A DNA stretch of 64,000 bases from Convolutriloba macropyga (taxonomy: Eukaryota): positions 22,692,001-22,756,000 of the forward strand of contig NC_134482.1 in NCBI RefSeq assembly GCF_964194025.1, written 5' to 3'. The translations under genes were made by a program, and so were the position numbers. The notes beneath the pieces are model-generated. The model searched no databases. It was not told the origin of the DNA and saw only the letters and a list, made by a program, of their open reading frames with translations. Below, piece by piece: positions 1 to 64,000 of the stretch (positions within the stretch are counted from its first letter, which is position 1; the number at the start of each line of letters is the position of its first letter).

Positions 1-1934
1 AGAAAGAAATTATCCTTTTTTATTTTTTCTGTTTCAATCCCGATGTGCGTCAAACTGCGGCTAATTTCCGGCAATTTGCAGGCTGTTTCAAGGTACGTTT
101 GAAGTGTTGTATGTAAAAATTTCTGGTTTTTGAAAGGTGTTTCACGTGCCGCAATTTGAGCTATTTTTGCAGTTCATTCTCCTTATTTTAACTTGTGGTT
201 TCAAAAGGCCGTAAACATGTAAGAATGTTTTATATGCTTTATATGACTTACACTCTATTCGTTTTTTAAAACGATATTTTTAGCACGTTGTTGAAGTTTT
301 TGTGTCCTGTTTATCAGCGTCACTCATGATCAATCTCATTGGCACGATAGTTTGGCCTAATAGAAGTTGTGTAGTATCTCGAATTGATATCTAAAGGTTT
401 CTAGTACTTTGTCACAACTTGTTTTTAGAAAATATCAGTTATTTTTTTAGTGTCGTTAATATTTTTAATCATTTTTGTTGTTTTGTTAGTAAGTAGCATT
501 AATGGTAGTTTTCATTTGCTAGAGAGCAATAATTAATCTAATTAGTTGTTTGAGTTCATTGTTAGTGCGTTTCATGACTGTGCAAATGGTTGCTTTGAAA
601 AACAATTAGCGATTTTATCACTTTTTAAAATTTTTTCGAAAAAAATAGCAAGGTTTTAAATTTTTGCCTTTTTTATTGCTCGTTTAAGCACAGAATAAAT
701 TAAATTTATAACTTGAATTCAAGGCGACGGTGTTTCTGACTTTTAAACTATTTGTTTCATATTTGTTGATTTTCGAGTCCTGCCCTTTTTTGTTACTTTT
801 CTAATGGTCCTGCCGCTTAGCCTCAAAATAACAGTCGGACTTACTGGCTGGCTTTCTAGTGCGGTCTAAATGTCGTGCATTTATATAGCTGTTGCATTCA
901 TTGCCTTAGATACCATTTGCTGTTGAAAGGTTTCTGATGAATTCTTGTATCGTGCCTTCTTTTTTCCCTTGCCCCCTTTTTGTTTTAATGCAAAAGCCAA
1001 TTGTTGTTTACTCTTTTCAAATAGTATTTTATGCCGAGATCAAAGATTTGAGTGGTAGCGTTGTTTTTTTTTACTTTAAAGCCACTAATTTTTAAATGGG
1101 CTGACAAATTGTTGCTAGCTCTTGCCTTTTTTCATTTGTCTATTAATTAATCCCACAAGACCAATTCTGTCGTGTACTCCTTCTAAGGACGCGTATTGTC
1201 GATTTTTATATACAGTGATATCCTTACCGATTGTCTCTAGTTTTTAGTTAATTAAAAAAGCCTTATTATTTGGAAAATAAGTTTAATTTTTTCCACAGGC
1301 TCATGTGCTTTGTTGACTAAAATAGTTTGATGTTGCTGCGAAAAAGTCTGGTTGTCAGGTCATTAGTTAATTCTATTCTTTGGTTCGTTTTCAGGACTTG
1401 CCCTGCTATTTTTAAATTCGCCTAACTTTTTTACATAATTCAACAAGTTCAGTTTTGACATAACTTATCTCACTGTTTCAACTAAATGGAATTTAGATTT
1501 CATTCAACGCAGTTACACAAATACGTTCAAGGTCAGGAAACAAAATCAATAGAAACGGGATAGATCAAATGTCACTAGAACCCAATGTTTGAAAACAGTT
1601 CCTGAAGATGTCAAAGTTGCTTAGTGTATACTGCTGATTGGTTCTATTATTAAGCTTAAAGTCTTCCAGTTTCGAGGCTCAATTCATCATATTTACCAAA
1701 TCTCATGAAACTGCGGATCACGTCAGAACACTTTTTAACACTTATAGAGAAATTGTGCGGTCGTCAATTTTTCTGGTGCATTGATTTAATTGAGCTGGAT
1801 TTAAATTGCTCTCGAACGAAGTTTGAAGCAGTTATTTTAAACGAGTTGTTCTTTTTTAAATGCAAAATTTCGCCCATTTTTGCGCTTTTGTTCTCGAGCA
1901 TTCTGTGCAATCTCGAGCGATTCCTTCACGCTTC

Positions 1935-2641
1935 CGTTCTTCGTTTTGGGTTACTTCAATTGCTCTCGTTCTGAAATGAATTTTTTTTGCTAATATCAAA
2001 GTGATTGTTAGCGGCTGAATAACAACGCCATTGTGACTTAGTGGTTAATATGTCTGACTGCTATTCAGGAGGTCGCGGGTTTGATTTCCTATCAGGTCTG
2101 AGTTTTTGCACCGTTCTTCCTTTTGGGTTACTTCAATTGCTCTCGTTCTGAAATGGAATTTTTTTTGCTAATATCAAAGTGATTGTTAGCGGTTGAATAA
2201 CAACGCCATTGTGACTTAGTGGTTAATATGTCTGACTGCTATTCAGGAGGTCGGGGGTTTGATGTCCTATCAGGTCTGAGTTTTTGCACCGTTCTTCGTT
2301 TTGGGTTACTTCAATTGCTTTCGCTCTGAAATGAAATTTTTTGCTAATTTCAAAGTGATTGTTAGCGGTGAGTAACAACGCCATTGTGACTTAGTGGTTA
2401 ATATGTCTGAATGCTATTCAGGAGGTCACGGGTTTGATTTCCTATCAGGTCTGAGTTTTTGCACCGTTCTTCGTTTTGGGTTACTTCAATTGCTCTCGTT
2501 CTGAAATGAAATTTTTTGCTAATATCAAAGTGATTGTTAGCGGTTGAGTAACAACGCCATTGTGACTTAGTGGTTAATATGTCTGACTGCTATTCGGGAG
2601 ATCGCGGGTTTGAACTCCTATCAGGTCTGAGTTTTGGCACC
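1935..2641 (+). repeat. Four-copy tandem array (~175-178 bp period) of a tRNA-derived unit
   Basis: Near-identical units with tRNA-like heads starting at 2027, 2205, 2380 and 2556. Each has an A-box-like TGACTTAGTGG, an anticodon arm TCTGA-CTGCTAT-TCAGG, a degenerate B-box GGTTTGA(TT/AC)TCC, and then a T4-T5 run. The acceptor stem does not pair. Confidence 0.85.
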
Positions 2642-3174
2642 AATAAATTTTTAAGCTACTTCCCTAAATTTAAATTGCCCACCGCCTGTCGTTCGAGAGC
2701 ATTGCATTTCATCCGACGTTAGTCAGTTTGTTAATAGCCGCCCTCATCTATTCAGCCGGCTATTATAGCGCTCCTATTTTTTTACAATCCAAGAATTGGA
2801 TTGTATTGGTGCTCTGTCTTTTTTTTTATTTTTGTAAGATGTTTTCACACCTTTTCATGACTTTCAAAACGGGATAAACAGGTAAAACTCCGGGCATCAA
2901 GTTTCATTAGAGGCCCTTAACCGCGTTCAGTAGTCCTTCAAGTGCTTAGAGTGTTGAAGCTACTGGGAAGACTGTAATTCAAGGTTAAAAGGTCATTTTA
3001 GGAGTTTTTGGGTCCAAAATGTTGCAAATTTTCGCATTTTTTCGTCGTTTTTCCAAATTTTTGTTAGACCAGTCTGAAATTGAGCTTTGTGAAGTTTGAT
3101 AATGGTGTTTGGCATGAGTTTATTACGTTTTTTGGCCATTTTAAGAGCTAGATGTTTTGGTACGCCAAACATAA

Positions 3175-3930
3175 ACACGCAAATTTTTCAAGGTTTTTAA
3201 AATTTTTTGTCATTTTTGAGGTGTTTCAGCCCCTGGTGTCAAGAAGCTTCCTCTTGGTTTTAATAGAGGTTATTGCATATTTTCTAGTGATAATGGAATG
3301 GTTTCCAACATTTTAACATCATAAGTTTTAGCAGTTTTTTGATAAAAGTTGCAATTTTCAAGATTTTGAAAATTTTTGTCAATTTTTAGGTTTTTCTAAC
3401 CTCAAGGACGAAGGCATCTCCTCCAGGTTTTGGCAATACTTTAATTCATAGTTTTATTGGTAATGGGGAATTTGTTTCAATATTTTAATATTTCGAATTT
3501 AACGACTTTTCAAAAGAAAAATTGCAATTTTTTTTTTAAATTTCTGTAAATTTAGTATTTGTGGTATTTAGTATTTAATATTTAGGTAACCTCCTATGTG
3601 GTTTGCAAGTATGTTACTGCATAGTTTCTAGTGGCAATAGATTGGTTGTCAATTTTTTAATATCACAAATATGTGCAGGTTTTTTAAGTTAAACTTTTTA
3701 AAGTTTTTTTGAAAGTGTTTAGAAAATTTTTGAGTTTTTCCTGCACCAGGGGCACAGGAACCTCATCCAAAGTTTGATTATAAGCTACTGCATGGTTGCT
3801 AAAGGTAATGGATTGGTTATATTGATTGATATTGGTTAATCATTCCATTACCTCTAGCAACCATGCAGTAGCTTATAATCAAACTCTGGATTTCAGCAAT
3901 ATCTTGATGAAATTTAAAATTTTTCTAAAT
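3175..3930. repeat. Diverged ~180-bp tandem repeat containing a local inverted duplication (3766-3890)
   Basis: Recurrent blocks resembling 'ttattgcatattttctagtgataatgg' and 'aaaatttttgtca' at ~180-bp spacing. 3766-3815 is the near-perfect reverse complement of 3843-3890. Confidence 0.6.
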
Positions 3931-6900
3931 TTTCTGAAAAATATCATGTTACAAGTTTGTGGATCTTTATGAGCCAATGAAACTATTCAAGGCTTGCAAT
4001 CGGTATAATGGATGGTCTCTGGAGACAATGAAAGGGTTCTGAAGATAATAATATTACAATTTTAGCAAGATTTTTAAAATTTTTGATTGTTTTTAAATGT
4101 TTTGAATTCATTTCGTCATTCTCTGAGTTTAACGATCTGACTGACCCACGCAGCTTTTCTAAGTCTTTCAGATGGGTCACATGACAGAACTCCAGAGATA
4201 AATATTGGTTCCAGCCAGATTCAGAAAATTTCTAAGTTTTTTTTTCTCAGTTTTTTTGAAGCCGTTGTCATATCTCTCGAATTTATCTACTTTTAGTGGC
4301 AAAAATTCTCTTTCAAAGCTTGTGCGTAACCTAATGATCATTTTGAATTGTATCATTTATGGTCTTCAGGTTAAAAGCTTCAAGAGTTTTAGCAATGATT
4401 ATTTTTTTTGTTTAGTTCGCTTGATTCTTTTAGGTTCTCAACTTTTGAGATTTTGTCTTTTTGGCTGGGATTGTTCAATTGATCTGCTGGTCAGGTTTAT
4501 TAAGTCTGTTTTTCATTCAATTCTTCGGATTGTATTTCAGGACTTGTCCTGCTATGTTTTTTTACTTCGTCGAATAAAAAAATGTTTCGCTTTACCTCAT
4601 TTTGCCGCCTTTTCAACATTTTGCGTGAAATCTTTTTGACTTCTCTAGGCTAGTTTCTCTCTTCTCTCATTCTGCTAAAAGTGATTTTGAACATCAGTTG
4701 CGCAGCAAAGCAATTCAAAATGAACAGGGTCAGTATAAAAAATTGAAGTCAGAAGTAGAAACGGGATAAACCCATAAAGCCCAATTTTAGATGCCCGCTA
4801 TTTGAACGTCGTTCCTATAAGTCTTATTTACCATCTCTAATGCTTATTGTTATTGATAGGAGCCCCTGTAGCCTCTCTCTAAGAAACAGAAGTATGTTCA
4901 ACTACGAAATGCCTTCAAAATAAATCGGACTTAAAAAAATGTTTTTGTACAAAAATCTTTTTTTTTCAATATCTTCTGTTATTTCAATCCCAATCATGCT
5001 TATTGGAATCAACGGCGGCTATTTTCCGGCAATCTGCCGGGTATGTTTTTATTTTTTGTATCATCCTCATATTCTTACAATTTAGGGGCCAGATTGACAT
5101 TTATCACGTCTAATGAAACTGCGGACCGCATTTGAGCTCTTTTTATGACTTTATAATTGTTCTCATCCCCACGTAAGACAGTGTTTTGAGCGGCGCTATT
5201 TGCGGGTTATGTTTTTAGCTGAAGCAACTTTGTTCATGACTTTTGACTTTTTCTCAAACATTTCTCAGAACTTTGACTTTTTCTCAAACATTTGACCTCT
5301 GTTGTCGAACAGTGGACTTTAATAGTGTAGCTTTGAACATAGTAATTAGGAATTGCTGGTCATTCCGAGTCGTTTTCTTCTCAATAACAGTCCTATTTAA
5401 ACTACCGATAACACCCAACCTAACTACCCCTTCACAGATGGACCTCCCCCGCCTACCTAAACCAACCGCCTTCCTCACTGGGGGGTTCAGGTAGGGGGTG
5501 GGGTAAGTTAGGCGTGGCATAGGCGCGAACCCGAATTTTTTTCTGGTTTCAAAGTAATTGGTTTTTCTTTTTCAAAATCGGTGATATAGGGTTAATTTAG
5601 ACCAACCCGCCCCACCTCCCCGCAGGTACCCCCACCTACTCTCTCCCCCAACGCCACCTCACCCTTCCGTTCACTACCCACACCCAGCGACGTACCTACC
5701 TTCGCTCGCAGACCGCTGAACTAAAGATTGAGTTACCATTTTGAAACTTTCTCAAATTTTTTAAGCAGTTACTTTGTTTTCTATCGGTGATATTTCTGAT
5801 TAAGGTGACATGAAGAGATTGTTTACCGACTCCTCGGGCCGTTTCCCGTCTTCCATCGGCCATTTTTTAGCTGAAGCAACTTTTTTCATGGCTTGAATCC
5901 ATTTATTTTAGAAAATCTACTTCTGTTTTAGAACGTTGAATTCGACTTTGAACAGTGGACATTAACACTAGCTTAGTTTCTTTTATATAGTAATTAGCAA
6001 CTGCTGGTATTATTCAAAACCGACGGGTAATTTTGAAAAAGTTTTCCTTCTGCAGCAGTCCCTTGTCACAGCTTGTCGTACCCCTGAAGACCAAAGTTAT
6101 AGGTCTGCACTTTTTAAACACCTAGTTTTATTACAAATTGTTGTTTTTTTTGCTATTTCTAATCTAGGTAAGCTAATTTTTAACTGAGAACTGAGTTGGT
6201 TCCGGTAAGTTTGTTGATGACTTGAACTTGACTTTTGTGTTTTCGAACATTGACATCTGTTTAATTGCTCTCGAGCGCAGTTTGTGGCAATTATATTAGT
6301 CCTGTCGGTCTTTTATATGCTATTTTTTGCTTGACCGGTTTTTGTCTGACCAATTTTACTTTTCGTCCTCAAAATGGGATAAACAGATAGCGCTCAGTGG
6401 GCATTAAGTGCTCTTAGAGCTTTTCAGCTCACTAGTCTCCTAGTATGCGATTCACAGAAACTGTTTTGGAGATTTATTCTTATGGTGTGAAGGGCGGTTC
6501 TTGGAGGTTGAAACCCCAACCCCCCCCCCCCCCTGGCACATCAGCCCCCCCCCCCCCCCCCCCCGATCGTCACCCCTGCACATTGTTCAGCCCATAAGGG
6601 CCCGTGCAACCAAAAAAAAACCCTCACACTGTTGCCCCACCCCAATCAGCTCCCCCCCCCCCCGCTGCTATCACCTCACGCCTCTTCAATTAAAGTTAGC
6701 CTCACTAAACCGTGGCTAGCTACTGACGAAGCAAACCGTTTGCCGGTCGTTTGAGAGCCATTCGCCCGACGTTAGTCGGTTATGTTTAGAGCGTTGACTT
6801 TTAGAAGTTCACTTCCCATAAGTCCTTCCTCTCTGTTCAAACTAATCAGACACCCCACCTACCTACACCCTCCACCAGCAAACAACAGTTCCAGTCCACC

Positions 6901-9244
6901 TACCTACCTACTACCGCCAACCTACCCCCCTCCCCACCCCTGCTATGTTTTCCAATTCGCCTGGCCTTTTGTGTTTTATAAGTCAGCCACCAAACGCCTC
7001 TCCCCCTTCGAGCTCCCGCGCCCCTAAACTTAATATTTTTCAAAACATTCCCTATATTTTTCTCAGACAATCGACAGCTGAACGTATTTTTGGTTGTATT
7101 TTATGATGAATTTCAGTTTAGAACTGCTCCAAAATTAAATATAACACGCTCTAATAGGTTAACATCATTTGAATTCCCTTAGTGAAGTAATAGTCCCCCG
7201 CGCGCCTCCGATTGTCGTTTGGCCGAAATTTGTCCGACGTCAATTGTTTACGTTTTAGTGTATATATGAAATGGTCTTTTTGCGGCTATCAGTTTCGGGC
7301 GGCAAAAATTGAAGTTAATTGTTTGTTTGTTCGTTTTCAGGCAGTGGGCAAGGCTATCGCGTAATGATATGATGAATGATTGAGAGCAGTGGAGATAGGT
7401 CACGTGCTGCCTTAATCCCCCTTCTAACTACCTTCTACCTACTTGGGTGTCACTTCTTTCTCTCCTTCTCTTCTATTCCCAAAATATCAGACAAAAACTT
7501 TCTTTTTTACTTTGTCTAACCTCTCAAAATGTTCGACTGTGACAGAGCAATTAACTACTTGGCGCACAGTATAATGAAAACTGCTTTCAATTCCTCTGAC
7601 TAACCGATCGTTACAAATTCCAGTTTAATCAGAAATCCTCAATTAAATTGTTTTATTTGAATTGCACTACGAGTAGTTAGCTTTCATTAATGTTGGTCTT
7701 ATCTTTATATGTTTGTCAACTTAAAGCTTTAAATTGATTCGTTTTGTGTTTCAATTTTGCCAAATGGCATTAGAAGCAAGTAGGCGATTTGTGGTTTGAA
7801 CACGACCGGGCTTTAAGTTGACCTGTGTTCAGGTGAAAAGTTAAGTTTGAATTGTTTCATGTTAGCTCTTCTTTGGGTGTTGCGTTCTACTTCGGGCTTT
7901 TTCTGGGATAACTTCTGTTACCGCGTTAGGGCTATGACAACCTTAGAACCTCTAGGATTCAATTAAATATACAAATAGATGCAACTAGATCAAAAACTAG
8001 CTTTCGGTTTTCTTTACTAATTAGATTCGGATTTGTTTGGGGCGCAACATTACGATTTGAAAGTAGATAAGATTTGAAAGTTCAATAACATTTTGAAATA
8101 GTAGGACCCGCACCCTATTATTCGATAAATACACAAAGGCTTCCATGTAATTCCAAACTTGGCAGTGTTGTATTTTCCTGATGGAATTTTGTCTTAGACT
8201 TACTTGAGCTAGTAGTTGGTAATTTGATGCGTTTATAGATATGCTCTTTTAGTCCTGCTGTGCCGTGTCAATAATTTAGAATGTTTCTGGTTTAGCTGAA
8301 GTTGCAATGTAGTTAGATATCCATCGGTTAGAGGCAAGTTAATATTGTTTTTAAGTTATTAAATATATTTGATTGAACGAATCTCTATTAAGAACAGTTC
8401 TGAAATTAGCCCTAAATAATTCCCCTTGCCTCTAGACGTGGATAGACAACTGGTTGGCAGCTTAGTTAGAAAGTGAAGTAATGGGAAAGTAGATATGCAG
8501 TTGATATGGGTGGGTTTCCTCTTAAGGTAGACATCATAAAGCGAATTTTAGATCTCATTCATTTTATGCAGCATTAACATTTTGGACAAAGTGTGGCGTG
8601 TAAAGTTTTTCACAAATTGTTAGATTTTCTAGGATTACAATCCTGCAAGAATTCAGGTACTTGATTGAAACTGCGCCTAATTTAGAAAAATAGTGTCAAA
8701 ATTGAGAGTTCGCTGTATGGTAACTAAGGTGCGTGAGCACGACAGAATTTTATCAGAGCTGTGTAAAAATTTACGGTTTTTTATTGGATGAATTTTCTCA
8801 ATAGAATTGTAATATATGGTACTACTACTTGTTGTTTGTCCTATCGATGCTTATTTATTAGATGCTTTATTATTTGGATCCTAGCATGTAAATAAAATAA
8901 AATTTAAATTCCAATATTTTTCGGATGTTTTCCATTGAATTCGGATAAGGCCCGTACCACCAGCTAAATATCAAAACGAGAAAGACTTGCGGAGAACTTC
9001 AATAATTTAAGGCAGTTGTAACTGCAACGTGTGAAATGCTCTCAAATAATCATTGGGGCGTTCGTTACATTCAGGTCCTGTTAGTCTTTTCACTGCAATT
9101 ATTTACTTGATCACTTGGACCTATTTGACTTTTCGAGGGGCTATGAAGCTTCAGTTCTATTTTTCTGCGTGATATAAATTGCTTTTGTCCAGAAATTAAG
9201 TCTGTTGCTCAAACAAAAGCGATTGTAAGATGGGAAATAACAAG

Positions 9245-9320
9245 GGCTTGATAGCCTAGTGAATATCGCTTCAGTCGAGAACGCAGGAGTTAAGGTTCGA
9301 ATCCCTCCCTAGTAGGGATT
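9245..9320 (+). repeat. tRNA-derived SINE-like head
   Basis: A-box-like TAGCCTAGTG and B-box GGTTCGAATCC at tRNA-like spacing; no complete cloverleaf. Confidence 0.5.
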
Positions 9321-11836
9321 TGCCTAGGCTAAAGCCCCCTCCGAATTAAATTCCCTGGCTTGTCTTTCGAGGGCAATTGGTGCGACGTTTGTAGGTTTAT
9401 TAATAGCCGCACAGCAATAGTTGGGGTTATTATTGGCCTTCTCTTGGTTTTTTACGACTCGAAGAGGAGTATTGGTTTTCTTAAGGTTTTTTTTACCGGA
9501 AGTACTATTCGTTCAGACACTGTTTCGACGTAAACGAGAAAGTGAGTAAAATTGCCGTGTGAACTAATTTTTTCTGAGCGAGAGAAGTTTTTTGATCATG
9601 CGCTGCATTAAGTGAATGACTTTGACTTTGAAAAGTTGTTTTTGACTGAGTGGCATATATAGCTAACCGTTTTTAGCCGTTTTTCGTCTAAGTTACCCAA
9701 TTTTCTCTTGTAATTTGGTGTTTTGTAGAAATAATCTTTATTCGATGCTATATTGAAATGTTAACCTCGGAAATTGATGCCACAGTGTTTTCAGAGCCTG
9801 AAAATGCGTTTCAATTTCAAAAATTGGCACATGTTTCTTGATTTTTTAGTTAATTTTTGGCTTTTTTTTGTATTAATTTCTCCATTTTTGGATATTTTAA
9901 CCGTCTTTTTTGTCAAAAATCAGTTCATATTGCAATTTCCTTTTGATAATTCGTATACACAACACCTCTTTCTACCTCGATTTTATTTTGTTTTATAAAA
10001 TTGTACATATGCTAATCCGATTTTGGTAGTTTTCTACGGTTTTTGTCAGTTTTTTTGTATTTTGGTTTTAATTACTGGAAATAGTCATTTTGTGCAACAT
10101 GACGGACTTTAACTTTGTTTCAATAAAAATTCAATCATTTTTCGGCGTTAATATTTTGAAAAAGATTTAAAATTTTTTCAAAAATGCAGTCTTAAAATTT
10201 TTTGACCAATGTTTTTGCAAAATGTTTCAATGTTTCGTATGTTTGAATTCTTCTTTTTCCTAGTTTTTGTTCTCTTAAAGAGGATAGATCTTTGTATCGG
10301 ATGACTAGTTATCTTTTCTATGTCTCGAATGCTGAACAAGGAAATGTATTCGTTTTTCTTGATTTTTTAAATTTGATTTTGAACTTTCAAAAATCAAGAA
10401 TGTCTTTTTGTTACGGTGTGCCTTACATTGTGTCCAAATTCTTCACATTTTAGGTAGTATCAGTCTAGCTTTGTCCTGGCACCTGCATTTATATTCGGTC
10501 TATTGATTTTTTTAGTTGTTGAGAATTTGAATGATTTCTGCTTTTTCTTAGATTTTTCGTCATTTCTTTGGTTTGCAATTGATTTCATTCAACATAAGGC
10601 AGTACTGAGAGTTTGCTAGCGAGCCTTTTCTAAAATTTCCAATTAATACTATTTATGAAAATTTCTTCTGGCCTTGGTTCTCATTTAAACGATTTTTTGC
10701 TTTTGGGTATTCTTGCGCTGCTTATGTCTTTTCAGTGATCACTTTAATTTTTGAGTTAAAATGAAACCATGTTGTCTAGCATATATACAACAAGGAATAA
10801 ATATGTGTTGCTTTTTGTCTTAATTGCAGTGATTAGAAGTGTAATTATAGTGGTTTTCTGCTCCTTAAATTTGAGCATTATTTTTTGAAAAGATTTAACT
10901 TAGTTTCTAAGAATATTATCTGCCATTTGCTTACGCGATCTTCTTGAGGTTAGAACCTTTTGAGGGCAATTGATAGTTTTTTGAGGGCAATTGATAGCCC
11001 TGTCGGCTTTTTCAGCCTATCAGTATATTCACCATCTTAATTGTTTCGGAATTTTTTAACATTACCAAACGTTTTCAATATAAAATTTTGCTGCATTTTG
11101 TTTCTCTTGTTGACAATGGTTTAAGTTTTACCAGTGTTTAGTTCAGACCTGGGGATTTAATGAGTTAACGGTTTAATACAAAAGATAATGGCTTCCGTTG
11201 CAAGTACGGGTTTGTGTGTGAAGTTTTGACGCTTCGAGTCGCTTCCGGATTTCTTCCGGCTGTTTTTATTTCAAGATTTTTGTTACAATCATATGACGTC
11301 ACAAACACTAAAAGTCCGATTTTTGTTCATTCGTTCACACAATTTCTAAATTCCGTTCGTGGCGTCATTTTTCATTTAGTGGGCCGAGTTTGTTGCTCAT
11401 TCTTGTGATTAAGTTTTTGGTCACACTTGACTTACCTCTCAAAATTGACCTCCTCACTGAAATTGAATTTTCTTTACTTTAATTCAACGCAATAAGGTCA
11501 AGGTAATATGTGTGTCACCCTAATTGAAGGGTATTTAAGAGCGCCTAGTAGAAGGAGCAATAAGTTATATCGATTCACAATCAAATATAACATCTCGACA
11601 TTTAATGAAATCTTTTTATTTTGTTTACTATCTTTTCGAGTCTGCAGATCTGCACAGCTTTTGCTACTACGTTCCTTCAAGCTGCCAGCTATGTTGTTTA
11701 ATTGTTCAGAAACGCAGATTTAAGCTTTTTCAAGTTAGCGTGTAGTCAATTATTTGTTTTATCGATTGACTTTCAAGCCCTTGAATTGTGGAGCTTTGTG
11801 TGAGCAAAATTGTTCTCTCATTCACAATGTTAACCA

Positions 11837-12823
11837 CCCGGGTTGAATTTTTCCGCCCAAAATGACGTAAAAGTGGGGCTGCAATGGAGGGATTTTTTAG
11901 GAAAAAGCAGCCTAAAACTCTTACACCTTTTTGGGCTGCATTGGGCTTCCAACGGGGGTAAAAATGGTGTAAGAGTGATAGGGTAAAAGACAAATTAACC
12001 CCCCACTCTTACATCTTTTTCCTCTGTCAAGGGGGGTAAAACGATGTAAGAGTTCGGGGGTAACGGAGAAAAACCCCCGAACTCTTACATCGTTTTACCC
12101 CCCTTGACAGACCGAAAAGATGTAAGAGTGGGGGGTTAATGTGTCTTTTACCCCCCCCCCCCCACTCTTACACCATTTTACCCCCCTCGGAAACCCAATG
12201 CAGCCCAAAAACACGTAAGAATTTTGAGCTGCATTTTCTTAAAAAATCCGCTCATTGCAGCTCCACACTTACATCATTTTACCCCCCTTGGCAGCCCAAC
12301 TCTTGCATCATTTTATCCCCCCCCCCCCCCCCCACCAATCTTACATTGTTTTAGCCCCCATACCTGAAGATTGCCAAAAAACCAATTACCCCCTCACTAT
12401 TACACCATTTTACCCCCCTTGGCAGCCCAGCTCTTACATCATTTTACCCCCCTCTGAACAAATTACCCCCTCACTCTTACACCATTTTACCCATTGCAGC
12501 ACACTCTTAAATGGAAATTTCAGTCAGGGGGGTAATTCCCCAAAAGTCTTTCAATTGCAGCCCATTCCTACATGGCAATTTCAGTCAGGTGGGGTAATTC
12601 ATGAAAAGTCCTCCCATTGCAACCAACTCTTACATGAAAATTTCACTCAGGGGGTGGGGGTAATTCCTCAAAAGTCCTCCGATTGCAGCCCAACTCTTAC
12701 ATCATTTTACCCCCTCTGAGCAAAGTACCCCCACACTCTTACATCAATTTACCTCCCATAGACGAATTACCCCCCACTCTTACAACAAAATGGGAGGATT
12801 TTTGGGAGGACATTTGACCCGGG
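11837..12823. mobile_element. Non-autonomous DNA transposon, probably CMC/EnSpm-like
   Basis: Termini CCCGGGTTGAA...TTTGACCCGGG with 2-bp TSD CA/CA. Many subterminal repeats of ACTCTTACA(T/C)CATTTTACCCCC in both orientations, plus an internal ~67-bp-arm palindrome at 11994-12140. No transposase ORF. Confidence 0.65.
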
Positions 12824-13559
12824 CAGCTAAACTCAGTTGGCGACATTGTACTAATGAGAATCAGATAAAAATTACCTGATTTTCTTAAATACAGATTTAA
12901 AGATATAAATAGTGTACTATAGTAACGTTTAATAACGTCATTTGAAGAACCTCATACAAGACAATTACCTTGGGAAATTGGCATTCTGAATTATTTACTG
13001 AAGAAAAAATCCCTGTTTGAAAAATATAATCAAATATATTTTTTTGCTATTTTAATGCACAATTTGGTACTTTCTTGCTCAGCAAAAAAGATACCAAAGA
13101 TGTGTGAGGGTGATTGAACTTCTCTATAAGTGATTTATGCTATGATCGATGATATCATAATGTATGTTTGCAAGCATAAAAATATCAGGAGGTAAAGATT
13201 TATGAAAATCTGAAACCACAATTTTTCTGAGAGAAACATGAATTCAAAGTTTGTAGCAATTATGGTTTTTATGCGATTTTTCGCATGAACGCTTTTTTGT
13301 CTGATGGCAATTCGCCCGACGTTTGCCGCTTCTTTCTGGCGATTCGTATAAAGTTTTTAAATTTTTTGTATCTCAAAAGGTTTGATAACAAAGGCAGACT
13401 AATTTAAAATTTGTTCATCACCAAAAACAAAAGGATCTTGAAAATTATTTAGGTTTGAGTTCAGGCAATCGTTAAAATAATATACGCATTTGTATAGAAT
13501 GTAATTTCGGTTTTGTCAGACATTTGGTAAAAACAAATGTCTACATTCTGAAGTGTCAA

Positions 13560-15250
13560 AGTGGGATTTAGCTATTTTAAATTCTACGTCTATTAGTATC
13601 CAATAGGATAGTCTGAATTTGAAGGTTAGTTTTGAATGCACTGAATTTGTAGAATTGGCATATATGAAAAGTTGCCTCATGACTACGAGTCCAATCGACA
13701 TGAAGTACTTGTTCCGACCCTCAATAGAACCGCGAAATGAGCGCTGGCCTTTGCGTTTCATTTTCATTCCGGTACCTAATAGATTCTGTGCGGAGAACCG
13801 AAAGCCACAGGATGCGTCTCGTATGCTTTTGCCAAAACCAAATATCTGAGTTTGGTTTGAATGAACAGAACAATACCTCTGTAGATGATTGCATTGCGTA
13901 CGGTCAATGCTTCTCTCTGTTGTTCAAATCCTTTCTCAGCATCCACACTTTGTTTCAAATTTCCACATTTGATTCTTATCTTTAAGTCCCGGAATAGACT
14001 CTTTGTTCCGAGTTCTGTTCTTTTTTCTGTTTGGTCACCAAGTCAGTTTGTGCGAAGTAAGTGTTGTTGATTGCGAAGAACACTCTATCGTTGTCAGATT
14101 GGTCTTCCTCAAAATGCATCCTGCTCAAAGCATCGGCGAGCGGTATCTTCTGTTCTGATGAGTACTTCAACTCGAAATCGAAACTCATCAGAGCTATTGC
14201 ACAATTTGTGATCCTTGCTGTTGCTCTCTTCGGGATCTCCTCGTGCGGCGCATGGAACAATTTGAGTGGTTTTGCATCTTTTTGTAGGGTAAATCATCTT
14301 CGAAATTTTTTCAATTTTGTAACCCCAAAGACTATTGCCTGTGCTAACCGCTCTATGTTTGAGGAATTTTCATCGGGTGGAGTCAATTTCTTCGAGACAT
14401 TGTTAGTGGATGTCCTTCTTGCCAAAGAAGCCCGCCAGCTGCTTTCTCAGATTTGCTTCTACTCTTTTTTGAGAATCATCTCACTTTCTTACATGTGTGG
14501 CTTTTTTATTTATCGCTGGACAAGGTCTGCTAGAATGTGGTGTTCCTAAGCATCTAGTACACAAATTGTTGATTTTGCTATGTGTAATTTTTCCCTTTGG
14601 TTTTCGAAATATGTTTTTGATGTTGTACCCAACTTCTTCTTCCACAGTAAAATGCTTATTGCCTGATGAAGAGCTGGCAAAAGCCATTGCATGACTTCTG
14701 AACTTTAAATTCTCAGTTAATTCAGCAATGGACATTGCTGCAGTTGCTTTAATACCGTCTAGTAGTCTATGTTTGGCGTCATGTTACCTCACCTGGGATT
14801 TTTTTTCACAAACTCCTTCCTGGGATTGGTAACTATTTTGATTTTTTCGAAATCACAATAACGTTCTTCCTCTCTGAGAGCTGCCCAGAAATCGTTGTCT
14901 AATTCCCCTACAGTTTTCATTACGGAGAGAAACTTAGCCCTTTCTGCCGTTACTACTCTCCCCTTTGGAGAAATCTAGTTTCGAATCGCATTTTTGATGT
15001 CTTTAAACGGAGAATCTAATAACTTCCGAGCACTCATTCAGCTCCTAAATTCAGAATTGCTTCTTGTCCTCACATTCTAGGAAAAGCATTCTTTACCTGT
15101 AGTTCCACAATGGTACGTTCTGTGTTGATTATGTCCTGTTTCTTCTATGCACCACTTTTCGCCACAGAAGACATTAACCATGCAGTACAGGATTAAGCGT
15201 TCTGTGGGTCCAAGTTTTGTCGGACATTCGGTGGTCTAGACACAATTGTC
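13560..15250 (-). mobile_element. Decayed, internally deleted Gypsy/Ty3 LTR retrotransposon remnant
   Basis: gag-like ERAKFLS... segment and a Zn-knuckle-like CTRCLGTPHSSRPCPA (14481-14735). RNase H C-terminal motifs ARITNCAIALMSFDFELKY...IPLADALSR (13982-14260). Integrase N-terminus VLAKAYETHP (13776-13958). Protease and RT not found; many frameshifts. Confidence 0.75.
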
Positions 15251-17945
15251 GTTGTCGATAACACAATTGTCGTTGTCGGTAAATTTTCGATTAAATTTTG
15301 TAAATTTTGAACTGAAAATATACAAAAAATAGCTCTTGTCTATAGTATTTAACTATGCAAAAACAAACCATGGAAATTAGGTTTAGCTAAAAATAATTCT
15401 AGTTGATTGACATGTGAATAGATGTTAGTTCCGATTTCCGGGACGTGATTTTCTATTTTCGCTATACTTCATGAGAATAATATACGCCCCTGGCACAATC
15501 GAATTCTTTAGTTAGAGGTCAGTGGATGTTAGCATCAGGTTTCAATGGATGAGAGAATTTAATTTCTGACATCTGATTGATAGGTCAATTAGATACTGAC
15601 AGCGCCAAGACAAAATGCGAATCGAGTTTAGTTTTGTGGCCATTGTTTATCAATATAGCAATACAGTTCGCCAGGTAATTTTTTTGTTTTTTGAAACTTT
15701 AAGAACAGAATTTCTAAGCTTCTTGATGTTCCTTCAAATCCGTCACACTCTGTAAATTGAGATGTTTAAGGTTTAGATTCTAGAAAACTTTATGCAAATG
15801 TTATTTGCTAAAAATTAAATGTCGTTTTAATTATTTAAAAATGCCACAACTATTTTTATCAATTTGAAAAAAAATGTCTTGAGTTAATTCAATTCTTTTT
15901 TAAAGTTTCAAGTCTGCATTGAATCGGTACTTTGTTGTTGATTGTTTGTGCTGATTGTTATTGTTTCAGTATCCTAATTTTCTCAAACTAAGAATTGAAT
16001 TAAAAATGTCTTTATTTTTACACTTATTTCATGACGCCGCAGAGGTACACCAAAATCGTTACTGACAAATTTGTCCAATCTGCATATCTCTTGTTCCTTT
16101 TTGCTATATTAATATATTGAAAATGCAACAATTTTGCCGAAAATAGATACTTTAAATAAAACAGGCAAAGTTGAAGGGAATTGCGCTACACGTGTTCGCA
16201 AAAGTTCCCAAATTTTAACCACGAAATTGATATCCAAGCAGTGTATCCTATTTTTCGCGCGCTATGTATCAGGAATCGATTCGATTTATGTATCTTTTTC
16301 CGCGCGCAAGGTCACTCTATTTCGCTCTGAATGTATCTAATTTTCGCACTGATTGTATATATAATACGCAATTAAGCCTTATTTAATGCGCATTTAGTAA
16401 TTGATAGGAATTAAGTGATTAAAAGCTGTTAACAGGCTAATAATACAACATTTTGGTCTCATATTTATCACAATGTTTTTATTGGATGCGAGTTGTAGGT
16501 CGGGAAATGGAATTGACATCACCCAAAACATCTTTTAGGGATTTCTCAGAAAATTTGACTAACAAATTAGTTTCTGAAAAAATTTTGTTTCTTTTCAGGG
16601 TGCTGGAGAATAAAAATAGCATCAGCTGATATTCTTGATTATTGCCTCACTATTTCTTCATGATTTTAAGGCTTTTATTTGTATATAAGCATCATTGTTT
16701 TGAAATAGTTTTATTACAATTTAACAAATGAAATAATTTTTGAAAAATCCCTTAGTTTCACATTTTTCTTTTTTTGCTCTATGGTTGAATTGGCTATTTC
16801 ATCAAGGAAATCTATCATTTAGGTAAATTTTTCTATCTATAAAACGAAGTTTTGTCCTTTACTAACTTATTAAATCCTCTTGTTTGTCCATAAAAATGTA
16901 GGATTGGACAGAGGGAAATTTCGGTAAAAAAATCACATGTGAATTGATACTTTTTTTAAATTTTTTCTTGCTTAACTTGAATTAATAAGTGATTTGCTTT
17001 TGAACTCAGCAAATGAATTGTTATAAAGAATTTGTTCAATTTTTTTGCTTCTATTTACAGTTTTACAGTTACAGGTGTCTATCATTTGCTTCTGAAAAAT
17101 CCCTCAATTCTGCGTCTGTTTTGAATGTCTATTTTTTTCTGAATAATCCCTCCATTGCTGGACCGCATTTGCGTCTTTTTACAGGTTTACAGGGGTCTAA
17201 TATTTTTTGAATCAACATTTTTTTCCGCATACTTACAGGTTTATAGATATCCAGTAATTTTAAAGCTTCCGTCCTGGTGGTGTATCTGCTGCAATGGTAC
17301 TGGAAAGGAAAAAGGTGTATATCACATATCAAATGACTTCCACTGAAAAACAACAAAAACCAAAGTTCTAAACAGATATTTTTGTCGCGTCATGAATTGC
17401 ATCTTTAAATCACATTGAAAGCTTCCATTCACTTTTGTATGCTCCATCAATAAAGCTGTAAATTACTTTTGCATGCTTAAAAACGCGCTTTTAATTAGCC
17501 TCAATTGCGAATTAGAGACAAATTTACTGCGAAAAATAGATGCCTAAAATGAGCGGAAACGCGCTACAAGAGTTGTCACCTATTTTACAAATACAAAGTA
17601 TCCTAATTTTGCAAAAATGACGTAACTCCCTTTTGAGAAAAATAGGATACAAAGCTTGTCTCCTAATTTCGTTCATTTTGTGTATCTATTTTTCTCCCAA
17701 TTTTTACTCAGGCGGAAATATTACCTCTGCGTCGCAATGTTAGAAGTCACATTTCTAAGTAAATCTTGATTACAGTCTCTTTACTTGTTGGTTGAGTTTG
17801 CATGGATCGTGTAACCCATTGAAGATATTACAGGAAAACTCTTTAGTGATATTCTGCGTAAACTTAGAGGAAAACAAAAATAAAATATTTTTCAACGACG
17901 AGAAAATGAAACAAAAGTGTGATTGAAAAAAATTGAGTTTTGAGA

Positions 17946-18964
17946 TCAGTTCTGGTAAACTTTCTTAGGCAACATTGCAGCTCCTACGAGTCCAATTGTA
18001 ATGTAGATCAAACAGATTCCAGTGACGTAATGTTGGTCATAATCTGCCAGGTCCACTGTCAAGTAAGGCAAAACAGGCAGTGTGAAATACATGAAAAATG
18101 TACACACTCCAAACAGAGTTGCTCTCACTTTAGTGGGCAGAAGTCCGGATAGCCGTAGCCACATGTTCAAATTTACGACCTGGTTAAGAACCTTGATGAG
18201 AGAAATTATAAAAAGTGCTGACGTAACAGATGGGCATGAGAAAAGAATTGTAGTCAATAGAAAATTGATGCTGTATGAAAGTATAGCAGTAACTTTCAAA
18301 CTGACTCCACTTTTGAGCACGGGAATTACAACTATAACCGCTATGACCTCGCCTAAAACTGTCAATAACATTAATAGATAATCTTCCCCGTCCAAGTAAA
18401 CTTTCCGAACGGATAATTTCGAGCAGTAGTAATTTCGACCTTCTGAAAATACGAATTCGTTTTTGATGAAAACCATTCCGTAGTTTATAAATCGGGTCGT
18501 TGTTCCAATCAATGCTATGCATAACATACTTCTCAAAATTTCTTTATTTTGCACAGCTTGTTTTACGTTTTGCCAGAAAGTAGAGTTGTCTTCTTCAATA
18601 GAGCCAAGCTCGGGTTCACGAATTAAGGAAAAACTGCCCGGAAGTTCCTTTTTGTTACTCTTGGCAATCTTTTCGAGAATTTTGAACGCCTTTTCACTGT
18701 TGCCGGTGTGAACTAAATAACGAGGAGATTCCTCCAAAACGAATACAGAAAGTACACAGAATATTATAAGTGGTATTGATGTTATTGCCAAGTAAATTCG
18801 CCACAAGTCTGTGTTGTTCATGAAAGAGAGAAGGTACCCGATGAAAATTGGGAAGGTGCCGGCGAAGACGTACCCCCCAACTTGGTTGCCCGATAGAGGT
18901 CCCACCCATTGGAATTTGGTAGGCAAGTACTCGTAGTAATACGTCATAGTGATGTTTGTCACGC
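17946..18964 (-). CDS. MFS transporter, SV2/SVOP-like (SLC22-related), exon 2
   Basis: Acceptor TTTCAG ends at 18965 on the minus strand, giving a phase-1 join (G|GC = Gly) in frame with the 338-aa ORF. Motifs YEYLP, WR and ESPRYL, multiple TM helices, and LPTKVRAT in the C-terminal half. Confidence 0.9.
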
Positions 18965-19264
18965 CTGAAACAGATGCTTCTCAAACAATACCTCTTTACA
19001 ATACCTTCCTTAAGCTGTATCCTGCCCGGTATATAAATTTCACATGCCTCTAATGAGAAAAACAACTCATATGAACGTTTTAAATACAACACAAAGGAAT
19101 TTCAATTCCAATCAGATGAAACTAGTGCGGCCGTTTTGCCATTAATAACGTACTGACTGTTATCTTCGCTACATTCGAAGCAGTAACTTTCGGAAATATT
19201 CCGCAGAAAAGTCGGAGAGATGCAAATCTACACCACTAATTTTCAATAAATTTTGATACTGATT

Positions 19265-19763
19265 CCCGGGTCAAGGTTTGGCGGTGAATTTTCGTACGAA
19301 ATGCGGTGAAAAAAAATTTCACCGCGTGTTTCTTACATCTTTTTGCGGTAAATCGCGGTGAATTATTTATTTTCACCGCGTTCTCACAAAAATGATTCGG
19401 CACCACACGGGTTCGAACCTCTGACCTCCTGCATGCCTTCAAATGCTAAGTCAACTGCTCCAACTGTCACTAACATCTTGTGAATTTAAATCAGATTGAG
19501 TAAACTTTGGAAATCATATGCCGTGAATTTTTACATGAAATGTGGTGAATTATTTTTTTCACCGCTTTCACCGCATTTCTTACATTAATGTGCCACAAAA
19601 GTCGATGCGGCGAATTTTTGCAAGAATTGTGGTGAATTTTTGTAGGAAATGCGGTGAAATGCAGTGAAATATTTATTTTCACCGCAATCACCGCATTTCT
19701 TACAAAAATTCACCGCATTCACCGCATTTCTTACAAAAATATACCCAAAAACCTCGACCCGGG
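19265..19763. mobile_element. Non-autonomous CMC/EnSpm-like element in the transporter intron
   Basis: 15-bp TIR CCCGGGTC(A/G)AGGTTT and 2-bp TSD TT/TT. Subterminal TTCACCGC/GCGGTGAA repeats. Internal tRNA-like segment at 19398-19470 (minus strand, GGTTCGAACCC). Confidence 0.7.
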
Positions 19764-20072
19764 TTTTTTAAAACTCAACGCAAATTTAAAAGCCACTTGG
19801 TTAAGGTTACATGCTTGAAATTAATATTAAAAAAAAACATTATTAATTTCTCTCAAACAAAGTTTATTCCAATTATGTTAGTCTTGTGGTCTTTTTTATG
19901 CGATTTTTCGCTCGACCAATGTTTCCTCTGATCCACTGAACCTGTTTAGGAGACGTAAATTCTTGGTGTAAAGGGTAGTTCGTACGAGTATGAGCCCATC
20001 ACTTCACCCCCCCCCCCCCCCCCCCCCCCCCCGGCCAGTCATTTGAGAGCAATTCGCCCGACGTTAATTTAC

Positions 20073-20664
20073 CTCCAGCAAATGAGAATATTAATCTGAA
20101 GAGAATGAGCCACATTGCAGTTGGAGAAGCACAACACATGTAACTCCAGATCATCGCCCAGACTCCGGACAATATCACAGCTGGCTTGCGACCATGCTGG
20201 TCTGCAAAATAACCCCATAGTGGGTAACTCAGGGCAAATCCAGCATCCGTGGCCGCGTTCAGCCCGTTTTCGCGACTAATATCCACATCCAAATCGTTTA
20301 CCATCATAGTGAACAAAATAGGAGTCAATTGAACCATGCTGAACTCGCTGAAGAACGCGAGTAGAAGCACTGACAAATGAAGTGCATGTGACTTCCCGAA
20401 TCCTAATCTGTCCATGACTTCGGATGTCGTGTACTCGGCACCTTCCTTAAAAGGAAAAAGAGAATCCGAATCACTTGATGGGTCACTAGAAGTCCACTCA
20501 ATAATTCCGAGTAGACTGCTGTTAGTACTCTCGGGGTAACTCGTAGAGGGAGAAGGGTCTTCTGTGAACTCACTCGAACCCTGCCCCGGGTTGTCCTCAT
20601 CTGGGCTGTCGCCTTCTTCCCAAACAAGCTCACCTTTCTTCACTAATTTCCTGTATGCACCCAT
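20073..20664 (-). CDS. MFS transporter, SV2/SVOP-like, exon 1
   Basis: ATG at 20664, acidic N-terminal tail, MDRLGFGKSH, MFS motif A GYFADQHGRK, FRLIF. Donor G|GTAAAT at 20072 gives a 1108-bp intron; the spliced CDS is 1611 nt (536 aa). Confidence 0.9.
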
Positions 20665-21185
20665 GTGATCAGTTGTAAATGTAAATTATTTCACGTGTTG
20701 ATTATCGATTCACGTTTTTTCAACATCAATCCTCGAGAAAGAGGCGTACGCGATCGAAAGATAGCTGAGATTGAGAAAAAATAGATATGAAAAGAGCACG
20801 AGTAAAATCAGTTCAAAAACGTTAATATTATTATTAATAATAATAACATAATATGATATAGTCAAACTTGAATTTAGATCAGTTCACTGTAACTTTGATT
20901 GTAAAAAAGCTCAGTAGCGAATAAAATTGTACTAGCAAAGCATTAGTTTTTATTCAGAAGTCAGAAAACAACAACTAAACAATCATTCTTTTTATTCAGC
21001 TGCTTTATATTACAGTCAAACATCGCTAATATAGCTCATGATCAAAAGAATTATGTATATTGGATACATTCCACTTTTGCCTGAGGGTAAAAACCATTGA
21101 ATTGTGACCAATACGTTGGCTGGCTCTAAACGTTTCTATTTTAATTATTTCTTTATTTTGAGGTGAAAAGGTGACACTAAATGTG

Positions 21186-21293
21186 AGTAGTGGGAAAAAG
21201 GGGCTATCCAGACCAAAAACTCAACCCTAACGGGTATTCGTTTTTAACAGGATAAATGCCCCTTTTTCCCACTACTACATATAAACATTACTT
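21186..21293 (+). repeat. Polinton left TIR (108 bp), internally palindromic
   Basis: Matches the reverse complement of 41335-41442 with 9 mismatches (manual count). 21186-21204 is the exact reverse complement of 21258-21276. Confidence 0.95.
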
Positions 21294-21439
21294 AAAAATA
21301 TATAAAAATTCACTCATTACAAAAATAAAAGCGAAATCCCTCTTTTAATAGTGAAATCACCCTTTAAGAGGGTATCCCCCACTATAGGAGTGATGCCTGA
21401 GTACAAAATTACACCTTTTCACACTTAAGAATGAATTCC

Positions 21440-22290
21440 TTCTTTTTATTAAAATTATTAAATATTTTATTTTTTTATTTTAATTTTTATTAAATTTTGA
21501 TAAATTTATATTTTCTTTTACTTTATCTATATTTATAATATTATTAATACTACTATTTTTATTTATCTATTCTCTTTGATAAAATTTATAATCTCTTTTA
21601 CTTTATTTATATCTATACTATTATTTATTTTTTATTTATACTATTATTTGTTATTTATCTATACTCTTTGAAAAATTTATATTCTCTTTTACTTTATTTA
21701 TATCTATACTATTATTTATTTTTTATTTATCTATGCTCTTTGATAAATTTATATTCTCTTTTACTTTATTTACAGCTATACTATTGTTTATTTTTTATTT
21801 ATACTAAAATATTTTATTTATCTGTACTCTTTGATAAATTTATATTCTCTTTTACTTTATTTCTTCTATTTATACTATTATTTTTTTATCTTTACTCGTT
21901 GATAAATTTATATTCTCTTTTACTTTATTTATATCTATTCTATTATTTATTTTTTATTTATCTATGCTCTTTGATAAATTTATATTCTGTTTTACTTTAT
22001 TTATTTTATTTATACTATTATTTTTTATTTATCTATACTCTTTGATAAACTTTTATAATCTCTTCTATTTTGTTTATTATTTATTTATCCTATTTTTGTT
22101 TATTTTATTTATACTATTATCTATTTTTTAATTATCTATGCTCTTTGATAAAAAATTTATATTCTCTTTTATTTTATTTCCTTTATTTATATCTATACAA
22201 TTATTTATTATTTATATCTATACTATTATTTATTTATTTAAACTATTATTTATTTATACTATTATTTCTTATTTTCAAATTATCTATGCC
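21440..22290. repeat. AT-rich subterminal tandem repeat (~70-90 bp units) of the Polinton
   Basis: Repeated CTCTTTGATAAATTTATATTCTCTTTTACTTTATTTATATCTATACTATT blocks. Confidence 0.85.
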
Positions 22291-22329
22291 CTTTAATATA
22301 TTTGTATTCCCTTTTAATTTGTCTACATC

Positions 22330-23203
22330 TATACCATTATTAATAAGAAAGGTTGCTAAATTATAATATTTACATGAACAATTTTCCCCAATTTGAGTAT
22401 CAACAGATCTTTCATTTAAATTTTTAGTAAATCCTAGGTAAATCTACATCCGTGTGTTGTTTCTTTATATGTGTCCATGTCCCACCATATCTCACAACAG
22501 AAGGACAATATAGACAATTAACTTTAGCTGAAGTACAAATTCTACATGTATACTTACTTTCATCAAAATCAGCTAGTGTTTTTAAAGAATAACATCTATA
22601 ACAATTTCTAGTTTAAGCTTTATTATTTCTAGCATTAGCCTTAACATTAACATTTGGATTTGGATTTGGATTAGCATTCAGATTAACATTTGGATTTGGA
22701 TTGGCATTAACATTAACATTTGGATTTGGATTAGCATTAACATTAACATTTGGATTTGGATTTGGGTTAACATTAACATTTGGATTTGGATTAACATTAA
22801 CATTTGGATTTGGATTTGAATTAGCATTAACATTAACATTTGGATTTGGAATAGGAGTAGGATTAGGAATAGAATCAGAATTAGAATTAGAATCAGAATT
22901 AGAATAAGAATTAGAATTAGAAGAATTAGAATCAGTATTAGAATTAGAATTAGAATCAGAATCAGAATTAGAATTAGAATTAGAATCAGAATTAGATTTA
23001 GAATTAGAGTTAGAGTTAGAGCTAGGACCTTTTGAAGCAACTCCCCTTATCTTTGAATAGGCAATACTAATGCAAACACCTCTCAAAAATTTACTTCCAC
23101 TTACACACTTACGAATTTTATCCTTATGATTCATTTTATAATGAAAAAGTAAATTCAAGGGAAATCCACTTTTATAATTACACTCTAAACATGCTGCTCC
23201 CAT
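22330..23203 (-). pseudogene. Polinton accessory zinc-finger protein with NS/NP/NV low-complexity linker
   Basis: N-terminal C2H2-like [22 protein letters not shown]. After the stop at 22613 the same frame continues CYRC...CRIC...CLYC...HIKKQH. Confidence 0.6.
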
Positions 23204-23357
23204 TATTTATAAGGAATCAAAATTTTATATATATATAATTATTCAAAAATATTTGTATCTAATCAAACTCTTATAACTAGTTAAACTTTTGGATAAACTT
23301 TTGGATAAACTTTTGGATAATCTCTTGTAACTAGTTAAACTTTAAACTATAATATAT

Positions 23358-23678
23358 TTATATTTCAAAATATTTATAACTAGCTATAATTCCAACTAAA
23401 TCTGTAGCACAATCTATAGAGAAGGCAAACTTAGCTTGAGTTTCCATTCCTAACTTATTAAGAGTATTATGTTCATATCTTTTATATAAAATCTTTTCAT
23501 TACTCAATTCGGCTTTATCTCCAATAAAATATATAATTTCATCTCTAAAATTTGGATTATTATTATATAGTTCATTTAAATCATCTCTACAATTTTTTAA
23601 AGCTTCAGTTTCTTCAAACATATACTCTTCTTGTTTAGTCCAATATTTATATATGGGTGAAATCTCATGGCTATGCAT
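23358..23678 (-). CDS. Polinton accessory ORF, unknown function
   Basis: 106-aa ORF with globular-protein composition directly downstream of ATPase 1; no recognisable motif. Confidence 0.45.
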   Translation of the reverse strand: MHSHEISPIYKYWTKQEEYMFEETEALKNCRDDLNELYNNNPNFRDEIIYFIGDKAELSNEKILYKRYEHNTLNKLGMETQAKFAFSIDCATDLVGIIASYKYFEI

Positions 23679-23729
23679 GGATGAAGTCCCATGGCTATGT
23701 GTGGACGAAGTCCCATCATGTTCTTCACA

Positions 23730-24566
23730 TTAAGCAAAGCTTGCTAATGTATTTGTTCTATTTATCAAATGGCCTGCTTGTGTTGTCACTTGTGCTGCAG
23801 CCCTTACTGTTGGATCAGGTTTTAAAATATTATATATCCATAAGAGGAAACCCACAAACCCTATTTTACTTCCTCCATACTTTAGACAATTAGCTACAAA
23901 CTTTTTTTTTGTTAGAACATCATTCTGAATCTTAATACCTTCTGATATAAGAAGTTTATTAAAATCGAACTGATAGTTATCTGTATGAACAGTAATTCTA
24001 TCTGTAGCACTATTCATTAATGGTTTAATATACGCTATAAGTTTATTTATCTCATCAGTTTCAAAAATATCTTTTAAACTAAGAGCTTTAAGGTCTAGGA
24101 AAACAAATCTTGAGTCGTACATCATACTTCTATTCCTATCAATAATAATAAAAGTATCCTCTTTAACATTATATTCAATCATACCATAACGAAGTTCAGG
24201 AGCCATTCCGTCTGTACAATTATAATAACAATTATTTAACTCACTATTTGTACCATGGAAGTTTTTTGTTTTATTACCCATATCATCAAGAACAATTACA
24301 CAGTTTTCAAAATTATCTATATTTTTTGATGTGATCTCTTTTATATCACACAAAATAAATTCGTCATAGGGTATACGAGTTTCTGGATTTATCCAATCTC
24401 TTTCATCTTTACATAATTTGATTATGGACCTCTGGTCATGCTCTTGATCTTGATACAACTTTAAATATCGTCTGACAAAATATGTTTTTCCTCTACCAGT
24501 ACCACCATAAACAGTAGTATGTAACGGCGACTTTTCTAATTCAAATCTAAATAGACTTTTATTCAT
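23730..24566 (-). CDS. A32/FtsK-type packaging ATPase 1 (apparently internally deleted)
   Basis: Walker A GGTGRGKT and Walker B VIVLDD. The expected GRH arginine-finger segment after Walker B is missing. Confidence 0.75.
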   Translation of the reverse strand: MNKSLFRFELEKSPLHTTVYGGTGRGKTYFVRRYLKLYQDQEHDQRSIIKLCKDERDWINPETRIPYDEFILCDIKEITSKNIDNFENCVIVLDDMGNKTKNFHGTNSELNNCYYNCTDGMAPELRYGMIEYNVKEDTFIIIDRNRSMMYDSRFVFLDLKALSLKDIFETDEINKLIAYIKPLMNSATDRITVHTDNYQFDFNKLLISEGIKIQNDVLTKKKFVANCLKYGGSKIGFVGFLLWIYNILKPDPTVRAAAQVTTQAGHLINRTNTLASFA

Positions 24567-25033
24567 AAACCCACCGAAACTTTCCTATAGTTTGGTATAT
24601 TTTATTGGCATGTCATCATATATTATATAACAAACCACTGCTATTAACACAAGTATAAGAATTATTAAATCTGTTTCCGTTTTTATATATGAAATATAGA
24701 CTTATAATTAGACTTAGACTTAGACATAGACTGAGACTTATAATTAGAGTTAAAATTAGAGTTATAATTAGGCTTAAACGTGGACTTATAATTAGACTTA
24801 GGCTTAGACTTATAATTAGAGTTATAATTAGACTTAGACATGGACTTATGGTTAGACTTAGGATTATAATTAGAGTTATAATTAAAGTTATAATTAGAGT
24901 TAAAATTAGAGTTATAATTAGAGGTGTAATTAGAGTTCTAATTAGACTTATAATTAGAGTTATAATTAGACTTATAATTGGAATTATAATTAGACTTAGA
25001 CTTATAATTAAATGAATATTTATCATATTAAAA

Positions 25034-25450
25034 ATGCTTATCCTAACTTTTGATGAATTTAATATTAGATTTGGTATTGATGATAAAGCTATGAGTATTA
25101 TCAGAATAGAAGATATAAGTAAAAATATAACTATAATACCAATTGAGGTAGTAATGAGAGATCAGACACCACTTACTATCAATGACGATGACTTCAGCAT
25201 TATTGTTAATCTACATCCAACTGATGGTACACATTGGGTGTTAGTTAGAAGGAGAGGTGGAAAAATTTATTACTTTGACAGTTTTGGTGTTGAGACTCCA
25301 TCATTATTCTTAGAAGAATATGTTGATTTAGGCTCTAAGGAGAGAATACAACAATATGATGAATCTTATTGTGGTGCTTATTGTTTTTATATGATCTATC
25401 TTTTTGATAATGGATATAGAATAAAAGGGGGCTTTGAATACTCTAGTTAA
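25034..25450 (+). CDS. Adenain-like (C5 family) cysteine protease
   Basis: GTHWV, YYFDSFG, IQQ and YCGAYC motifs; catalytic H, D, Q and C all present. Confidence 0.93.
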   Translation: MLILTFDEFNIRFGIDDKAMSIIRIEDISKNITIIPIEVVMRDQTPLTINDDDFSIIVNLHPTDGTHWVLVRRRGGKIYYFDSFGVETPSLFLEEYVDLGSKERIQQYDESYCGAYCFYMIYLFDNGYRIKGGFEYSS

Positions 25451-25719
25451 TCAAATTAAAAGTCCAGGTGGGTATAATAAGTGTCCGTGTTTATGTTGTA
25501 AAGATAGAGTCAATGTCAATGTCAATGACAATGTTAATGATAATGACAATGACATGTTAATGACAATGTTAATGACAATGGCAATGTTAATGGTAATGTT
25601 AATGACAATGGTAATGATAATGTCAATGGTAATGGTAATGGTAATGTTAATGACAATGACATTGGTAACGACAATGGTAAGGCCAATGTTAATGTTAATA
25701 ACAATGACAATGGAAATAG

Positions 25720-26635
25720 CAATGTTATGGTAATGATAGTGTTTATAACAAACAGAGGACCCCCGTATCAGATGATGGCACAGCATTGTCGAAGACCCAT
25801 AGTGATGATGCTGATGATATAATATTTAGTATAACCAAAGAAAGAGATAAACCCAACTCACTATGTAGATGTGGAAAGGTAAGCAATGTTGGAGATAAGT
25901 CAAGAGGGAACTCCCTTTCACCAAAGACCTCCGGTCTTGTCTCACCAAGGACCTCCGGTCTTGTCTCACCAAAGTCCTCTGACCTTGTCTCACCCATCAA
26001 TGAGGAATCTAATTTACTGATTGATGTTAATGGTAGCCTACAATCAAGGCTGAATAATCCGAATATAAATTTTGCTGCCATAATCCCAGAAAATTTCAGA
26101 TGTATAATATCTGGTCCTAGTGAATGTGGAAAGACATTCTTATTAAGGAATTTGGTCCTACTGGTAATTTATATAATGATCTAGAGTTTTATGATGGTGA
26201 AGAATGGTCGAAGTCCCATATTGTATTATTAAAGATATAAAAGAATTACCCCCACCCGATAAACTACCTGAAAACTTAAATAAATTAAATATACTTAAGG
26301 ATGTTGACGCTAGGGAACAATTTATTAAAGAATACTTCCATAGAGGTAGACACAGTAATTGTAATATGATATATCTTAATCAAAATTTATTCTCATTAGA
26401 TAGGCAGAGTGTTAGAGAGAGTTGTAATAAATTTGTTCTAATTCGTCAAAGGGGTCATGTACTTCAAACAATACAAAGAGATTTCCTTAATGATGATGAA
26501 AATAAATATAAAGATTTTAGTAAAATTTGTAAAAAGGTATGGAAAGCCCCTTATAATTATCTTGTTCTCGATGAATCTAAAAATAGCAATGTTAATGGTA
26601 GACTAAGAATTAATTGGGATAAGAGAGTTTTATAG
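25720..26635 (+). pseudogene. A32-type packaging ATPase 2 (frameshifted)
   Basis: FRCIISGPSECGKT Walker A, then YFHRGRHSNCNMIYLNQ and SVRESCN motifs and C-terminal APYNYLVLD. Split into two ORFs with no in-frame ATG before Walker A. Confidence 0.88.
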
Positions 26636-26649
26636 TTTAATTAAATTTA

Positions 26650-27145
26650 TGAGTAAGTTTAAGTGTAAGTGTAAGTATAAGTGTATGAGTAAGTGTAAGT
26701 GAATAAGTAAAGTGTAAGTGTAAGCGTAAGTGTAAGTGTAAAGGTAAGTCTAAGTGTAAGTGTTAGTCTAAGTGTAAGTCTATAAGCAAGTATGAGTATA
26801 AGTCTATAAGTAAGAATGAGTATAAGTCTAAGTCTATAAGTAAGTATGAGTATAAGTCTATAAGTAAGTATGAGTATATGTCTAAGTGTTAGTCTAGTCT
26901 AAGTCTAAGTCTAAATCTATTAGTAATTAGGAGTATAAGTCTAAGTGTAAGTCTAAGTCTAGGACTATGACTAAGTCTAAGTCTAAGTCTAAGTCTATGA
27001 CTATATCTATGACTATAAGTCCATGACTATGTCTATGTCTCTGACTATGAATATGTCTATGACTATGTGTATGACTAAGTCTATGACTATGACTATGACT
27101 ATGTACAAATCTATGGCTAAGTCTATGACTATGACTATGACTAAA
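26650..27145. repeat. Hexanucleotide-period microsatellite between convergent genes
   Basis: The unit grades from AAGTGT through AAGTCT/AAGTAT to ATGACT. Confidence 0.9.
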
Positions 27146-27146
27146 T

Positions 27147-28045
27147 CTAAATCAGATGCAAAGTTAAACTCAATACATCACCTTTAAAAGCTATAGGTCT
27201 TACATGCTCATCTTTAATATGAAATTGAATATATTCTATTCTATCCTTTGTTACATTTTGATATAAGAGAATAGTTGGTATAAAATGTATCAAGTAACCT
27301 TGTAGTTCAAATAGAGTAAAAGTATATAGTATGTCTGTGTTATTACCATTATCTTTAACACCAGATATCACATTACAATGAATGTTATTAGTACTAAAAC
27401 CCATAATATCAATAATCTTTTGAGATGTATATTTACCTTGTTTATGAACTACTTTTCTAATTCCTAGTAATGAAGCTATTGAGTTTTCTACATCAAAGCT
27501 AAGTGCACCTTGTTTGATTTCCATTTTCCATTTCATTGTATTCATATCGGGTTCTATTATAACGTTACCCTCAGTTTCTACTTTTATTAATTCTGCTATT
27601 TCAGTTAATTCATATGCACTCGGTGTAATAGTTGAATATAACAATTGGATTCCCTTATAATTATAATTAAGGACAGATGTATTGGTAGAGTCAGTGTTAT
27701 TGTTAGTGTTAGAGTCTGTGTTAGTGTTAGTGTTAGTGTTAGTGTTGAGTTAGAGCTAAGAGGTTCTGCTAAAGCATGGGGCTTCTTTCTTTCATCTTCA
27801 TCACCATCACCATCTAAAACCGTAGAAGCATATAAAAATTGATTGTTTCCTCTATTCACATTAAACACTGAGTTATAAACCGATAATCTAATTAACCCTA
27901 ACTTTGTTGTATTAAGTATAGGTTCACCAAAGTTAAATTTTTCTGTTGGCTTTATCACTCTAAAGTTAAGTTTGTGTTCTTCTTTAGTTTTAGTTAGAGC
28001 TTCATGTATCTTTTGTAGTTCCCATAAGATTAAGTTGTCTGACGT
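27147..28045 (-). pseudogene. Minor capsid (penton, single jelly-roll) protein
   Basis: N-terminal LSVYNSVFNV..NNQFLY; C-terminal IHCNVISG..NG..ILYTF...YQNV...I..I.FHIKDE..RPIAFKGDVLSLTLHLI, typical of Polinton pentons. One frameshift near 27640; in-frame ACG at 28045 after TATAAAAA. Confidence 0.8.
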
Positions 28046-28218
28046 TTTTTATACTCAAAAATTAAATTATATTTATAGCTATGGTGAAACACGGGCGAAG
28101 CCCATATTTATAACCATATTTATAGTCATAGTTAAAGCTATAGTTATAAACATAGTTATAGTTATTTTTGTTGTTATAGCTAAAGTCTTAATTATAATTA
28201 AATTTTTGTTTTATAAAA

Positions 28219-29452
28219 ATGGACTTTAGTTTGGATACAACTTATGGTTATAATAATGATATACACAGAAGTAAGATTATAAAATATAAGCCAATAGTCT
28301 AGCAACATTGAATACAGTCAATGCTAACATTAATATCATACTCAATAGAGAAGAGAATCGTTTAAATATACATGATTCATATCTGGAGATAGAGTTTGTT
28401 GTATCAGGTGCTGCTGGTGGCGTATTTGCTAATAATGCCAATATCAGATTAGTTAACTAAGGTATGATGGCATTGTTTAGTTCAATTATGCTTGAAACTA
28501 GTGGTGGTAGGACTATTGAATATATAGGTCATTGTCATCCTAATCTATTAATGTATAGGTCATTAACTTGTACTGGTAGTGAATATGAGAGTGGTTTTGT
28601 TAGAGGTCATGACATAAGAGATAGTCAACTCAAAGGTGATCATGCTGCCTGCTGCAAATAGGTCATATGTATATGATGGTTAAGATGAGTGATCTATTTG
28701 GTTTTGTAAATGATTTAGAAAAAGTTATATATGGGCTAAGATTTAAACTAATATTAAAAATTAATAATAATGATAGAGCTCTATATAGAGTTGGTGCTGG
28801 TGCTCATGCAGTAGCTAATGATGTTAATATAGAAATTAGAGGTATATCATAGTGTGCGCCTAGTATTGATCCTAGTAATGATAAAATATTTATTGTACAG
28901 AAAGGATTAAATAAAAAGAATAATATTGACTTCAGTTATTATGAAAGAAAAACATTTTACAAGAATGTACCCAATGCCACTAACTTCTTATTTGATCTCG
29001 GTGTGGAAAGTGATATGGAAAGACTCCAATACATAATAATTGGTTTTGAAAATAATAATGTTAATGATGCAAGCACATTTGATATATTGATTGTTACTGA
29101 ATGTCATTGTAAGATTGGTAGTGAATTTTATCCTGAGGATACAATGAATATTAATTATGGTGCTAATAATTATAATGATTCTTTCAACGAGAATGTTAAT
29201 TTTAATAAAGATTATAATAGATTATCTCATAATATTAAACCATATATAAATCATAGAACATTCAAAAGTAGTTATAGATTATATGTATTTGATACTAGAT
29301 ATGAAAATAATCATATAGGTCCACAACCAATACAACTTAGTTGTAAATTTAGTGCTGCAGTTGCAAATGTTATATGTCAAGCATTAGTACTAACTAGAAA
29401 GGTTATTAGTGTTAATAGTGATGGTAATAAGATGGTTGATGTAATCTCATAG
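28219..29452 (+). pseudogene. Major capsid (hexon, double jelly-roll) protein
   Basis: ATG after TTATAAAA. Motifs HDSYLEIEF, LVN*GMMALFSSIMLE, DLFGFVNDLEKVIYG, YIIIGF, YVFDTRY; ~410 codons with stops and a frameshift. Confidence 0.85.
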
Positions 29453-29739
29453 TTATATCTAATGGTATAGTCATTGTTATAGTCAAAGTTATTATATAGC
29501 CATTTTATGATATAGTCAATGTTATGATATATTCAATGTTATGTTTTAGTCAATGTTATAGAAAATGTCATAGACGATAACAAAGTTAATGTCATAGTCA
29601 ATTTTATGGTGAAACATGGGCAAAACCCCATTACTCTAGTCATTACTCTAGTCTTAGTGATTATCTTAGTCAAACTATTTCCTACAGAACCTTTATAGTC
29701 TTGACAGAACTATAGTCTTGACAGAACCTTTAGCATAAA

Positions 29740-29886
29740 TAATATCTAATTTCTCTTTATTCTCTAGAGATAAGCCGCTTGCTTTAAGCTTTTAGCCTTA
29801 GTTAATGGTTGTGGTTTGGGCTTTGGCTTGGGTTTAGTCTTAGCTAATGGCTTAACAACAAAGGGATTATACTTTTTAACTTCCAT
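29740..29886 (-). pseudogene. Small Lys/Pro-rich basic protein (possible virion core protein)
   Basis: MEVKSNPFVVKPLAKTKPKPKPKPQPLTKAKSLKQAAYL*. Its ATG is 20 bp from the divergent ATG at 29907. Confidence 0.35.
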
Positions 29887-29906
29887 TATTTTTTATATAT
29901 AGAAAT

Positions 29907-30308
29907 ATGAGTAACTTTAATAAGTTTAAAACTAATTCATGATGTGTAGGTGGTATATATTATAGTGGTACTAATAAAATAAGGGGGGTTGTCAGTTCAA
30001 AAGGAACAAAGATGTTAAAGGATAATTGTGTTATGTGTAGAAGGAATAAATCAATGACTGTCAGTGATGCAACAAAAGAAGCAGAAGGATTGAAAGATTT
30101 CTTTAAAAGTGTTGGTAGAGCAACAGCTAACTTTGGACAGAAAATTGCTACTAACCCAGTAAGAGCATTAGAAATAGCAAGTAAAATAGGAAGTGCAGTT
30201 GCAAGTAGAAACCTAAGAGCTGCTTTATCAGCCACACCTGATTTAATTAAATTTTCAACTACTGGTGAAGGTATAAGAGTGTACAAAAAGGTAGAGGGTT
30301 ATACTTAG
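29907..30308 (+). pseudogene. Small Polinton protein: Zn-ribbon (DUF5679-like) plus amphipathic helix
   Basis: ATG at 29907 is in frame with 30012 across one TGA. MLKDNCVMCRRNKS Zn-ribbon half, followed by EGLKDFFKSVGRATANFG. Confidence 0.55.
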
Positions 30309-30554
30309 TTACTAAGAAAAGGTGATTATTTAGATTAGAGTTTAAATAATAACTTTGTCTATGGCCATGAGTATAACTGTGAATATGACTATGACTATTT
30401 CTATGACCATAAGTGTAAGTCTAGGACTAGATATATCTAATGGTAAATATTAATACTAATATTATTATTACCAAATACATTATTATAACTAAACACTAAT
30501 AACTTTAGTTTAAAAAACACTCAATTTACTTTCCTTGTTCTTCTTATCTTCTTC

Positions 30555-31050
30555 TTACACCTTATCTAATTCATTATATTCATTATTATCTATTTTATTA
30601 TCATTCGTTGATTTAGTATTTAGTTTATTAAACTTATCACTAAACTGTTTACTTAAAAATATACATTTGAGAATACTTTAAAAAATTTTTTCTTATTTTA
30701 GTGTTAACTGTTTTTGATAAAGAACCACAAGCAGTCGCTGTAGCAGAAGCTGTTGGTATAGAATAAGTTAATCCTATGCCTGTTAATGCAACCGATGTTG
30801 ATGTTGCAGTTGTTGCTTTTGATGATAATAGTATTTCTTTTATCTCAGCTATGCTAATATAATTCTTATATCTGCTTAACTTCTTATTATAATTAGTAGT
30901 TTTAGTTTCGAATTAATTTCTAATATCTTTTATAATGTCAATATTATTATTAAATTTATTATTAGCTAGGATTTTATCGTTTAAGTATTGTTCTGAGAAG
31001 TTGTTAATATTGGGGTAAACTAAAGGTGCACTAGATTTAGTTTCGTCCAT
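30555..31050 (-). pseudogene. Polinton accessory coiled-coil protein with Gly/Ala/Thr-rich hydrophobic segment (possibly membrane-active)
   Basis: ATG at 31050 after TATATAAAA. MDETKSSAPLVYPNI...STSVALTGIGLTYSIPTASATATACGSLSK; internal stop. Confidence 0.5.
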
Positions 31051-31228
31051 TTTTATATAGTAAAATATTTTGTTTTACTTAGTCATGGTGAAACATGGGC
31101 GAAGCCCCATAGTCATAGACTTAGACTTATATTTAGTCATAGTCATAGTCGTAGACTTAGTCATAGTCATAGTCTTATACTTATACCTAAACTTCGTCAT
31201 AGACTTATACTTATACTTAGTCAAAACT

Positions 31229-31920
31229 ATATAGTAAAACAACTCTCAATCTCTTTCATTATATCTTCATGATTAAAATCATAATGCATCTCTAGTCTTG
31301 CTTGTTCTTTGTTGTCTACCAGCTTACTTTCTAATAATAAAGCTATTATATATTGTACTATTGTCTATTTATTCTTTATAAGGGCTTCATCTTTAAAAGA
31401 ATTAGTCTTTCCATTAACTTCAAATTCTTTTAGAGCAGTAGTGAACATATCATCTAGCTGTATGTTAGTAGTATTCGGATTAAACTTATTATTATCAAAT
31501 TCTTGTTTTAATTGATTATACTTAGAGATGGTATCTCTAGCAACTTTATTACAAAAATTTACAGTATTTGTTACTTCATTTGCTGATTTAATAAACTCAG
31601 TAATTATTTCTTCATTAACTTGTATTTTGTTTAGTTTTAATGTTTTAGTTGCTTTATCAAAACCACCTTTTCTTAGTTCAATTATGTTTTTACTTTAAAT
31701 GTCGATTTCATTAGAAGAAGATATTAAGTTATTGTCACAAAACTCTTTATTAACAATATCTTTTTCATCTATGGGAGGGTGTACATTTGTAATTTTATAG
31801 TTATCCTTCATGTCAATACTATCAATATCTTCTAGGAATAAACCACGAGCTTTACTTAGTGTTAAGTTGTTTGATGATGCCCCTTGATTTTTTTGTTTGG
31901 TTAAATCTATCTCTTGTCAT
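31229..31920 (-). pseudogene. Polinton accessory protein with fibre/adhesin-stalk-like motif
   Basis: DMKDNYKITNVHPPIDEKDIVNKEFCD resembles the ITNxxxPxxxxDAxxKxYVD motif of trimeric fibre/YadA-type proteins; contains stops. Confidence 0.4.
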
Positions 31921-31972
31921 CTTTGTATTTGTTTACAGAGAGATTTATCTGCAAAGCAGCAACTATGTTGAT

Positions 31973-32915
31973 CTAATTTGTAGCTGACCGAAGGTCAATA
32001 TTTAAAGATTCCAAAACCTTATTATTAGATTCAAAATCAAACTCAGAATTTATTAGTTCCTGTTCATAGTATTTACCTTCTATTATCTCACCATTAATGT
32101 CGTCTATTTTTTATGTTGGTGGTTGGGCTTTTAGAACTTTTTTAACTTTAATAATTCTCTATTCTAGTTAGAAGTGTATCCTTTAGAGAAAATGTTGCGT
32201 TTGTCAGCATTCCTGACATAATCACCGGCTCTAAATTTTGGTTTAATATTAGTTTTATATTGGTGCTTAAAAACGAATGAGTATCTAACTTTATCAGGAT
32301 TATTATAAGCATCAACTGGTGTCATATTAGTTGTTGAATGAATGTTATCGTATAGGTTTTTACTGCATCATTTATTATATTTACACAATTACCATCACCA
32401 GTAATGAACATTGGTTTATTAATTATGTGTAATAGCGTTCAATTAAATCTCTCTATAAACACAGCCTTTAAATCACTGTATGTAGAATATAGTTCTGTTT
32501 CATATTCTTTAAGTAACGAATTAAATGTTCTCTTGTAAAACTCACTTCCTCTATCTACCCATAACTTTTCTGGTTTTCTATGTTTGCCTAATACTATTTT
32601 AGAGCCATTAATTATCGATAAACCAGATTTATTCCTCTATGGAATAGCCCATGCAGATTTTGTGAATATATCAAAAACTGTTAATATATTATTATTATCA
32701 TTATTGTATTTAATTAGAGATGACTTATCAATTCAATCAGCTGACCATGTTTCATCTTTATAAGGGGGTATTATTCTTTCTCTTCTAAAGTTTGTTATTT
32801 GAGGTCTTAATAATTCTTTAGCTAGTAAGGGTTGTTTAGTTTTAATTGAGCCTTGTTGTTTCATTATAGACATTGTCACAGCTTTGCTCATGGACGTGGT
32901 TGTAGGCCTACTCAT
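31973..32915 (-). pseudogene. Retroviral-type (rve) integrase of the Polinton
   Basis: ETWSAD*ID, LTVFDIFTKSAWAIP, KPEKLWVDRGSEFY, KAVFIERFN, HSTTNMTP, FSKGY, EIIEGKYYEQEL; contains stops and frameshifts. Confidence 0.92.
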
Positions 32916-35900
32916 TTACCATAATTAAAAACAACATTTTCTAGTTGTTCTTGATCTATAATATTCATAGATAATAGTGGTTCAGATATTTTTAACATTT
33001 CATAATATAATCCTTCATGACCAGCTTTTGTTTCAGTATAAGTAATTCTAATCTTTCTATTAGACTATCTGCGAAGTTACAGCTATGATTGTCGAGTTGA
33101 TCTTTAGTTAAAACCTGTCATAGTTTTTCTCTATATCCTCTAATATACGTTTTATTGTTCTATATCTACTGCTTGTCTTATCACCTTTTGCTATATCATA
33201 TCCAATATCAAATAAAAACCTTTTAATTTTGTTTTCATCTTCACCGATATCACCAGATGTTACATTTGGGTTAGTAAGAAAGTTAATAAACCTATCTGAA
33301 ATTTCATATATATTATTCTTAGCAATAAATGAATTTTCTTGATAAGTTATTTTGACACCATTCATGTCAAATTCACCAATATCTAAAGTTCCGAACAATA
33401 ATGTTAATTGAAGGTTAGATTGAATTGTCTTTTAACTAATAATATGAGCTGTGTCTTTATCTACTATAATTCCCTATAATTCCTGGTTTATCTTGGGCTT
33501 CCTCTACAGCTTCATTCGACTTCATTAATTCTTCATCAGACTTCATTAATGCTTCATTAAACTGGGAAGGGGCGAAGCTTGCTGGATCATCTTAATATGT
33601 TTACCTAACTCTTGAGTTTGCCAATCTATTGCTCTTAATGTTTGTTCACCTAAGGCTAGTTTCTGTTCATTGTTTGTATTTAGTGCTTTAGTTAAAGGTT
33701 TTAGTTGTTCATGATTAATAATAATCATAGATAATATTTAACAATTAAATGTTTAGATATATTTAACACTTCATCATATAATCCATCATGAACAGCTTTT
33801 GTTTCTAGTATTAGTATTTCTAATCTTTCTATCAGGGAACCTGCTTTGCAGATTAGACTATCTGTGAAGTTACAGCTATGATTGTCGAGTTTATCTTTAG
33901 TTAAACCCCTGCCATAGTTTTTTTCTTTATCCTCTAATAAACGTTTTATTGTTCTATATCTACAGCTTTTCTTATCACATTTTCCAATATCATATCTAAT
34001 ATCTAGTTGAAATCTTTTAATTTTGTTTTCATCTTCCTCGACATCACCATATGTTAGATTTGGGTTAATGAGAAGATAATAAATCCTTCTGAGCATTCAT
34101 ATATATTCTAACTATTATTGGTGTCATATTAGTTGTTGAATGAATGTTATCGTATAGGTTTTTACTGCATCATTTATTATATTTACACAATTACCATCAC
34201 CAGTAATGAACATTGGTTTATTAATTATGTGTAATAGCGTTCAATTAAATCTCTCTATAAACACAGCCTTTAAATCACTGTATGTAGAATATAGTTCTGT
34301 TTCATATTCTTTAAGTAACGAATTAAATGTTCTCTTGTAAAACTCACTTCCTCTATCTACCCATAACTTTTCTGGTTTTCTATGTTTGCCTAATACTATT
34401 TTAGAGCCATTAATTATCGATAAACCAGATTTATTCCTCTATGGAATAGCCCATGCAGATTTTGTGAATATATCTACAACTGTTAATATAAACTTATTAT
34501 TATTATTGTATTTACTTAGAGATGACTTATCAATTCAATCAGCTGACCATGTTTCATCTTTATAAGGGGGTATTATTCTTTCTCTTCTAAAGTTTGTTAT
34601 TTGAGGGCTTAATAATTCTTTAGCTAGTAGTGGTTGTTTAGTTTTAATTGAGCCTTGTTGTTTCATTATAGACATTGCCACAGCTTTGCTCATGGACGTG
34701 GTTGTAGGCCTACTCATTTACCATAATTAAAAACAACATTTTCTAGTTGTTCTTGATCTATAATATTCATAGATAATAGTGGTTCAGATATTTTTAACTT
34801 TTCATAATATAATCCTTCATGACCAGCTTTTGTTTCAGTATAAGTAATTCTAATCTTTCTATTAGACTATCTGCGAAGTTACAGCTATGATTGTCGAGTT
34901 GATCTTTAGTTAAAACCTGTCATAGTTTTTCTCTATATCCTCTAATATACGTTTTATTGTTCTATATCTACTGCTTGTCTTATCACCTTTTGCTATATCA
35001 TATCCAATATCAAATAAAAACCTTTTAATTTTGTTTTCATCTTCACCGATATCACCAGATGTTACATTTGGGTTAGTAAGAAAGTTAATAAACCTATCTG
35101 AAATTTCATATATATTATTCTTAGCAATAAATGAGTTTTCTTGATAAGTTATTTTGACACCATTCATGTCAAATTCACCAATATCTAAAGTTCCGAACAA
35201 TAATGTTAATTGAAGGTTAGATTGAATTGTCTTTTAACTAATAATATGAGCTGTGTCTTTATCTACTATAATTCCCTATAATTCCTGGTTTATCTTGGGC
35301 TTCCTCTACAGCTTCATTGGACTTCATTAATTCTTCATCAGACTTCATTAATGCTTCATTAAACTGGGAAGGGGCGAAGCTTGCTGGATCATCTTAATAT
35401 GTTTACCTAACTCTTGAGTTTGCCAATCTATTGCTCTTAATGTTTGTTCACCTAAGGCTAGTTTCTGTTCATTGTTTGTATTTAGTGTTTTAGTTAAAAG
35501 TTTTAGTTGTTCATGATTAATAATAATCATAGATAATATTTAACAATTAAATGTTTAGATATATTTAACACTTCATCATATAATCCATCATGAACAGCTT
35601 TTGTTTCTAGTATTAGTAATTCTAATCTTTCTATCAGGGAACCTGCTTTGCAGATTAGACTATCTGTGAAGTTACAGCTATGGTTGTCGAGTTTATCTTT
35701 AGTTAAACCCCTGCCATAGTTTTTTTCTTTATCCTCTAATAAACGTTTTATTGTTCTATATCTACAGCTTCTCTTATCACATTTTCCAATATCATATCAA
35801 ATATCTAGTTGAAATCTTTTAATTTTGTTTTCATCTTCCTCGACATCACCATATGTTAGATTTGGGTTAATGAGAAGATAATAAATACTTCTGAGCATTC

Positions 35901-35916
35901 ATATATATTCTAACTA
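32317..35916. repeat. Recent 1802-bp tandem duplication (32317-34114 / 34119-35916) including the 5' part of the integrase
   Basis: Paired ORFs are offset by exactly 1802 bp (32733/34535, 33108/34910, 33546/35348). Near-identical copies with a 4-nt filler at the junction. Confidence 0.95.
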
Positions 35917-36300
35917 ACTAAAAATGCACCCTGCTCTAGAGTTATATCGCCTTTATTCATTTTATAACTCCTAGTAGGTAAATCTACGAGATCTAATTTT
36001 AATTGAAATTGAGGATTAGTTTGAGCCCCCAGCAAATCAAGAATTTTGGTTGTGTTTGTATCAACATAAACTGGTGCTACACCTTGAGTTTCCTCTACGG
36101 CTTCATTGGACTTCGTCCATGCTGATTCTGTTCATTATGGGTATTTAAAGTTTTAGTCAAAGATCAAATAACTCTTTGATTTCACCATAATATTCTTGTT
36201 GTTTTATTTATCTTCTAATATATTTCCTCTGTTTTTTTTCTAGATTGTTTAATTCTATAAGTTTATCTAGTTTAGTATTTTTAGAATTTTTTTATGTATA
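32930..36300 (-). pseudogene. Polinton gene of unknown function present as four partial or complete paralogous copies
   Basis: N-terminal QQEYYGEIKELF..LTKTLN at ~36200. Core NPN.TYGD..EDENKIKRF...RYRTIKR and C-terminal LIERLEILILETKA.HDGLYDEVLNISK recur at ~33000-33400, 33725-34096, 34800-35200 and 35530-35900. Confidence 0.6.
34119..34717 (-). pseudogene. Second, 3'-truncated integrase copy
   Basis: Same motifs and the same ETWSAD* stop as 31973-32915; ends at the duplication junction. Confidence 0.85.
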
Positions 36301-36446
36301 AAGAAAAAATAATTATATTTTATATAAAAATAATATGTACTATGGAAGAGATAATGATATATAATATACTAACTAATAACTACTGATTATTTTTGTATTC
36401 ATATTCATATTCATATTCACATTCAGATTCATATTCATATTCATAT

Positions 36447-39400
36447 TCACAGATCATTATATATTCTAATAGCAGCTTCAATTAACTTTCTATCATCATA
36501 AATAGTTAGTTCTAGAATATTATAAATCAGTTGGTCCTTGTCTAAATGTAATGATGCATTATTAATCAGGTAAGGGCCTCAGGCCTTGGTTCCCTAATCT
36601 GCTTTGCCGATTTTATTTACCTAGATCTTATTTGAATAGATATAGATTCTCATCATAAAGATCGCTTTTAATTTTATATACATAGAATTTTTTATCATCA
36701 AGCTTATTCAGACTTCTTTTATTAGTTTTGATTGTTGACATCTTATCCCCGACTTCAAGTATTCTACATTCTTCTATAATTCTTTCTTTATTATCCATTA
36801 ATTCATTATAGTAGTCTTCATGTTTGCCATTGTTTTCTTTCTTTATTCCTTTCTCTTTTGCCGTTCCATTCTTGAAGCTATACGTCTTTGGTTTTAATAC
36901 CATGATTTCTTCTATCTCTCTACTTCCAAGTTCATGGCTGAAGTTAGCTGGAACTTTACTATTAGTTTTGATTGGGGCGTCTAAATTGGTTAAGTCCATG
37001 TATTTATCATCAACCTTACCTTCAATAAAGCTTAATTCAAAACTATGAGTATCAATATAGTGTAGCATTAGATCTTTAAGTGATGGTTGTAATAGAATTT
37101 ACACATGTGAAGTTTACTAAGTTCTAATACAGTTGAGCCCAAGTATATTGGTTTATCATAATGTATTTCTTTTTTATAAAATTCTATTAGAGTGTTACTA
37201 TCATATCTAATTACATCTTCACATATTGGTTTACTTGCAGCTTTAAGTATTTCATAATCATCTGTTAGAATCTTAGCTTCTAAATATTTTAATGGGTTAT
37301 CACAACTTTTACCAAATTGGGAATTATTCGTTTACTTGAATATATCCTTTTCATCCTCAGTCTTAGCTTCTGCTCTCATTTTATTTTTGAGTTTGATATA
37401 ATATCTAATAATATAATCTTGTTTGAACTTAATTATTCTATGAACTTGAGTAACATTTATACCCATCCTAGCAACAAACTTTAACATTCTGTAGTGTATC
37501 GGATATTCATATTTATTATTCAGATCTAATATTAGTTTCTCATTTTTTGAAGAAGTTGGAGGTCTTTGTTTATATAACGGTTCATTATTCTCTACTTTTC
37601 TTCTATACGGTAGTAATTGAAATTTACTTGTTCTCTCATTACATTCATTAGTATTTTCTAAATCACAGACAAGCCAGTAGTCAAAATCACTATCATCTGG
37701 AGTGTTTAATACTTCGTCTAGAGTTGTAATAGTAAAGCTGAAGTCTTTATAGGGCAGCTTTTGCATTAATGCATAACAGTACAAGTTATTAGCATCGATG
37801 TACCATATAGATTTTTGACTTTGACTTTGACTTTGATTCTGACTTTGTTTTTGACTATGACTTTGACTTTGACTATGACTATGACCTTGACTTTGACAAT
37901 TAATATATCTATTGCCCATAACACCTTATATACCACCTCTCATTGCACTAATGAAATCTTTTAGCATTTGTTCATCTAGTATTGTTTCTAATTCGACTTC
38001 ACTGAGTTCTAGGAAACAATCAAAGCTGAAACCAGATAGACTAATATAATGCAAAAGATTGAGTTTATAAATATATCTATGTTTAAATTAACAAATAGAC
38101 TGAAGCAATGTTCTAATATTCTGCCATCATTCTCCATATACTCTATTGTGAATTCTTTACCTGTTTTCATACTATTAGAATTATTAACGTCATCAACATC
38201 TGCTTGAGTTTGTAGCTTGGCTGTTACCGATGATCTAAAGTCTTCTATTGATAGATTACCCAATTTATTATTATAGCTATTCTCATTCTTAAAATACTCA
38301 TAAAGATACAACGTTCTATTTTTAATACCATAAACAGTTGCTATTTTATCCAGAGACATTGTCAGAAAGTTGTAACTATCTATAAACTTTAGTACCTACT
38401 CTGAACATTCTAGCTTTACCATTAGTACCAGGTAGTGCATCAACTCTTCTGTTATTATTATTCTGTGTAAATGTTTCACTAAATATTTGATTGAAGTCAT
38501 AACCTTTACCATTATGAAATACTACTGGAATGAAGTTTTGTTTTCTATAGTTTAAATTACAAATATTGCATGCAGGACCTCTATAATTATCTGTTTCATG
38601 ACAGTGATCTCTAACCTTATTAATGCAAGTTTTATTACAAATATGACAAGTGTTATTGGTATCATGATATAATTTATCTTCTTTAATAAATATTATTGGT
38701 TTGTTTAACTTGAACTTATTCTCAGTTTCTATTTCCAACAGATCTTTGACATAATCTTTGATACAGTCTGGACCAAAATATGATTCTTAATTTCCATTAA
38801 AAGGGGCTTCGCCCTTGGTTGGTGAAACAGGGTTTGCCCTTCCCCAACTTAAGCCAACAACAACAGGTATATGGTTTGATATTTTATATGTATTATCACC
38901 AATCTTTTTATTAAAGCTGTTCATATAACATTCAATATCGCTATAGATGACTTTCTTCACTTCTTGTTCTTTGTAATGGTTCTTGAATTTAATCTGTTTT
39001 AATTTAGGGCATACAATCTTTTGTTTGGTTCGTGTGCAGCATTCATGGGTTTCATATATTTGTTGAGTGGTAAACCAAAGAGAACAATTATCACAATACC
39101 AATACTTTGCATGTTTAGTATTAGGTCATTCCAATAATACTTCTATGTTTTTAATTAATGCGCAGTGTTCATCCTATGCTAGTATTCTTACATTCTTACT
39201 ACCTTTGACGAGGTTTGAAAATTTATCTAATATTTCTACTTTAGTATTATGGGGCCCACCCATGTTTTACCATCTTCAGTTGAAGGCTTATCATCAGTTG
39301 TAGGTTTATCTTTAGTTATAGGCCTATCTTTAGTTATAGGACTATAAACCCAAATGTTGATGTTATATTTATTCTGCCTTCCTGTTAAATAATCATATGT

Positions 39401-40328
39401 GTTTTCATTATCTTCGCAGTCATCAATTAGTTCATTAATATATTTCTTTCTCTAGTTGCATGATCAGCTGCAGGGAATAATGCGGCTGTAGTACAAAATC
39501 GCAAGCAGTTAAATTTATTGTTTCTAATATTTAATATTGCTTTTGTTTTACTTCTCAGTCCACGTGGTAGTTCAGTATATGATTCTAATGACGGCTTAGC
39601 TCTTCCTATGTTCAATTGCACGTCTCATATTCCAATAAATTCATAATCGTAACCATAGCCTTCATATGTTTCTTTAACATGATCAAGCCATTGGTTTAGA
39701 TTCAGTCGATGATCTTTAACCATATATTCATCAGTTCCAAAGTTTATTTTTATAGACTTCGGGACCCCTTCTTTGCCATCGGGAGTTCTCTTTCTATATA
39801 CGCAATTAGCACTGACCTAAAACTTATAGGATTTAAATAGTTTAAACCCGTCTAATATGTAATCTATTGGCTCATTAATATCTTGATAAAACTATCATCG
39901 GATTTGTTAATATATAACTGCCTTTGATTGAAGCTTGATATAATATTAAAATTATTGTCCTGGGCTACGTTTTCCCTCCAGTGTTTGTTCATGTGGGTTT
40001 GTAGACCTATATCGTTTTTAAAATTTTGGCCACAGACCCAACAGGGGACTACAGTTTGGGGTCATCTTCTTCGGGGTCATTCACCCTCTTCATGTTTTCT
40101 GGTATGGGCTTAGACTTAATCATGGGTTGGGGTTTAGTTTGAGGGGGTATTAGCGAAGCCCTTTCAGCCTCATCAAGATCCATGATCGTTCCCCTAGCTC
40201 TTTTCTGGCGCTTGCCTATTAAAGTATGTTTGATTAATTCTTTCCTTGAGTCTAAGAATAACTCGCAAATATCACAGAAGTTCACACTTTTCACATTAAA
40301 TAACTATTTTTTAAGAACAATAATTCAT
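36447..40328 (-). pseudogene. pPolB: Protein-primed family B DNA polymerase with N-terminal Zn fingers and endonuclease-VII-like insert
   Basis: SYTELP..KAILNIRN..NC (terminal-protein region); CHIC...VRDHCH...YRGPACNICN (EndoVII-like); FHNGKGYD (ExoII); MRGG; YIDANNLY (motif A); K..NNS.FGK (motif B); YIDTHS (motif C with D->H); KPKTYS; KEKGI. Many frameshifts. Confidence 0.95.
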
Positions 40329-40344
40329 TTTTGAAAAACTAAAA

Positions 40345-40644
40345 ATGTCTAAATCAGTAAAATGTGATAGTTGTAAAGATAAATCTGGGAGCGGGTGTTG
40401 TGATAAATATTTAGATAATTTATTTGAGTGTTATATCTGTAAGGGGCACTTTAAGAATAGGGATTATATTAGTCATGTGGATATGTTTTATAATGATCCG
40501 AATCTATATATAGCATGTTTAAGGTGTAAAGTAAATCAACATATTAGCGGGTTTGGATTTAAAAATTTTAAATGTAGACTATGTGTTTATGATGATAGAT
40601 ACAGACATACGCGCACTAAAGATAGATTCAGGAAAATATGCTGA
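40345..40644 (+). CDS. Intact small Cys-rich zinc-binding protein, divergent from pPolB
   Basis: 99 aa with CDSC, CCDK, CYIC, CLRC and CRLC motifs; ATG in an AAAAATG context. Confidence 0.65.
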   Translation: MSKSVKCDSCKDKSGSGCCDKYLDNLFECYICKGHFKNRDYISHVDMFYNDPNLYIACLRCKVNQHISGFGFKNFKCRLCVYDDRYRHTRTKDRFRKIC

Positions 40645-41334
40645 AAGATTTAATATAAAAGTTTAGAGCTAAGCTGGTTTTGTGCAGATTATCCACGAAG
40701 TGGCTTTACAGATTTTCGCATGGTACACTGAAAAAAACACTAATCACTGTATTTCCACCGATCTCAGTGTTTTTGACTGTATACCCATCACAGTGTATCC
40801 CTTATAAAGTCTCACAGCAGGTATCATCCTTTTTAAGAACTGTGAATTTTGTTTTTTTTTTCATCCCACATAGTTTCAAAGTAATTCATCAAAATCGGGG
40901 GACGTTCACTGGGGACAGTGAGGAAGGAACCCCAAACCTTCCGTTTGCTAAAGCAACATAACTAGAATTGATGATTTAACCACTAGGCCAAGTGAGACAG
41001 AAAATTTTAGTTTTAGATAGATTAAATATTGACTTTGGTGGCATATGAAAATTTTTATTATTTAATCTTTTCAGTTTTTGTTCGAGTTTATCAACGAAGT
41101 GGCTTAACAGATTTTGCAAGTTGGTTTACGTACTTTTTACAGGGTCTCTCTAGTTACAATAGTATCTGAGATACGTCCACCGGAGTCGGTGGGGGTAGAA
41201 CCCGAACTATCCGTCTGATAAAAGATATTTACCAGCATAACTCTGTACGAGTGGATTGCACTAAGTGAGACAAGGAATGATGGTTTTTGGGGGAATATAA
41301 AGGGGAAATATAGTGGAAAAAACAAAGGGAAATA

Positions 41335-41442
41335 AAGTAATGTTTACATGTAGTAGTGGGAAAAAGGGACATTTATCCAGACAAAAATGAATACCCGTTA
41401 GGATTGAGTTTTTGGTCTGGATAGCCCCCTTCTCCCACTACT
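41335..41442 (-). repeat. Polinton right TIR (108 bp), internally palindromic
   Basis: Reverse complement of the left TIR. Internal AGTAGTGGGAAAAAGGG at 41352 pairs with the terminal CCCTTCTCCCACTACT; TATCCAGAC/GTCTGGATA forms an inner stem. Confidence 0.95.
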
Positions 41443-41934
41443 AATGTGACTGTCCACTGTTACTTAAACATGCGAAAAATTAAAGGCAATCTTTCTTTTC
41501 GGATTTATTGTGTTTCCCCCCCCCCCCCCCCCCCCTCCAGCATAGGGGGCATACAATTTTAGCGACCCCTATTTTTTACATAGTAATGAGCTATACAAAT
41601 TTCAGCCAGTATTAGTTTTTATGTTCTACGAGAGACAGTCACATTTGTTTTGAAACCCAGGTGAAAAAAAAGATGAAAAATATTGCTGTTGGTATCAAAA
41701 CTATTGATACTGCACAACATAAATTTCCCATCGCAGTATCACTCATACTTATTCATGCACTTGTCATCAGTCATTTAGATTACTCTGCTTTTTGTCTCCT
41801 TCAAAGTGGTTCATTATTGGTGCATTGGAGCATTTCAACAACAGGTTGAATTATCTACGGCCAGCTATGGGATTAAAAAGCTCACTAAACAAATATCTTT
41901 GTAATGAATATTCTATCTGTTTCTCAAGATTCTC

Positions 41935-43175
41935 TGTTTTTCTCAAGTGACAACGCACCTGACCTCGAAAGATTCACACTCAAGATCTTACCGAAACTGG
42001 CAGTCATCAATGTTCATTTCCAAAGTAGCGATAACTGGTACGGTCAGAAAGATGGCCTGGCACTGAGGGCATCCCTAGCAGTTGTCTTAGCTAACAATTG
42101 GATGAAATCCTTTGAAGTAAAATTGAGTAACGAAAGTCAAACACCGAGTGTGAGAATTAAAGATCCCAAAGAAAAATGTCCAGATTGCCATCAAAAATTG
42201 CTTGCAACCGCAAAGCTGTCGACTGTGAAAAATGCGAGAAGTGGTACCATATCAAACTGCAAAACTTAGACAAAAAGCAATGCGAAAAATGGGGGGATGT
42301 CGATTGGATATGTATGAACTGCAAAAATATTCCAGTAGGTAACTATGGTAGAAAACGAAAACTTTTTGAAAGACATGTAGATGACATTATTTGTACTGTA
42401 AAAGACGACCCCAATAAATTGCTTCACGAGGTCAACGATTTGCATTTAACATTCACTCTTGAAATTTTAATTGATAAGCGCGAGTTGGCGTTTTTAGATA
42501 TGGCAGTGCACGTTAATGAACAAAGGATTTGTAAATGGTACCAAAAACCAGCAGACACTGGTGCTATCCTTGATTTACGAAGTTGTGCACGGTTTCATTA
42601 CAAGAAGAACACTATTGAAAGAACAATCCATGGGCTAGTGCGCTGCACGAATAATGGGAAAATTTTCAAACACAATCAAAGCAATTGAACAAGCCTGTCG
42701 AACATAACACCTCAAATGAATCATTAAAGTAAAAGCACAATGAAATACCATCGTTATTTCTGCAATACAGAGGTAACCTTAGCTTGCGGTTTAAGGAAAA
42801 ACTAAATATGGCGTAGAAATCAATTTGATCTTCACAACCCGCAAACTCAAGACAAGCGGTCTCATGTGATTCAGCAGATAGCTCGTAGTAAATGTAATTC
42901 CGCCTACGTCGGGAAGACCTGCAGACATATCGCCACAAGGATTTCGGAGCATCAAAATACTGACTCCCAGTTGGACAACATGTGATTGAATGCTGTGGCT
43001 CTTCGCAAGCTTTTGAGTGGGTGTCATTGATCAATGCAATGACTCGCCAAAATTATTCACACTGGAAGCCATATACGTTGCGCAGCGAAAGCCGGCACAA
43101 CACGGGGCATGAATACAGGAGCAGAGACCTAACACTCAAATATAGGTTACATGCTCACAGGTGGCTATTTTGAAA
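41935..43175 (+). mobile_element. Penelope-like element copy 1 (5'-truncated; RT with PHD insert, GIY-YIG)
   Basis: LLKLAV.NVHF..WY.QKDGLA.GASLAVVLAN; HVDD; LAFLD; WYQKPADTG; endonuclease region; internal deletion. Confidence 0.88.
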
Positions 43176-43417
43176 TTTTCATGTTTAGGAAAACGAATTC
43201 GGTTTGACTGAGAAATTTTAAAGAAGAGAGTGCCATTCAAAGAGATGGAATAAAATAGTAAAAGGAATGAAAACAGCAAAAGACTTCAATGAAAATTATT
43301 TGTGTTTCTACTTGAATCTTTTACCCTTATTGTATCATTAGCCACAGCTTACCCTATAAAAATATAATCCCAACGAGCTGGGGGGCCAAAGAAGAATAGA
43401 TCCATGTTTTCTCACTG

Positions 43418-43930
43418 CTCATATGCAGCAAGTTTGTGTTTATAAAATTGTGTCAAATGGAATTGAGCTTAAGCAAAATTTTCCTCAAGAAACAGTTTTA
43501 GGGCCACTTCTTTTCAACTTATTTTTAATTGATCTCCCAGAGCAAGTAAGTGAAACTTGTATACTATTGCAGTATGCGGTTGGTTGCTTATTGTCTTGTC
43601 GTCACGAAAACTCCATTATTGCTTGAGTCTTTTTGCAGGAAAACTTTAAAAAATTGGACTGCTGTTTTGGTTTAAATAGGTTGATGTTGAATGCCAAAAA
43701 AACCGAGTTTATTGGGTTCTAGCGTGATAACGTAATGATAACTGGCTGATTGATTCCGAGACTCTTGCTGTTGGTATGAAAATTATTGATACTGCACAAC
43801 ATAGATTTCCCATCACAGTATCACTAAGTCTTTTTCATGCACTTGTCATCAGTCATTTAGATTACTCTTTTTTCTATTTCAAAGTGGTTCAACCTTGATG
43901 CTTTTTTGAAAAGAGCATTTCAATAACAAC
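43418..43930 (+). pseudogene. CR1/L2-type non-LTR RT fragment (other copies at ~41640-41830, 45637-46235, 47945-48495)
   Basis: PQETVLGPLLFNL..IDLP...LQYAVG (decayed PQG.VLGP.LF...YADD), LN..KTEFI, KYLG in other copies, HALVISHLDYS. Confidence 0.8.
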
Positions 43931-44019
43931 TTAAAATATCTACGACCAGCCATAGGATTAACAGGCGCACTAAACAAATATCTTTGTAATGAGTATTCTA
44001 TCTGTTTCTCAAGATTCTC

Positions 44020-45345
44020 TGTTTACTCAAGTGACAACGCACCTGACATCGAAAATTTCTAACTCAAGATCTTATCGAAGCTGGCAGTCACCAATGTTCA
44101 TTTCAAAAGTAGCGACAACTGGTACAGTCACGAAAAGACGGCCTGGAAATGGGGGCATCCCTAGCAGTTGTCTTAGCTAACATTCGGGTTGAGTCTTTTG
44201 AAAATGGATTGAGTAACGAAAGTCAAACACCGAGTGTGAGAATTAAAGACCCCAAAAAGAAATATCCAGGATGCCATCGAAAAACTGCTTGGAACCGGAA
44301 AGCTGTCGACTGCGAAAAATGTGAAAACTGGTAACATATCAAATGCCAAAACATAGACAAAGAGCAATACAAATAATGGGGGATGTCGATTGGATATTTT
44401 GAACTGCAAGAATATTCCAGTAGGTAACTATGGCAGAAAATGGAAACTTTTTGAAAGATATGTAGATGACATTATTTTTACCGTAAAAGACAATCCAATG
44501 AATTGCTTCAAGAGGTTGACGATTTGCATCCAAATCTAAAATTCGCTCTTAAAACTTTTATTGATAAGCACCAATTAGCGTTTTTTGATATGGCAGTGCA
44601 CGTTAATGAACAAAGAATGCTAACTTGTAAATGGTACCAAAAAACCAGCAGACACTGAGGTTATCCTTAATTTGCGAAGTTGTGCACCGTTTCATCACAA
44701 GAAGAATATTATTGAAGGGACAATCCGTGGACTAGTGCGCTAAACGAGTAATTGGAAAATTTTCAACGAAGCTTTAAAAGTGAATGAAAAAATTTGGCTG
44801 AAAATTCAATCTCCAAAGAACTGGTCTTCAAATGTAGTAAATGAAACCTTCCAAAAAATTTTAACGCAATCAAAGCAACTGAACAAGCCTGTCGAACAAA
44901 ATACCTCAAATGAATCATTTATGTAAAAGAACAATGAAATACCATCGTTATTTCTGCAATGCAGAGGTAACCTTAGCCTGCGGCTTATGGAAAAACTAAA
45001 CACGGCAGCAGAAATAAATGTGATCTTCACAACCCGCAAACTCAAGACAAGCGGTCTGATGTGGTTTAGCAGATAGCTTGTAGTGGATGTAATTCCAACT
45101 ATGTCGCGAAGACCTGCAGAGATATCGCCACAAGTATTTCGGAGCATCAAAATACAGACTCCAAGTTGGACGACATGTGAGTGAATGCTGTAGCTCTTCG
45201 CGAGCTTTTGAGTGAGTGTCATTGATCAGTGCAACGACTGGCCAAAACTATTGACACTGGAGGCCATTTACGTTGCGCAGCGAAAGCCGGCACTTAACAC
45301 GCGGCATGAATACAGGAGCAGAGAGCTGAAACTCAAATATTAGTC
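44020..45345 (+). mobile_element. Penelope-like element copy 2
   Basis: Same RT, PHD and GIY-YIG motifs with stops and frameshifts. Confidence 0.88.
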
Positions 45346-46329
45346 TACATGCTCACAGGTGACTTTTTTTGAAATTTTCAAGTCTAGGAAAACGAATTTG
45401 GTCTGACTGCAAAAATTTAAGGAAGAGAGTGCCGTTCAAAGAGATGGAACACAATAGTAAAAAGAATGAAAACAGAAAAAGACTTCAATGAAAATTTTTT
45501 ATGTTTCTACTTGAATCTTTTACCCTTATTGTATCATTAGCGAAAGCTGTCCCTATAAAAAGTATAAGCCCAACAAGCTGGGTGGCCAAAAAAGAACAGA
45601 TCCATGTTTTCTCACGGGTCACATGCAACAAGTCGGTGTTTATAAAATTGTGTCAAATGGTTTTGAGCTTAAGCAAAATTTTCCTTAAGAAACAGTTTTA
45701 GGGCCACTTCTTTTCAACTTATATTTAATTGATCTCCCAGAGCAAATAAGGGATGCTGGTATACTATTGCAGTATGCGGTTGGCTGCTTATTGTTTTTTC
45801 GTCGCGAAAACTCCAGTATTGCTTGAGTCTTGGCAGGAAAACTTTTTAAAAATGGAAACTTATTTTGGTTTTAATAGGTTGAAGTTTAATGTCGAAAAAA
45901 CCTAACTTATTACGTTCTAGACTAAAACTGATAACAGCCTCAATGAATCCGAGAATGAAGTAGTAGAAGCAGCAGTTATAAAAAAGTTCAGCCGGTATAG
46001 GTATTTAGGTTTTACCAGAGACATCCAAATTTTTTTTGAAACTCAAGTAAAAAAAATTGTGAAAAATATGGCTGTTGGTATCAAAACAATTGATACCGCA
46101 CAACATAGACTTCCCATCACCGTATCACTCATAATTATTCATGCACTTGTCATCAGTCATTTAGGGTACTCTGCTTTTTGTCTCTTCCAAAGTGGTTAAA
46201 TCTTGGTGCTTTTTTGAAAAGATATTTTCAACAACAGCCTAAATTATCTACGGCCAGCTAGGGGATTAACAAGCGCTCTAAACAAATATCTTTGTATTGA
46301 ATATTCTATCTGTTTCTCAAGATTCTCCG

Positions 46330-47682
46330 TTTACTCAAGTGACAACGCACCTGCCATCGAAAAATTCTAACTCAAGATTATATCGAAACTGACAGTCATC
46401 AATGTTCATTTCAGAAGTAGCGATAACTGGTACAGTCAGAAATATGACCTCGCAATGGGGGCATCCCTAGCAGTTGTTTTAGGTAACATTTGGATTAAGT
46501 CTTTTGAAAAAAATTTGAGTAACGAAAGTCAAACACCGAGTGTGGGAATTAAAGATGCCAAAGAGAAATTTCCAGATTGCCATCAAAAAACTGCTTGGAA
46601 CCGCAAAGCTGTCGCCTGTGAAGAATGTGAAAACTGGTACCATATCAAATGCCAAAACATAGACAAAGAGCAATACAAAAAATTGGGGGATGTGGATTGG
46701 ATATGTTTGAACTGCAAAAATATTCCAGTAGGTGGGTGACTATGGCAGAAAATGGAAACTTTTTAAAGATTTGTAGATGACATTATTTGTACCGTAAAAG
46801 ACAATCCAATGAATTGCTTCAAGAGGTTGACGATTTACATCCAAATCTAAAATTTGCTCTTGAAACTTTAAATGACAAGCGCGATTTAGCACTTGTAGAT
46901 ATCGCAGTGCACGTTAATGAACAAAGAATGGTAACTTGTAAATAGTACCAAAAACCAGCAGACACAGTTGCTATCCTTAATTTCCGAAGTTGTGCACCGC
47001 TTCATTACAAGAACAACATTATTGAGGGTACGATCCATGGGCTATTGCGCTGCACGAGTAACTGGAAAAACTTCAAGGAAGCTTTAAAAGTGAAAGAAAA
47101 AATTTGGCTAAAAATTCAATATCCAGAGAGTTGGTCTTCAAAAGTAGTAAACGAAACGTTACAAAAAATTTTAACACAACCTAACCAACTGAACAAACCT
47201 GTCGTAAAAAAGATCTCAAATGAATCATTTATGTAAAGGAACAATGAAATACCATCGTTATTTCTGCAATGCAGAGGTAACCTTAGCCTGCGGCTTAAGG
47301 AAAAACTAAATACGGCAGCAGAAATAAATGTGATCTTCACAACCCGCAAACTCAAGACAAGCGGTCTGATGTGGTTTAGCAGATAGCTCGTAGTGGATGT
47401 CATTCCACCTATGTCGGGCAGACCTGCAGACATATTGCAACAGGGTTTTCTGAGCATCAAGATACAGACTCCCCAGCTGGACAACATGTGAGTGCATGTT
47501 GTGGCTCTTCGCGAACTTTTGAGTGGCATTTCATTGATCAGTGGAACGGCTCGCCAAAACTATTGACACTGGAAGCCATTTACAATGCGCAGCGAAAGCC
47601 GGCATTTAACACGCAGGCTGAATACAGGAGCAGAGAGCTAACACTCATATATGGGTTACATGCTCATAGGTGGCTATTTTGA
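46330..47682 (+). mobile_element. Penelope-like element copy 3
   Basis: ORF 46455-46739 links MGASLAVVLGNIW directly to the PHD finger. GIY-YIG tail LLTLEAIY..RKPAFN. Confidence 0.88.
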
Positions 47683-48579
47683 AATTTTCATGTCTAGGAA
47701 AACGAATTGGGTTTGACTGAGAAATTTTAAGGAGAAGAGTGCCACTCAAAGAGATAGAATAAAATAGTAAAAGGAATGAAAAACAGCAAATGACCTAAAT
47801 GAAAATTATTTGTTTTTCTACTTGAATCTTTTACCCTTATTGTATCATTAGCCACAGCTGTCCCTACAAAAAATATAAGCCCACCGAGCTGGGGGGCAAA
47901 GCAGAATAAATCCTTGTTTTCTAAAGGATCGCATGCAGGAAGTTTGTGTTTGTGAAATTGTGTCAAATTGTATTGAGCTTAAGCAAAGTTTTCCTCAAGA
48001 AATACTGGTATACTATTGCAGTATGCGATTGGTTGCTTATTGCTTATTGGTTGGTTGCAAAACACCAATATTGCTTGAGTCTTTGCAGGAAAACTTTTAA
48101 AAAATGGAAACCTAATTTGGGTTTAATAGGTTGAAGTTTAATGTCGAAAAAACCGAATTTCTTACGTTCTAGACTAAAAATGATAACAGGCTCAATGAAT
48201 CCGAGAATGTAGTAGAAGGAGCAGCAGTTGTAAAAAAGTTCAGCCGGTATAAGTATTTAGGTTTTACCAGAGACATCCACAATTTTTTTGAAAATCAAGT
48301 GAAAAAAGATTGTGAAAAATATGGTTGTTGGTATCAAAACTATTGATACCGCACAACATAGATTTCCCATCACCGTATCACTCATAATTATTCATGCACT
48401 TGTCATCAGTCATTTAGGGTATTCTGCTTTTTGTCTCTTCCAAAGTGGTTAAACCTTGGTGCTTTTTTGAAAAGAATTTTTCAACAACAGCTTAAATTAT
48501 CTACGCCCAGCTAGGGGATTAACAAACTGACTAAACAAATATCTTTGTAATGAATATTCTATCTGTTTCTCAAGATTCT

Positions 48580-49897
48580 CTGTTTTTCTCAAGTGACAAC
48601 GCACCTGACCTCGAAAGATTCACACTCAAGAACTTACTGAAACTGGCAGTAACCAATGTTCATTTCAAAACTAGTGATAACTGGTACAGTCAGAAATATG
48701 ACCTCGCAATGGGGGCATCCCTAGCAGTTGTCATAGGTAACATTTGGATTAAGTCTTTTGAAAATAAATTGATTAACGAAAGTCAAACACCGAGTGGGAG
48801 AATTAAAGACCCCAAAAAGAAATATCCAGGATGCCATTGGATATGTTTGATCTGCAAGAATATTCCAGTAGGTGACTATGGCGGAAAACGGAAACTTTTT
48901 GAAAGATATGTAGATGACCTTATTTGTACCGTAAAAAACAACACCAGTAAACTGATTCAAGAGATTTAAGATTTACACCCAAACTTAAAATTCACTCTTG
49001 AAACTTTATATGAAAAGCATGAATTAGCGTTTTTAGATATGGCAGTGCACGTTAATGAACAAAGAATGTTAACTTGTAAATGGTACCAAAACCCAGCAGA
49101 CAATGGTGCTATCCTTAACTTCCGAAGCTGTGCACCGCTACATCACAAGAAGAACACCATTGAAGGGACAATCCTTGGCCTAGTGCACTGCACGAGTAAT
49201 TAGAAAAACTTCAACGAAGCTTTAAAAGTGAAAGAAAAAATTTGGCTCAAAATTCAATATACAGAGAGTTGGTCTTCAAAAATAGTTAAAGAATGGTTCC
49301 AAAAAATTTAACACAATCAATGCAACTGAAAAAACCTGCCGAAGAGAACATCTCAAATGAATCATTTAAGTAAAAGCACAATGAAATACCATCGTTATTT
49401 CTGCAATACAGAGGTAACCTTAGCCTGCGGCTTATGGAAAAACTAACTATGGCAGTAGAAATAATTTGATCTTCACAACCCGCAAACTCAAGACAAGCGG
49501 TCTCATGTGGTTTAGCAGATAGCTCGTAGTGGATGTCATTCCACCTATGTCGGGCAGACCTGCAGACATATCGCAACAAGGTTTTCTGAGCATCAAGATA
49601 CAGACTCCCCAGCTGGACAACATGTGAGTGCATGTTGTGGCTCTTCGCGAACTTTTGAGTGGCATTTCATTGATCAGTGGAACGGCTCGCCAAAACTATT
49701 GACACTGGAAGCCATTTACAATGCGCAGCGAAAGTCGGCATTTAACACGCGGGCTGAATACAGGAGCAGAGAGCTAACACTCATTTATAGGTTACATGCT
49801 CATAGGTGGCTATTTTGAAATTTTCATGTCTAGGAAAACGAATTCGGTTTGACTGAGAAATTTTAAGGAAGAGAGTGCCACTCAAAGAGATAGAATA
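48580..49897 (+). mobile_element. Penelope-like element copy 4 (PHD deleted in frame)
   Basis: ORF 48550-48969 reads AMGASL...KYPGCH|WICLIC...FERYVDD. Confidence 0.88.
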
Positions 49898-49900
49898 AGT

Positions 49901-51580
49901 TAGTAGCGATAACTGGTACAGTCAGAAAGACGGCCTGGCAATGGGGGCATCCCTAGCAGTTGTTTTAGGTAACATTTGGATTAATCTTTTGAAAATCATT
50001 TGAGTAACGAAAGTCAAACGCCGAGTGTGGGAATTAAAGATCCCAAAGAGAAATTTCGAGATTGCCATCGAAAAACAGCTTGGAACCGCAAAGCTGTCGA
50101 CTGTGAAGAATGTGAGAACTGGTACCATATCAAATGCCAAAACATAGACAAAGAGCAATACAAAAAATTGGGGGATGTCGATTGGATATGTTTGATCTGC
50201 AAGAATATTCCAGTAGGTGACTATGGCATAAAACGGAAACATCTGAAAGGTATGTAGATGACATTATTAGTACCGTAAAAGACAACTCCAGTAAATTGCT
50301 TCAAGAGGTTTGAGATTTGCATCCAAATTTAAAATTCACTCTTGAAATTTCATATGATAAGCACGAGTTAGCGTTTTTAGATATAGCAGTGAACGTTAAT
50401 GAACAAAGAATGATAACTTGTAAATGGTACCAAAAAGCAGCAGACACTGGTGCTATCCTTAATTTCCGAAGTTGTGCACCGCTTCAACACAAGAAAAATT
50501 TTTTGAAGGGACAATCCATGTGCTACTGCACTGCACGGGTAATTGGAAAAACTTCAACGAAGGTTTAAAAGTGAATGAAAAAATTTGGCTTAATTTTCAA
50601 AATTCAGAGAGTTAGTCTCTAAAAGCACTAAACGGAACGTTCCAAAAATTTTAACATAATCAGAGCAACTGAACAAGCCTGTCGTACCAAACACCTCAAA
50701 TGAATTATTAAAGTAAAAGAACAATGAAATACCATCGTTATTTCTGCAATACATAGGTAACCTTAGCCTGCGGCTTAAGGAAAAACTAAATACGGCAGCA
50801 CAAAAAAATGTGATCTTCACAACCCGCAAACTCAAAACGTGGCGTCTCATGTGGTTTACCAGAAAGCTTACAGTGGATGTAATTCCACGTACGTCGGGCA
50901 GGCCTGCAGACATTTCGCCACAAGGATTTCGGAGCATGAAAATACAGACTCCCCAATTGGACATTATGTGAATGAATGTTGTGGCTCTTCGCGAGCTTTT
51001 GAGTGGCGTGTCCTTGATCAGTGCAACGACTCGCAAAAACTAATGACACTGGAAGTCATTTACATTGCGCAGCGAAAGCCGGCAATTAACACGCGGGATG
51101 GATACAGGAGCTGAGATCTAACACTCAAATATTAGTCTACATGCTCAGATGTGGATTTTTTTGAAGTTTTCACGCCTAGGAAAACGAATTCGGGTCGACT
51201 GTTAAGTTTTAAGAAAGAGAGTGCTATTCAAAGAGATGGATTAAAGTTTTAAAAGTAATGAAAAACAGCAAAAGACTTGCAAAACTGGAAACAAATTGAG
51301 AGAAAAGTTTCGTTTAATTTAAGTTTCAAATTTTGTACATATGAAATCGTGACAAGCTCACATGATAAGTTTAAATCCTTTTAGTTGTAAATACTCCAAT
51401 TTTATGTTGTTAAAACTTCCTAACCTGATGATGCTAGTTATAGCGAAAACGTTTGTTTTAATTAATTCGTTATTATTGACTTATTCCTTTTAGTGAAAAA
51501 CCGATCTGTTTAACCGTCTTCTAAATCAAGCTTTACTCATGTTTCGTTGAAGTGGAACTCACTAACATTGTACCTGCGAT
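49901..51580 (+). mobile_element. Penelope-like element copy 5 with extended 3' end
   Basis: GLAMGASL, PHD, YVDD; endonuclease SHVVYQ...CNSTYVGQ.CRH..TRISEH. The 3' region, including the hammerhead-like motif, is shared with 58140-58605. Confidence 0.9.
51410..51461 (+). ncRNA. Minimal type I hammerhead ribozyme-like motif in Penelope 3' end
   Basis: CUGAUGA-U-GCUA(GUUA)UAGC-GAAA, palindromic helix III AACGUU, NUH triplet UUU; helix I is weak. Confidence 0.55.
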
Positions 51581-52414
51581 GCAAGAGTAAAATCACAGGT
51601 ATTCAAAAGTTGATTGAAAAATGTTTGATAGCCGATTCAACAGCAGTTCCCATCGAACAAGCTAGCACGCGGCGTGATTTCGGCTTCAAAAGACCTGTGA
51701 CCAATCAAATTTAATTAGAAACTATTTGTGCTTCTACAAAAATCTTTTACCCTTATTGTTTTATTAGCAAGAACTGTCCCTTTAAAAAAGGATCAATTAA
51801 ATGAAAGCCCCTCCTTTGAAACAGTAGTTGGTCAACTCGAAGGCAGCAAGTCAACTCGTATGCATATTTATAAATCCTGAGAGTAGGTAAAAATTAAAGC
51901 ATGAGATGCAAAATGTAGATAAATTAAAACATCCGAATTATACTCAAAATAGATATGGTAAATAGCAATCAAAGTACAATGTGTAGTTATTTTGAATCAA
52001 GATTAGAAAAAATATAAAACAATTAGGAAAATCGCCTCCCTTCCTCTACAATGGTTTTTATTGAGGTCCCTATACATTAATATAGTGTTCTCACTCTTAT
52101 TGACAATTTTGAACAATACGAAATGCTTTTTGAAGACGTAGTGCTGGCTCCGGACCAGCCAATATTCTCCCAGTAATGGGAGGGGCATTTCTTTATTTAG
52201 CCATTGTTTCTCTTCTGTTATGTACATTTATTTGGACGTAGTTTAAGTTTTCAAATGATATTGTAGTTTGAGTCATATAGGATTACATGTACGTGTTTAA
52301 TCTTTGGTTATAATAATGAAATTTACACCTATGAATGAAGAGAATTAATCATATTAATTGTTTCAGGTGATATGTTGCAGATACGTATTGGTCACAACTT
52401 TTAATTCAAAAGTC

Positions 52415-53070
52415 ATGTATATACGTTTGCACATAGTAGTTGCCTTGGGTGCACTATACGCGGTTAATTCAGACATTGGTAAACCAATGGAAAAGGACCT
52501 GAAAATGATTTTCAGTAAGAAAAGTGGTTCCAATTGTATTAATTCGGCGGCAGATCAGCTATCTGATAATGACTGGTTCTTATATCAAAATTAATGTTGT
52601 ACGTTTAGACATGATGCACGTTAATGGTTATCCAGACAGTGGAATTAGCGGTAATGCAATTAACGGCGATAGGTGCATGGACAAAATGCGGTGTTTCATG
52701 ACAGAGTGGGATTTTATGAGAGAATTTTCCACTGAGCTCACGAATACCCATCAGTCTTTATTCTGGATTGATGAGCCTCCATCAGAGTGGTGGATGAATG
52801 CAGAAAACAAAAAAGTGAACTAGTCAGTCAGCCTCAATTGTCGTGCTCAGAGCTACAACTACGCCTCCGAAGTTTTCTATAAGTACGATGATTTTTTTCC
52901 TATTATATCTTACAGCTTCGTGTAGCTCCATACTGTGCCTAGAAGACGAGTTGTTGTTCATTTCAATCATTTTTAATCAATTTCTATATACGGAGTGAGA
53001 ACAGATGTACTTGGTGAATTTGACTCAGTTTTGACTGGCGATTCGGCTATGTGTTTTTGCGATGATTAAC
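52415..53070 (+). pseudogene. Possible decayed secreted-protein gene
   Basis: Signal-peptide-like MYIRLHIVVALGALYAVNS followed by Cys/Trp-containing sequence across frameshifted ORFs; no family recognised. Confidence 0.3.
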
Positions 53071-53399
53071 GAAGTGATTTCGCAGTTAGACCTGCTCCTC
53101 CAGTGCTTGAGAAAATCAAAGGACAGAAGGTGGTTGTCTCGACTTAAGTTTCTATTCGGTCGCATTTCTACTTTTTGGTAGTCCATTGATTGTATGAATC
53201 CGGAATGCTTTCAGGGCAACGCTTAACTGAACGAATTGAAAACTTTCATGTTAAAAATTTTTAGTGACGCGACAAAAGACTGTTTGCATTGATAATTTAT
53301 CAAGCATCACCATTAGTTGGTCACTTCTACTGCGAAGCTCCCCCCACCCTTAGTTTGAAGACTAGGATGCACTTCGACATAATCACATACTTCATAATA

Positions 53400-54950
53400 G
53401 AGGAGGAGTATGACATGGTAGTAAATAACAAATCTATAATACAATTCCAAAATTTCACAATAAATATGAGATTTAAAAAAGTTCGTTTTCAAGAGCAAAA
53501 CCCAATTTCAATGCCAGAAAGAAAGCCTCATAAATAATGGTGGGATTCATCATAATTCGTCAAGCAGGGAAACCAGTTATGTGTTAGTTTGGCTAACAGG
53601 GACCTATAAGGTAGAAAATGACATTCAAAAATCCCAAACAACTTACAGAAAATGGATGATGAACCGCGATAAATAAAACTGATATGACCAAAACCAACAG
53701 CAATTATTTAAAACCTTAGAACACAAATTCAGCTGCTTCTCTCATTGAGCAATAAAATCTTTCTGATTTCGTTTCTTCTAATGACTTTCATCTTGTCTTG
53801 ATTGAAATAACAACCCGTAAAACTTTAATAATCTACTTTCCTAAAACAATAAAGTCTTTGACTGCGTACTTTCCATCGGTAAAAACTCGAGTTTTAAGTG
53901 CTTTAGAAATCTTCAAACGAATTAGTAAAAATATACAGTTCACAGATATTATATTGGCGGCAGTGATGGGATTCGGGAGCTGGAGAATGCCGAGGAAGAA
54001 GTACGAAAACTAAAGCAGCAGGGTAAAGAATTAGCAAATTTCAAAGAATGTCATGCAGAGGAAGTTAGAGGCGATAAACGCACAGAGCCCCTACAGTCGG
54101 CCTCCAAAGTTCAAATTCTACAAGCTTTTTTGGTACCTCAGGGTACATCGACGAGCACAATAGTCCAACACTATATGACCCTAACAATGCTGTGCCGTAC
54201 AGATTTTTGCGGTATCGTGAAGACATTTAAAAATATAATACAAGCAAGGAAAGTCTTGGAGGATGAAAAACCCAAAGCCTTTACGATAAATATGGAATTG
54301 AGAGGGCGGATTATAATATCCGTGCTCTGTATATTTTTACTATTTAGTTTAGGGATTTCCAAAGAACTTTAAACCTTGTGTCTTTACTGATGGAAAATAC
54401 ACAGTCGAAGACTTTATTGTTTTACGCAAGTAGATTATTAAATGGTTTTACAGGTTTTCATTACAAGCAAGACAAGATTAAAATTATTAGAAAGTAAATA
54501 AGAAAGATTTTATTGCTCAATGAGAGAGGCAGCTGAATTTGTGTTCCAAGCTGTTAAAAAATGGCTGCTGGCTTTGGTCATATCGATTTTTATTTTAACA
54601 GATAACTGATTTAACAGCTAAACTAACAGATAACTGGTTTACCTACTTGACAAATTGTGTCAAAAACAAACAGTCTTTGAAATATCCCGTCAAAATCAGT
54701 TATCTGATGAATTTCACCAGCGTTATGTGATGAATCTTATCAGCGTTATGTGATAAAACTCACCAGGCTTTCTTTTTTGCGTTGAAATCCGGTTTGGATT
54801 AGCAGCGTTGTGATGAACCTCACCAGATTTTCTTTCTTGTGTTGAAATCCAGTTTTGCTCTTGATAACGAACTGTTTATTCTCCTATTTATTGTGAAACT
54901 TTCGATTTATAGTATTAGTTTTTGATTTGCAATTATGTCATATTTCTTCC
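53400..54950. repeat. Diverged inverted duplication (arms ~53400-53960 and ~54310-54950)
   Basis: For example, AAATTCAGCTGCTTCTCTCATTGAGCAATAAAATCTTTCT (~53725) versus AGAAAGATTTTATTGCTCAATGAGAGAGGCAGCTGAATTT (~54501); matching blocks are colinear in inverted order. Confidence 0.8.
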
Positions 54951-57505
54951 GTGAGGGTTACTACAATATAATAACGGCTGAATTCTTTGCAATCTAAAGG
55001 ATAGTAGTCAATTTTTGTGATCTGTTTGTACCTATTTCGGGTTTCTGATGTCAATGAAAATCCACCATTAAGCAGTAAGAGAGATTAGTGATGGGAGTGA
55101 AAAGGCGAAGCATTTAGTCTCTTCTATGGCAGGTTCCATCGGCTTCCTGATGAGACACATCTGCTTCTATTTTTTTCTTTTGGATCCGAAAGTTTTGTTC
55201 GTTTGGCTGAACAGCTGTAACCCCTAGTGGAGCTCTCGTTACTCCCCCTTTTTACCTGTCTCCAGTTTGTGGCATGAGCCTCCTCCACCACATGAGCAGT
55301 TGCGACGTTTCTAGAGAACAGTGCAACTGCAACGTTCGAGTCGATGCTGTTTGTATCAAATGTTCTAAAATGTTCACTTTGGTTGCTTTGGAATTTGGAG
55401 CAGCGCAAATATGAAAGCAATAAGCTAATGGTAACGTGCTCAATGTGGGAGAATCTTTGCACCAGAACACGTTGCTCCGGGTATAATTACTACCGTTGTG
55501 AAAAAGCTTGATAGTGACGATTTCTTCATCCGCGAGGTGACAATGCTATATGCTATGTAGTGAGATACTTGTCGCACTGAAAATTGATTTAAGGATGAGT
55601 ACGACCCAAACAACTTAAGTTGATGGGTCCACTAGTTGGTTAGTTAAAAGTAGAGAAGTTAGAGTTGTGAGAGTAATAATTCTGACCGAAACTCACATCG
55701 ATTTAGTAGAAAAAATTACCAGTTTCCTTGTATCAGTTTTTGCTTAACTAGAATTTCAAGTTACCCTGTTGACAATAGGTTTGTTCTATAAAAGATCTAT
55801 AGAAGTCTTTTAAAGAAAAATTGAGTAAGAAAAATCAAACACCGAGTGGAGAATTAAAGATCCCAAAGAGAACTTTCCAGATTGCAATCGAAAAATTGCT
55901 TGGAACCCGAAAGATGTCGACTGTGAATAATCCGAGAACTGGTATCATATCAAATGCCAAAACATAAACAGAGAGCAATACGAAAAATTGGGGGTTGTCG
56001 ATTGGATATGTTTGAACTGCAAAAATATTCCAATGGGTGATTATGGCAGAAAACGGAAACATCTGAAAGGTATGTAGATGACATTATTTGTACCGTAAAA
56101 GACAACTCCAGTAAATTGCTTCAAGAGGTTTGAGATTTGCATCCAAATTTAAAATTCACTCTTGAAATTTCATATGATAAGCACGAATTAGCGTTTTTAG
56201 ATATAGCAGTGAACGTTAATGAACAAAGAATGGTAACTTGTAAATGGTACCAAAAACCAGCAGACACTGGTGCTATCCTTAATTTCCGAAGTTGTGCAAC
56301 GAACTGTTTATTCTCCTATTTATTGTGAAACTTTCGATTTATAGTATTAGTTTTTGATTTGCAATTATGTCATATTTCTTCCGTGAGGGTTACTACAATA
56401 TAATAACGGCTGAATTCTTTGCAATCTAAAGGATAGTAGTCAATTTTTGTGATCTGTTTGTACCTATTTCGGGTTTCTGATGTCAATGAAAATCCACCAT
56501 TAAGCAGTAAGAGAGATTAGTGATGGGAGTGAAAAGGCGAAGCATTTAGTCTCTTCTATGGCAGGTTCCATCGGCTTCCTGATGAGACACATCTGCTTCT
56601 ATTTTTTTCTTTTGGATCCGAAAGTTTTGTTCGTTTGGCTGAACAGCTGTAACCCCTAGTGGAGCTCTCGTTACTCCCCCTTTTTACCTGTCTCCAGTTT
56701 GTGGCATGAGCCTCCTCCACCACATGAGCAGTTGCGACGTTTCTAGAGAACAGTGCAACTGCAACGTTCGGGTCGATGCTGTTTGTATCAAATGTTAGAA
56801 AATGTTCACTTTGGTTGCTTGGGAATTTGGAGCAGCGCAAATAGCAAAAAGATACTGGTAACGTGCTCAATGTGGGAGAATCTTTGCATCAGAACTCGTT
56901 GCTCAGTAGTAGTAGAAGAAATTACCAGTTTTCTTGTATCAGTTTTTGCTTAACTAGAATTTCAAGTTATCCCGTTGACAATAGGTTTGTTCTGTAAAAG
57001 TTCTATAGAAGTCTTTTAAAGAAAAATTGAGTAACAAAAATCAAACACCGAGTGGAGAATTAAAGATTCCAAAGAGAAATTTCCAGATTGCCATCGAAAA
57101 ATTGCTTGGAACCCGATAGCTGTCGACTGTGAATATTCCGAGAACTGGTATCATATCAAATGCCAAAACATAAACACAGAGCAATACGAAAAATTGGGGG
57201 AAGTCGATTGGATATGTTTGAACTGAAAAAATATTCCAATGGGTGACTATGGCAGAAAACGGAGACATCTGAAAAGTATGTAGATGACATTATTTGTACC
57301 GTAAAAGACAACTCCAGTAAATTTCTTCAAGAAGTTTGAGATTTGCATCCAAATTTAAAATTCACTCTTGAAATTTCATATGATACGCACGAATTAGCGT
57401 TTTTAGATATAGCAGTGAACGTTAATGAACAAAGAATGGTAACTTGTAAATGGTACCAAAAACGAGCAGACACTGGTGCTATCCTTAATTTCCGAAGTTG
57501 TGCAC
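54866..57505. repeat. Tandem duplication (54866-56298 / 56298-57505; second copy lacks ~225 bp)
   Basis: Duplicate ORFs 55124/56556 (offset 1432) and 55835/57041 (offset 1206). Confidence 0.9.
55820..56298 (+). mobile_element. Penelope-like fragment (copy 6)
   Basis: PHD through HPNLKFTLE...LAFLD...ILNFRSCA; cut by a duplication junction. Confidence 0.85.
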
Positions 57506-58605
57506 CGCTTCAACACAAGAAAAAATTTTTTGAAGGGACAATCCATGTGCTACTGCACTGCACGGGTAATTGGAAAAACTTCAACGAAGGTTTAAAAGTG
57601 AATGAAAAAATTTGGCTTAAATTGCAAAATCCAGAGTTAGTCTCTAAAAGCACTAAACGAAACATTCCAAAAATTTTAACACAATCAAAGCAACTGAACA
57701 AGCCTGTCGTACCAAACACCTCAAATGAATTTTTAAAGTAAAAGAACAATGAAATACCATCGTTATTTCTGCAATACATAGGTAACCTTAGCCTGCGGCT
57801 TAAGGAAAAACTAAATACGGCAGCACAAAAAAATGTGATCTTCACAACCCGCAAACTCAAGACGTGCGGTCTCATGTGGTTTACCAGATAGCCTACAGTG
57901 GATGTAATTCCACATATGTCGGGCAGGCCTGCATACATATCGCCACAAGGATTTCGGAGCTTGAAAATACTCCCCAATTGGACATCATGTGATTGAATGT
58001 TGTGGCTCTTTGCGAGCTTTTGGGTGGCGTGTCATTGATCAGTGCAACGACTCGCAAAAACTAATGACACTGGAAGTCATTTACATTGCGCAGCAAAAGC
58101 CGGCAATTAACACGCGGGATGGATACAGGAGCAGAGGTCTAACACTCAAATATTAGTCTACATGCTCAGATGTGGATTTTTTTGAAATTTTCACGCCTAG
58201 GAAAACGAATTCGGATCGACTGTAAAATTTTAAGAAAGAGAGTGCTATTCAAAGAGATGGATTAAAATATTAAAGTAATGAAAAACAGCAAAAGACTTGC
58301 AAAACTGGAAACAAACTGAGAGAAAAATTTCGTTTAATTTAAGTTTCATTTTTTTGCATATGAAATTGTGACAAACTCATGACTGATATGATAAGTTTAA
58401 ATCGTTTGAGTTGTAAATACTACAATTTAAGTTGTTAAGACTTCCTAACTTGATGATGCTAGTTATAGCGAAAACGTTCGTTTTAATTAATTAATTATTA
58501 TTGACTTAGTCCTTTTAGCAAAAAATCTATCCGTTTCATCCTCATCTAAATCATGCTTTAATCATGTTCCGTCGAAGGGGAACTCACAACCATTGTACGT
58601 GTGAT
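57025..58605 (+). mobile_element. Penelope-like element copy 7 with extended 3' end
   Basis: Closely similar to copy 5 from the PHD to the 3' end. Confidence 0.88.
58435..58486 (+). ncRNA. Second hammerhead-like motif (C3U variant)
   Basis: UUGAUGA-U-GCUA(GUUA)UAGC-GAAAACGUUC at the position homologous to 51410-51461. Confidence 0.45.
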
Positions 58606-58899
58606 CCCGCGCTTTAGCCTAGACTGAATTGTATCCGTTTGGAGAGTATTCGATGGAGATGATACGTTAGAAGTATTTACTAATGGTGAAGATTCCAAAT
58701 GGAATGATCGGGAATCTTGTTCTCGATTATTATTAAATGGTGAATGTTCCAGTTGTCTAGAGTGATCTTTTAACTTTCAAAAAGAATTAAGTTCAACACT
58801 TTATTCTTTGGCCACCAACCAACCACTGTCGTTAACAGTTCTATTTCGTCTGCACTTAGCACAAGTGTGAAAGTGAGACTAACATAAACTACCTGCTAT

Positions 58900-61800
58900 T
58901 TTGCGGGCGTGAAATGAACAGTACTCAACTCTCCTTTCAGAGTTAACATATGTACAATGTGTATAAATATATAAGATACGAGTTTATAAATAAGGATACT
59001 AAATAGGTGTAAAACTTGGATGCAGTGATGATTTTAATGTGAACCGGATGGAAACGGTATCTCATTTCCTCTATTGTGAAGAAATCCGATGTTATTGGAT
59101 TTCGTTTAGTGCTTTAATATCGTCCTTGTTGAGGTCGGATATTTGATCGGTCAGTTGTGACGAAGGAGGGGTTTGGTAGATTTGTGAACTAGCTGGACTT
59201 TTGATGGTCCTCAAATGGATAGATGCTGTGATTGGAGCATCTTCTTGGTGTGTTTTCTCCTTGTTCTCTACATCTATTAAAAGCTGGTTCCAATCGAACT
59301 GGTTGGCTGTTGTCCTTTTCGTGTTCATCTATTGGGACTTTCTCCATTTGGAGTGGTTTTGTACTGCTTCCTACGTGAGGTGAGCTCAAAAAGTCAAGGT
59401 AGATGACATGAGGTTCCGTGTCATCGTCCTCCTGTGGTTCAGTGTTACTTTTGTCCGATCAATCAGGTGTTCTTTGATCAGGATTTTCGGCATTAGTGGT
59501 GTTGATCTTTTGGACCATTTTGTCTATTTTTTTAGTTGATCTGTTGAAGCCCAAGTTGAAATTGTAGTTAGGATCGTTGTCTTTGTCAATTGTTTTGGTT
59601 GCAACTAGTTGTGGTCTTTCCGTTTGTGGACTGATGGGGCAGTTCTCCATAAAGTCCTTGGGATCGTTGCTTGCCATAATTTCGTAGGAGTTTGTGGGGT
59701 CTGACTCGACATTGAAGATCTGTATGAATGGTGGCTGTGGTTCGGGGTTTATGAAAATAAAGAACGATCGGTTTGTTTCCGAGTCTGATCCGATGGACTG
59801 TAGTCTCCTTGTGGAGGCGACGATGGATTGCTTTAGTGCGGCTTGTTTAGCCTTTTCGTTAAAGCTTTGTTTTGAGTGCTTTGCTTTATCTTTTGTTTCT
59901 TGGTTTCTTTTCTGTCTTTTGTGCTTTGTTTTTCTTTTTGGTTTTTGTAGCGAGCTGTATAAAATTATCTTTGGTTCTTTTTGTCATGCCTTTGTTGGTC
60001 GCTCTCCTCTTGGGTTGTCTCTTGGGTTCGTCTTGTGTTCTTGCTCTTTTCAGCGTCTTCTTGGGTGTGGGTCCATTTGGTATTCCTGACGGTCCGGTAG
60101 CTCGTGGTTTCCAAACATTGTTTGTACAACTTCTGTAGGCGGTGGTTTGTCGGTCTGGTTTGCCCCTTTGGCTTCTTTTCTTTTTCGAAACTTTTCGAAT
60201 CTTTTCTTACTTTCTTTTATATTGACCTACGGTCTTACATGCTACCATGTGTATTAATTGTGGTTTAGTTTCTGGCGGTTTCGGTAATGGCTTAGTTTCA
60301 GTAGCGATGGCTCCATCATTTTTTCTTGTGACTGTATTTTCTCTTAGTGAGGTGTCAAGCGTTATGGTGTGTGGAGTATAGTTTGTTATAGTGCCATCCG
60401 ATATTATGTTCCATTGGGAGGCTAATATCTGTCTTGGTTCTTTCGCTTTTCTAGCTATGGATTTACGAGCCACGTTTCGTTTGTTATATATTATCTTAGT
60501 TGTTTTATCTCCGATGGAGAAATGTAGTTCGGATGGTGTTATCTTTCTTGGGGATCTTGAAAATAGTGGAACGTTTTCAGAGTCGTTGGAATCTATTTGT
60601 ATGAGTAGAGTGTTTGGGGATGTATCTGTCCTGCACTGAATATCCAGTTCGTCTTCGGAACTGCCGTCTCTTCTCCACATTTCTTCTTGTGCTGGAGCAT
60701 TGTGTCAGAGTGTTTGCTTGTCTAAACGTGTACTTTTTGTTTTTGGTAGGATAAATTTTTTGTAGCTGGTTTAGTTAGCATATTACTTAATTCTGTATTG
60801 GGTTTTCTACCAAAGTGTGCTTCGAATGGGGTTACCCTAGTTGTTCTATTAGGTATCAGTCGTATGTTTCGATTATGTTTGCTATTCTAGCACTTAGTTT
60901 TTCTGAGCTCCAAATGGGGTCAATATCTAGGACTGCTAAACGTCGTTTTATTGTTTGTATAGATCTTTCTACCATCCCTGATCCTCTATGATCTCCCGCT
61001 GGAGCAAGTATTAGTTTGATATTTCAATTTTTAAAAAATTTTTCAAACTCTTTTGCTTTAAGCGCTTGTGCCTGGTCACATCGTATTGATCGAGGAATGC
61101 CGTGTTTTTTACAATAGCGTTCTAAATAATCTATCGCTGTATTTGTGTCAGAATTATGGAATGTCTCCGCGTGAGGGGAGGCAGTCGATCTAGGGTTACT
61201 AGTTGATCTAGGGTTACCCGCTGGAGCAAGTATTAGTTTGATATTTCTATTTTTAAAAAATTTTTCAAACTCTTTTGCTTTAAGCGCTTGTGCCTGGTCA
61301 CATCGTATTGATCGAGGAATGCCGTGTTTTTTACAATAGCGTTCTAAATAATCTATCGCTGTATTTGTGTCAGAATTATGGAATGTCTCCGCGTGAGGGG
61401 AGGCAGTCGATCTAGGGTTACTAGTATATAATTATTTTGTGTGCTAATTTTGTATGGAATTGGCCCGGCGAAATCCATTTGGATTTCCTGGTTAGGTTCT
61501 TCTAAAATAGGTAGCTTTCCTAATTGTGTTTTATGTATTAAAGCTTTAAGGTTTTTACCTTTGTCTATGCACTGTCTGCAAGATTTTGCTTTGGATACGA
61601 TTTCCGAATGTATATATGGCCACCATATAAGTTTAGCTAAAGCGAGCATCCCCAATTGTCCAGGATGTTTGTGGTGTATTGTTTCCAGACTAATTATTTT
61701 AATCGAGATGGAGTGACTAAGCGATTATCAGAAAGAAGGCAATTTGTTGGTGTAGCCGATAAGTCCCTTCGAATGCGGTAATACAGGGGGTTTACTTTTT

Positions 61801-64000
61801 TGAGGTCATCCCAATTTTGTGTAATTACGTAATCTATAATAACTTTTAGTTCTTTTTGGGACGCTTCGGCAATGAAATATTCGTTGGACACTTTTGTAAG
61901 ATTTTCGCAATAAGTAGGAGTTGGGGTGTCCGGATAATCTGTAAATAATTCAACATGTTTTGTTGCATCGATTGGGTCAAGTCCTTTTCCCTTGTTGGAT
62001 GTGTAGTCTGTTTGGGTATTTGAGGATTTATAAGTTTTGGAGCGGTTGTTTGATCCATGTGGAGATTTTTTGGTTTATTTGTGGCTCTATGTTTTTTAGT
62101 ATTGGTATTTTGAATGTATCGCGAAGTGGATTTCGCCTGGTGGTAATGGCTACAAAATTGTTGATGTTAAATGGAAAAAAGATTTCGATTTGTTGTCTGA
62201 ATTAACATGTGTAATCGAGTATAACTTGTTTTGGCGTTGTTTTAGGGCAAAAAGCGTTGTTTGCTGTGTTACGTATTTGAGTTGGATTAATTACGTCATT
62301 CATGACTTGTTTTCTGTCTGCAATTTGCTGGTTGTTTCAATTACTCCATTTGGAGTCAATGCGTTGCGTAGCAGTCTGAAATTTATTTCGTCTATTGTAT
62401 TTATTACGAAATTTTTCTCTTCGTCTGAGGGTTGGATTGCATCTCCAGTTGGATTTCTGCTTGGGTAGTCGGCAAAGCCCGTGTTTTTCTCTGGGACATA
62501 ATCTACTTTGAAGTGAAATGGTAGGAGACGATCTACCCATCGTGTTAGCCAACTTCGATAGGTTTTATTTCCTCTATTTTCTTTGAGCGCTGTAAGTAGT
62601 GTTTGATGGTCCGTTTGGAGTATGAATTCTGATCCATATAGGTAGTATTTGAAATGTTCTAACGCCCATACTACCGCTAGGATTTTCAATTCGTTGGTGC
62701 TATACTGTGACTCTAGGTTATTTAGGAAATGACTGGCGAAAGCAATAGGTTCCCATGTGGTGCCAAATTTTTGTTCTAAGCAAGCTGCTAAGGCTTTTTT
62801 GCTATCATCACAACGTAACCTCGTTAGTTTTGATGTATCGAAGTGTTTGTTTCCCGTTATTTTCTGTATTTGTGATTTGATTTGATTGAATGCTGTTTTG
62901 TATGTATATCTTTCCAATCTAGTTTACTTTGGGATTTTGTGTTTGCTTTTGATAGCAACGGGCGTAGTGGTTCCGATAGTTTTACCAAGTTTGGGAAAAA
63001 TTTTATTAGATGGTGGATGCAACCCATAAGCAAACGTAGTTTTTTCAGCGTTTTAGGGTTTTCTAAATTTATGATTGCATCACATTTTTGTTTTTTTGGG
63101 GTTTCTCCATTTGTAGTAACGATGAACCCGACCCATGTGATTTCTTCTCTCGCGAGTCTATGAGGTGGTCGATGCCTGGCATTTGGTATTTGTTTTTGTG
63201 TATTGCATCGTTTATTTTTTGGAATCAAGAGCTATTTTCACTGTTTTTTGTCATTCTTCACGGCTATTACTACTGGGCTTATGAAATGTTCAATAGTTCG
63301 TCGGAACATTTATTTAGTTTTATTATTTGTTTATCTTCTATCAGTTTTTGTAGTTCGTTTTGCACTTTTTCGAGGAGGTGTAACGGTACCCGACGTTCTT
63401 TGTGATGGGAAGGGGTGTACTCCGTTTTGAAAATCGATTTTGCGATGTGATTTTTAGAACGACCTAGACGCGTGCATTAGTGGATACTTTTGGAATATCC
63501 ATTTTAGTATATTTTTCTCCGTTTGGAGTAGGGATATTAAGTTGATGTTCTTACCAGTGTTTTTGTGGCGTTTAGTGGGACGCCCAATTTTGATAGTAGA
63601 TCTCTTCCCATGATGTTTTTCTCTTGTGTTTGCTATCAATAGTCTGCAAGCTTTTGCCGACCATTATCCTGACTTTATATCGATTATTAATACTATTTTT
63701 ATGTCAATGTTGTTGTTACTGAAGCATTTGTAGGTTGTATGTTCCGTGAAGTCTTGTATTTTTGTATTCGGTTTCTCCTTTTGGAGTTGTTGTGCTGTTT
63801 CTTGGTTTATGAACGAACGTGGTGAGCCAGTATCTGCAAGCAATTGTAATTTTTGTGTATTTGTTGTTGTGCCTACCCAAAATTCTACGTCTTGCTCCTT
63901 GTTGACTATGTCGTTCTTCTTTGTGAAAAGAAAATTGTGTTGGGCGAATAAGGTTGCCCAATCGTCATGGATTTCCTTAATATACAGTGCGGACTCGGCG
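58900..64000 (-). mobile_element. Decayed Gypsy/Ty3 LTR retrotransposon, continuing beyond the window
   Basis: Protease LADTGSP (~63830); RT start RRVPLHL, core deleted, then ITWVGF...KTLKKLR; RNase H PIAFAS...YSTNEL..LAVVWALEHFKYYLYG..FILQTDH; integrase HHCC (H.HPG...WWP...CRQC) and MDFAGP. Order is PR-RT-RH-IN, with a long post-integrase region. Confidence 0.9.

Follow-up and report, generated by a model that had tools for sequence, protein, structure and literature searches.

The 20.3-kb element described here raises the question of why the terminal inverted repeat (TIR) of a Polinton should be able to fold back on itself, and what such an end might do. In the window (the whole 64,000-nucleotide stretch of Convolutriloba macropyga DNA that was analysed), positions 21186-41442 hold a decayed Polinton between AATGTG direct repeats, with the following terminal features:

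21180-21185, no strand: left target site duplication (TSD) AATGTG, identical to 41443-41448
41443-41448, no strand: right TSD AATGTG
21186-21293, plus strand: left TIR of 108 bp, 92% identical to 41335-41442
41335-41442, minus strand: right TIR of 108 bp, partner of the left TIR
21186-21276, plus strand: left 91-nt imperfect palindrome, according to the predicted minimum-energy fold
21186-21204, plus strand: outer copy of the terminal motif, starting with (AGT)2
21258-21276, minus strand: inner inverted copy of the terminal motif, pairing with the outer copy in the fold
41352-41442, minus strand: right 91-nt imperfect palindrome, its loop oriented relative to the element end as at the left

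Structure of the element ends

The palindrome takes up 91 of the 108 bp of the TIR and forms its outer part, with the terminal base paired. A first-pass annotation had claimed that 21186-21204 and 21258-21276 are exactly complementary, that three inner stems let the remainder fold, and that the right end has the same design. We confirmed the complementarity, found all three stems in the minimum-energy fold, and recovered the design at 41352-41442 with a few pairs decayed; as both 91-nt ends fold back, the terminal motif does occur four times. The left palindrome consists of a 19-bp terminal stem, a 3-nt bulge, two inner stems, an apical 4-bp stem and a 4-nt loop, and its predicted energy of -28.4 kcal/mol (z -9.3) was equalled by none of 200 shuffles. 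The two strands of the right end gave -22.4 and -22.7 kcal/mol (z -7.1 and -6.8). In the predicted fold the 3'-terminal base is flush-paired on both strands, with the genome serving as template.

Perfect 19-bp short-range inverted repeats are present in at least two other places in the window, near 3771 and 12023; the distinctive feature of the Polinton repeat is its exact terminal position and its conservation, not perfection alone. Other inverted-repeat structures lie outside the Polinton (11859-12280, 53675-54590, and near 3771-3885) and are probably small non-autonomous elements. On its left, the insertion adjoins pieces of a host major-facilitator transporter gene (17946-20664, minus strand).

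Gene content

A Pfam scan of 27 window ORFs and comparison with sister copies, which have the same gene order as the window element, gave the following features:

23730-24584, minus strand: remnant of a first ATPase-like gene (Pox_A32 E 0.013 and AAA_22 E 0.009, both weak)
25016-25450, plus strand: probable maturation cysteine protease (weak Josephin match only, E 0.0026)
25720-26635, plus strand: second ATPase-like gene in two pieces (AAA_25 E 0.001 for the first piece; gene order shared with sister copies)
27147-28048, minus strand: conserved gene in two pieces, without Pfam match, kept in sister copies
28640-29452, plus strand: remnant of the double jelly-roll major capsid gene (PF21738 E 2.9e-9; 414-aa homologues at most 82% identical)
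32418-32723, minus strand: integrase remnant, first copy within an internal 1.8-kb duplication (68% to a fragment from a sister copy)
34220-34525, minus strand: integrase remnant, copy 2 (72% to a sister-copy fragment)
36628-39891, minus strand: broken protein-primed DNA polymerase B (pPolB) gene (DNA_pol_B_2 E 8.6e-5; N-terminal homology)
38376-38786, minus strand: Endonuclease VII (EndoVII)-like domain within pPolB (PF02945 E 1.8e-7)
39338-39891, minus strand: decayed terminal-protein (TP)/vOTU region of pPolB (40% to the corresponding segment of L142)

Four genes are fragmented in this copy: those for the polymerase, the capsid, the integrase and the second ATPase. By its motifs the protease would be adenain-like, and the gene at 27147-28048 presumably encodes a minor capsid protein, judging by its position. 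The integrase match is an rve hit at E about 1e-3 in two sister copies, the fragment used for comparison scoring E 0.0014, below the curated cut-off. The identification as a Polinton made in the first pass stands on the (AGT)2 end motif, the 6-bp TSD, the double jelly-roll capsid and pPolB, with weak ATPase and protease matches beside them. (AGT)2//(ACT)2 is the common end motif of Mavericks, with (AG)3 as an alternative, in the portion of PMC8097293 cited here.

In this Polinton family the two ATPase-like genes (23730-24584 and 25720-26635) lie on opposite strands and flank the protease gene. Expanded hexamer-type simple repeats at 22613-28048 break up several window genes and yield low-complexity ORFs. 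These elements often carry internal tandem duplications of 1-3 kb (32.4-35.8 kb in the window; also L059, L061, L300 and L301).

Distribution of fold-back ends in the genome

We searched the genome with the end-motif pattern AGTAGTGG-N50..80-CCACTACT, which occurs at 158 sites against 3 for the reversed-pattern control; the same pair of motifs (AGTAGTGG/CCACTACT) at a spacing of N96..126 occurs at 1252 sites, again against 3. With 1410 sites versus 6 in controls, the pattern picks out Polinton ends in this genome with great specificity. A loop pattern matched 72 genome sites and 0 in the control, and the TIR used as a query gave at least 67 matches, with scores computed for 40 of 120 candidates. 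The EndoVII region of the polymerase alone has 3879 first-look candidates, an unusually large Polinton load.

For a sample of whole elements, every fifth of 150 listed polymerase matches was taken, giving 30 elements (three on small contigs were swapped for the next one). Twenty-two of them had a TIR and a TSD with at most one mismatch, four had no TIR match and four had a poor boundary. Fold-back ends of 74, 87, 116 or 124-125 nt are found in 18 of the 22 TSD-bounded elements, clearly at one end only in L108, and the palindrome starts exactly at the TSD in 18/22; the other four have no fold-back within 800 nt. Across the genome the fold-backs measure 70-125 nt (70, 74, 87, 91, 116 and 124 nt were seen) and have unrelated centres, and terminal pairing is kept despite this variation in length and centre and despite insertions in one arm, including, at some ends, outer-arm insertions that reach about 36 nt or more. 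A distant subfamily, whose capsid is about 50-60% identical, has fold-backs of 70-132 nt at most ends and none within 150 nt at a few.

The four elements without a fold-back, together with L096, form a lineage with TIRs of 570-740 bp. It shares the start motif, the TP region and the EndoVII domain and has no inner copy of the motif. Its TIRs are 95-99% identical and it has 25 ends, so this long-TIR lineage has spread in recent times without a hairpin. The predicted pairing at its ends (L094, L096, L100, L102, L104) amounts to 6 bp only, positions 5-10 with 58-63. One element, L086/L087, has an 831-bp TIR and a palindrome together.

A tree of 43 polymerase segments, midpoint-rooted for drawing only, contains four supported clades: the 124-type, the 74/116-type, the 87/91-type and the non-palindromic long-TIR lineage. 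The presence of palindromes in the distant subfamily suggests, on this unrooted tree, that the long-TIR lineage lost its palindrome. The fold-back design is real and clade-wide within this one genome, and it is kept between clades separated by about 0.3 substitutions per site.

Duplication of an element end together with its host flank is frequent. Within C15:31.898-31.929 Mb (L011, L015, L019-L023, L030, L056), an element end and its host flank form a tandem array with a period of about 1.9 kb, in whose units the loop and 3' arm occur twice, so that the end motif is present in two inner copies. Four other ends (L002, L009, L017, L034) have an 82-85-nt tandem duplication of the loop and inner arm that provides a second pairing register; the duplication joint (21289 back to 21208) is present in sequencing runs X1 and X4. 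An apparent head-to-head dimer at C10:61.66 Mb was set aside as two separate insertions, its two polymerases being 75% identical.

Covariation of the two arms

We aligned 49 of the 56 ends of the 87-91-nt class (A1, excluding seven truncated or insertion-bearing ends) and 29 of the 43 ends of the 124-nt class (A2, mostly one end per element). In A1, 90.2% of cells are paired against 84.7% after shuffling (0/500 shuffles) and 16 pairs have changed on both sides (1/500), while in A2 93.7% are paired against 89.5%, again with 16 pairs changed on both sides and a score reached by 0/500; these shuffle controls are not probabilities, because the cells count sequences rather than events and the structures were derived from the member sequences themselves. 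Kinship without structure can also beat this control, and occasional arm-to-arm conversion could itself give covariation. Controls with a slid register in A1 left 40-49% of cells paired.

Variants present in at least three rows are Watson-Crick paired in 169 of 308 cases (A1) and 90 of 136 (A2), compared with 9 of 55 and 14 of 54 for singletons, a contrast one would predict where active lineages maintain pairing while dead copies decay. Covariation extends to the apical 4-bp stem, and the bulges and internal loops are retained, in keeping with selection acting on shape. In 8 of 10 elements a G-C/T-A swap in columns 18/83 agrees across all four sites. Compensatory substitutions, which the first-pass annotation had suggested seeking among copies, are thus found in both alignments, and a loss of the inner inverted copy or of covariation among family copies, the case it had named against its own reading, is not what we observe in them.

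Orientation of the loop and exchange between arms

The base next to an inner-type arm is the interior A at 480 sites and a different one at 8. Only one of these exceptions, L360, is a true flip (1 of 488 ends), compared with about 160 of 488 that we estimate for free flipping; the other seven are five ordinary ends with one changed base, an end whose outer arm was rewritten to equal the inner arm (L356) and a fold-back rearrangement (L357). In the window's class, 54 of 56 ends run into the element interior on the expected side and none of the 56 is flipped. Routine flip-flop of the asymmetric loop is absent, unlike in AAV hairpin transfer. The first pass had proposed to look for flipped ends and for elements ending at the inner motif; among the ends examined L360 is the one true flip, and elements ending at the inner motif are nearly absent.

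At another end, L349, the inner arm has shifted towards the outer one. The element at C1:2120380-2136350 carries one arm mismatch shared by both of its ends (L339/L340), which argues that the ends are homogenised with each other and that recopying of the arms is no routine event. We rejected a circular intermediate in which one palindrome is shared, since it predicts direct loops and the observed loops are inverted.

The terminal-protein region of the polymerase

The N-terminus of pPolB from L142, a palindrome-bearing element, was modelled with a pLDDT of 75 from a 90-row alignment. Residues 16-138 of the model resemble Y-family little-finger domains, with 4IR1 in first place (Z 6.3, rmsd 3.1, 93 aligned), and Y-family polymerase chains make up 8 of the ten best fold matches; a Z of 6.3 is middling. 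Foldseek ranked the same family high at E > 0.05 and returned nothing at E <= 0.001, and a PDB sequence search gave 0 matches. A PolIV little-finger match has been reported for polinton terminal proteins (PMC11161782, cited in part). The region is conserved whether or not a lineage has palindromes. Thus pPolB keeps a predicted terminal-protein domain, and protein priming likely persists. The vOTU was judged by a conserved Cys column and not by a fold match. The EndoVII domain is found in palindromic and non-palindromic lineages, and for this reason a link between that domain and the palindrome is not supported.

Possible function of the fold-back ends

The best reading of these ends, which we regard as about evenly poised between right and wrong, is that they are a selected single-strand hairpin in protein-primed replication, serving as a local duplex origin and as a backup copy of the terminus. 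We infer every step of this. Strand-displacement synthesis would free a single strand, and its 3' end could pair with the inner copy 70-125 nt away rather than await the far end at 15-20 kb. The terminal-protein polymerase would then prime on the duplex end of the hairpin, a trimmed 3' end could be lengthened again with the inner arm as template, so that the motif for priming and for the integrase is restored, and copying would run through the palindrome and leave its orientation unchanged. Of the roles offered in the first pass, that of a terminal hairpin in displaced single-stranded DNA gains support from the retained inner copy and the covarying arms.

This reading would explain why the arms pair while their sequence is free to change, why the terminus is flush and the orientation fixed, why the TP-like domain has been kept and how the arm of L356 came to be rewritten, and it agrees with 6-bp TSDs at the outer motif and with the retained (AGT)2 ends. 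Streptomyces telomeres likewise join protein priming, a duplex between terminus and inner palindrome, and fold-back end repair (PMC5449611, in the part used here), although the long 'Rabbit Ears' duplex described there was found not to be the structure used in repair. Several points weigh against it. The hairpin is dispensable, the long-TIR lineage having spread without one, and a trade-off between hairpin and long TIR has a single lineage behind it, with L086/L087 combining the two. At equilibrium an end-to-end panhandle is predicted at -102 / -108 kcal/mol and two hairpins at about -51 / -53, so that the hairpins would be at most kinetically favoured. The left and right ends are still homogenised, which calls for end-to-end pairing or recombination, and the fold match of the terminal protein is middling in Z, with the Foldseek result beside it.

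We also considered a role in duplex DNA, in which a cruciform at the element-host junction is cut by the EndoVII-like domain or the integrase, or each end offers two inverted integrase sites; it seems to us rather unlikely. T4 EndoVII cuts cruciforms, and pPolB carries a domain of this kind; yet the lineage that lacks palindromes has it just as well. Stems that are imperfect and bulged are poorly extruded from duplex DNA. A cruciform would need pairing and an unflipped loop just as a single-strand hairpin would, and the start of the palindrome exactly at the TSD in 18/22 elements would suit either form of this explanation. The free covariation of mid-stem positions is contrary to plain sequence-specific binding, and cutting at the inner motif should yield solo units or inner-ended elements, which are nearly absent. 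Halocafeteria palindromes are tied to particular RVE integrases (10.64898/2026.07.28.741278), which favours an integrase role.

The same preprint puts forward for Halocafeteria virophages a model in which the 3' hairpin primes itself as in parvoviruses (10.64898/2026.07.28.741278, cited in part); with resolution keeping one orientation, it could be transferred to the present ends, and we judge this unlikely. The predicted flush pairing of the 3'-terminal base on both strands favours it. AAV-type hairpin transfer, however, gives independent flip and flop ends (as PMC11575299 describes in the excerpt used), against 1/488 and 0/56 flips here. The inverted loops also contradict a circle with one shared palindrome, the TP-like domain and the (AGT)2 repeat are kept, and the 63 ORFs scanned in the window and sister copies gave no Rep/HUH Pfam match, a scan that short or broken ORFs escape; the copies are fragmented and several of their ORFs have no assignment.

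It is quite improbable that the palindrome is a by-product, arising from one ancestral fold-back error and kept symmetrical without selection by sporadic arm-to-arm conversion. Such conversion does occur (L356, L349), a lineage without palindrome still spread, and accidental annealing is raised as an alternative for the Halocafeteria elements (10.64898/2026.07.28.741278, in the part cited). Yet asymmetric bulges and loops are kept across subfamilies and have not been ironed out, the mismatch at both ends of L339/L340 implies that the arms are not recopied each cycle, and the design survives both at about 0.3 substitutions per site and in the distant subfamily.

Solo end units

The first pass had further suggested that each end could be a mini-element with AGTAGT...ACTACT termini, mobilised alone by the integrase as in composite transposons. 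None of the 56 ends of the window's class has a 6-bp direct repeat around the unit, and 54 of them enter the element interior; TSD-flanked solos are equally missing among 43 ends of the 124-nt class, 8 sites with a non-interior next base and 37 matches (partly overlapping sets). The one candidate with such a repeat belongs to the distant subfamily: L333 (C13 near 32573300) is a 132-bp fold-back unit with a perfect 6-bp flanking repeat in a 3-kb locus without Polinton gene. Since the arms of the two ends are direct repeats, deletion between them would give such a product, as with solo LTRs, and L333 does not imply independent mobility. A further candidate from a distant subfamily, the 78-bp unit L283/L328 (C4:68423359-68423436), has flanks alike at only 4/6 positions; the Polinton ORFs of the window are unmatched within about 10 kb on either side, and it lies near host CDT1- and LSM12-like sequence. 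In spite of these two loci, the counts of solos and the deletion route make independent mobilisation of the ends extremely improbable.

Comparison with known systems

The replication of Polintons and their exit from the genome are known only from a model, and these elements stand at the root of adenoviruses and virophages (PMC11161782, portions cited). The elements described here share with published Polintons/Mavericks the end motif, TSD, size, capsid, ATPase, protease, a putative integrase and the TP-vOTU-pPolB order; unlike in the accounts drawn on (PMC8097293 and PMC11161782, both in part), the TIR of most lineages is largely one fold-back palindrome and there are two ATPase-like genes. 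Neither 'palindrom' nor 'hairpin' occurs in PMC8097293, in PMC8502044 or in 10.1101/2023.08.22.554363.

TIR palindromes as such are already known. The July 2026 preprint reports them beside the TSD in Halocafeteria seosinensis virophages of subtypes 1, 2, 5 and 6, as well as in PLV subtype 4, preferentially with non-pPolB replicases, and reads them as hairpin priming (10.64898/2026.07.28.741278). There, as here, the palindrome sits inside the TIR and next to the TSD, and the element that bears it is an integrating member of the Polisuviricotina; here the host element is an animal Polinton with a TP-bearing pPolB, and the stems are imperfect, covarying and fixed in orientation. The non-pPolB association is not seen in our sample, which was drawn by pPolB and in which 18 of 22 TSD-bounded elements are palindromic. 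The caveat of the first pass that palindromic TIRs might already be described thus holds in part, for protist virophages and one PLV subtype, where the elements are mostly non-pPolB (10.64898/2026.07.28.741278). The literature searched, which lay outside subscription journals and Repbase Reports, yielded no description of palindromic TIRs in animal pPolB Polintons or of covariation or orientation tests, and on that basis the palindromic, covarying, orientation-fixed ends of these elements would be new. Two readings of terminal palindromes become separable, since under the 2026 proposal of hairpin priming one would expect flips or non-pPolB replicases, and neither applies here.

The closest works-like analogue is the Streptomyces telomere, where the end is protein-primed, its first bases are able to pair with a palindrome lying about 80 nt further in, and truncated ends are repaired by fold-back through Tap (PMC5449611). 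It differs in having unrelated sequence, apparently unrelated proteins, several small palindromes, end patching after internal initiation and no integrase, according to the part of that paper used. AAV/parvovirus ITRs have a terminal palindrome of about 125 nt with the 3' end poised as primer, and their ends can pair with each other, as here (PMC11575299, in part); here, instead, there is no flip/flop mix, no Rep was detected, and the element is double-stranded, integrating and has its own polymerase.

If the ends do act as single-strand hairpins in protein-primed replication, a tentative and rather doubtful extension is that a major animal Polinton clade swapped a long adenovirus-style panhandle for a local, selected telomere hairpin, origin and repair template in one and convergent with Streptomyces, with lineages switching between hairpin and long TIR and the EndoVII-like domain perhaps cutting a cruciform for release. 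Natural compensatory variants, hundreds of fixed-orientation ends and a hairpin-less sister lineage provide a defined substrate with built-in controls.

Metagenome scans found no relative. The 120 pattern matches on viral contigs were rejected as chance background, with a mean of 3.4 of 12 further positions paired against 9.1 in this genome and no Polinton ORF nearby. A small share in sequencing run X5, from a second organism, is not independent evidence, its depth being low and its flank matching a locus of this genome. Three IMG/VR entries (L153, L226, L230), on viral contigs without Polinton genes, carry an 88-94-nt palindromic unit that also starts with AGTAGTGG and is probably an unrelated bacterial repeat.
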